Shown in pieces: positions 1 through 32,000 of a stretch of 32,000 nt of DNA. How positions within the stretch are numbered: position 1 is the stretch's first letter; every line of letters begins with the position of its first letter. The position numbers and the translations under genes were made by a program. Under the pieces are notes generated by a model, which worked only from the letters and a program-made list of their open reading frames with translations, was not told the origin of the DNA and did no database searches. The DNA is from Candidatus Saccharimonadota bacterium. Lineage in GTDB: Bacteria; Patescibacteriota; Saccharimonadia; Saccharimonadales; Saccharimonadaceae. Where the stretch lies: the NCBI GenBank assembly GCA_016700015.1, contig CP064995.1, positions 30,001 to 62,000 on the forward strand, written 5' to 3'.

Positions 1-90
1 GTGACGGATGGCGGTGCTGACTACCGACTGGTGTTTGATACTGAGCGGCTGACGTGGACGCTTGTTATGGAGGCGGATCATGGCAATTAA
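1..90 (+). CDS. 3' end of an unidentified CDS entering from upstream (partial)
   Basis: Frame 1 is open from base 1 to TAA at 88-90 (VTDGGADYRLVFDTERLTWTLVMEADHGN*). No motif recognised. Absent from the ORF track because its start lies outside the window. Confidence 0.3.
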   Translation: MTDGGADYRLVFDTERLTWTLVMEADHGN

Positions 91-163
91 TCCTTTCTTT
101 TCTTTATTCTTGAAAAGAAACAAAAGAAACGACATCCTTTTGTGCGACAAAAGGATGCAAAAA
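89..163. repeat. Left arm of an imperfect inverted repeat bounding the 89-660 element
   Basis: AATCCTTTCTTTTCTTTATTC...AAACGACATCCTTTTG-TGCGA-CAAAAGGATGCAAAA visibly matches the reverse complement of 595-660 (AATCTCCTTCTTTTTATTTCG...AAACGACTCCTTTTG-AAG-CAAAAGGAGCAAAA), with several indels. The arm contains its own hairpins at 94-102/112-120 and 133-142/148-157. Confidence 0.7.
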
Positions 164-594
164 CATGGGGGTAGGCTTCGGTCCGCGGTGAGTTTCGCGC
201 TCAAAGTATCCGGTTGCCTGCGGAACTCGCGCCAACAGACGCCACTGTTGGGCTCAAACAGTCCTCGGCAAGCCGTATACTTTTCCCACTCTACTCCCGG
301 GGCCTGCAGATTACCCCCATACCCCCAGCCATATGTGCGGCTTTGCCGCAATCATATCATGAACCATGCGGTGCATGGTTCATGTGGGTCCAGGGAGCCA
401 GCTGGCCCAAGAATGAAATCAGCAAGCTCATGGAATCATTCACGAAACTTTGTCCGCAACCAACAATATCGACATTGTTGCGGACCGATCCCTTCAGGGT
501 CGTTGTTTCGTGACTATGAGCTTGCCGATTTCATACATGGCGCCAGGCGGATATCCTTGGTCGTGTTTGCTTCTTTGCTCGAAACAAAGAAGAG

Positions 595-660
595 TTTTGC
601 TCCTTTTGCTTCAAAAGGAGTCGTTTTTTGCTTCTTTAGCGAAATAAAAAGAAGGAGATT
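595..660. repeat. Right arm of the inverted repeat; it includes the Shine-Dalgarno of the downstream polymerase gene
   Basis: Reverse complement aligns to 89-163 (see left arm). Contains hairpin 600-607/613-620 and GAAGGAG at 651-657. Confidence 0.7.
600..637 (+). terminator. Rho-independent terminator-like hairpin just upstream of the polymerase gene
   Basis: CTCCTTTT-GCTTC-AAAAGGAG followed by TCGTTTTTTGCTTCTTT. Confidence 0.5.
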
Positions 661-663
661 TTT

Positions 664-1947
664 GTGTTGATAAAACACAATTATAATCCAAATCGGCCGC
701 TGGTGATGCATATCGACCTCAATAGCTGTTTTGCCACAGTCGAGCAGCAGGCCAGGCCGCTTCTGCGCGGTCGTCCAGTAGCGATCGTCAACCGCCGCAC
801 CGAGCATACCATGATTGTCACCTGTAGCTACGAGGCTAAGGCTATGGGTGTCAAGCTTGGCATGCGCCTGCGTGATGCTAAGAAGCTGTGTCCCGACCTG
901 ATCGGGCTCGAGAGCGATCCGCCCAAGTATCGGTACGTGTATCACAAGATGATGGCTATCATGCGTGATTACAGCCCAAGCTTTACGATGAAGAGTATCG
1001 ATGAGGGGGTGATTGACTTTGCCCAGGCACCGGCCAGTATGCGTGACCGCGATATGGTAGAAATTGCCAAAGAGATCAAGGGTCGTCTGCTAGGCGAAAT
1101 CGGTTGCTGGATGCGCTGCAACATTGGTATCGCACCAAACCGCTTCTTGGCTAAAACTGCTGCTGGGCTGAACAAACCTGACGGCCTGACAGTGATTAGT
1201 CACGAGAATTTGCGCGAAGTACTAGGTAAGATGGAGCTGCAAGATCTCACGGGCATCGCCGCGCGCAATGAACATCGACTCAATATGGTGGGGATTTATA
1301 CGCCACTGCAGTTTATTGATGCCGACCCGCAAATTCTACAAAAAGTGGTATTTAAGAGCATCTGTGGTTTGCAGTGGCATCAGCGTTTGCGGGGGTGGGA
1401 AGTTGACGATGTGAGTTATGACCTGAAAACTTGTGGGCGGCAGTACGTGCTTGAGAGCCGAGATCTGACGAAACAACAGGTGGCGCAGCGATTGCATCAT
1501 TTGGTCGAATCGGTGGGTGCCAAGCTGCGGAGTCAGGGTAAATGCGCGCGGGGTGTTGGCGTGTATGTACGGTTTTATGGTGCTGAAGGACTGGCTGAGA
1601 CAAACGGACGATGGGGAAGAAAGGGAAGCTATTGGCACGGCAAATACCTCGCTCCCCTGCCCTTTTACTCTGATACAGCGATTTGGGCGATTGCCAGCCA
1701 ACTGTTTCGTCATGCTCCGCCTGGCAGTATGCGCGAAATCGGTATTCATGTGTACCATTTACACGATGACTCTGGCGACCAGCTAAGTTTATTTGGCGAT
1801 GAGCTCGCGAAAGAACAGCACGTCGTATGGGCGATTGATGAGATTAATGCTCGCTACGGTGAACGCACCATTCACAGTGCCGACACATTGGGAACTGGCC
1901 ATTTCGTGAAACAAAAAATCCCCTTTGGCAGTACCCGCTATTTATAG
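664..1947 (+). CDS. Y-family DNA polymerase (UmuC/ImpB/DinB-like translesion polymerase)
   Basis: N-terminus MHIDLNSCFATVEQQARPLLRGRPVAIV matches the Y-family D-x-N/D...FaSvE palm motif, closer to UmuC D-V-N. GTG start is preceded by AGGAG at 653-657. 427 aa. Confidence 0.9.
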   Translation: MLIKHNYNPNRPLVMHIDLNSCFATVEQQARPLLRGRPVAIVNRRTEHTMIVTCSYEAKAMGVKLGMRLRDAKKLCPDLIGLESDPPKYRYVYHKMMAIMRDYSPSFTMKSIDEGVIDFAQAPASMRDRDMVEIAKEIKGRLLGEIGCWMRCNIGIAPNRFLAKTAAGLNKPDGLTVISHENLREVLGKMELQDLTGIAARNEHRLNMVGIYTPLQFIDADPQILQKVVFKSICGLQWHQRLRGWEVDDVSYDLKTCGRQYVLESRDLTKQQVAQRLHHLVESVGAKLRSQGKCARGVGVYVRFYGAEGLAETNGRWGRKGSYWHGKYLAPLPFYSDTAIWAIASQLFRHAPPGSMREIGIHVYHLHDDSGDQLSLFGDELAKEQHVVWAIDEINARYGERTIHSADTLGTGHFVKQKIPFGSTRYL

Positions 1948-1967
1948 CCAGATGCTATGATAGGACT

Positions 1968-2378
1968 ATGAAGAAAAGTCTTATGATTGTACTCCTAGCT
2001 ATAGTAGCCGGAGTGGCAATATGGATGGTGTGGGCCAATCGGCCTAAAGCCAGTCTTGTACAAACGATGAAACTAGCCGACGGTGCGCTGCTACTAGACG
2101 TACGCACAAGCGAAGAATACCAAGAAAAGCATGGTGAAAATGCACTTAATATTCCGCTCGCAGCTATCGGGCAAGGTGTTATGCCGCAGGTCGCTAAAGA
2201 TGCACCCATATACGTGTATTGTCGTAGCGGTAATCGTTCCGCAGAAGCCAGTGAGTTACTGCGAAAAGCCGGCTTTAAAAATGTAACAGACATTGGTGCC
2301 TACGAAAACCTAGCGCGCTATGGAATCAACAATGCAAAAATGGTTGCACCGAACCGGGGCCAACTAAAAGCTCCTTAA
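1968..2378 (+). CDS. Membrane-anchored rhodanese-domain sulfurtransferase
   Basis: N-terminal TM helix, LLLDVRTSEEY, and active-site loop YCRSGNRS typical of single-domain rhodaneses. Confidence 0.85.
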   Translation: MKKSLMIVLLAIVAGVAIWMVWANRPKASLVQTMKLADGALLLDVRTSEEYQEKHGENALNIPLAAIGQGVMPQVAKDAPIYVYCRSGNRSAEASELLRKAGFKNVTDIGAYENLARYGINNAKMVAPNRGQLKAP

Positions 2379-2466
2379 GAAACTTTAAGTACTCACTAAG
2401 TGCGCCTTAAGTATAAGGCGATAGTATGACACATAAGACAATACAGTCTTAGAAGGAGTACAAAGT

Positions 2467-2985
2467 ATGAAAAAACAACTCATTACCCTCGGCGCCATAG
2501 CTGCCATTGGCACAGCAGGACTTGTTGGCGTGGCATCGGCAAGCGCTGAATCGGGGAGTAAAACTACCAGCCCAATGAATAGCCTCGTGAAGGCTATTGC
2601 CGGCAAATTTAGTCTTAAAGAAGCAGATGTACAAGCGGTTGTTGACGCTAACCATACAGCTATGGAGCAGCAGCGTGAAGCTGACGTAAAAAATGAAATT
2701 GCACAGCTAGTGAAAGATGGCAAGCTAACACAGGCTCAAGCCGATGCCGTAAATGCTAAGCGCAGTGAGCTCGAAAAGCAGCGTGAGGCAAATCGTAGCA
2801 GTGACCAGAATCTCACCGAAGCAGAGCGTAAGACCAAAATGAACGAACATAAAACCGCACTCGACCAATGGATGAAAGACAATGGTATCGATGGCCAGTA
2901 TATTCGTTTGCTCATGGGCGGTCGTGGTCACGGGCATGGTGGTCACGGCGATGGCCCACACGCTGCAGCAGGCGTTGCTCAGTAA
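2467..2985 (+). CDS. Secreted helical protein with an LTxxQ-like motif and a C-terminal Gly/His-rich tail (hypothetical)
   Basis: Signal peptide MKKQLITLGAIAAIGTAGLVGVASASA, charged helical body (KLTQAQADAV, LTEAERK), tail GGRGHGHGGHGDGPH. SD GAAGGAG lies upstream and a terminator downstream. Confidence 0.7.
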   Translation: MKKQLITLGAIAAIGTAGLVGVASASAESGSKTTSPMNSLVKAIAGKFSLKEADVQAVVDANHTAMEQQREADVKNEIAQLVKDGKLTQAQADAVNAKRSELEKQREANRSSDQNLTEAERKTKMNEHKTALDQWMKDNGIDGQYIRLLMGGRGHGHGGHGDGPHAAAGVAQ

Positions 2986-3003
2986 AGTTCCCACTTCTTT
3001 CCT

Positions 3004-3036
3004 CATACCGCTCATTCCCAGAGCGGTATGTTTTAT
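3004..3036 (+). terminator. Rho-independent terminator
   Basis: CATACCGCTC (3004-3013), loop ATTCCCA, GAGCGGTATG (3021-3030), then TTTTAT. Confidence 0.8.
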
Positions 3037-3037
3037 A

Positions 3038-3901
3038 ATGAAAAGTATGAAATATCTTGTGGCAGTAAGCGGTGGGGTGGACAGCGTGGTACTGCTCGAC
3101 ATGCTAGCTCGTCGCGCGGCACAAGAACCATCGATGAAGTTGATAGTTGCCCATGTTGACCACGGTATTCGCGACGACAGCGCGGCTGACGCGCAGTTTG
3201 TGGCTGAACTCGCCAAGCGCTATCACCTACCGTTTATCAGCAAACGCTTTGAACTTGGACCCTCCGCGAGCGAAGATCGGGCGAGGCAGGTGCGCTATGA
3301 GTTTTTATTTGAACAGGCGTCTTTGTTTGATGCTAAGGTTGTGACGGCGCATCATCAGGGTGATGTGGTCGAGACCATCGCAATCAATTTGGCGCGCGGT
3401 ACGGGCTGGCGAGGCTTGGCAGTACTCAATCGGCCGGGAATGTGGCGCCCGCTACTTGCTTTGTCAAAATCTAAACTCTACGACTATGCACTCGTTCATC
3501 GACTCGAATGGGTTGAAGATAGTACAAATGCCTCTGATCGCTATCAGCGCAATCGACTGCGCCAATCGATGAACACGCAGCTCGGCGCTAGTAACCGCAT
3601 TCAATTAGCTGAACTGCGACTGCGCCAACTGCAGCTTGGTAAGGCAATTGAGCACGAAACCGAAAGATTACTAGCGGCCCATTCCGGTTCACGACACTTT
3701 CTGACCCAAGTCGATGCCACAGTTGCGCTTGAACTCCTTGGCAGCGATATTAAGCAGCAAACCGGCCTGCGCCCAACTCGGCCACAGCTCGTCGGAGCGC
3801 TTCACGCTGTGAAAACTGCCGCCTCTCGAACAACCCATCAAGTGGGGAGCGGTATCGAGTTAACATTCAGTGCTCGAAAATACATCGTTCAAGTAGTATA
3901 A
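3038..3901 (+). CDS. tilS: tRNA(Ile)-lysidine synthase
   Basis: PP-loop motif VAVSGGVDS immediately after the start, then HVDHGIR and TAHHQGD. The track ORF from 2882 is an upstream over-extension overlapping the terminator. The start may be ATG 3047 instead (TATAAT at 3034-3039 plus 7 nt). Confidence 0.9.
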   Translation: MKSMKYLVAVSGGVDSVVLLDMLARRAAQEPSMKLIVAHVDHGIRDDSAADAQFVAELAKRYHLPFISKRFELGPSASEDRARQVRYEFLFEQASLFDAKVVTAHHQGDVVETIAINLARGTGWRGLAVLNRPGMWRPLLALSKSKLYDYALVHRLEWVEDSTNASDRYQRNRLRQSMNTQLGASNRIQLAELRLRQLQLGKAIEHETERLLAAHSGSRHFLTQVDATVALELLGSDIKQQTGLRPTRPQLVGALHAVKTAASRTTHQVGSGIELTFSARKYIVQVV

Positions 3902-3955
3902 TTATAGAGATAGATTACTAGAAAGCTGTTTGAAACCAGAAAGGTATACTGATTC

Positions 3956-5824
3956 ATGGTAAAACGACCCTCAGGAAAAGTAAGTAACACACTACGACTG
4001 ACGTTATTTTGGGCAGTACTTTTGCTCTCTACTCTTGGGGTATGGGCGATCGCCATGCCGCACCAAACGCTTAAGGACGTGCCAGTGTCACAAGTCATTC
4101 AAGACGTTAACGCGGGCAAGGTCGACAAGATTCAAGGCACCGGTGATGAGCTGATGATCACGAAAAAGGGCGAGAGCAAACCTACCGAAAAGTCCTACAT
4201 CAAGGGCGGTGTTACTGCGATGCTCAAAGACGATTTGGTGGACAAAAGCAAGTTTACGTATAGCGACGCTGCACCGTCTGACACTGGTAATACCATATGG
4301 AATCTAGCTTCTATCATTGTGCCAGTATTGCTGATTGCTGGGTTCTTTATGTTTATGATGCGCCAGGCACAAGGGCAGAATAACCAGGCGATGAGTTTTG
4401 GCAAGAGCAAGGCCAAGCTTTATGGACTCGACAAAGAACGGGTGACATTTGAAGATGTGGCCGGAAATGACAATGCTAAGCAGGACCTTGAAGAAGTTGT
4501 CGATTTCTTAAAACATCCGAAAAAATATGAATCACTTGGCGCTAAAATTCCTAAAGGCGTATTGCTCGTCGGCAACCCTGGTACTGGTAAGACAATGCTT
4601 GCCCGTGCTGTCGCCGGTGAAGCTAATGTGCCGTTTTTCAGTATCTCAGGTAGCGAATTTGTAGAGATGTTTGTTGGTGTTGGTGCAAGCCGCGTGCGCG
4701 ATTTGTTCACAAAGGCTAAAAAGAACGCACCGGCTATTATATTTATCGACGAGATTGATGCTGTCGGCCGCAAGCGTGGTAGTGGGATGGGTGGTGGTCA
4801 TGATGAACGTGAACAAACGCTCAACCAGATTTTAGTAGAGATGGACGGATTTGAAACCGGCACCAATGTTATTGTGTTGGCAGCAACCAATCGCGCTGAC
4901 GTGCTCGACCCCGCCCTTCTGCGACCCGGCCGCTTTGACCGTCATGTCACGATTACACTGCCCGAGCGTAAAGATCGTGAAGCAATTTTAAAAGTGCATT
5001 TTAAGAACAAGCCAACCGACAACACAGTTGACCTCGACAAGCTAGCAGCAAAAACTGCCGGCAGCAGTGGTGCAGACCTTGCCAATATCGCCAATGAGGC
5101 GGCGATCATCGCCGCTCGTCGCAACGCCAAAAATATCACTGGCAAAGACCTCACCGAAGCATTTGAGAAAGTCGCCATTGGTCCAGAGCGTAAAGCAAAA
5201 GTGATGAACGAAAGAGAAAAAGAGATGACCGCCTACCATGAAGCCGGTCATGCCATTGTTGGCCATGTGCTTCCAGACAGCGATCCAGTACATAAGGTGA
5301 CGATTATTCCGCGCGGTGCTACGGGTGGCGTGACCTGGTTCTTGCCGCCTGAAGATAAAAATTACACCAATGTCTATGAGTTCAAAGACATTCTGGCGCG
5401 GGCTATGGGTGGTCGTATTGCTGAAAAGATTATTTATGGTGCAGACGGCATAACGACTGGGGCCGGAAGTGATCTACGTAAAGCCACCGAAATCGCTCGT
5501 GATATGATCATTGAACAGGGCATGGGTAGCAAACTGCGTGACCAAGTATTTCACGAAGATGCCGGTGGCATGGTATTCGAAAAGATTACTCATGAGCGAC
5601 CCTATAGTGATGCAACTGCCCAAGAGATCGATAATGAAGTCGAAGCCCTCATAAAAGAAGCTGCAAAACGTGCGGAGTTGGTGCTGACTAAAAATCGCGA
5701 CACACTCGAGCGCCTGAAAAACGCATTGCTTGAAGCCGAAACACTGGAAGAAGAGGAGGCGGCCAAACTGATGATCGATACCGTCTTGCCTGAGGGTGCA
5801 AAACTTCACGGGGCAAAAGCCTAG
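3956..5824 (+). CDS. ftsH: ATP-dependent zinc metalloprotease FtsH
   Basis: Two N-terminal TM segments, Walker A GNPGTGKT, Walker [12 protein letters not shown] region, zinc site HEAGHA. Confidence 0.97.
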
Positions 5825-5831
5825 GGCACGT

Positions 5832-7457
5832 ATGGCGGAAAACCGCGTACGATCAGTCGTCGCTAAGGCAAACCAGAAGCTATCCATTCAGTGGGCGGCT
5901 TTGCTGTTATCGGCTAGTACACTGATTTCGTCACTGCTTGGTATCTACCGTGACCGTTTACTTAATGGACTTTACCTCGACAGCTATCCAGTCGGGATCG
6001 ATGCCTATACTGTCGCATTCACCATACCTGACTTTATGTTTTTCATTTTGGTATCGGGTGCACTCAGTGTGACGTTTATCCCAGTGTTCAATCAGCGGCT
6101 CGGTACAGGAAATCGCAAATCAGCCTGGGAGCTTAGTTCGAGTCTGATCAATTTTATGGCACTTGTAACTTTAATTGCGAGTATATTGATCATTATTTTT
6201 GCCGAACCACTTGTTCGATATGTAGTTGGACCAGGACTCGACGAAAGTGGTCGTGGCTTAGCGGTCAGTATGATGCGTATTATTGCTGTCAACCCATTCT
6301 TGTTCGCAGTGGCGACGGTGATTGCAAGTATGCAGCAGGCTGTTGGGCGGTTTACATTTTATGCACTCGCGCCAACGATCTATAACATAGGTATCATTAT
6401 CGGTGCCCAGTTCTTCACTGAGGGCATTAACATGTTTGGCTGGCAGGTATTTGACGGCGGTATTATGGGTGTCGCACTGGGAGTAGTATTAGGATCAGTT
6501 ATGCAGCTAGTTGTTAGCTCGATTGGGTTGATAGGGCTTGGGTTTGACTATGAGATGAAAATCAAATGGAAAAACCAAGGTTTCCGACAAGTATTACGGC
6601 TACTGCCGGCACGTTCACTGGATCAGGGGATTGATTATGTGAATGGATTGGTAGAAACAAACCTCGCTTCCCATATGGCAGATGGTACCATTCGTGCCTA
6701 CCAGCAAGCGCTTTCGCTGAGTCTTATGCCGGTGAGTTTAATCGGAGTAGCAATCAGTAATGCCGCCTTTCCGCGCATGACTGAGCGACTAGGGCAGGGG
6801 CGACCCGATCTCTTTCGTCGTGAGCTACTATCGATACTACGCTGGATTGTTTGGCTAACGCTGCCCGTTGTTACCATAACTTTCTTTGCGCGCGGATTTA
6901 TTGTCAGTTTCATTAAGAATGGAGGCAATGCACTTATTGCGGGATTGCTTGGAGCACTCGTATTGTCCATACTGTTTCGCACGATATATCATATTGCGGC
7001 GCGCGCATTTTATGCTCAGCAAGACACGCGCACCCCACTATACGTGTCAATTTTCTCCATCGCTCTTAATATTGGACTTGCTGTCACCTTCACGAGCGTA
7101 CTCGGCTGGGGAGTAAACGGGTTAGCATGGGCACAGTCACTGGTGGCATTGGTGGAAGTTCTGATTTTGTGTAGTATATTAGCCGTACGGATCCCTAAGT
7201 TATTTCACCGGAAGTTTTGGCACGCGATTATGCGCATGATAGCAGCAAGCGCACTGATGGCGCTTATCACATATGGTAGCGTGCTACTGTTCCAGCTACA
7301 GAGCAGCGATATGACATTCTTCTCGACATTTCCAAAGTTCGGTGTGATCGTTGCCGTCAGTTTCGCGACGTATGTAGGATTGTCGAAGCTCTTTCACCTC
7401 ACTGAGGCCGATCCGGTGATTCGGCGCGTAAATGCACTACTATTCGGGAAGAAATAA
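5832..7457 (+). CDS. murJ: Lipid II flippase MurJ (MviN family)
   Basis: Polytopic membrane protein. N-terminal LSASTLISSLLGIYRDRLL, FTIPDFMFFILVSGALSVTFIPVF and ALSLSLMPVSLIGVAISNAAFPRM are typical MurJ blocks. Start chosen at ATG 5832, after the ftsH stop. Confidence 0.9.
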   Translation: MAENRVRSVVAKANQKLSIQWAALLLSASTLISSLLGIYRDRLLNGLYLDSYPVGIDAYTVAFTIPDFMFFILVSGALSVTFIPVFNQRLGTGNRKSAWELSSSLINFMALVTLIASILIIIFAEPLVRYVVGPGLDESGRGLAVSMMRIIAVNPFLFAVATVIASMQQAVGRFTFYALAPTIYNIGIIIGAQFFTEGINMFGWQVFDGGIMGVALGVVLGSVMQLVVSSIGLIGLGFDYEMKIKWKNQGFRQVLRLLPARSLDQGIDYVNGLVETNLASHMADGTIRAYQQALSLSLMPVSLIGVAISNAAFPRMTERLGQGRPDLFRRELLSILRWIVWLTLPVVTITFFARGFIVSFIKNGGNALIAGLLGALVLSILFRTIYHIAARAFYAQQDTRTPLYVSIFSIALNIGLAVTFTSVLGWGVNGLAWAQSLVALVEVLILCSILAVRIPKLFHRKFWHAIMRMIAASALMALITYGSVLLFQLQSSDMTFFSTFPKFGVIVAVSFATYVGLSKLFHLTEADPVIRRVNALLFGKK

Positions 7458-7458
7458 T

Positions 7459-9246
7459 ATGAGTGAGTTCATCAGAAATTTTTGTATTATTGCTCATATC
7501 GACCACGGTAAAAGTACGCTCGCCGATAGGATGATGGAAATTACGCACACGGTAGAAAAACGCGACATGAAAAGTCAATTGCTTGATAGCATGGAACTAG
7601 AGCGCGAAAAGGGAATTACCATTAAGCTCGCGCCGGTACGTATGCAGTGGCAGGGTTACGACCTCAACCTGATTGACACGCCGGGGCATGTGGACTTCAG
7701 CTACGAAGTGTCACGCAGCCTGCAGGCATGCGAGGGTGCAGTGCTGGTAGTTGATGCGAGTCAAGGTATTCAAGCGCAGACATTAGCTAATGTATACTTG
7801 GCACTTGAGCAAGATCTTGTCATCATTCCGGTGCTCAATAAAGTTGATTTACCGGCTGCCGATGTAGAGCGAGTGAGTAAGGAAGTGATTAATCTGCTTG
7901 GTTGCCACCAAGACGATATCATTAAAATTTCGGCCAAGACCGGCCAGGGAGTCGAAGCGGTGCTTGCGGCGATTGTCGAACAAGTTACCCCGCCTAAAGG
8001 TGATACATCGGCACCAACGAGAGCACTGATTTTTGACAGTTACTACGACGACTACCGCGGGGTCATACTGTATGTTCGTGTCGTGGATGGTGCGATTAAA
8101 AAAGGCCAGCGCATTGATATGTTGGCAACAGGTGCGCACGGCATCGCGCTGGAAGTCGGGCACCTTAGCCCCAGTATGCAGCCCGATCCTGAGATTGCGA
8201 CAGGCGAGATTGGTTATATCGTGACTAACCTCAAAACAACGCGCGATGCGCGAGTTGGTGATACAGTGATGATTAAATCAGTCGCCGCCGTCCATACAAC
8301 CATTGTAGCACTGCCCGGCTATAAGCATGTGCAGCCGTTTGTGTATGCTGGGTTCTTCCCTGTCAGCAACGAGGATTACAATGAGCTTAAAGAAGCAATC
8401 GAAAAGTTAGCACTGAGTGATAGTGCGCTTCAGTTCGAACCAGAGAATTCACCAGTGTTAGGGTTTGGGGTGCGGATTGGGTTTTTGGGCCTACTCCATA
8501 TGGACATTGTGCGCGAGCGACTGGAGCGTGAATATAATCTCGACTTAGTCGTGACTAACCCAAGTACCGACTACCAAGTAACGATGACAAACGGCGAAGA
8601 GTTAGACATCAAAAGCGCTTCGAGCCTACCTGATCGCGCTCAGATTGCCGAAATTCGCGAGCCGTGGATTCGCGGCGAAATTGTGGTACCGCAGGAGTAT
8701 GTCGGTGCGGTCATCCAGCTGATTGTTGGCAAACGAGGGCGGCAGAAAAACCTTAGTTATATTGATGAGCGGGCACTCGTGAGCTTTGAAGCGCCACTGG
8801 CAAATTTGCTGACTGACTTCTACGATCAGCTCAAAAGTGTTACCAGTGGCTACGGTAGCTTTAACTATGAACTCGATGATTATCGCGCTGAAGATCTAGT
8901 GCGTGTCGACTTTTATGTTGGTGGCGAGATGGTTGATGCGCTCAGTGTGATGTGCCACCGCAGTGAGTCGATGGCACTGGGTCGTGAGGTCACTACAAAA
9001 CTCAAGGAAGTGGTGCCGCGCCAGAGCTTTGAAGTGGCGCTGCAGGCAGCCATTGGCGGCAAATTTATCGCCCGTGAAACCATTGGCGCCTACCGTAAAG
9101 ACGTGACGGGCTATCTGTATGGCGGTGACGTTAGCCGCAAGAAGAAACTCCTCGCGAAGCAGGCAAAAGGCAAAAAACGCATGAAAAGGTTTGGCAAAGT
9201 CGACATACCTTCAGAGGCCTTTACCGTTATGCTCAAACGTGACTAA
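7459..9246 (+). CDS. lepA: Translation elongation factor 4 (LepA)
   Basis: IRNFCIIAHIDHGKSTLADR G1 motif, DTPGHVDF, NKVD, and the characteristic C-terminal GKKRMKRFGKVDIPSEAF. Confidence 0.97.
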   Translation: MSEFIRNFCIIAHIDHGKSTLADRMMEITHTVEKRDMKSQLLDSMELEREKGITIKLAPVRMQWQGYDLNLIDTPGHVDFSYEVSRSLQACEGAVLVVDASQGIQAQTLANVYLALEQDLVIIPVLNKVDLPAADVERVSKEVINLLGCHQDDIIKISAKTGQGVEAVLAAIVEQVTPPKGDTSAPTRALIFDSYYDDYRGVILYVRVVDGAIKKGQRIDMLATGAHGIALEVGHLSPSMQPDPEIATGEIGYIVTNLKTTRDARVGDTVMIKSVAAVHTTIVALPGYKHVQPFVYAGFFPVSNEDYNELKEAIEKLALSDSALQFEPENSPVLGFGVRIGFLGLLHMDIVRERLEREYNLDLVVTNPSTDYQVTMTNGEELDIKSASSLPDRAQIAEIREPWIRGEIVVPQEYVGAVIQLIVGKRGRQKNLSYIDERALVSFEAPLANLLTDFYDQLKSVTSGYGSFNYELDDYRAEDLVRVDFYVGGEMVDALSVMCHRSESMALGREVTTKLKEVVPRQSFEVALQAAIGGKFIARETIGAYRKDVTGYLYGGDVSRKKKLLAKQAKGKKRMKRFGKVDIPSEAFTVMLKRD

Positions 9247-9365
9247 TACGCGCGCCCAAACCGTTTCATTGTCGTGAGAGATCACGACACTTCAGGGGGA
9301 GGAGCGTTGTTTGTGAATTGACTTCACGAACAAGTGGAGGGGCCCCGTCCCTCCCACAGAGGTTG

Positions 9366-9425
9366 CGATTTGGCAAAGTCGACATCCCCAGCGAAGCCTT
9401 TACGGTCATGCTAAAGCGCGACTAG
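9366..9425 (+). pseudogene. Orphan second copy of the last 19 codons plus stop of lepA
   Basis: CGA TTT GGC AAA GTC GAC ATC CCC AGC GAA GCC TTT ACG GTC ATG CTA AAG CGC GAC TAG encodes RFGKVDIPSEAFTVMLKRD*, identical to lepA 9187-9246. The DNA differs at 11 of the 19 sense codons, all synonymous, plus TAA to TAG at the stop. Confidence 0.8.
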
Positions 9426-9439
9426 TATATACTGGTTAC

Positions 9440-10186
9440 ATGGAAGTCCAGCTTGAAAAGAAAGAAGAGTTCAAAAAAGCACTGGCGTGCTATAGTCCAT
9501 CGCAAGATGCACGTGACACACTTGCCACAATGCCGCTTGTCATACTACTGAGTGTGACCGGTGGTGGACGTAACACAATCATTAATGAACTAGTGAAGAC
9601 TGGCCGCTACCACTATATTGTTTCTGATACGACGCGACCTGCGAAGGTACGAAACGGCAAGCTTGAGCAAGATGGCGTTGTGTACCATTTTCGCACTGAA
9701 GATGAGGTACTGGCGGATATTAAACAAGGGCTATACCTTGAAGCCGAGCTTATTCACGATCAGCAGGTGAGCGGTACAAGTGTTCGTGAGTTAAAACGTG
9801 CTCATGATAGTGGTAAGGTGCCAATCAATGAAGTTGATATTGGCGGCACCGATGCAATTGCGGATGTTAAACCTGACACCCTATTTCTTTTTATCGTGCC
9901 ACCGAGTTATACCGAGTGGATGCGGCGACTAAAATCCCGTGAAGATATGAGCGAGGAAGAACTGGAGAAGCGTCTCACAACCGCAGTGCGCATGTTACAC
10001 ACTGTACTTAGCAGTAAGCGGTTTGTATTTGTAGTCAACGATAGACTATCTGAGGTGGTAAAAACAGTAGACGATTACATCTTGGGTGAGCGGCATGACC
10101 TGCATGACGCCACCGCCAAAGCTGTTGCTTTGCGACTGTATCATCAAATTCTTGAACACTACCCTCATTTGGCGGCTACAGACTAG
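9440..10186 (+). CDS. Guanylate kinase family protein with a non-canonical P-loop
   Basis: Gmk blocks: SDTTRPAKV..G...GVVYHF, YLEAELIHDQQVSGTS, INEVDIGGTDAI, FIVPPSYTEWMRRLKSR. The P-loop reads SVTGGGRNT instead of GPSGxGKS/T. TATACT at 9428-9433 lies 6 nt before the ATG. Confidence 0.75.
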   Translation: MEVQLEKKEEFKKALACYSPSQDARDTLATMPLVILLSVTGGGRNTIINELVKTGRYHYIVSDTTRPAKVRNGKLEQDGVVYHFRTEDEVLADIKQGLYLEAELIHDQQVSGTSVRELKRAHDSGKVPINEVDIGGTDAIADVKPDTLFLFIVPPSYTEWMRRLKSREDMSEEELEKRLTTAVRMLHTVLSSKRFVFVVNDRLSEVVKTVDDYILGERHDLHDATAKAVALRLYHQILEHYPHLAATD

Positions 10187-10223
10187 CACTCTACTTGCAG
10201 GAGTGCTAAGTTTTTGCTATACT
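10183..10223 (+). promoter_or_regulatory. CIRCE operator embedded in the hrcA promoter
   Basis: CTAGCACTC-N9-GAGTGCTAAG at 10183-10210 (consensus TTAGCACTC-N9-GAGTGCTAA). TTGCAG (10195-10200) lies inside the CIRCE spacer, followed by 17 nt and TATACT (10218-10223), then 6 nt to ATG 10230. Confidence 0.85.
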
Positions 10224-10229
10224 AGGCAT

Positions 10230-10943
10230 ATGATAACCGAACGCCAGCGTGCGATTTTGGGTGCGATTATCGAGCAATACGCCGAAATCGCCGTACCGGT
10301 AGGCAGTGTGACACTGGCCAAGCTTTTTGGTGTTAGTAGCGCGACGATTCGTAGCGAGATGGCAAGGCTTGAAGAGGTTGGACTTATTACTGCGCCCCAC
10401 ACTAGTGCTGGCCGTGTGCCGACTGACAAGGGCTATCGACTATATGTCAACGGCATCACAGACGCGCAAATGACGGAACTGCCAAGCGGTATGGATCGCA
10501 GCGCGAGGGCGATTGAAGCGCATGTCAATGCACAGAGCTCTCATGCTGATCGAGCTATACGTAGCGCAGTCGATAGCCTAGTAGAATTGACCGGTAACCT
10601 AGGGTTTGCAACAATCGGTGCGCAGCTCTATATGAACGGTATGGGTAACTTGTTTAGCCAGCCAGAATTTACCGAAGGACGGCACGTACAAGCGGTAGCT
10701 CGACTGCTCGACAATATCGAGCCTTGGCTACGCGAGGCTGCTCCGAACCAGCCGCTCAACGTGTTTATTGGTAGCGAAAACCCAATTGGTAAAAGTAGTG
10801 GCGCCACGCTCATTATCAGTAAATTTCGCTCACCTTACAGCGACAAAAGCTATATTGGCGTGATTGGACCTACTAGGCAAAATTACGCTCGCACGATGAC
10901 ACTCGTCAAACGAACAGGTGCGATGTTAGAGGATGTGTTGTAG
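10230..10943 (+). CDS. hrcA: Heat-inducible transcription repressor HrcA (short form, 237 aa)
   Basis: N-terminal wHTH: MITERQRAILGAIIEQYAEIAVPVGSVTLAKLFGVSSATIRSEMARLEEVGLITAPHTSAGRVPTDKGYRLYV. C-terminal IGVIGPTRQNYARTM block. CIRCE lies upstream. The track ORF from 10086 is an over-extension. Confidence 0.9.
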   Translation: MITERQRAILGAIIEQYAEIAVPVGSVTLAKLFGVSSATIRSEMARLEEVGLITAPHTSAGRVPTDKGYRLYVNGITDAQMTELPSGMDRSARAIEAHVNAQSSHADRAIRSAVDSLVELTGNLGFATIGAQLYMNGMGNLFSQPEFTEGRHVQAVARLLDNIEPWLREAAPNQPLNVFIGSENPIGKSSGATLIISKFRSPYSDKSYIGVIGPTRQNYARTMTLVKRTGAMLEDVL

Positions 10944-10956
10944 AGAGGAGTTGAAA

Positions 10957-11415
10957 ATGAGTGTAAAAAAGACTAAACAAGACGAACATATAGCCGAATT
11001 AACCGCTGATCTTCAGCGACTTCGAGCCGACTTCGAGAATTACCGTAAGCGAGTAGATCAGGAAAAAGCTTCCGCGCAGAGCACGGGTGAAGCACGAATG
11101 ATTATAAAACTATTACCTATTGTTGATACGATCGAACGGGCAATCAGCCACACCCCGGCTGAACTTGCCGACAACCCCTGGGTACAAGGGATTGCCGCGT
11201 TGACCAAAAGTCTTGATACGGCACTCGGTGGCATGAATGTATTACGGATAGATGCTAGGCCGGGTACTGTTTTTGATCCCGATGTCCATCACGCAGTACA
11301 GTTCGACGAGGATGCAGAAGGTGATGTAGAAGTGATTGCTGAAGAACTTCAGGCTGGCTATATACTAAATGGTTCGCCGGTGCGTGAAGCAATGGTGAAA
11401 GTAACGCGCAAGTAA
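10957..11415 (+). CDS. grpE: Nucleotide exchange factor GrpE
   Basis: LQRLRADFENYRKRVDQEK motif, C-terminal beta domain (GTVFDPDVHHAV, GYILNGSPVREAMVKV). SD GAGAGGAG lies upstream. Confidence 0.92.
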   Translation: MSVKKTKQDEHIAELTADLQRLRADFENYRKRVDQEKASAQSTGEARMIIKLLPIVDTIERAISHTPAELADNPWVQGIAALTKSLDTALGGMNVLRIDARPGTVFDPDVHHAVQFDEDAEGDVEVIAEELQAGYILNGSPVREAMVKVTRK

Positions 11416-11483
11416 CCCACATTATCCACATAACAACCTGAAATAACGCAATTTTCTGCTCACTACCTCTATAAAAAAACATA

Positions 11484-11522
11484 CTAGCACTCTTGACACG
11501 AGAGTGCTAGTTCGTCTAAAAT
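11484..11522 (+). promoter_or_regulatory. CIRCE operator embedded in the dnaK promoter
   Basis: CTAGCACTC-N9-GAGTGCTAG at 11484-11510. TTGACA (11493-11498) lies inside the CIRCE spacer, followed by 18 nt and TAAAAT (11517-11522). A leader of about 75 nt with SD GAAAGGA precedes ATG 11600. Confidence 0.85.
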
Positions 11523-11599
11523 GGAGATATTGGCAGTCAATGCGAGAGACTGCCAGGACTTTGATCCAACTTTATAACGTAAATGAAAGGAATACTTAT

Positions 11600-13501
11600 A
11601 TGGGAAAAATTATTGGAATTGATCTTGGAACAACAAACTCAGCGTTTGCTTACCTTGTAGCCGGCAAGCCAGAAGTTATCGCCAATGCTGAGGGTAATCG
11701 CACCACGCCGAGTGTGGTCGCTGTCAACAAGGGTGGCGAGCGGCTTGTGGGTCAGGTGGCGCAGCGTCAGCGCGTGACTAACGCTAAAAATACCATCTAT
11801 GGTATTAAGCGTCTAATCGGTCGCAAGTTTGACGATAAAGAAGTCCAAAAAGATATCGATATCATGCCGTTTGAAATTGTAAAGCATCAGAGCGGTGTTG
11901 GTGTAAAGATGGCAGGCAAAGAGTATACTCCTGAAGAAGTTTCGGCGATGATCCTCAGCAAGATCAAAGCTGATGCTGAGGCCTTTTTGGGTGAGAAAGT
12001 CACCGAAGCGGTCATTACTGTTCCAGCTTACTTTGACGACAGTCAGCGCCAGGCTACTAAAGATGCAGGTAAGATTGCTGGGCTTGAGGTAAAGCGTATT
12101 ATTAATGAACCGACGGCTGCTGCACTTGCCTACGGACTAGAAAAAGGCAAAGAAGAAAAGATCGTCGTCTTTGACTTGGGTGGTGGTACCTTTGATGTTT
12201 CGATTCTTGAGCTAGGCGACGGTGTGTTTGAAGTCAAGAGTACTAACGGTGATACCCATCTTGGCGGTGAGGACTTTGACAATACAATCGTCAACTACTT
12301 TATTGACGAATTTAAAAAATCAGACGGCATTGACCTCAAAAAAGACAATGCTGCCATGCAGCGTTTGAAGGATGAAGCCGAAAAAGCTAAAAAAGAGCTC
12401 TCAACCGTCACTGAGTACGAAGTGAACATTCCATTTATCACAGCCGATGCTGATGGGCCAAAGCACTTTGAGTTGAAGCTTAGCCGCGCCAAGCTCGAGG
12501 AGCTAGTCGCACCGCTGCTTGATCGCCTGGATGGGCCAGTTGAAAAGGCCCTCAAAGACGCCAAGCTCAGCAAAAGCGATATCAATGAAGTGGTGATGGT
12601 TGGTGGTATGACCCGCATGCCAGCTGTAGTTGAACGTGTTAAGAAACTCTTTGGCAAAGACCCTATGCAGGGTGTAAACCCAGACGAAGTGGTGGCAATT
12701 GGTGCCGCAATTCAGGGTGGCGTGCTGGCGGGTGATGTGAAAGATGTACTGCTGCTTGATGTGACGCCGCTGTCGCTTGGTATTGAAACCATGGGAGGTG
12801 TGTCAACTAAGCTGATTGAACGTAATACCACCATCCCAACCAGCAAAAGTGAGACCTTTAGCACGGCGAGTGATAACCAACCGCAGGTAGAAATTCACGT
12901 ACTCCAAGGTGAGCGCGAGTTCGCAACTGACAACAAATCGCTTGGTCGTTTTGTACTCGACGGTATCGCTCCAGCTCCACGCGGCGTGCCACAAATCGAA
13001 GTAACCTTCAACCTTGACGCCAATGGTATCTTGAACGTCACCGCCAAAGATAAAGGTACTGGCAAGGAGCAGTCAATTACCATCCAAAACTCAGGCAACA
13101 TGAGCAAAGAAGATATCGAAAAGGCGCAAAAAGAAGCTGAGATGCATGCCGATGAGGACAAGAAAAAGCGTGAAGCGGTAGATTTAAAGAATCAGCTCGA
13201 AAATGCCATCTACCAGGCGAAAAAGATGCCCGATGAATATAAAGACAAGATTAGTGATGACGACAAGAAGACTATCGAGGAAGCGGTTGCCGAAGCTGAA
13301 AAGCATAAAGAGGCTACCGATAAAGACGAGCTTGAAACTGCCATCAAGTCGCTCAATGACGCCATCATGCCGATCGGTGCCAAGATGTATCAACAGGCTG
13401 CCGAAGAGCAAAAATCTGGAGATGCCGTAGGCGGTGACGATAAGAAGAAGTCAAAGAAAGATGACGAGGCCGTCGAAGGCGAAGTCATCGACGAAAAGTA
13501 A
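11600..13501 (+). CDS. dnaK: Molecular chaperone DnaK (Hsp70)
   Basis: [19 protein letters not shown] and [10 protein letters not shown] signatures over the full length. The track ORF from 11504 is over-extended. Confidence 0.98.
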
Positions 13502-13504
13502 TCT

Positions 13505-13534
13505 AAAAGTGCCGTGCGAGCGGCACTTTTATCG
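13505..13534 (+). terminator. Rho-independent terminator after dnaK
   Basis: AAAAGTGCCG-TGCGAG-CGGCACTTTT followed by ATCG. Confidence 0.8.
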
Positions 13535-13551
13535 AGATAGGAGCGGATAGG

Positions 13552-13932
13552 GTGTGGGGACAAATTAATACGGCTGTTGACGCAGTGAAAAATGGCTTGG
13601 ATGCCCAAATTGCACTGGCAACGGCGGAGCAAAAAGAGCAGCTAGCTGATGCAAAAATTGCGCTCGCTGACATCAAGATAGCTATAGCTAAGCTAAAAGA
13701 AGAAAATGCCGCGCTAAAAAAGCGAAATGATTTAGCGAACAAAATTACGTCGAGCAGTAAGTGCTACTCGATGGATATCGGCAACGGGCAAAAGCGTGCG
13801 ATATGTACGAAATGCTGGGAGGACGACGGAAAGGCAATATCGCTTAATAACTTAGGAAACGGAGCAGAATGTCCTAAATGCAAGAACTGGTATGAGATAG
13901 ATGAAAATCAGTTCGAAAACCTAAAGGATTAG
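13552..13932 (+). CDS. Small coiled-coil protein with a C-terminal zinc ribbon (hypothetical)
   Basis: GTG start 9 nt after TAGGAG. The N-terminal ~65 aa are Ala/Lys/Glu-rich heptad-like (AKIALADIKIAIAKLKEENAALKKRN). C-terminal CTKC-x17-CPKC. No family recognised. Confidence 0.55.
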   Translation: MWGQINTAVDAVKNGLDAQIALATAEQKEQLADAKIALADIKIAIAKLKEENAALKKRNDLANKITSSSKCYSMDIGNGQKRAICTKCWEDDGKAISLNNLGNGAECPKCKNWYEIDENQFENLKD

Positions 13933-13982
13933 CGAGAGGGAGTAAGGCCTAACTATAAAGTGTTACTTTGCATGATCCGATT

Positions 13983-15107
13983 TCATGCGTGGTGATCACC
14001 GGGAAGAGTCAAGAACAACGCTGCCCATACCATACCAGGGTCGCTGCGGTAAAACGGCGCATAGTACCAGCTGCCGTCGCTGTTGACCAGCTCTGGGTAG
14101 TTGCCGTGGCGCTCGATAAGAGCGGCAAAGTTGTCGTACTGTTGCTGATACTCGGGCCGATCGTAGCGCTTAAGGAGATGCAGGTAAAAGGTTGCGTGCC
14201 AAGTCCAGATAGTTGTGCCGGTATAATTTGGCATCGCACGGTTGCCCATGCCAAAGCGAAACTTCCACACATGCGGTTGGTTGGTATAGCGTAGCGGCGC
14301 AAGTCGGTTGAGTTTTTGCGCGGTAATGTAGTTAAAGGTACGCGCGGCCTTTTCTGCATCGTCAATGACGCCAAGGAAAAAGGGCATCAGGGCACACTCC
14401 GAACTATAGGCACCATTCCATGTATCAGCATTGAAATAGTCACCGTTCCAGTACTGTCCGAGCAGCTCATCGCGGTAGCGCTCGGGTGGGAAAGGGAAAC
14501 CATCGAGTTTCAAAAGTTCCACACACTTCGCCATACGACCAACCAGTGCAATCGCATAGGCGCTGCGGTCATATACGACGGCATCGCGCATTTCAGCAAA
14601 ATGCACGTCGCGGATAAACCCAGAGCGTGGGTCGAGAAACATTTTGATGTAGCGTCGAAGTTGACGCTCGAGAAAGCTATGCTCGGCGTGATTAAGCGGA
14701 TAGTTACTGACGACGACACTATGCAGTAGCCATGGCAAGGCATCGATGCTCCGTGTCGCGGGTGCATTGAATGTATTGCCGGCGGAGTCGATACATAGTG
14801 TCACCGCACCGGAGCGGCGATAGTAGCGCAGTGCCCAGCGCAGCGTATGGTGAACTTTGTCGCGATGGCCAAGTCGGGTTAATGATTCTGCCACGGTGCC
14901 AAAGTCACGCATCCAAAAGAAATCGAAATGGCCAAGGCTCGTGCGGTAAAAATCACCTTCCCAAAGTTTATTCAACACTTGACGACACACCTGAGATGCA
15001 TCGCCTTCAAACCGTTCAATCGTCCCAAAATAGCGGTTGAAAACTTGCCGGTACAGCGCGCGCAGCGAACCGAGTACAGCCCCAACGGCATGAAAAAAAT
15101 GTTCCAT
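13983..15107 (-). CDS. Cytoplasmic (alpha/alpha)6-barrel glycoside-hydrolase-like protein (GDE_C/GH15/GH63-like; family uncertain)
   Basis: 374-aa ORF, Trp/Tyr/Phe-rich. FDFFWMRDFG motif and overall repeated-helix pattern resemble six-hairpin glycosidases. No signal peptide. Long antisense ORFs across it are shadows. Confidence 0.75.
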   Translation of the reverse strand: MEHFFHAVGAVLGSLRALYRQVFNRYFGTIERFEGDASQVCRQVLNKLWEGDFYRTSLGHFDFFWMRDFGTVAESLTRLGHRDKVHHTLRWALRYYRRSGAVTLCIDSAGNTFNAPATRSIDALPWLLHSVVVSNYPLNHAEHSFLERQLRRYIKMFLDPRSGFIRDVHFAEMRDAVVYDRSAYAIALVGRMAKCVELLKLDGFPFPPERYRDELLGQYWNGDYFNADTWNGAYSSECALMPFFLGVIDDAEKAARTFNYITAQKLNRLAPLRYTNQPHVWKFRFGMGNRAMPNYTGTTIWTWHATFYLHLLKRYDRPEYQQQYDNFAALIERHGNYPELVNSDGSWYYAPFYRSDPGMVWAALFLTLPGDHHA

Positions 15108-15156
15108 TGATTACCAGTATAGCGGTTACGATAAAGATCGACAAACTAGATGCGAA

Positions 15157-15972
15157 TTATGATTCTCGGAATGAAGCGAGGATACGTTTCATCTCAGCCT
15201 CATGCTTACCAAGGTTACTGGGTGAAGTCCAGGCACTAATAATGTAGTAGCCACGAGTCGTTTTAATATAGCGTTCATAGTAGGTATAGTTGTGAAGATC
15301 GTAGGCTGCAGTGATTTTGTAGTCAATTTTAGTGAGATTGTCTGGGTTGGCAACGGTTCCACTTGGGAGTAACGTGCGCGCAGAACCAGTAAAGCGTGTA
15401 TCGGTTTGGAAGGATTTGAACGATTGATCAGCATACGCTTCTATCGTGGTTCCCGTCGGGACATCTACTGTTTCTTGAAAATACACGATGACAGATGGGC
15501 TTCCTGAGGGTTCACTTTGAGCGAGTTTTGCATCAGTATATTCATCGCTAATATCTATATAGCTATTGGGGACAGAAAGTGTAATCCCATTCGCCGATAC
15601 ACTACGCTCAGCTGCTGATAAACCCGAATCACTGTTTGTTAGGGAGCTGGAGCCTGATGATGATTTTGGCTTGAAGTCATCTGGGTGAGCGATGGCATAG
15701 ATGATAAACGCTGTGGCTACAATAAATCCTAAAATCATGCCAATCAGGTTGAGAATCCAACCGACCCGAGAGAGAACAGGTGACACGCCGGCTTTTTTGG
15801 CTTTGCTCGCGCCAATTAGCCCTAGTACAAATCCAGGCAAGCTAAAAAACAGGAAAACACAGACGATGCTAGCGATGCCAAATCCATCAGTATATGAAGG
15901 GGGCAATACGGTAGGCTGAAGTGTTGGCGCAGCTTGCTCTGGTGCCGATATTGGGTGATGTGCTGTTGTCAT
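15157..15972 (-). CDS. DUF4190-like membrane protein with an extracytoplasmic C-terminal domain (hypothetical)
   Basis: Pro-rich N-terminus, two TM helices (GFGIASIVCVFLFFSLPGFVLGLIGASKAKKAG ... ILNLIGMILGFIVATAFIIYAIA), Ser-rich linker, beta-rich domain of about 160 aa. Confidence 0.75.
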   Translation of the reverse strand: MTTAHHPISAPEQAAPTLQPTVLPPSYTDGFGIASIVCVFLFFSLPGFVLGLIGASKAKKAGVSPVLSRVGWILNLIGMILGFIVATAFIIYAIAHPDDFKPKSSSGSSSLTNSDSGLSAAERSVSANGITLSVPNSYIDISDEYTDAKLAQSEPSGSPSVIVYFQETVDVPTGTTIEAYADQSFKSFQTDTRFTGSARTLLPSGTVANPDNLTKIDYKITAAYDLHNYTYYERYIKTTRGYYIISAWTSPSNLGKHEAEMKRILASFRES

Positions 15973-16025
15973 GATACCTATATTATGTATCTCAGAGTTC
16001 TTTGCCGCAATAGCTTTGTGATGAA

Positions 16026-16406
16026 TTATGCGATAGCAACAAGTTCGATGTCGAAAACCAGATCGCTGTTTGGGGGAATATTGCTCGCAGCCCGAGCTGA
16101 GCCATATGCCATCTCGCTGGGTATGACGAGCCGTCGCATTCCGCCTACTTTCATACCAGGTACACCCTGTGACCAGCCACGGATTACTTGGTCAAGTCCG
16201 AACGTGATAGGCCGCCCTATGTCATGACTGCTCTGAAAAATAATACCGTTTTTGCATAGAGCACCAGTATAGTGTGCGGTGATAGTAGCGCCAGGTTTCA
16301 CGGTAGCGCCGGTGCCTTCGCTGATATCAATAACTTGCAGTGAGTCAACTGCTGCCGCAGGGGAAAAGTCAGTGAGTTTGGTTCCTTCGTATTTTTTCAT
16401 AAGCAT
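16026..16406 (-). CDS. FKBP-type peptidyl-prolyl cis-trans isomerase
   Basis: HYTGALCKNGIIFQSS...PITFGLDQVIRGWSQGVPGMKVGGMRRLVIPSEMAYG...IPPNSDLVFDIELV is the canonical FKBP fold signature. The start may be the second ATG at 16400 (TATACT at 16413-16408 plus 7 nt). Confidence 0.92.
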   Translation of the reverse strand: MLMKKYEGTKLTDFSPAAAVDSLQVIDISEGTGATVKPGATITAHYTGALCKNGIIFQSSHDIGRPITFGLDQVIRGWSQGVPGMKVGGMRRLVIPSEMAYGSARAASNIPPNSDLVFDIELVAIA

Positions 16407-16522
16407 AAGTATACGCTATAACGGACAGAAGTGTAAGGAGTATGTCAGCATCCACTTGGTACCGATCAAAAAGATACCACTAAGTGCTTGTGCTTTTTAA
16501 TGCCCAGGGGTACCATAATGAT

Positions 16523-18169
16523 ATGGACCTACAGGGTGAGCTAACAAAGGTTATTAGTGGTGAAGTTGACACCAGTGACAAAACGCGTGAATTTTATAGT
16601 CACGACGCGAGTTTGTTTGAACTAAGGCCGAAGGCCGTACTATTTCCGCGGCATGCTGATGATATAAAAGCTGCCGTGCGTTTCGTCAATGAGCACAAAA
16701 AAGACATGCCAGACCTTAGTCTTACTGCACGTTCGCGTGGGACCGATATGTCCGGGGCGGCTATCAATGATTCGCTTATTCTCGATACAAGTAAGTACAT
16801 GACTGCACTTCACGATGTTTCTGCCGAGCGGGCGACCGTACAGCCGGGCATGATGTACCGCGATTTTGAAGCGGAAACACTAAAATACGGTAGTATCTTA
16901 CCAAGCTATCCGGCCAGCCGAGAGTTAGCGGGCATGGGTGGGATTGTCAATAACAATTCCGGTGGGGAAAAATCTCTACAATTTGGCAAAACTGACCGCT
17001 ATGTGCAGCACATGAAGATGGTTCTGGCAGACGGCAACGAATATGACATACGACCGCTTGATCGCGATGAGCTTAATGGCAAAATGGATGCTAATGACTT
17101 TGAAGGTAATCTGTACCGCCGCACATTTGAACTGCTCGATCAGCATTACGATGAAATCAAGGCGGCAGCTCCTAAAGTAACGAAAGACTCGACGGGCTAT
17201 CATCTGTGGGATGTGTGGGATCGTGACAAGGGTATATTTGATCTTACGAAATTGTTTGTAGGCGCACAGGGAACGCTGGGTATCAATACTGAAACCACGC
17301 TTGGATTAGTGCCCAAGCCCGAGCACTCGGGGACGCTCGTGTGTTACCTGAAATCAATCGACAATTTGGGCGAGATTATACCGGCCGTACTCGATGAAAA
17401 GCCGGCCACGTTTGAATGTTTCGATGACAATACGTTATGGCTTAGTTTCAGGTTTATCTTTGCATTTATTAAGCGTCTTGGATTTGTGACTTGGCTTATC
17501 ATGTGCTTGCAGTTGATACCTGATGGACTCGCGTTAGTGCGCGGTGTCCCCAAACTCATCATGTTGATTGAATTTACCGGCGACAGTACTGATGAGGTAA
17601 AACAAAAAATTCACACTGCCAAAAAAAATCTGCAAAGATTTAATTTTAGCTATATGGAGGAAGATGATACCGAAGCGGACAGTCGTAAATTCTGGCTGAT
17701 GCGACGTGAGAGTTTTAATTTGCTACGAAGTAAAGTGAAAGAAAAGCATACTGCACCATTCATCGATGACCTCATTGTACCGCCAGCGCGGCTTTCGGAG
17801 TTTTTGCCGCAAATTCGCGACATAGTGAAAAAGTATAGATTACTAGCAACCATTGCTGGACATCTTGGCGATGGCAACTTTCATATTATCCCGCTCATGA
17901 AAATTGAAGATCCTGCGGAACGCGCCAAGTTTGAGCCGGTTATGAAAGAAGTTAATAACTTAGTCATAAAGTACGGTGGCAGTGTGAGCGGTGAACATAA
18001 CGATGGCATGATTCGCGGGCCTTGGCTGAAGGAAATGTACAGCCCGTCGGTACTTGGCTACATGAAAGAGATCAAAGAACTCTACGATCCGCTCAACATA
18101 TTCAATCCGCATAAAAAGACCGATGCTACGTGGGAATATAGCTTTAGCCATATTCGCGACCACTTTTAG
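16523..18169 (+). CDS. FAD-binding oxidoreductase (FAD-linked oxidase/PCMH family, GlcD/D-lactate dehydrogenase-like)
   Basis: N-terminal FAD_binding_4-like region (VLFPRHADDIKAAVRFVNEH, RSRGTDMSGAAIN, GIVNNNSGGEKS). C-terminal oxidase domain (GHLGDGNFHI, GGSVSGEHNDGM, LFNPHK). Confidence 0.85.
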   Translation: MDLQGELTKVISGEVDTSDKTREFYSHDASLFELRPKAVLFPRHADDIKAAVRFVNEHKKDMPDLSLTARSRGTDMSGAAINDSLILDTSKYMTALHDVSAERATVQPGMMYRDFEAETLKYGSILPSYPASRELAGMGGIVNNNSGGEKSLQFGKTDRYVQHMKMVLADGNEYDIRPLDRDELNGKMDANDFEGNLYRRTFELLDQHYDEIKAAAPKVTKDSTGYHLWDVWDRDKGIFDLTKLFVGAQGTLGINTETTLGLVPKPEHSGTLVCYLKSIDNLGEIIPAVLDEKPATFECFDDNTLWLSFRFIFAFIKRLGFVTWLIMCLQLIPDGLALVRGVPKLIMLIEFTGDSTDEVKQKIHTAKKNLQRFNFSYMEEDDTEADSRKFWLMRRESFNLLRSKVKEKHTAPFIDDLIVPPARLSEFLPQIRDIVKKYRLLATIAGHLGDGNFHIIPLMKIEDPAERAKFEPVMKEVNNLVIKYGGSVSGEHNDGMIRGPWLKEMYSPSVLGYMKEIKELYDPLNIFNPHKKTDATWEYSFSHIRDHF

Positions 18170-18180
18170 ACGATTTGTAC

Positions 18181-18218
18181 CTAGCACTCTTGCATATAGA
18201 GTGCTAATTCACTATACT
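18181..18218 (+). promoter_or_regulatory. CIRCE operator embedded in the dnaJ promoter
   Basis: CTAGCACTC-N9-GAGTGCTAA at 18181-18207. TTGCAT (18190-18195) lies inside the spacer, followed by 17 nt and TATACT (18213-18218), then 7 nt to ATG 18226. Confidence 0.85.
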
Positions 18219-18225
18219 AATAACA

Positions 18226-19332
18226 ATGAGTGATAAACGTGATTATTATGAAGTGCTTGGTGTTAGTAAAAGCGCCAGTGATGATGAGATAAAAAAAGCT
18301 TTTCGTAAGCTTGCCGTCCAGCATCACCCTGACAAAGAAGGTGGTGATGAAACAAGGTTTAAAGAAATTAACGAAGCCTACGAAGTGCTAAAAGACAAGC
18401 AAAAGCGACAAAGGTACGATCAGTTTGGTCATGCCGGCGTCGGTGGTGCGAGTGGTTCTGGCGCTGGCGGCAATCCGTTCGAAGGTTTTAATTTTAATGG
18501 GCAGGACATTCATTTTGATTTTGGCGGCGCAGGTGGGTTTGGTGATTTGTTTGGCCAGTTTTTTGGTGGTGCCTCAGGGCAGCGCCAAGGCCCAAAACGT
18601 GGTCGCGATGTTGAAGTGCGAGTGGTGCTGACATTTGAAGAAGCGGTATTTGGGAAAAATGAGATGCTCAGCATGACGCTTGACGATGAGTGCACGCACT
18701 GTAAGGGTAGCACAGTTGAGCCCGGTCACAGTATGAAAACCTGTGAAACCTGCAAGGGAGCGGGCCAGCAAGTCAGGGTCATGAATACGATGTTTGGCGC
18801 TATCCAGCAGGCAGTTACTTGTGAAGCATGTCATGGTAAGGGTAAAGTACCCGAAAAAGCTTGCACACGCTGCAAAGGAAATGGTACCGAGCGTCGCGAA
18901 CAGAAGGTGACGGTGAAAATACCGGCTGGGGTTGATGATGGTGTGACCATTCGCCTCAGGGAGCATGGCGAAGCAATTGGTGGTGGTACTAAGGGTGACC
19001 TGTATGTCCATATTCGGGTTAAGGCGCACAAAAAATTTACTCGCGAAGGCGACCTCATACTTAGCGAAGAACACATCAGTATGGTTGACGCGGCGCTTGG
19101 TTGTGAAGTCGATGTTGAAACAGTCGACGGGACGGTTACTATGAAAGTTCCGGCTGGCACCCAAAGCGGCACTGACTTCAAATTAAGTGGGCATGGTGTT
19201 CCACACCTGCGTGCGACGTCGCGTGGTGCGCATATCGTGAGTATCGTCGTCGATACACCCACGAAGCTTAGCAAAAAACAGCGTGAACTACTTGAGTCAT
19301 TCGATTCGGCTAAGGGCGGTTTCTTCTCGTAG
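18226..19332 (+). CDS. dnaJ: Molecular chaperone DnaJ (Hsp40, type I)
   Basis: J domain [34 protein letters not shown]-rich linker, four CxxCxGxG zinc-finger repeats, C-terminal substrate-binding domains. Two long antisense ORFs are shadows. Confidence 0.97.
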
Positions 19333-19411
19333 GATTTTATCCAGATGTTATACTAAAGTAAGATGCAATCGATCTTATAAACATCAATAACACCAATAAC
19401 TTTTTGACACC

Positions 19412-20737
19412 ATGCACGAAACTCAGCAATCCTCACAGCGACTCGCTCTACTAAAACCCAATATTATTGCTGCGGTTGTACCATCGAATATGACCGAGCA
19501 AAAGCAGGCGTTTATGCTGGGTAAAGTACGGAATCCACGTCATAATTACTCAAAACTTGATCGAAACTATCGTAAGGGTTTGAGGGCAATAGTAGCGGTT
19601 GGTGAGCGCGCAATTTCCTCTCTTGGTGTCCGGCGTCCTCGTCTTGAAGCAATGTATGAAGATACCATTGAGGATTATGTCGAGACTAATGAATTGATGT
19701 ACTTCATGGATCAATATCGCAGAACAACTGATCCTGCGGCACGTCTTTTCTACCGCCAAGAGATTGTGCGACTCAACGCGGAGTTGTACGGTACGCCAAA
19801 ACTCGCAGACTACCATCACGTGCTAGCACACTATACAGCGGATATACCGGTAGGACGGTTACGAGGCAAGGGTGCGGCAGTTTACGCCGAGCTTGCTGGT
19901 AGTTTTTCGCTCCTAGAGAGCGTAGAACGGGCACCATCGTACGCACCGGACCCAAAAACGCTTGCCTGGATGGGTCGAGTGGTTACGGAGCTTTATGGCG
20001 GGATGCTTGCTCATGTCGAAGACAATCGGCAGTACGCACCGGTCGAACTGCAGCAACTATTTCGTACTGTGATTCACGAAGAATTTGGCGGTGAGATTGC
20101 CGAAGAATGGCGTGTCGATCTCGAACCCGCCGCCGCGATTACCGTCGATACAGTTAATAGACGAATAATTATACCGATTGATCGGCAGCCTGTAAGTAGT
20201 GAGAAGGCCAAAGACCTGGTGGTGCATGAAATAGGTGTCCATATGCTGCGGTCTGTAAATGGCTATGAAACCGATATTCCACTGCTTGCGACCGGGCTTA
20301 GCCGATATGCTGATTCAGAGGAAGGTCTCGCCGTTATTATTGAACAAGCGCGTAAGGGGAAGTTTGTTGAGATGGGTCATGCAAGTTACTTGGCGGCATC
20401 TCTTGCCTATTTTGAGGGCAAAGACTTCCGCGGCACCTTTGAAGTAATGTGGCGTGTCTTAGCGCTAAAACGCATGGGTGACGGGCCGGACTTGACGGAA
20501 GAAATGATAGTAAAGGCAAAAAATACAGCTTATGCACTCTGTATGCGTACGTTTCGAGGTACCGACGACATCCCTTGGTTTAAAGATCTGCAATACTATA
20601 ATGGGGCGATAGCCGTTTGGAAACATCTGGATGCAATTTGTGGCGATACCGATAAGTTTCAGCTGATGATGATGGGTAAAACAAGGATTGATGATCCCGC
20701 GCAGGATCGCATCGTGCTAGAAGCAGGGTCGAACTAG
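19412..20737 (+). CDS. DUF1704 / QEGLA-motif family putative metallo-carboxypeptidase (MATCAP-like)
   Basis: HEIGVH (HExxxH), followed about 30 aa later by SEEGLAVIIEQ (QEGLA-like). N-terminal LKPNII...EQKQAF....NPRHNY block. 441 aa. No SD; start uncertain. Confidence 0.8.
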   Translation: MHETQQSSQRLALLKPNIIAAVVPSNMTEQKQAFMLGKVRNPRHNYSKLDRNYRKGLRAIVAVGERAISSLGVRRPRLEAMYEDTIEDYVETNELMYFMDQYRRTTDPAARLFYRQEIVRLNAELYGTPKLADYHHVLAHYTADIPVGRLRGKGAAVYAELAGSFSLLESVERAPSYAPDPKTLAWMGRVVTELYGGMLAHVEDNRQYAPVELQQLFRTVIHEEFGGEIAEEWRVDLEPAAAITVDTVNRRIIIPIDRQPVSSEKAKDLVVHEIGVHMLRSVNGYETDIPLLATGLSRYADSEEGLAVIIEQARKGKFVEMGHASYLAASLAYFEGKDFRGTFEVMWRVLALKRMGDGPDLTEEMIVKAKNTAYALCMRTFRGTDDIPWFKDLQYYNGAIAVWKHLDAICGDTDKFQLMMMGKTRIDDPAQDRIVLEAGSN

Positions 20738-20751
20738 CGTACAATAGCACT

Positions 20752-21261
20752 ATGATTGTTCGACAAGCAACTGAGGACGATATCGATGACCTGTTCCGTC
20801 TTTCGTGCCTCGTTCATCACCAGCCACCGTATGACATGCTTATCCCTGCGCACGAGCGAGAACGATTTTTGGCCGCCTTTCAGCTCGGCTCTTCGTTTGA
20901 GCAGACATTCAAAACAAAGCTGATGCGACTGATCAGCTCGCCAAATGGTCACGTATTTATTGCCGACGTTGATGGGGAGATAGCCGGATATCGGGCAGCG
21001 GAAGTTGGTCCAAATTCACTTGAGCTGCACGGATTATTCGTTGATGAGCGTTTCCGCGGTCACGGGATTGGCAAGGCACTTTTTACAGCCCCGATCCATC
21101 TTGCACCGCGTGGAGGTGTAATACGGCTTACGGTACTTGCTGGTAATACGGTAGCGCAGGCACTGTACGAATCACTCGGGTTTAAGGTGGTGGGTTCTGC
21201 CGAAAAGACCTTCTACGGCGCAGAGCAACTGAACATGCAAAAACAAAGCACAACCAATTGA
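20752..21261 (+). CDS. GNAT family N-acetyltransferase
   Basis: Acetyl-CoA motif A: LHGLFVDERFRGHGIGKALF. C-terminal AQALYESLGFKVVG. 169 aa. TACAAT at 20740-20745 lies 6 nt before the ATG. Confidence 0.85.
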   Translation: MIVRQATEDDIDDLFRLSCLVHHQPPYDMLIPAHERERFLAAFQLGSSFEQTFKTKLMRLISSPNGHVFIADVDGEIAGYRAAEVGPNSLELHGLFVDERFRGHGIGKALFTAPIHLAPRGGVIRLTVLAGNTVAQALYESLGFKVVGSAEKTFYGAEQLNMQKQSTTN

Positions 21262-21350
21262 CAAAACAAGTATAAAATGATACAATTTTACCAATAGTAA
21301 TAAACGACCCTATTGTTTAGGGTAATTGGCTGCGCCAAAGGAATAACTGC

Positions 21351-22346
21351 ATGCTTGCTCATGATGATCCCGCTGCGACTTATCGGCTCCTTGAGAGAGA
21401 ATTTACCGCACGCGGATACACCACGCGTGTATTTTACTTGGGTGCAAGCGAGGTGTTTGAAGCGGTGAGTCCAAAAGGTCGACGCTGGGTCACGCCGATT
21501 GCACACATGAGCTATCCAATGCAGTCAGCCTTCACCAAAGAAGTATCGATTCACAAGGATCTGGCGTACGAACTAATGAAAAATGTCGGCGTACCCGTGC
21601 CGTTTACCCAGGTGATTCGTGCTGGTGTCGAATTAAGCCTCAACGAAGCGGCGACACTACTTCAGCAGCAGCCACGGCTTATCGTAAAGCCAGCTGATAG
21701 TTCACTGTCACGAGGTCTGACACTTGGTATAACTGATGCGCCAGCGCTTGTCGAAGCGATTACCTTAGCTAGGCAGTTCGCCAGGAATGGTGATGTTATC
21801 GTTCAGCAACAGGTGTCCGGCGAAGAGCTACGGTTTGTATATAGTGACGGAAACATCGTAGCGGCCTTGCTACGCGAAACGGCCAAACTTACCGGCGATG
21901 GTGTGCATAGTATTCAGCAACTTCTCGACAAAGAAAATACTCAGCGCGCCGAGATAAAAGATTCGCTCGTGACTTACCCCCAGTTGAGCGATGACCTGAT
22001 ACAACCAGGAATTGATTATATGAAGGTACCGGCAAATGGTGAAACTATCGAGCTCAGTTGTTCGACGATGATCCGAGGCGGAGCATCGATTTACAACGTG
22101 ATTGCGACTATTGACCCAAGCTACTGCGACCTAGCGCGGCGGGCTGCCGAGGCATTAGGCACAGGCTTTATAGTCATCGATATGATGATTAAAAATTACA
22201 AGCAGCCGTTTGATGGAACCAATGCATTTTTCAATGAATTCAATACTGCGCCCGTACTCAAACTTTGCTATAGCTGCCGCGACGGCAACCAGCTTGACAT
22301 CGTACCGCTGCTCGTAGATGCTATAGACAAGAGGATTCACCTATGA
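21351..22346 (+). CDS. ATP-grasp ligase, cyanophycin-synthetase-G-domain-like
   Basis: DLAYELMKNVGVPVP, LIVKPADSSLSRGLTLGI, VIVQQQVSGEELRFVY, RETAKLTGDGVHSIQQLLDKEN and FIVIDMM...NEFNTAPVL follow the ATP-grasp block order. The stop overlaps the next start (ATGA). Confidence 0.8.
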   Translation: MLAHDDPAATYRLLEREFTARGYTTRVFYLGASEVFEAVSPKGRRWVTPIAHMSYPMQSAFTKEVSIHKDLAYELMKNVGVPVPFTQVIRAGVELSLNEAATLLQQQPRLIVKPADSSLSRGLTLGITDAPALVEAITLARQFARNGDVIVQQQVSGEELRFVYSDGNIVAALLRETAKLTGDGVHSIQQLLDKENTQRAEIKDSLVTYPQLSDDLIQPGIDYMKVPANGETIELSCSTMIRGGASIYNVIATIDPSYCDLARRAAEALGTGFIVIDMMIKNYKQPFDGTNAFFNEFNTAPVLKLCYSCRDGNQLDIVPLLVDAIDKRIHL

Positions 22347-22777
22347 CAAAACAACGCACTATTGGCTGTCTTGAACGTGTAGATTTTCCCGCATTTGGGA
22401 TAGTTGGCTCATGGGCGAAAGTCGATACCGGTGCGTATTCCGGTGCGCTGCACTGTACCAATATTAAAGTTGTTCGGCGCACCGCAAATGGTGAGCGGGT
22501 TCTAAAATTTTCGCCACTCGGCCAGGCTCCACAGGAAACAACGGAATTTATGAGCACCTATGTTCGCTCGGCCACCGGCCATCGTGTACGCAGGCATGTG
22601 ATCGACACCCAGATCTGCATCGGCGGCAAAGAATATCCTGTGCGCATTGGACTGTCCGACCGTTCAGATATGAAGCGTCCAGTCCTGCTCGGACGGCGAT
22701 TCTTACGTGAGAATAGCATGCTTGTCGATGTATGCATTAACCAAGAATTTGATGACGAAGGAGAAGGCACAAAATGA
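22343..22777 (+). CDS. RimB-like retropepsin-fold protease (PF05618, 'ATP-dependent zinc protease' family)
   Basis: IGCLERVDFPAFGI..WAKVDTGAYSGALHC ... PVLLGRRFL pattern of the RimK-associated protease family. ATGA overlaps with both neighbours. Confidence 0.75.
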   Translation: MTKQRTIGCLERVDFPAFGIVGSWAKVDTGAYSGALHCTNIKVVRRTANGERVLKFSPLGQAPQETTEFMSTYVRSATGHRVRRHVIDTQICIGGKEYPVRIGLSDRSDMKRPVLLGRRFLRENSMLVDVCINQEFDDEGEGTK

Positions 22778-23685
22778 AATTAGCGATCCTCAGCAATGGT
22801 ACCGCGAATTATTCTACTAAACGACTCAAAGAAGTCGCTGTGGCTCGTGGCCATGAAGTGAAAGTCATCAAGTACCGCGAATGTTACGCGAGTATTGAAA
22901 AAAATAATCCGACGGTAAGCTACCGTGGCGAAGACCTTGCCAGGTACGATGCGGTGATCCCGCGTATTGCCAGCCACATGACCAAATATGGCACGGCTAT
23001 CGTTCGCCAAATGGAAATGCAGGGCGTATACACCGTCAGCAGCTCAATCGCAATTAATCGCTCGCGCGATAAGTTGCGCAGTCTGCAGCTACTTGCAAAA
23101 GCTGGTGTCGGCATTCCTAAAACGGTATTTAGTCGTAACTCGACTGACATTGATGACCTTATCGAAAAACTTGGCGGTACACCAGTGATTATCAAGCTAG
23201 CGCGAGGTACTCACGGTAATGGTGTAGTGCTAGCCGAAAGCAAAAAAGCCGCTAAATCAGTACTGCAGGCATTTTACCTTTCAAATGAAGAAGGCACCAA
23301 CGTGCTGCTACAGGAATTTATAAAGGAATCGGCTGGTACCGACATCCGTGTGTTTGTGGTGGGGGGTAGGGTAGTTGCTAGTATGAAGCGCCAGAGCCTC
23401 GACGATGATTTTCGTAGCAACTTGCATAAAGGTGGCGAAGGTGCCACGGTTAAGCTAACTGAAGAAGAGCGCAAAATGGCCATTAAAGCAGCCAAAGCGA
23501 TGGGGCTCAATATTGCCGGTGTCGACCTGATGCGTAGTGACCGCGGCCCACTAATTCTGGAAGTCAATGCCAGTCCTGGGTTCGGTATCGAAAAAGTAAC
23601 AGGACGTGACGTGGCAACTCCAATCATTGAATATGTTGAACAAAACGCCAAGCGTGGTCACAAAAAAGACAAAGTCGGTGCCTAG
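22774..23685 (+). CDS. rimK: Ribosomal protein S6--L-glutamate ligase RimK (ATP-grasp)
   Basis: MKLAILS....YSTKRL.E.A..RGHEV start, SIAINRSRDKLRSLQLLAKAGVGIPKT, PVIIKLARGTHGNGVVLAE, DIRVFVVGGRVVASMKRQ, ILEVNASPG. Confidence 0.92.
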   Translation: MKLAILSNGTANYSTKRLKEVAVARGHEVKVIKYRECYASIEKNNPTVSYRGEDLARYDAVIPRIASHMTKYGTAIVRQMEMQGVYTVSSSIAINRSRDKLRSLQLLAKAGVGIPKTVFSRNSTDIDDLIEKLGGTPVIIKLARGTHGNGVVLAESKKAAKSVLQAFYLSNEEGTNVLLQEFIKESAGTDIRVFVVGGRVVASMKRQSLDDDFRSNLHKGGEGATVKLTEEERKMAIKAAKAMGLNIAGVDLMRSDRGPLILEVNASPGFGIEKVTGRDVATPIIEYVEQNAKRGHKKDKVGA

Positions 23686-23700
23686 TAGTATACTGTAGGC

Positions 23701-24183
23701 ATGACCTTTTTGATCATGCTCGGTATCTATCTGGCTATACTTTTTGTTGTCGGATTTTTTAGCCGCAAAAGTATGGGCGTGCCGGCTCTGGCACTTGCCG
23801 CCGGTGCGGTGCTTGCTAAGCTGTGGACCGATAGCCTAACACCACTGATCGCTGGTACCGGCGTGATTATTGTACGTCCGCCGCTCAGTAGCATTGTTGC
23901 CATAGCCCTTACGCTCATACCGGCACTTATTCTCATGATTCGTGCGCCCAAAGCTACCCACCATCACCATAGTTGGTACTCGAGCCTCTTGTTTGCTGTG
24001 CTTGCAGCCATGCTCACCTACGGCGCCTTTGCCAACGCCGTGGTACTCGACGAAGCAAGCAAGCAGTATGTAGTGCAGCTGCTAGCCTACGACAAATACA
24101 TCATCACGGCCGGTATAGTGCTGGCTTTGTTTGACATCATGTTCTATAAAAAACCACTACCACGCGATCATCACAAGAAGTAA
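23701..24183 (+). CDS. Small integral membrane protein (about 4 TM, hypothetical)
   Basis: Hydrophobic segments throughout, KATHHHHSW loop. TATACT at 23689-23694 lies 6 nt before the ATG. A terminator follows. Confidence 0.7.
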   Translation: MTFLIMLGIYLAILFVVGFFSRKSMGVPALALAAGAVLAKLWTDSLTPLIAGTGVIIVRPPLSSIVAIALTLIPALILMIRAPKATHHHHSWYSSLLFAVLAAMLTYGAFANAVVLDEASKQYVVQLLAYDKYIITAGIVLALFDIMFYKKPLPRDHHKK

Positions 24184-24189
24184 GTATTG

Positions 24190-24231
24190 CCAAGTAAAAC
24201 GTCCATCTGAAAGGATGGACGTTTTACTTGG
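24190..24231. terminator. Bidirectional terminator hairpin between the membrane-protein gene and tRNA-Lys
   Basis: 18-bp perfect stem CCAAGTAAAACGTCCATC / GATGGACGTTTTACTTGG with a 6-nt loop. T-runs are present on both strands. Confidence 0.75.
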
Positions 24232-24305
24232 AGGGCCCACCGAGGCTTGAACTCGGGACACCCTGCTTAAAAGGCAGGTGCTCTAACCGGCTGAGCTATG
24301 GGCCC
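24229..24305 (-). tRNA. tRNA-Lys (anticodon UUU), CCA encoded
   Basis: Reverse complement: GGGCCCA TA GCTC AGCCGGTTA GAGC A CCTGC CTTTTAA GCAGG GTGTC CCGAG TTCAAGC CTCGG TGGGCCC T CCA. It forms a full cloverleaf with a 7-bp acceptor stem. 77 nt. Confidence 0.95.
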
Positions 24306-24352
24306 GTATTTACGGGAACTGGGTAACGAAAGGTACATCATGTGGTGTATAG

Positions 24353-24417
24353 CTGCCTTAAAAGGCAGGTGCTCGACTATTGATCAGGCTGAGCTATGGG
24401 CCCGCGCTAACGGGAAT
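24353..24417 (-). pseudogene. Partial tandem copy of the tRNA-Lys 5' half plus its 5' flank (pseudo-tRNA)
   Basis: Reverse complement: ...TTCCCGTTAGCGC GGGCCCATAGCTCAG-CCTGATCAATAGTC-GAGCACCTGCCTTTTAAGGCAG. The acceptor 5' strand, D stem and anticodon stem-loop are copied, with a D loop 7 nt longer (16 nt versus 9). No T arm or 3' acceptor strand follows. Confidence 0.55.
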
Positions 24418-24442
24418 ACTACAAAAATATACCACCTAAGGG

Positions 24443-25933
24443 GTGGATTTGTCAATTAAAGGTGGTACGATAAACCGCAGTATGTATTGGCTACGCATTA
24501 AGATTCACCCGACATGGTATTTTACTGCCAGCTGTATGGGTGTACTTGTTGGTATTACTGCTGCGCAGTGGTGGAATAGCTTTGCAGAAATCATTTGGCT
24601 CTTTGTCGGGCTGATATGCTGCGTGCTTGCCGGAGCGGCAGGTCGAAGATGGCTTCTTGCCGTAGCGGTACTTGGTGGCGGACTAATTGGGCTATGGCGT
24701 GGTAGCATTGATCAGCAGGCACTGACCACCTACGCCCCACTCTATGGAAAACATGTTGAGCTAACGGGGAGAGTAGTCGACGATAGCGATACGAATAGCC
24801 GTGGCCAAACTACGCTTCGGCTCCAAAATGTGACAATGGAAGGGCATGGACTAGTGGGAAATGTTTGGGTGAGCACGCCGACGCCGCTTGCTGCTAACGT
24901 ACAGCGCAGTGACACGGTACGTGTAGACGGCAAATTACAGCTTGGGTTTGGTAGTTACCCTGCAAGTATGGTTGATACGAAGTTTCAATTAGTCGCTCGC
25001 GAACAGCCAGGCGACGTAGCGCTTACGGCGCGTAACGGATTTTCGCAAGCAGTAAGCACGGCGATTCATGAACCTGCGGCGAGCCTAGGGATTGGTTACT
25101 TACTCGGGCAAAAGCGCGGTTTGCCAGACGACCTGGCGACGGCGCTGCAAGTCGCCGGCCTAACACACATTGTTGTAGCGAGCGGTTATAATTTGACGAT
25201 TCTGGTGCGGCTTGGGCGACGTTTATTTGAAAAAATCTCCAAATACCTATCGGCACTTACTGGCATAGGGTTAATTGCCAGCTTTATTGCCATTACTGGG
25301 CTTAGTCCAAGCATGACCAGGGCTGGGCTTGTGGCAGGACTTGGGCTGTGGGCATGGTATTATGGTCGTAAGTTTCACCCTGTGACCCTGCTTAGCTTTG
25401 CGGCGGCCGTGACGGTGCTTTTCAATCCAAGTTATGCGTGGGGCAATGTCGGCTGGCAGCTGAGTTTTGCAGCATTTGCTGGCGTTATGATTGTTGCACC
25501 GCTGCTTACTGCTTACTTTTTTGGAACAGAGCGCCCGCCGAGTATTGTGCAAATTTTAGGCGAAACTTTTTCTGCGCAGATTGCCACCCTGCCGATTATT
25601 CTGTTTATTTTTGGCAAATTTAGCGCGATAGCAATTATTAGTAATTTGATCATTTTGCCATTTGTGCCGCTTGCAATGCTGCTTACTTTTATTGCTGGAC
25701 TGACGGCACTCGTGGTGCCGGCGTGGGCAACAATTGTTGGCTGGCCCGCACAGTTGCTACTTGATACCATGATTGCTGTCATTCGCTGGTGTGCTGATAT
25801 ACCATGGGCGCTTGTGGAGTGGCGATTGCCGCTTGCTGGCGTCATAGGCTGGTATGTGGCCTTGGTGCTCGCTTGCTGGCACATGCAGCGCGCCAGCGGC
25901 TACAAATTACGTAATGCCTCGATTGTCGAGTAG
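24443..25933 (+). CDS. comEC: ComEC/Rec2 family DNA internalisation channel protein (competence domain only, no metallo-beta-lactamase domain)
   Basis: N-terminal TM helices plus an OB-like DUF4131 region (VELTGRVVDD...VRVDGKLQ). Competence domain: LQVAGLTHIVVASGYNLTILV followed by multiple TM helices. GTG 24443 or ATG 24482 are possible starts. Confidence 0.88.
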   Translation: MDLSIKGGTINRSMYWLRIKIHPTWYFTASCMGVLVGITAAQWWNSFAEIIWLFVGLICCVLAGAAGRRWLLAVAVLGGGLIGLWRGSIDQQALTTYAPLYGKHVELTGRVVDDSDTNSRGQTTLRLQNVTMEGHGLVGNVWVSTPTPLAANVQRSDTVRVDGKLQLGFGSYPASMVDTKFQLVAREQPGDVALTARNGFSQAVSTAIHEPAASLGIGYLLGQKRGLPDDLATALQVAGLTHIVVASGYNLTILVRLGRRLFEKISKYLSALTGIGLIASFIAITGLSPSMTRAGLVAGLGLWAWYYGRKFHPVTLLSFAAAVTVLFNPSYAWGNVGWQLSFAAFAGVMIVAPLLTAYFFGTERPPSIVQILGETFSAQIATLPIILFIFGKFSAIAIISNLIILPFVPLAMLLTFIAGLTALVVPAWATIVGWPAQLLLDTMIAVIRWCADIPWALVEWRLPLAGVIGWYVALVLACWHMQRASGYKLRNASIVE

Positions 25934-25994
25934 AAATTGGTTTTCACCTCTGGTATACTAAGGGCAGATTGATTGACAAAAAATAGGAGTATGT

Positions 25995-26720
25995 ATGTCT
26001 GGACACAGTAAATGGGCGACGACCCATCGTCAGAAAGCGATTGTTGATGCCAAACGCGGCGCTGTATTCACAAAAATTGGTAACATGATTGCGATCGCGG
26101 CTCGGGGTGGCACCGACCCTGTCATAAACTCTAGCCTGGCACTTGCCATCGAAAAAGCTAAAGCCGCCAATATGCCAGCTGCAAACATTCAGCGGGCGAT
26201 TGACCGCGTAGCCGACAAAAACGCGGCGCAGCTCGAAGAAGCGACCTATGAAGCGTATGGGCCGGGCGGTGTTGCATTTATTATTGAAACGGCAACCGAC
26301 AACAAAAATCGCACGTACCCCGAAGTTCGTACGGCTATTACCAAAAATGGTGGCACGATGGCAGACGCCGGCAGTGTGATGTTCCAATTCACGCGCAAAG
26401 GCGTAATACGGCTCAACACGACAGACGAAGAAGTGTTACTGGCTGCACTCGATGCTGGTGCCGAAGACGTCCAAGAAGAAACGGGTGGACTAACCGTCTA
26501 TACCGACATGAAAGATCTCGCCAAGGTACGCAATACACTAGCGGCTGCTGGGTGCGCTATCGAAGATGCTGAGCTACAGTATGTACCAAACGCCTCTGTG
26601 CCGGTAGATAATCCAGAGACGGCACGAAAAGTTATGAAAGTAATGGATGCGCTCGATGAAGTCGATGATGTTGTGAATGTTCACACCAACGCCGATATTA
26701 CCGTTGAAGTTTCGGACTAA
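25995..26720 (+). CDS. yebC: YebC/PmpR family DNA-binding transcriptional regulator
   Basis: MSGHSKWATTHRQKAIVDAKRGAVFTKI is the family-defining N-terminus. TGnTATACT extended -10 at 25951-25959. SD TAGGAG. Confidence 0.95.
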   Translation: MSGHSKWATTHRQKAIVDAKRGAVFTKIGNMIAIAARGGTDPVINSSLALAIEKAKAANMPAANIQRAIDRVADKNAAQLEEATYEAYGPGGVAFIIETATDNKNRTYPEVRTAITKNGGTMADAGSVMFQFTRKGVIRLNTTDEEVLLAALDAGAEDVQEETGGLTVYTDMKDLAKVRNTLAAAGCAIEDAELQYVPNASVPVDNPETARKVMKVMDALDEVDDVVNVHTNADITVEVSD

Positions 26721-26829
26721 TCGACGATTTGCTGTAAAATTTACCAATCTATCATGCCTATGTTTGCACTGCCACATGACATAGGTGTATATGTAGGGTA
26801 ATTGCAACAATAATAGGGGAGCTGGGGGA

Positions 26830-28311
26830 ATGCGACCAAAACTTTTGGTGTCTTTAGTGTGTGTTATGGTGCTCGGTATTGTAACCACCCACCGTGCTGC
26901 CGCGCTCGCGACGACCGAAACCTATTTTCCCCTCACATCTCCGCTTATTATTAGTGCCTATCAGACGCAAGCTTCCGGTAAGGACGTGGGATTGATTGAA
27001 CTTTACAACGACGGTGACATACCACTTGATATTACCAAGTGGAGTATTGTTGATGATATCAACAAACGCACCCTTCAAATCTCGAGTCACTATAGCGGGC
27101 TGTTGGAGCCAAATCGGCATGTCGTGCTCGCAAAACCATTAGTGGTTGACCCACCAAGCACGTATCAAATTGATGGTTGGCATGAAACGGTTGTTTCGCC
27201 ACTTGCCATCACTACATTGAGCCTGCGCAGTCCAGGCTTTCGGAACAATGATGTCGCTGTTAAGCTAACGACTGCACTGATGCAGCGCAACCGCGGTGTT
27301 GATGGCTATTTGTCGACATTTACTGATGTCAGTTATCGCAGTCTGTTTGACGATGGACTTTATGTGGCGCCGCAGGAACCAAAAGATTTGATGGTAGACG
27401 AAATTTACTCCTATGCGAGCGACTGTGCACCATTTGACGCTAGTGTACTCTGCAGCGATTATGTAAAGCTCGTTAACACGGGAAACGATGAACTTGTACT
27501 TGATGAGTATGTCCTTCGTACCGATAGTAGCTCGTCAAATCGCACGGCTTCCAATACCATTCATTTGGCTGGCTCCCTAGCACCAGGCGACTACAAAACT
27601 GTTTGGTTGACAGATGATGGGAGTAGACTATCACTTACCAATAGCGGCGGTTACGTGTGGCTGGAAGACACCTGGGGTACGACGCATTACGACAGCATAC
27701 TTACGCACTACCCATCTGCAGGTGTTCACGAACAAGGACTGGCTTATGCGAGAAATGCCGGTAGCTGGAGCTGGACGACAACACCGCAGCCCGACCGAGC
27801 CAACCTGATAACACTGCCAATCGAACCGGTGACGGAATGTCCGGCAAGTAAGTACCGAAATCCCGATACGGGCCGCTGTCGCTCCGTCGAGGAAGCGGTG
27901 AACGAGCTTGCGACCTGCCCTGAAGGTCAAATGCGTAACCCCGATACCAATCGCTGTCGCGCTACGGCGAGCGCAAAGCTAAGCGTGACACCATGTGGTG
28001 AAGGGCAAGAACGTAACCCGCTCACCAATCGCTGTCGCAGTATCGCCAGTGCCGTCGCCGAGCTGCTACCCTGCGATGAAGGCTATGAGCGAAATCCGGC
28101 CACTAATCGCTGCCGCAAACAGCAGACGTCGGCCATGCCACTCGCACCTTTCCCAGTTCAGCCGGTTGCAACTAGCAGTTCGTCATCGACAATGTGGTGG
28201 ACAGCAGGTGCAGTTGCGGCGGTGGCACTAGGCTATGCGGCGTGGGAGTGGCGTCGAGAATTTCAGGCGATGGGCTTAAAGGCCATCCGCGTGGTGACAC
28301 GCCGCTGGTAA
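26830..28311 (+). CDS. Surface protein with two lamin-tail-like (LTD) domains, four Cys-bracketed RNPxTNRCR repeats and a C-terminal TM anchor
   Basis: Signal peptide. LTD-like blocks GLIELYNDGDIPLDITKWSIVDD and YVKLVNTGNDELVLDEYVL...GDYKTVW. Repeats CPASKYRNPDTGRCR / CPEGQMRNPDTNRCR / CGEGQERNPLTNRCR / CDEGYERNPATNRCR at 27838-28116. C-terminal WWTAGAVAAVALGYAAWEWRR. Confidence 0.75.
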   Translation: MRPKLLVSLVCVMVLGIVTTHRAAALATTETYFPLTSPLIISAYQTQASGKDVGLIELYNDGDIPLDITKWSIVDDINKRTLQISSHYSGLLEPNRHVVLAKPLVVDPPSTYQIDGWHETVVSPLAITTLSLRSPGFRNNDVAVKLTTALMQRNRGVDGYLSTFTDVSYRSLFDDGLYVAPQEPKDLMVDEIYSYASDCAPFDASVLCSDYVKLVNTGNDELVLDEYVLRTDSSSSNRTASNTIHLAGSLAPGDYKTVWLTDDGSRLSLTNSGGYVWLEDTWGTTHYDSILTHYPSAGVHEQGLAYARNAGSWSWTTTPQPDRANLITLPIEPVTECPASKYRNPDTGRCRSVEEAVNELATCPEGQMRNPDTNRCRATASAKLSVTPCGEGQERNPLTNRCRSIASAVAELLPCDEGYERNPATNRCRKQQTSAMPLAPFPVQPVATSSSSSTMWWTAGAVAAVALGYAAWEWRREFQAMGLKAIRVVTRRW

Positions 28312-28328
28312 CTCGCTATACTGATAGC

Positions 28329-28952
28329 ATGAAGCTGCACCCCGCTACCGTCGACTCGCTTTGTGTAAAAGCAAAGCCATACTACAACCCATCACAGCCG
28401 TATCACAACTGGTCGCATGCCGAAGCAGTCATGCGTGATAGCCTTGTTTTGCTCAATAGCGGCGGTCGCTGGACGCGACACGTCAATCGCGGGCTTCTGC
28501 AGATTGCGGCCGCTTGGCATGATGCCGGGCACGACCATCAAGACGCGGCCCATTTTGAAACGAAAGAGCACTATGCAGTACACCTCACCATGGAAGCGCT
28601 AAAGCGCGATCTACCTTTACGCCAGCGTAAAGAAATAGCCGGAATGATTTTAGGTACCCGCTACAAGGCTCACCGTGCAAGTATGGGTGCAATTGCGCTA
28701 CACTATGGTGACGTCTACAACATGGGGTTGCCGTATGATAAATTTTGTTCCCATACCGATAGGCTTTGGCAGGAATACGGTTCACCACCTTGGCATGAGT
28801 TTTGGCAATCGGCAGCTGCCGTGATCACCCAGACGATTACAGAAGGCGATAGGGAGTTGCCGCGGATTGGGGTTGATGACGGAAAATGGCTCTCGCAGGC
28901 CCAGCAGAACCTTATTCGTATGCAGCAAGAAAGAGCAGGTGAAGGCAGGTGA
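28329..28952 (+). CDS. HD-domain metal-dependent phosphohydrolase
   Basis: H...HD signature (YHNWSHAEAV ... AAWHDAGHD). TATACT at 28317-28322 lies 6 nt before ATG 28329. The track ORF from 28194 overlaps the upstream gene and is over-extended. Confidence 0.8.
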   Translation: MKLHPATVDSLCVKAKPYYNPSQPYHNWSHAEAVMRDSLVLLNSGGRWTRHVNRGLLQIAAAWHDAGHDHQDAAHFETKEHYAVHLTMEALKRDLPLRQRKEIAGMILGTRYKAHRASMGAIALHYGDVYNMGLPYDKFCSHTDRLWQEYGSPPWHEFWQSAAAVITQTITEGDRELPRIGVDDGKWLSQAQQNLIRMQQERAGEGR

Positions 28953-29434
28953 GAATTATTGGCATAGATCCAGGTACCGGCATATTGGGCTTTGGCGTGA
29001 TAGACGCGGTGAAGGGGAGAACGACGCTTGTAACCGCAGGAGTCATCCGAACACCGGCGCATACTCCCCTGCCCGTTCGACTTGAGGAAATCTACCAGGG
29101 TCTTAGCGAAATTATCAGTGAAACTAAGCCGACTGTTATGGCGATTGAAAAACTATTTTTTAATCAAAATATCACAACTGCCATGAGTGTCTCACATGCT
29201 CGTGGCGTCGCAATGCTGACTGGCCAACAGGCGGGACTACACATTGAAGAATATACACCGCTTCAAATTAAACAAACGATGACGGGTTACGGGCGCGCCG
29301 ATAAAAAGCAGATGCAAGAAATGGTGCGCATGCAGCTTGGCCTCAAGGAAGTTCCGAAGCCCGATGACTGTGCCGATGCTTTGGCGGCGGCGATTATGTG
29401 TGCGTTCTCACTCCGTGGCGCACAGGGAGTATAA
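28949..29434 (+). CDS. ruvC: Crossover junction endodeoxyribonuclease RuvC
   Basis: MRIIGIDPGTGILGFGVID, AIEKLFFNQN, KQMQEMV, PDDCADALAAAI (catalytic D/E/D/D positions). GTGA overlap with the HD gene. Confidence 0.93.
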   Translation: MRIIGIDPGTGILGFGVIDAVKGRTTLVTAGVIRTPAHTPLPVRLEEIYQGLSEIISETKPTVMAIEKLFFNQNITTAMSVSHARGVAMLTGQQAGLHIEEYTPLQIKQTMTGYGRADKKQMQEMVRMQLGLKEVPKPDDCADALAAAIMCAFSLRGAQGV

Positions 29435-29443
29435 TAAAGAGGT

Positions 29444-31831
29444 ATGAAAAAGCATCAACCGGCTCGGATGAACCGTTATAGCAATCTGGCCAGCAAGTCG
29501 AAACCTCACAGTTCATCGCGTCGTCACCGTACTCGCCAACCAAGAATGATTGCATGGTTTGTGGAGCTAAGTCTGAAGCGCAAGGTATTGGTGTTGGCGA
29601 TGCCAATATTACTTTTTCTGATTGTCACGCCCGTTATCACCTATCTACTGCTTGCCAATGACATTCGTGACCAAGAGCGCTTGATGAACCGTAATAATAC
29701 CGGACTCGTATTGCTCGATAAAGACGGTAAATCATTTTACAGCATAGGTAAGGCCGAACATCGCACGCTCGTACAGCTCGACCAAATGGCTCCTGACGCA
29801 AAGAACGCCCTGATAGCAACCGAAGATAAGGATTTTTATAAGCACGCTGGCTTTAACTTAGGCAGTATTATCCGTTCATTATGGACTAATCTCGTTTTGC
29901 GACGCGCAGCCTATGGCGGCTCGACAATTACACAGCAACTAGTGAAGAATACCTTGCTGACTGATGACAAAAACGTCTTGCGCAAGTATCAGGAACTGGT
30001 AATGGCAATCGCAATTGAGCAGAATTATACAAAAGACCAGATACTCATGATGTATCTAAACTCAGTCTATTATGGGGAAAACGCCTTTGGGATTGAAGAA
30101 GCGGCCAAAACCTACTACGGAAAAACACCGAAGGATCTGACATTGGCTGAAAGTGCAATGCTTATCGGCATACTCCCCGCCCCGAGCGCCTACTCGCCAA
30201 TTAGTGGCAATGCGGACTATGCTAAGCAGCGTCAAGAAAAAGTGTTAACCAGAATGGTGGCTGAAAAATATATTACCGAAGATCAAAAAGCAGCTGCACT
30301 CGCTGAACAACTGACGTACGCAAAATCGGCCGATACACCTGACTCAATTGCACCGCATTTTGTTGAAATGGTGATTGGTGAGCTGAGCGAAAAGTATGGC
30401 TATGAGCAGGTAATGCGCTCAGGGTTTCAAGTGACCACAACGCTTGATACTAATGCGCAGGGCATCCTCAACCAAAGTGTTGCCGGTCAACTTGGCTATG
30501 TGAACCGCAATGGTGGGAGCAACATCAGCGCAGTAATTATCGACCCAAAGTCTGGCGAAATTAGGAGCCTTGTTGGTAGTGCCGACTACAACAATGACAA
30601 ATGGGGCAAGGTGAATATGGTAACGACTGCAAGGCAGCCGGGCAGTAGCTTCAAGCCAATCTACTACTCGCAGGCGCTCGCCGACGGTGTTATTACGCCG
30701 GCTACAATCTACCATGATGAGCTAACCGACTTTGGTGGTGGCTACAAACCAATGAACGCTAGTCGTCAGTGGTATGGCGATGTCACTGTTCGCAAGGCAC
30801 TAAACTGGTCACTCAACATACCGAGTATCAAAGTGATGCAGGATTACACGATTGATAAATCAGTGGCTGGCGCGAAGAAGCTCGGCATACAGCTCGATCA
30901 AAATCGTGATCACAACTTGACTCTTGCACTTGGCTCCGAAGAAGTGCCGCTACTTACTATGACCAATGCCTATGCCGCGTTTGCCAACCAGGGTCAGCAG
31001 TATAAGACCGCTGTCATTAAGAAAGTTGACGATAAGTTTGGGAAGCGTATCTTGATGAACAGCCAGACAAGGAACCAGGCAATTAACAAAGAAGGCGCGT
31101 ACCTTATATCGAATATTTTGTCTGATAATCAAGCGAGGTCGGGTATTTTTGGAAGCTCATTAAATATACCGGGACACACAGCTGCAGTAAAAACGGGCAC
31201 TACCAACGATAGTCGTGACGCCTGGACGATCGGATACACGCCCGACTATGTAATTGGAGTTTGGGTTGGCAATAACGACAATTCACCGATGAACAACGGT
31301 GGTTCTGGAATGGCGGGGCCAGTGTGGCGTAACACACTTATCAAGTTGCTTGTCGGTGTGCCAGATAAAAAGTTTGATATGCCTAGCGGCATAGTTCAGC
31401 GAAATATCTGTACGGCAAATGGCGGCCTGGCAAGCAAAACTGGCAGTGGAACGTACAGTGAGTATTTTATGGCCGGTGCGCTACCGACAAAATCCTGTAC
31501 ACCAGATCCGGTGATTATCACAGTGTGTAATCTTGATACGAAGAAGACTGAGTCAATTGACGAAGAGACGTTTGATTCCGTACGTTACTCAAAAAATCTT
31601 GACGACTGTAAACCAGTTACTATCGCTGTTTGCGATCTTGCCACTGGCCAGATAAAGATAATAGAAGAGATTGACTATGACACTGACCTACAATCGAAAG
31701 ATACTGGAGACTGCGTTGCTCATGTCAAGGCATGTGACACGACAAACGGCACTGTTGTTTGGGTGAGGACAGCCGAGTTTGTGCTACCTCGCTATACCAA
31801 TGACATTGAAAATTGTGTCGCATCGCCTTAA
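29444..31831 (+). CDS. Class A penicillin-binding protein (PBP1A-type glycosyltransferase/transpeptidase) with a C-terminal triple-repeat extension
   Basis: GT51 motifs ATEDKDFYKHAGF and GGSTITQQLVKN. Transpeptidase motifs SSFKP (SxxK), SLN (SxN) and KTGTT. N-terminal basic tail plus TM. Three Cys-bracketed repeats of about 35 aa at the C-terminus. Confidence 0.95.
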   Translation: MKKHQPARMNRYSNLASKSKPHSSSRRHRTRQPRMIAWFVELSLKRKVLVLAMPILLFLIVTPVITYLLLANDIRDQERLMNRNNTGLVLLDKDGKSFYSIGKAEHRTLVQLDQMAPDAKNALIATEDKDFYKHAGFNLGSIIRSLWTNLVLRRAAYGGSTITQQLVKNTLLTDDKNVLRKYQELVMAIAIEQNYTKDQILMMYLNSVYYGENAFGIEEAAKTYYGKTPKDLTLAESAMLIGILPAPSAYSPISGNADYAKQRQEKVLTRMVAEKYITEDQKAAALAEQLTYAKSADTPDSIAPHFVEMVIGELSEKYGYEQVMRSGFQVTTTLDTNAQGILNQSVAGQLGYVNRNGGSNISAVIIDPKSGEIRSLVGSADYNNDKWGKVNMVTTARQPGSSFKPIYYSQALADGVITPATIYHDELTDFGGGYKPMNASRQWYGDVTVRKALNWSLNIPSIKVMQDYTIDKSVAGAKKLGIQLDQNRDHNLTLALGSEEVPLLTMTNAYAAFANQGQQYKTAVIKKVDDKFGKRILMNSQTRNQAINKEGAYLISNILSDNQARSGIFGSSLNIPGHTAAVKTGTTNDSRDAWTIGYTPDYVIGVWVGNNDNSPMNNGGSGMAGPVWRNTLIKLLVGVPDKKFDMPSGIVQRNICTANGGLASKTGSGTYSEYFMAGALPTKSCTPDPVIITVCNLDTKKTESIDEETFDSVRYSKNLDDCKPVTIAVCDLATGQIKIIEEIDYDTDLQSKDTGDCVAHVKACDTTNGTVVWVRTAEFVLPRYTNDIENCVASP

Positions 31832-32000
31832 TCGACAAACATCGGCATTGCAACTGACGATAAGTGGTATGAATTTTCGTAAAGCCATGCGGCGACGTCG
31901 TCGGGTGCTCGTAGACGTACGAGCCCTCCGTGTTGTATAGCATGGGCTATTGCGTCAACACTTACGAATAATTCTGTGCCAAAGTGAAGTATCGGATACC
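31828..32000 (-). CDS. 3' end of an unidentified CDS entering from downstream (partial)
   Basis: The - strand frame is open from the window edge to TAA (complement of 31828-30): ...YPILHFGTELFVSVDAIAHAIQHGGLVRLRAPDDVAAWLYENSYHLSSVAMPMFVD*. It is convergent with the PBP gene through a shared TTAA. No motif recognised. Confidence 0.3.
   Translation of the reverse strand, partial: YPILHFGTELFVSVDAIAHAIQHGGLVRLRAPDDVAAWLYENSYHLSSVAMPMFVD

Follow-up and report, generated by a model that had tools for sequence, protein, structure and literature searches.

A putative mobile, protein-free cassette with a conserved structured RNA core beside a DinB-type polymerase gene in Saccharibacteria

We found a conserved structured core of ~175 nt, bracketed by arrays of terminator-like hairpins, in a non-coding region of a Saccharibacteria (Saccharimonadia, CPR) genome. 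The region spans positions 89-660 of the window, the 32-kb stretch of DNA that was analyzed. It lies between a small conserved gene, denoted gene A, and the gene encoding a DinB-type DNA polymerase. With about even confidence, we interpret the region as a horizontally mobile, terminator-bounded, protein-free cassette that carries the gene for a new trans-acting structured RNA. The cassette would have been inserted between gene A and the polymerase gene, two genes that are normally translationally coupled. The core RNA family is absent from Rfam, from the phage and plasmid sequences that were searched and from the literature that was consulted, and we would class it as a new structured ncRNA family of bacteria.

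Anatomy of the region between gene A and the polymerase gene

Gene A encodes 88 aa on the full contig and has no Pfam match. The region begins at its TAA stop and ends just upstream of the GTG start codon of the polymerase gene at 664. It had been described from the letters of the DNA as the longest non-coding gap of the window, with inverted repeats at its ends and nested helices inside, and this description held. No longer gap between long ORFs occurs in the ORF list of the window, the region does not code for protein and is bounded by true inverted repeats, and all helices named earlier were recovered in its sequence. Three further metagenome contigs carry identical copies of the region, and the relatives of the polymerase in the genome collection were almost all from Candidatus Saccharibacteria MAGs. 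By comparing the region with a related element in another contig (L005) and with other homologues, we divided it into five parts: the left arm (89-163), domain 1 (164-321), small hairpins (331-384), the rod and junction (387-563) and the right arm (566-660). The features are as follows.

1-90, + strand: 3' end of gene A, the small conserved upstream gene, with the TAA stop at 88-90
89-163, - strand: left arm, with two hairpin units (~91-132 and 133-157); inverted repeat of 595-660
164-321, no strand assigned: domain 1, an imperfect palindrome of 156 nt with ATGGGGGTA/TACCCCCAT as closing pair
331-357 and 358-384, + strand: two adjacent hairpins immediately 5' of the rod
387-563, + strand: core structured RNA, a ~175-nt rod (~60 pairs) capped by a three-way junction
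390-396/554-560, ~413-433/514-534 and 441-448/505-512, + strand: basal helix, long helix and 8-bp last helix of the core
434-440, + strand: 7-nt asymmetric loop between the long helix and 441-448/505-512
452-485 and 486-502, + strand: hairpins A (variable) and B within the three-way junction
566-660, + strand: right arm, with three tandem forward units (566-595, 596-626 and 627-660)
664-1947, + strand: intact Y-family (DinB-type) DNA polymerase gene (PF00817, PF11799)

The recovered helices include 165-188/297-320, 407-431/516-540 (25 nt, 88% complementary), 440-448/505-513 and 452-460/477-485 (both perfect), 358-369/373-384 (perfect, 12 bp) and 600-608/612-620. The folding free energy was far below that of shuffled sequences, with z = -10.4 for the + strand and z = -13.1 for the - strand.

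The terminal inverted repeats are 66-75 nt long, and a corresponding pair of arms is also present in L005. Alignment of 89-163 with the reverse complement of 595-660 gave a local score of 31, compared with 8.0 +/- 1.6 (maximum 16) for 1000 shuffles and 13 for the same pair in direct orientation. The earlier picture of the arms nevertheless required refinement, as they are arrays of oriented units. Each unit is ~30-40 nt long and consists of TTTGC, an A/T-rich hairpin and TCGTTT with a U-rich tail. Three units point rightward (starting at 566, 596 and 627, with a spacing of 30-31 nt) and two point leftward. Clusters of intrinsic terminators and REP-BIME arrays are similar in that tandem A/T-rich hairpins with U-tracts lie between operon genes in both orientations. 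Unlike in such clusters and arrays, the units here are confined to the 89-660 element within the 32-kb window, where they bracket a conserved structured core.

The right-arm units are probable terminators of the core RNA, judging from their hairpins and U-tracts. A + strand terminator-like hairpin had been noted in the right arm, and we located it at 599-621, followed by a T6 run, with a second site at 570-592. On the - strand, a terminator-like site runs from 158 to 132, and the left-arm unit 133-157 was scored as an intrinsic terminator of that strand. The intrinsic-terminator consensus is matched, at the level of consensus only, by 599-621 followed by TCGTTTTTT (+ strand) and by 158..132 followed by CGTTTCTTTT (- strand). 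In total, 6 terminator-like sites were found in 1-1000, where 1.0 was expected, and they face outward on both sides. The outer arms, as outward-facing hairpin-terminator units, would stop transcription leaving the cassette in either direction. The last right-arm unit also supplies the SD of the polymerase gene (GAAGGAG, 651-657).

Domain 1 appears to be weakly constrained. Its MFE is -68.9 for the plus strand, compared with -73.5 for the minus strand. It is missing from L005, nhmmer found no homologue of it in any collected locus, and in L041 it differs by an 84-nt indel and 4 substitutions although the core of L041 is identical to that of the window. Because of this absence, lack of homologues and indel, we regard domain 1 as an extra, probably weakly constrained insert that lies outside any single large RNA. 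We also considered whether domain 1 derives from a reversed copy of the core RNA that has since diverged and rejected this, since neither covariance model matches it and the nhmmer search was negative. At the position equivalent to the two small hairpins (331-384), L005 has hairpins of different sequence.

Structure, strand and conservation of the core RNA

An RNA-like structure had been proposed inside the region, and a conserved structure of this kind was confirmed for the core at 387-563. The rod and junction are present in four other Saccharimonadia contigs (L005, L020, L021 and L022), and all five sequences share one fold. The largest internal loop of the rod is 7 x 1-2 nt. In the junction, the 29-nt block at 480-508 is the same in the window and L005 except for one loop base. 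This block recurs in L020, L021 and L022, which were recovered by scanning metagenomes for a pattern of 20 specified bases from the block common to the window and L005 (GGACCGATCCCNNNNGGGTCGTTG). The scan returned these three real homologues and two chance matches inside genes. Hairpin A varies and hairpin B is identical in all five sequences, an invariance that is partly built in by the search because three of the cores were recovered with the conserved-block pattern. One or more TTTGC-hairpin units come after the core in all five sequences. L020, L021 and L022 each have one similar unit after the rod, which may not terminate transcription there because no U-tract lies behind the A/T hairpin. 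What is common to all homologues is 387-563 and the following hairpin unit, ~200 nt in total.

Covariation, which had been named as a check on the earlier ncRNA reading, was observed in the core helices. Between the window and L005, 22 out of 44 pairs differ; 15 of them have changed on both sides with the pairing kept, and 3 are broken. In the alignment of the five sequences, representing the four distinct cores known, 95.1% of the cells were paired, compared with 31-42% when the partners were slid, and 26 of the 44 pairs change on both sides; these counts are biased towards the structure because the alignment was fitted to the model. None of 500 shuffles reached the observed values. Because the rod covaries freely while the sequence of the junction is invariant, we infer that the RNA may act in trans; the junction would be bound by a protein or a second RNA, and the rod would serve as a scaffold. 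A tertiary pairing between the 7-nt loop and the loop of hairpin A was also considered; it is possible in L021 and L022 (GUAGAG/CUCUAC) and, by eye, is not conserved in the window, L005 and L020, and was rejected.

Several lines of evidence point to the core RNA being read from the + strand of the window. In L005 and L020-L022, the strand equivalent to the plus strand of the window has the lower MFE, by 15-27 kcal/mol; the strands of the window alone fold almost equally (-89.1 vs -86.0 kcal/mol). Model R2 gave 115-141 bits on the forward strand and no match on the reverse strand at E <= 5. Hairpin B contains a U.G wobble in five of five sequences, with the bases preset by the search pattern for three of them. 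L021 and L022 have only two differences over ~200 nt, and both are A-U <-> G-U exchanges on the window-plus-equivalent strand. Single-strand DNA transposases likewise use strand-specific hairpins with G.T pairs, and the strand bias is thus not strict proof of an RNA. Transcription of the + strand would start at ~322-390 and stop at the tandem hairpin/U-tract terminators at 570-630. No sigma-70-like promoter was found in 1-1000, and the 5' end of the RNA, like its transcription, is putative.

The coding alternative was ruled out. A 202-aa ORF that had been put forward as a possible coding region has no Pfam match, and translated similarity among the five elements was present in all six frames with none favoured. 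Similarity in every frame and on both strands indicates conservation of the nucleotide sequence rather than of a protein.

We then compared the region with known RNA families. At the gathering score, Rfam returned a single match in the whole window, a tRNA at 24232-24305, and at E <= 10 nothing in 1-800 went past chance-level, mostly low-complexity matches. In L005, L020-L022 and L041, only tRNAs and chance low-complexity matches were found (gathering and E-value thresholds; E <= 1 for one set). The sequence-only reading had seen no hallmarks of RNase P, tmRNA, SRP or 6S RNA, and the Rfam covariance models agreed; they likewise gave no match to ROOL, OLE, GOLLD, HEARO or raiA. ARAGORN detected no tmRNA. 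Viral contigs scanned with three patterns gave no match, and blastn gave no match to phages and only low-complexity matches to the arm, in Bacillus, among plasmids. The literature on ncRNAs of Saccharibacteria and CPR bacteria yielded nothing relevant. TIGR arrays, retron msr/msd, group II introns, the SRP S-domain and tRNA-like structures were also considered and rejected, as the partner gene or the defining motifs are absent.

The core resembles 4.5S/SRP RNA and 6S RNA in its long, freely covarying helix, its short block of conserved sequence and its organization as a free-standing gene followed by a terminator. In contrast to SRP RNA, it has no match to the covariance model and lacks the domain IV motifs and the GNRA tetraloop. 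6S RNA is a ~180-nt rod with a large central bubble that mimics an open promoter, whereas here the bubble is absent and the apex is a three-way junction. Unlike these housekeeping RNAs, the element is sporadic in occurrence and variable in location.

Insertion, orientation and location of the element among Saccharimonadia

The cassette appears to move horizontally among Saccharimonadia, as suggested by its presence or absence at one locus in close relatives, its reversal in one lineage and the occurrence of the RNA at unrelated loci. At the gene A/polymerase junction, relatives with 76-81% polymerase identity (L025, L029, L031 and L032) have no insert, and the end of gene A overlaps or directly adjoins the start of the polymerase gene. 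This arrangement is shared by most of the more distant relatives (L006, L008-L010, L012 and L014-L018). Element-free junctions that have no spacer typically show an ATGA- or GTGA-type overlap, and L007, L011 and L013 have short unrelated spacers of ~40-70 nt. At this locus, the element was present in only two lineages, the window lineage, represented by seven contigs (L001, L003, L004, L024 and L041-L043), and the lineage of L005 and L030. The polymerase of L005 is 77% identical to that of the window. In an NJ tree of the polymerases, the two lineages each group with element-free genomes and are not sisters. The FtsH of L005 is 81.3% identical to that of the window, compared with 83.3% for L025 and 83.0% for L029, and by this measure, too, L005 is not nearest to the window.

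The L005 element is ~410 nt long and is flipped end to end, including the outer arms. Window positions 323-653 match L005 positions 3933-3596 on the opposite strand, and the three-unit arm adjoins gene A in L005. In L005, the end of the element next to the polymerase gene matches, at 97% identity, the reverse complement of the outermost 32 nt of the left arm of the window (92-123). Because the outermost arm sequence is flipped too, a crossover inside the inverted repeats is not the explanation of the flip. This leaves two explanations: the element may have been inserted independently at almost the same junction, or the whole segment may have been inverted after spreading laterally.

The core RNA also occurs away from the polymerase, with other neighbours in L020, L021 and L022. 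In L021 it lies after frr, in an frr/rseP neighbourhood, and in L022 it is flanked by a small membrane-protein gene and by topA. The topA locus is without the RNA in relatives with TopA identities of 88, 80 and 78%, and comparison of L022 with L035, from the same sample, revealed a ~457-nt insertion in L022. L021 and L022 share a stretch of ~380 nt, in which the rod and junction are nearly identical and the leader and tail, which include a covarying GNRA hairpin and a U-tract, are ~75% identical. In L020-L022, the core is present without inverted arms. We detected no second copy in ~42 kb of the source genome or in ~257 kb of related Saccharimonadia DNA, and a protein-database search with a spurious 196-aa ORF returned only copies at the same locus. 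As no further copies were found in the scanned DNA, the element appears to occur sporadically, at variable locations and once per genome, which is not the pattern of a multicopy repeat.

We also compared the window with the related contig L041. The two share ~87% nucleotide identity over 9 kb, with a tract of 95-100% identity between about -80 and +1600. Within this tract, not one substitution falls in 315-746, a segment that comprises the core RNA, the right arm and the initial 80 nt of the polymerase gene. The rest of the polymerase gene differs by 2-5%, and the left arm and domain 1 together show 5 substitutions and the indel. Such a pattern may result from purifying selection acting on the core, from very recent recombination over a tract with the element in it, or from the two together.

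The insertion would cut the polymerase gene off from the operon promoter and from translational coupling, with terminators in between whichever way the element faces. Its expression may rely on read-through and on the SD-like purine tract at the arm tip, which is GAAGGAG in the window and AAAGG in L005, and this would likely be a side effect of the insertion.

Alternative explanations and implications

The main rival of an RNA-gene cassette is a fold-back DNA transposon, which we regard as possible but on balance unlikely. The region would then be a MITE-like, fold-back or REPIN/PATE-like element moved by a transposase encoded elsewhere, its nested palindromes would be recognition structures in single-stranded or duplex DNA, and any RNA would be incidental. 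A MITE had been named as an alternative in the sequence-only reading, and part of that suggestion stands: the region has long inverted ends, has no coding capacity, and is present or absent at one locus among relatives. Its occurrence in both orientations at almost the same junction in non-sister lineages, the presence of the RNA-bearing segment at different loci in related genomes and the makeup of the whole region as a chain of palindromes are also in line with transposition. In addition, loose direct repeats lie near the junctions. Those of the window are gapped (CAATTA-ATCC at 84-93 vs CAATTATAATCC at 678-689) and do not abut the right repeat tip, and those of L005 (ATGAGGCCTAAGCG vs ATGAGGATAGCG) differ from them.

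However, the part of the MITE suggestion that concerned duplications and dispersed copies found no clear support. No clean target-site duplication was seen at the repeat tips, with ambiguous reconstructions from empty sites, and neither the scan of the ~42 kb and ~257 kb of DNA nor the spurious-ORF protein search revealed a copy at a second site. The cores of L020-L022 have no inverted arms, conservation is strongest at the internal junction and not at the termini, and no transposase is encoded in the flanks.

Comparison with known MITEs leads to a similarly mixed picture. Like the Correia elements of Neisseria and the enterobacterial ERIC elements, the element is short, protein-free and intergenic, has inverted ends, is present or absent among relatives, and is likely to affect the expression of its neighbours through hairpins or terminators. 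MITEs of the Correia/ERIC type are co-transcribed, fold into long hairpins and reach copy numbers of tens to hundreds, each with a defined target duplication. They are not known to have a conserved internal junction, whereas here the three-way junction is the most conserved part and the stems covary, and the element was found in single copies only, with no clean duplication.

A more far-reaching reading, which we consider improbable, is that of an RNA-centred CPR mobile element. The rod/junction RNA would be the guide, bridge or recognition partner of a recombinase or nuclease encoded elsewhere and would repeatedly direct the protein-free cassette into one gene junction in either orientation. 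If true, the cassette would ride along, as a non-autonomous 'RNA-only' element, with an RNA-guided insertion system that has yet to be discovered. HEARO (IscB omega RNA), TnpB omega/reRNA and the IS110 bridge RNA are likewise conserved structured RNAs of 150-300 nt on mobile DNA, which can be ORF-less. In contrast to these systems, the element has no Rfam HEARO match and no IscB, TnpB or IS110 gene nearby. The known RNAs have a pseudoknotted scaffold, whereas the core described here is a long rod with a three-way junction in which no guide segment was identified.

It is highly doubtful that the region regulates the translesion polymerase in cis, as a leader or attenuator in which the RNA would sense a signal, and terminators or arm pairing over the SD would set expression. 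Three + strand terminator-like hairpins do lie directly upstream of the polymerase SD, and the whole-region MFE pairs the left arm with the right arm, including the SD tract; given that the arms are inverted repeats, they would pair whichever way the element faces. However, the core RNA lies on the strand opposite to the polymerase gene in L005 and L030, it adjoins frr/rseP and topA elsewhere, and nearly all relatives of the polymerase are without any leader. The same reversal in L005 and the same locations beside frr or topA contradict the earlier association of the element with the polymerase gene. Occlusion of the SD by pairing of the two arms had also been suggested. The predicted fold does contain this pairing, which could mask the polymerase SD in read-through RNA, and we see it as a possible side effect in such transcripts.

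We place equally little belief in an invertible (phase-variable) segment, whose arms would be recombination sites and whose flip would switch transcription into the polymerase gene. Inverted repeats do bound the segment, the two carrier lineages have opposite orientations, and the L030 contig ends inside the element. However, the orientation is uniform within each lineage, with all seven contigs of the window lineage in one orientation and both contigs of the L005 lineage (L005 and L030) in the other. The flip takes in the outermost arm sequence, no recombinase was found among the called genes within 10 kb of the element, and no promoter-like site was found. One large 'ornate' ncRNA of ~570 nt over 89-660 (ROOL/OLE/GOLLD class) had earlier been suggested by the size of the region, and its very low folding energy and nested helices would fit as well. 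This reading is barely credible given the mosaic conservation: there is no Rfam match at the gathering score and none to this class at E <= 10, only the ~200 nt of the core and hairpin unit are common to all homologues, 164-321 is dispensable, and the units of the left arm belong to the opposite strand.

The genomes of Saccharibacteria and other CPR bacteria are tiny and densely packed, and to our knowledge almost no ncRNAs have been described in them besides the universal ones. Under the interpretation of the region as a mobile cassette carrying an RNA gene, the core RNA is a concrete candidate for new CPR RNA biology because it covaries, is absent from Rfam, is identical between strains with diverged neighbours and appears to move between loci. 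The insertion splits a coupled pair, gene A and the gene for an error-prone polymerase, and seems to be tolerated, with the cassette supplying its own putative terminators and SD-like tract. Provided that it has a partner protein, the element could also lead to a new mobility or RNA-protein system.

Small genes upstream of the polymerase

We found that, in the lineage of the window, the Y-family polymerase is preceded by two small reading frames.

Window 1-90 and 9010-9427 of L001 (a contig of the same lineage): 49-aa ORF and 88-aa gene A, 5' of the Y-family polymerase

In relatives with 80-81% identity, the small ORF is 45 aa long and is also located ahead of the polymerase together with gene A, and in most of the remaining relatives gene A alone was found 5' of the polymerase. 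In genomes without the element, gene A overlaps the polymerase start. A Pfam search returned no match for the 49-aa ORF or gene A. The product of gene A may assist the polymerase as an accessory factor.

Surroundings of the operon in relatives without the element

In the 80%-identity relative represented by L025/L026, two further genes were located at a distance of 1.3-8 kb on the 5' side of the operon formed by gene A and the polymerase.

L025/L026 2257-8704: large serine recombinase (523 aa; Resolvase and Recombinase domains) and KAP NTPase

These genes suggest that an element has integrated here and that the neighbourhood is prone to recombination.

Separately, the lepA gene calls of two relatives without the element were broken in two by an inserted ORF of 163-170 aa.

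L025 16558-18837 and L029 6317-8752: lepA called as two genes (unbroken in the window, 7432-9246)

The ORF inserted in L029 lepA matches the GrpB family; in both relatives, an intein or an insertion could explain the split gene.

RNA features and mosaic identity

Rfam and ARAGORN searches of the window returned no match besides one tRNA gene.

Window 24229-24305, minus strand: tRNA-Lys (UUU)

Two contigs carrying a homologous core RNA at other loci, L021 and L022, share a motif 3' of the RNA. Ahead of this motif come a hairpin with a GNRA loop and a covarying stem (GCCC-GAGA-GGGC versus GGCU-GUAA-GCC) and a U-tract.

L021 about 1715-1760 and L022 about 11165-11195 (minus strand): GATC..TC..CTACG.TC.AGG.TGAC, downstream of the RNA

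We compared the window with L041, a contig of its own lineage. The core RNA and right arm were 100% identical despite an insertion in domain 1, the palindromic part of the element.

L041 about 10234-10317: 84-nt insertion in the domain 1 closing helix, between window positions 312 and 315

From -300 to +3000, identity between the two related genomes formed a strong mosaic, with 70-83% in gene A, a rise to 95-100% from -80 to +1600 and a drop to 81-82% over 1600-1800. Such a pattern indicates that homologous recombination is frequent among these Saccharibacteria.

Follow-up and report, generated by a model that had tools for sequence, protein, structure and literature searches.

The Pseudomonas RimK/RimB system (RimABK; PMC4741518, PMC7343187, PMC11957791) polyglutamylates ribosomal protein S6. 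The glutamate tails made by RimK are trimmed by RimB; the characterised RimB, which also stimulates RimK, cuts stretches of at least 5-6 contiguous Glu (PMC11957791). In eukaryotes, the carboxypeptidases MATCAP/TMCP1 and TMCP2 oppose the TTL/TTLL ATP-grasp ligases. They belong to a family of HExxxH carboxypeptidases, whose eukaryotic members also shorten polyglutamate chains (PMC10499314). A preliminary description of the locus analysed here had cited both the trimming of RimK tails by RimB and the identity of DUF1704 as the family of the tubulin-tail carboxypeptidase, in agreement with these papers. RloABC of Pseudomonas aeruginosa, taken here together with the QEGLA (TIGR02421)/alpha-L-glutamate-ligase-like (TIGR02291)/7TM-inactive-transglutaminase neighbourhood, pairs a polyglutamate-cleaving retropepsin with an ATP-grasp ligase (PMC12239564); a carboxypeptidase partner is not mentioned in the Rlo paper.

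The window is a stretch of 32,000 nucleotides from a Candidatus Saccharimonadota bacterium (contig CP064995.1). It carries a variant of the known RimK/RimB system, in which a MATCAP-family protein and, in this lineage, a second ATP-grasp ligase (AG2) and a GNAT acetyltransferase are new. No published description of this variant was found in the literature searched. The features of the locus are:

19412-20737, plus strand: MATCAP/DUF1704 (QEGLA-type) gluzincin metallocarboxypeptidase homologue, 441 aa, PF08014
20752-21261, plus strand: GNAT acetyltransferase, 169 aa, PF00583
21258-21286, plus strand: promoter-like site TTGACA-17-TACAAT with upstream TG, from a consensus scan
21351-22346, plus strand: AG2, stand-alone ATP-grasp ligase of the cyanophycin-synthetase G-domain/GshF type, 331 aa
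22343-22777, plus strand: RimB-like retropepsin aspartic endopeptidase, 144 aa, PF05618
22774-23685, plus strand: RimK alpha-L-glutamate ligase, 303 aa, NF007764
23701-24183, plus strand: multi-pass membrane protein, 160 aa, no family match
24190-24231, unstranded: perfect 19-bp hairpin, likely bidirectional terminator, from folding against shuffles

The five genes, the membrane-protein gene and the terminator of the preliminary description were all recovered from the open reading frames and the hairpin fold, as were the two ATGA overlaps, each of 4 nt, between stop and start codons at 22343 (AG2/rimB) and 22774 (rimB/rimK). The hairpin (dG -31.4 kcal/mol, z = -9.7; none of 200 shuffles reached this stability) adjoins a minus-strand tRNA-Lys gene (24229-24305) in back-to-back arrangement, and likely closes the cluster as a bidirectional terminator common to both. 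The promoter-like site, located in the GNAT-AG2 spacer and preceded by TG, matches the consensus at 11 of 12 positions and is, by this match, a strong candidate promoter. With such a promoter between the GNAT and AG2 genes, the five genes may form two transcription units, one of MATCAP and GNAT and the other of AG2, RimB and RimK with the membrane protein. The latter had no match in Pfam, NCBIfam or PADLOC. Where the dnaJ...comEC synteny holds, its gene is retained downstream of RimK, and it is absent where MATCAP, RimB and RimK have been relocated; it is probably a syntenic neighbour outside the module.

Profile searches with the cluster proteins gave E-values from 1e-17 to 1e-104, so the family assignments are not due to chance. 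The 441-aa protein, earlier placed in DUF1704 on account of its HEIGVH and EEGLA motifs, matches PF08014 (76 bits, cutoff 27), a family that Pfam now names MATCAP, and is far under the NCBIfam equivalog cutoff (64 vs 338). The two motifs comprise residues 272-277 and 303-307, and H272, E273, H277, E303 and E304 are invariant across 41 relatives. In a colinear alignment with human MATCAP (7z6s), its motifs pair with HQIGTH/TEEGLA (E = 1e-3). A Foldseek search of the PDB with its AF2 model (pLDDT 92) recovered no MATCAP, only weak gluzincin matches (E about 0.1). In several MAGs the gene is apparently broken into fragments. We propose this homologue as the exo-acting eraser of the system.

The assignment of 22343-22777 to the RimB family is borne out by a match to PF05618 (62 bits, cutoff 27) and by D28-T29-G30-A31, invariant in 73/73 sequences; against the NCBIfam RimB model the protein scores 63 bits, well under the equivalog cutoff of 200. 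In its DTG, its translational coupling to rimK and its apparent want of a signal peptide (by reading, there is no N-terminal hydrophobic leader) it matches the characterised RimB, and it is proposed to be an endo-acting eraser and partner of RimK. The 303-aa RimK, the proposed writer, exceeds the cutoff of the NCBIfam RimK equivalog NF007764, an S6-glutamate ligase model (349 bits, cutoff 331), is matched by both PF18030 and PF08443, and is 70-98% identical among Saccharibacteria loci. A Saccharibacterium with a tiny genome thus retains a predicted S6 glutamate-tail adder beside two different putative tail cutters.

In a locus survey anchored on MATCAP, RimB and RimK came immediately after this gene in 59 of the 62 Saccharibacteria species loci that could be evaluated; loci L083, L088 and L089 have no MATCAP. 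The co-localisation expected in related genomes is thus strongly conserved, but not for all five genes originally described as one unit. The conserved unit is MATCAP-RimB-RimK, whereas GNAT and the second ATP-grasp form a lineage-specific accessory pair, present in about a quarter of species.

Our preferred reading, to which we assign a probability of roughly 0.55, is that the locus encodes a writer/eraser module for short C-terminal alpha-glutamate chains, with S6 as the most likely target. On a C-terminal carboxylate, the module would build and remove alpha-linked glutamate chains that may include one other residue. Glutamate would be added by RimK in an ATP-driven step, and the RimB-like retropepsin, as a dimer, would remove glutamate runs by internal cuts and probably also bind RimK. 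The MATCAP-family HExxxH zinc carboxypeptidase would take off C-terminal residues singly, either fixing the final tail length or breaking down freed oligoglutamate. In this lineage AG2, a stand-alone cyanophycin-synthetase G domain, would act as a second ligase, accompanied by the GNAT acetyltransferase. The observation in the preliminary description is confirmed, and its interpretation as a reversible tailing system is supported as a computational hypothesis. The sequences show family membership, intact catalytic motifs, conserved linkage and gene fusions, whereas the chemistry of the individual steps, S6 as target and what AG2 and GNAT do are inferred.

A protein target is not required: in Pseudomonas, stimulation of RimK by RimB also yields poly-alpha-L-glutamate in free form and depletes the glutamate pool (PMC11957791). 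The module could instead synthesise and break down unattached chains of poly-alpha-glutamate, or mixed acidic oligopeptides, that would buffer glutamate, nitrogen or osmotic conditions, with RimK (and AG2) polymerising, RimB cutting, the MATCAP-like enzyme freeing single amino acids, and GNAT possibly capping the free N-terminus. We hold this to be rather unlikely, though well worth considering. Polyglutamate is also cleaved by the homologous Rlo proteases, which cells require under hypo-osmotic stress and which may naturally act on a free peptide (PMC12239564). Furthermore, low salinity strongly induces a Photobacterium QEGLA gene along with the adjoining ATP-grasp gene and rimK, and the closest relatives of AG2 produce cyanophycin, a storage polymer, or glutathione, a small peptide. 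The S6 termini speak for both sides. Among 120 Saccharibacteria S6 proteins, from another sub-lineage than this genome, 81 end in -E and 58 in -EE, so that an -EE or -EEE terminus is common in Saccharibacteria S6; a third of the 120 do not end in Glu. The score of RimK above the S6-ligase cutoff favours a protein tail, as does the finding of no exporter or transglutaminase-7TM partner within the window. The two functions are also compatible, as Pseudomonas performs both.

AG2 matches the NCBIfam cyanophycin-synthetase model over positions 204-469 (110 bits, E 1e-31; cutoff 850). By sequence, GshAB (3ln6) and CphA1 (7lgn) are its nearest PDB entries, and its AF2 model (pLDDT 91) superimposes on CphA1 7wae with a Foldseek TM of 0.74-0.75 (E = 3e-21). 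K113, R161, D277, E296 and N298 are invariant and E159 nearly so. AG2 and its homologues form a separate family (about 120 clusters at 50% identity), and those homologues carrying a source name are all from Saccharibacteria. The G domain of CphA1 adds one amino acid to the C-terminus of a peptide, and AG2 is proposed to be a second writer. The 169-aa protein is a GNAT by PF00583 (62 bits, cutoff 20.7), with the acetyl-CoA motif RGHGIG and invariant G105 and G107; its best NCBIfam match is RimI (47.7 bits, under the cutoff of 86.4).

It is improbable that these two proteins form a separate pathway to an N-acetylated small peptide, placed by chance inside the rim cluster, be it a split N-acetylglutaminylglutamine synthetase or one with an NAAG-like product. 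AG2 does match the ATP-grasp half of TIGR03103 (Ngg; 100 bits, positions 285-511) and GNAT weakly its GNAT half (E = 0.0045), but both are far under the cutoff of 569. Mammalian RimK-like enzymes produce N-acetyl-aspartyl-glutamate, and GNAT co-occurs with the second ATP-grasp, being present in 11/16 loci with it vs 0/43 without (p = 1.6e-8); five AG2-bearing loci nevertheless have no GNAT, and in most lineages the two are split by MATCAP, GNAT lying upstream or downstream of the latter depending on lineage. Moreover, at least 12 protein clusters, and several loci from several lineages, carry AG2 as a fusion with RimB, and here the AG2 gene overlaps rimB. These fusions, and the occurrence of GNAT only with the second ATP-grasp, support the membership of both in the cluster, with GNAT as a proposed accessory component.

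Four further phylum-level lineages, comprising other CPR (Patescibacteria) phyla and one archaeal MAG, also combine MATCAP with ligases of the RimK or RloC type and with retropepsins. The gene order is ATP-grasp_4, RimK, MATCAP in Uhrbacteria and RimB-like, RimK, MATCAP in the archaeal MAG, whereas Kaiserbacteria and Paceibacterota (L080/L079) have MATCAP, a RloB-like 7TM protein and a RloC-like ATP-grasp fused to a retropepsin. The last two loci, and Photobacterium, exemplify the pairing of QEGLA/DUF1704 with alpha-L-glutamate-ligase-like ATP-grasp genes noted previously. Because of such cross-phylum associations, and of one lineage in which the trio has moved intact from behind dnaJ to between RNase III and a phosphorylase gene, it is very unlikely that the genes adjoin solely through frozen Saccharibacteria gene order without common function, even if the flanking hrcA-grpE-dnaK-dnaJ ... 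comEC-yebC-ruvC is conserved over the same genome range and the membrane protein is a neighbour conserved without other linkage evidence; the fusions, the translational coupling and the shifts of GNAT and AG2 within the cluster argue likewise.

Like Pseudomonas RimABK, the locus has a cytoplasmic RimK directly after, and co-translated with, a DTG retropepsin-like protease, and ligase-protease fusions occur in both (RimBK hybrids there, AG2::RimB in Saccharibacteria). The Saccharibacteria cluster differs in having no RimA (EAL phosphodiesterase), in a RimB-like protein far from the equivalog score, in the MATCAP-family metallocarboxypeptidase as constant third gene, in the CphA-G-type ligase and GNAT of this lineage, and in its host of roughly 1 Mb. 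In sequence and predicted fold AG2 is most similar to the CphA1 G domain and the C-terminal ATP-grasp of GshF, both of which add an amino acid to a peptide C-terminal carboxylate, but it has neither the N and M (Mur-ligase-like) domains of CphA nor the GshA domain. With RloABC the locus shares the retropepsin-ligase pairing, and at L080/L079 MATCAP adjoins exactly such a module; in contrast, the window has no RloB-type 7TM protein, the protease no signal peptide, and the ligase is a true RimK, not RloC. As in the tubulin-tail system, a C-terminal trimming family opposes ATP-grasp ligases adding Glu (or Tyr) to an acidic tail, and human MATCAP belongs to the same PF08014 with the unusual HExxxH and downstream EEGLA-type glutamate, although similarity outside the motifs is marginal, the structural search did not bear out a shared fold, and RimK is not a TTLL orthologue. 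The bacterium has no tubulin, so the substrate of its MATCAP must differ. Since the MATCAP-type cutter is related to the human tubulin-tail trimming enzyme, the bacterial and tubulin tail-trimming systems may have a common origin.

The cluster brings together a RimK ligase, a RimB-like protease, a MATCAP-like carboxypeptidase, a GNAT acetyltransferase and a second ATP-grasp ligase (AG2), and we propose that it is a writer/eraser module for C-terminal glutamate tails, probably those of ribosomal protein S6. The observed basis of this proposal is the family membership of the proteins, their intact active sites, translational coupling, a linkage that is both conserved and transposable, and gene fusions. 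All six open reading frames (ORFs) of the preliminary description, the last encoding a membrane protein, were found where it had placed them, and the two ATGA overlaps at 22343 and 22774 are indeed present in the sequence, the latter joining the rimB-like gene to rimK.

Features of the cluster (window positions, strand, feature)
19412-20737, plus strand: MATCAP-like ORF, 441 aa
20752-21261, plus strand: GNAT ORF, 169 aa
21258-21286, plus strand: promoter-like site in the GNAT-AG2 spacer, TTGACA-17-TACAAT with TG upstream
21351-22346, plus strand: AG2 ORF, 331 aa
22343-22777, plus strand: RimB-like ORF, 144 aa
22774-23685, plus strand: RimK ORF, 303 aa
23701-24183, plus strand: membrane-protein ORF, 160 aa

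Given the promoter-like site, the translationally coupled AG2-RimB-RimK block may have a promoter of its own. A small inverted repeat, ACCCTATTGTTTAGGGT, is located at 21307-21323, in the spacer between this site and the AG2 start (21287-21350), and could form a 5'-leader hairpin. The terminator reported to follow the cluster corresponds to a perfect 19-bp hairpin at 24190-24231 (dG -31.4 kcal/mol, z = -9.7), and none of 200 shuffled sequences folds equally well. Back to back with it, on the minus strand, is a tRNA-Lys gene (24229-24305), the sole match in an Rfam search of the window. Next to this tRNA-Lys(UUU) gene, its 5' half is partially duplicated (24350-24403, minus strand): the acceptor 5' arm and anticodon stem-loop are identical, the D-arm carries 7 inserted nt, and the 3' half is absent. 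This spot differs among relatives, L001 having a 140-aa ORF there and L003 a NADAR gene (L-numbers denote compared loci from other genomes), and the partial copy could be an insertion or excision scar.

The window is housekeeping DNA, with the gene order dinB, rhodanese, tilS, ftsH, murJ, lepA, gmk, hrcA, grpE, dnaK, and further on FKBP, FAD-oxidase, dnaJ, the cluster, tRNA-Lys, comEC, yebC, LTD protein, ruvC and PBP1. Between dnaK and the FKBP gene, 13552-15972 holds three ORFs (126, 374 and 271 aa) matching no Pfam family. The cluster is located immediately 3' of hrcA-grpE-dnaK-dnaJ, after a 79-nt gap without a predicted terminator, and its position next to these heat-shock genes hints at stress-linked expression. 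The 160-aa membrane protein matched no family in Pfam, NCBIfam or PADLOC, and the PADLOC search returned no defence-system matches.

To our knowledge, RimK/RimB is the sole well-studied bacterial system for reversible protein polyglutamylation. RimK is identified by its curated profile: the protein scores 349.2 bits against the NCBIfam S6-glutamate ligase equivalog (cutoff 331) over residues 1-296 of 303. It carries the pre-ATP-grasp N domain PF18030 (120 bits) and the ATP-grasp domain PF08443 (206 bits), and the nucleotide- and Mg-binding residues K141, R192, D251, E263 and N265 are kept in nearly all 90 aligned sequences. The product of 22343-22777, previously suggested to be a RimB-type protease, belongs to the RimB-like family (PF05618, 62.2 bits, cutoff 27). 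As it reaches 63 bits against the NCBIfam RimB equivalog NF052261, below the cutoff of 200, we regard it as RimB-like and not as a curated equivalog. Its N-terminus, MTKQRTIGCLERVDF, shows no hydrophobic leader on reading the sequence, as expected of a cytoplasmic protease. D28-T29-G30-A31 is invariant in 73/73 cluster homologues, and D28 matches D31 of Pseudomonas fluorescens RimB, the catalytic residue of its DTG motif (PMC11957791). RimB cuts runs of at least 5-6 glutamates and stimulates RimK, which adds alpha-glutamates at the S6 C-terminus and is also able to make free poly-alpha-glutamate (PMC11957791).

The first protein of the cluster had been placed in DUF1704, and profile searches agree: PF08014, now named MATCAP, matches residues 203-428 with 76 bits (cutoff 27). 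The HEIGVH and EEGLA motifs recognised in it occupy residues 272-277 and 303-307, and 41 relatives keep H272, E273, H277, E303 and E304 without exception. A profile built from 23 relatives matches human MATCAP (7z6s, 7z5g; E = 1e-3) in three colinear stretches, aligning HEIGVH with HQIGTH of 7z6s, the structure of an E281Q mutant, and SEEGL with TEEGL of TEEGLA. The unusually spaced HExxxH motif is that of the carboxypeptidases TMCP1/MATCAP and TMCP2, which also shorten polyglutamate chains; enzymes of this family take off C-terminal residues singly, glutamates included (PMC10499314). The protein scores far below the TIGR02421 QEGLA equivalog (64.3 bits, cutoff 338.65) and represents a distinct subfamily. 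Its named homologues are from Saccharibacteria, and most homologues found are metagenome proteins. A Foldseek search of the PDB with its AF2 model (pLDDT 92) gave weak gluzincin matches, MATCAP not among them. In several oral-type MAGs (L036, L043, L062, L066, L069, L073, L081) the MATCAP gene is broken into 2-4 ORFs, reflecting either gene decay or assembly error. A MATCAP remnant, a 57-aa C-terminal piece, lies between GNAT and AG2 in L083 (10001-10171).

The MATCAP-like enzyme points to a missing exo-acting eraser of RimK tails. A serious alternative is that the cluster serves the turnover of free polyglutamate or acidic peptides. Pseudomonas RimK and RimB together produce free polymer (PMC11957791), and the Pseudomonas Rlo system, consisting of a secreted retropepsin (RloA), a seven-transmembrane inactive transglutaminase (RloB) and an ATP-grasp protein (RloC), is linked to hypo-osmotic stress (PMC12239564). 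In Photobacterium, low salt strongly induces a QEGLA gene, the ATP-grasp gene beside it and also rimK.

As to the proposed modification of S6, two S6 proteins are encoded in the fetched loci, ending in -KEEE (L040) and -SESNE (L015). The 120 closest matches listed to the L040 S6, from a different, Microsaccharimonas-like sub-lineage, end in -EE (58), a single -E (23) or otherwise (39), the last group including 18 in which one N or A comes after -EE. Within this one sub-lineage (P0121-P0240) the ends vary, with -KEEE, -KVEE, -KEQE, -TEEN, -SEAN, -KEEA and -KQDS, and the MATCAP-RimB-RimK trio is present in three Microsaccharimonas species (L042, L050, L051). These tails, sampled from another sub-lineage than that of the window genome, would fit S6 as a substrate of RimK. 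As RimK needs an exposed Glu-Glu, a carboxypeptidase would first have to strip the last residue from S6 ending in -EE[N/A]. FtsK is encoded upstream of rpsF in other Saccharibacteria, and the 795-aa ORF at 29444-31831 was considered as a candidate; it is PBP1 instead. MATCAP genes 4-9 kb from rpsF in L040 and L015, there without RimB/RimK, were judged a coincidence, the proximity being absent in the related contigs L091 and L092. In L092, the neighbour of ychF near the rpsF operon (14582-15988) encodes 468 aa that include an HEFTH motif; this protein matched neither Pfam nor the MATCAP HMM and may be an unrelated metalloprotease.

Conservation of the neighbourhood was surveyed by scanning one genome per GTDB species with the MATCAP alignment, which gave 79 loci that were annotated by tblastn and locally built HMMs. 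The preliminary description had treated the five genes as one unit. This stands for close relatives, where the five genes and the membrane protein are all kept at 76% and 50% MATCAP identity, but not for distant ones: oral and gut Saccharibacteria, at 37% identity, have only the trio, in the same dnaJ...comEC synteny. MATCAP is directly followed by RimB and RimK in 59 of the 62 evaluable Saccharibacteria loci. Nanosynbacter is among the genera with the trio (L022, L045). Sixteen Saccharibacteria loci have a second CphA-G-like ATP-grasp, and GNAT is found in 11 of these 16 versus 0/43 without it (Fisher's exact p = 1.6e-8). The order in the window lineage is MATCAP-GNAT-AG2-RimB-RimK, whereas most other lineages have MATCAP between GNAT and AG2 (GNAT-MATCAP-AG2-RimB-RimK); their second ATP-grasps are of the same kind, with 183-261 bits to cyanophycin synthetase. 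In some Saccharibacteria lineages a protein of 950-1050 aa, matching neither Pfam nor NCBIfam, is encoded between dnaJ and the cluster (L003 4787-7939, L004 4027-7179, L089 3388-6246).

AG2 was described as a CphA-like ATP-grasp protein, in agreement with its match to positions 204-469 (the G domain) of the cyanophycin-synthetase model (E = 1e-31). It further matches the ATP-grasp halves of the Ngg and GshAB models, and the PDB sequences closest to it are those of GshAB (3ln6) and of several CphA1 and CphA2 structures. Foldseek with the AF2 model (pLDDT 91) ranks CphA1 first (7wae, TM 0.74-0.75, E = 3e-21), then GshF and CphA2, with D-Ala-D-Ala ligases and LysX far behind. Residues K113, R161, D277, E296 and N298 show no variation, and E159 almost none. 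The 331 aa cover the G domain only (110 bits against the full model, cutoff 850); lacking the N domain and the Mur-ligase-like M domain of CphA1, AG2 is therefore no cyanophycin synthetase. CphA1 G domains lengthen a peptide C-terminus, and all relatives of AG2 extend a peptide C-terminal carboxylate by an amino acid, the same chemistry as that of RimK. The family is compact, with about 120 clusters at 50% identity (E < 1e-30) among 1.84 billion representatives, and every homologue with a named source comes from Saccharibacteria. A metagenome scan with the AG2 sequence alone yielded one locus. We also saw giant proteins, 700-2400 aa long, in which AG2/CphA-G-like ATP-grasp stretches occur two or three times (P0423, P0445, P0450, P0457, P0475 and others).

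The GNAT assignment likewise holds: the protein is a typical member of Acetyltransf_1 and keeps its acetyl-CoA motif intact. Among named families RimI (TIGR01575) comes closest, at 47.7 bits, below the cutoff of 86.4. We class the protein as a generic GNAT; the PDB structures nearest to it are small-molecule acetyltransferases of various kinds. GNAT and AG2 could together constitute a separate N-acetyl-dipeptide pathway, an explanation weakened by the varying position of GNAT and by fusions of AG2 to RimB. Neither protein reaches the Ngg model TIGR03103 (AG2 100 bits, GNAT 15.6 bits with E = 0.0045; cutoff 569). At least 12 clusters of AG2 homologues, 470-509 aa long, carry a C-terminal PF05618 domain, exemplified by P0317 in the context dnaJ-MATCAP-AG2::RimB-RimK and P0320 in dnaJ-(952 aa)-GNAT-AG2::RimB-RimK, with further fusions in L038, L044, L046, L049 and L088. 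The fusions tie AG2 to the protease and not to an independent pathway.

The trio is also found transposed (L052-L061, L066, L068, L070-L072), where it follows leuS, nusB, a NUDIX gene and rnc, and where dnaJ, the membrane-protein gene and comEC are all missing from the vicinity. Outside Saccharibacteria, an Uhrbacteria locus (L082 7226-10690) has ATP-grasp_4, RimK and MATCAP in succession, that is, two ligases and one carboxypeptidase. An archaeal MAG (L084 6522-10789) encodes a RimB-like protein, a 319-aa protein without assignment, RimK, DUF72 and MATCAP (261 bits to the QEGLA model), and in Andersenbacteria (L078) a divergent RimK-like gene adjoins MATCAP. The Clostridia-type homologues L067, L074 and L075 stand alone. 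Pure synteny, with the genes together merely as a frozen order as the shared dnaJ...comEC setting might suggest, is very unlikely, since both the transposed trio and the pairings outside Saccharibacteria argue against it.

In the proposed tail module, RimK would be the writer and RimB a block-wise eraser that cannot process short tails. Stepwise trimming would fall to the MATCAP-like carboxypeptidase, either setting the length of short tails or recycling released oligoglutamate, and AG2 might add one more residue or prime the tail. S18 is the ribosomal partner of S6, and the weak RimI similarity of GNAT provides only a lead towards a GNAT-S18 link. We also consider, as an improbable elaboration, that AG2 caps the S6 glutamate tail with a residue other than Glu, which would stop both RimK extension and RimB cleavage until the MATCAP-like enzyme removed it; the analogy with the cyanophycin-synthetase G domain points to Asp as the candidate. 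Such capping and uncapping would parallel, in bacteria, the tubulin tyrosination/detyrosination cycle, and would imply that part of the 'tubulin code' toolkit originated in ribosome-modifying systems of ultra-small prokaryotes.

RimK/RimB is regularly joined by a carboxypeptidase in Saccharibacteria, human oral and gut lineages included, and in other ultra-small prokaryotes, and this partner and the human tubulin detyrosinase/deglutamylase MATCAP are members of one family. The interest of the cluster lies in this link, widespread in Saccharibacteria, between a human family of tubulin-code erasers and bacterial ribosome polyglutamylation. The large bacterial DUF1704/QEGLA family thereby gains a testable function, and a prokaryotic parallel appears to the eukaryotic logic of ligase versus carboxypeptidase on tubulin tails. 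That genomes of about 1 Mb retain three to five genes for tail control suggests that such control matters to these episymbionts.

RimK/RimB and RloABC are already described, and the neighbourhood of QEGLA and ATP-grasp genes is noted in family annotations. A literature search of sources other than subscription journals found no description of the cluster, and both the RimB paper (PMC11957791) and the Rlo paper (PMC12239564) are silent on any carboxypeptidase, GNAT or further ligase. The RloB type was not found in the window, where nothing, the 160-aa membrane protein included, matched PF14402 or NF052267; and whereas RloA is secreted (PMC12239564), the RimB-like protease of the window has no leader. 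The AG2::RimB fusions resemble the RimB-RimK hybrid proteins known from other bacteria (PMC11957791). In Kaiserbacteria (L080 904-4447) and Paceibacterota (L079 9404-12896), MATCAP/QEGLA is followed by a PF14402 RloB-like 7TM protein and by an ATP-grasp of the RloC-like TIGR02291 type with a retropepsin domain joined to it, a compact, fused form of the Pseudomonas Rlo system to which a carboxypeptidase has been added.
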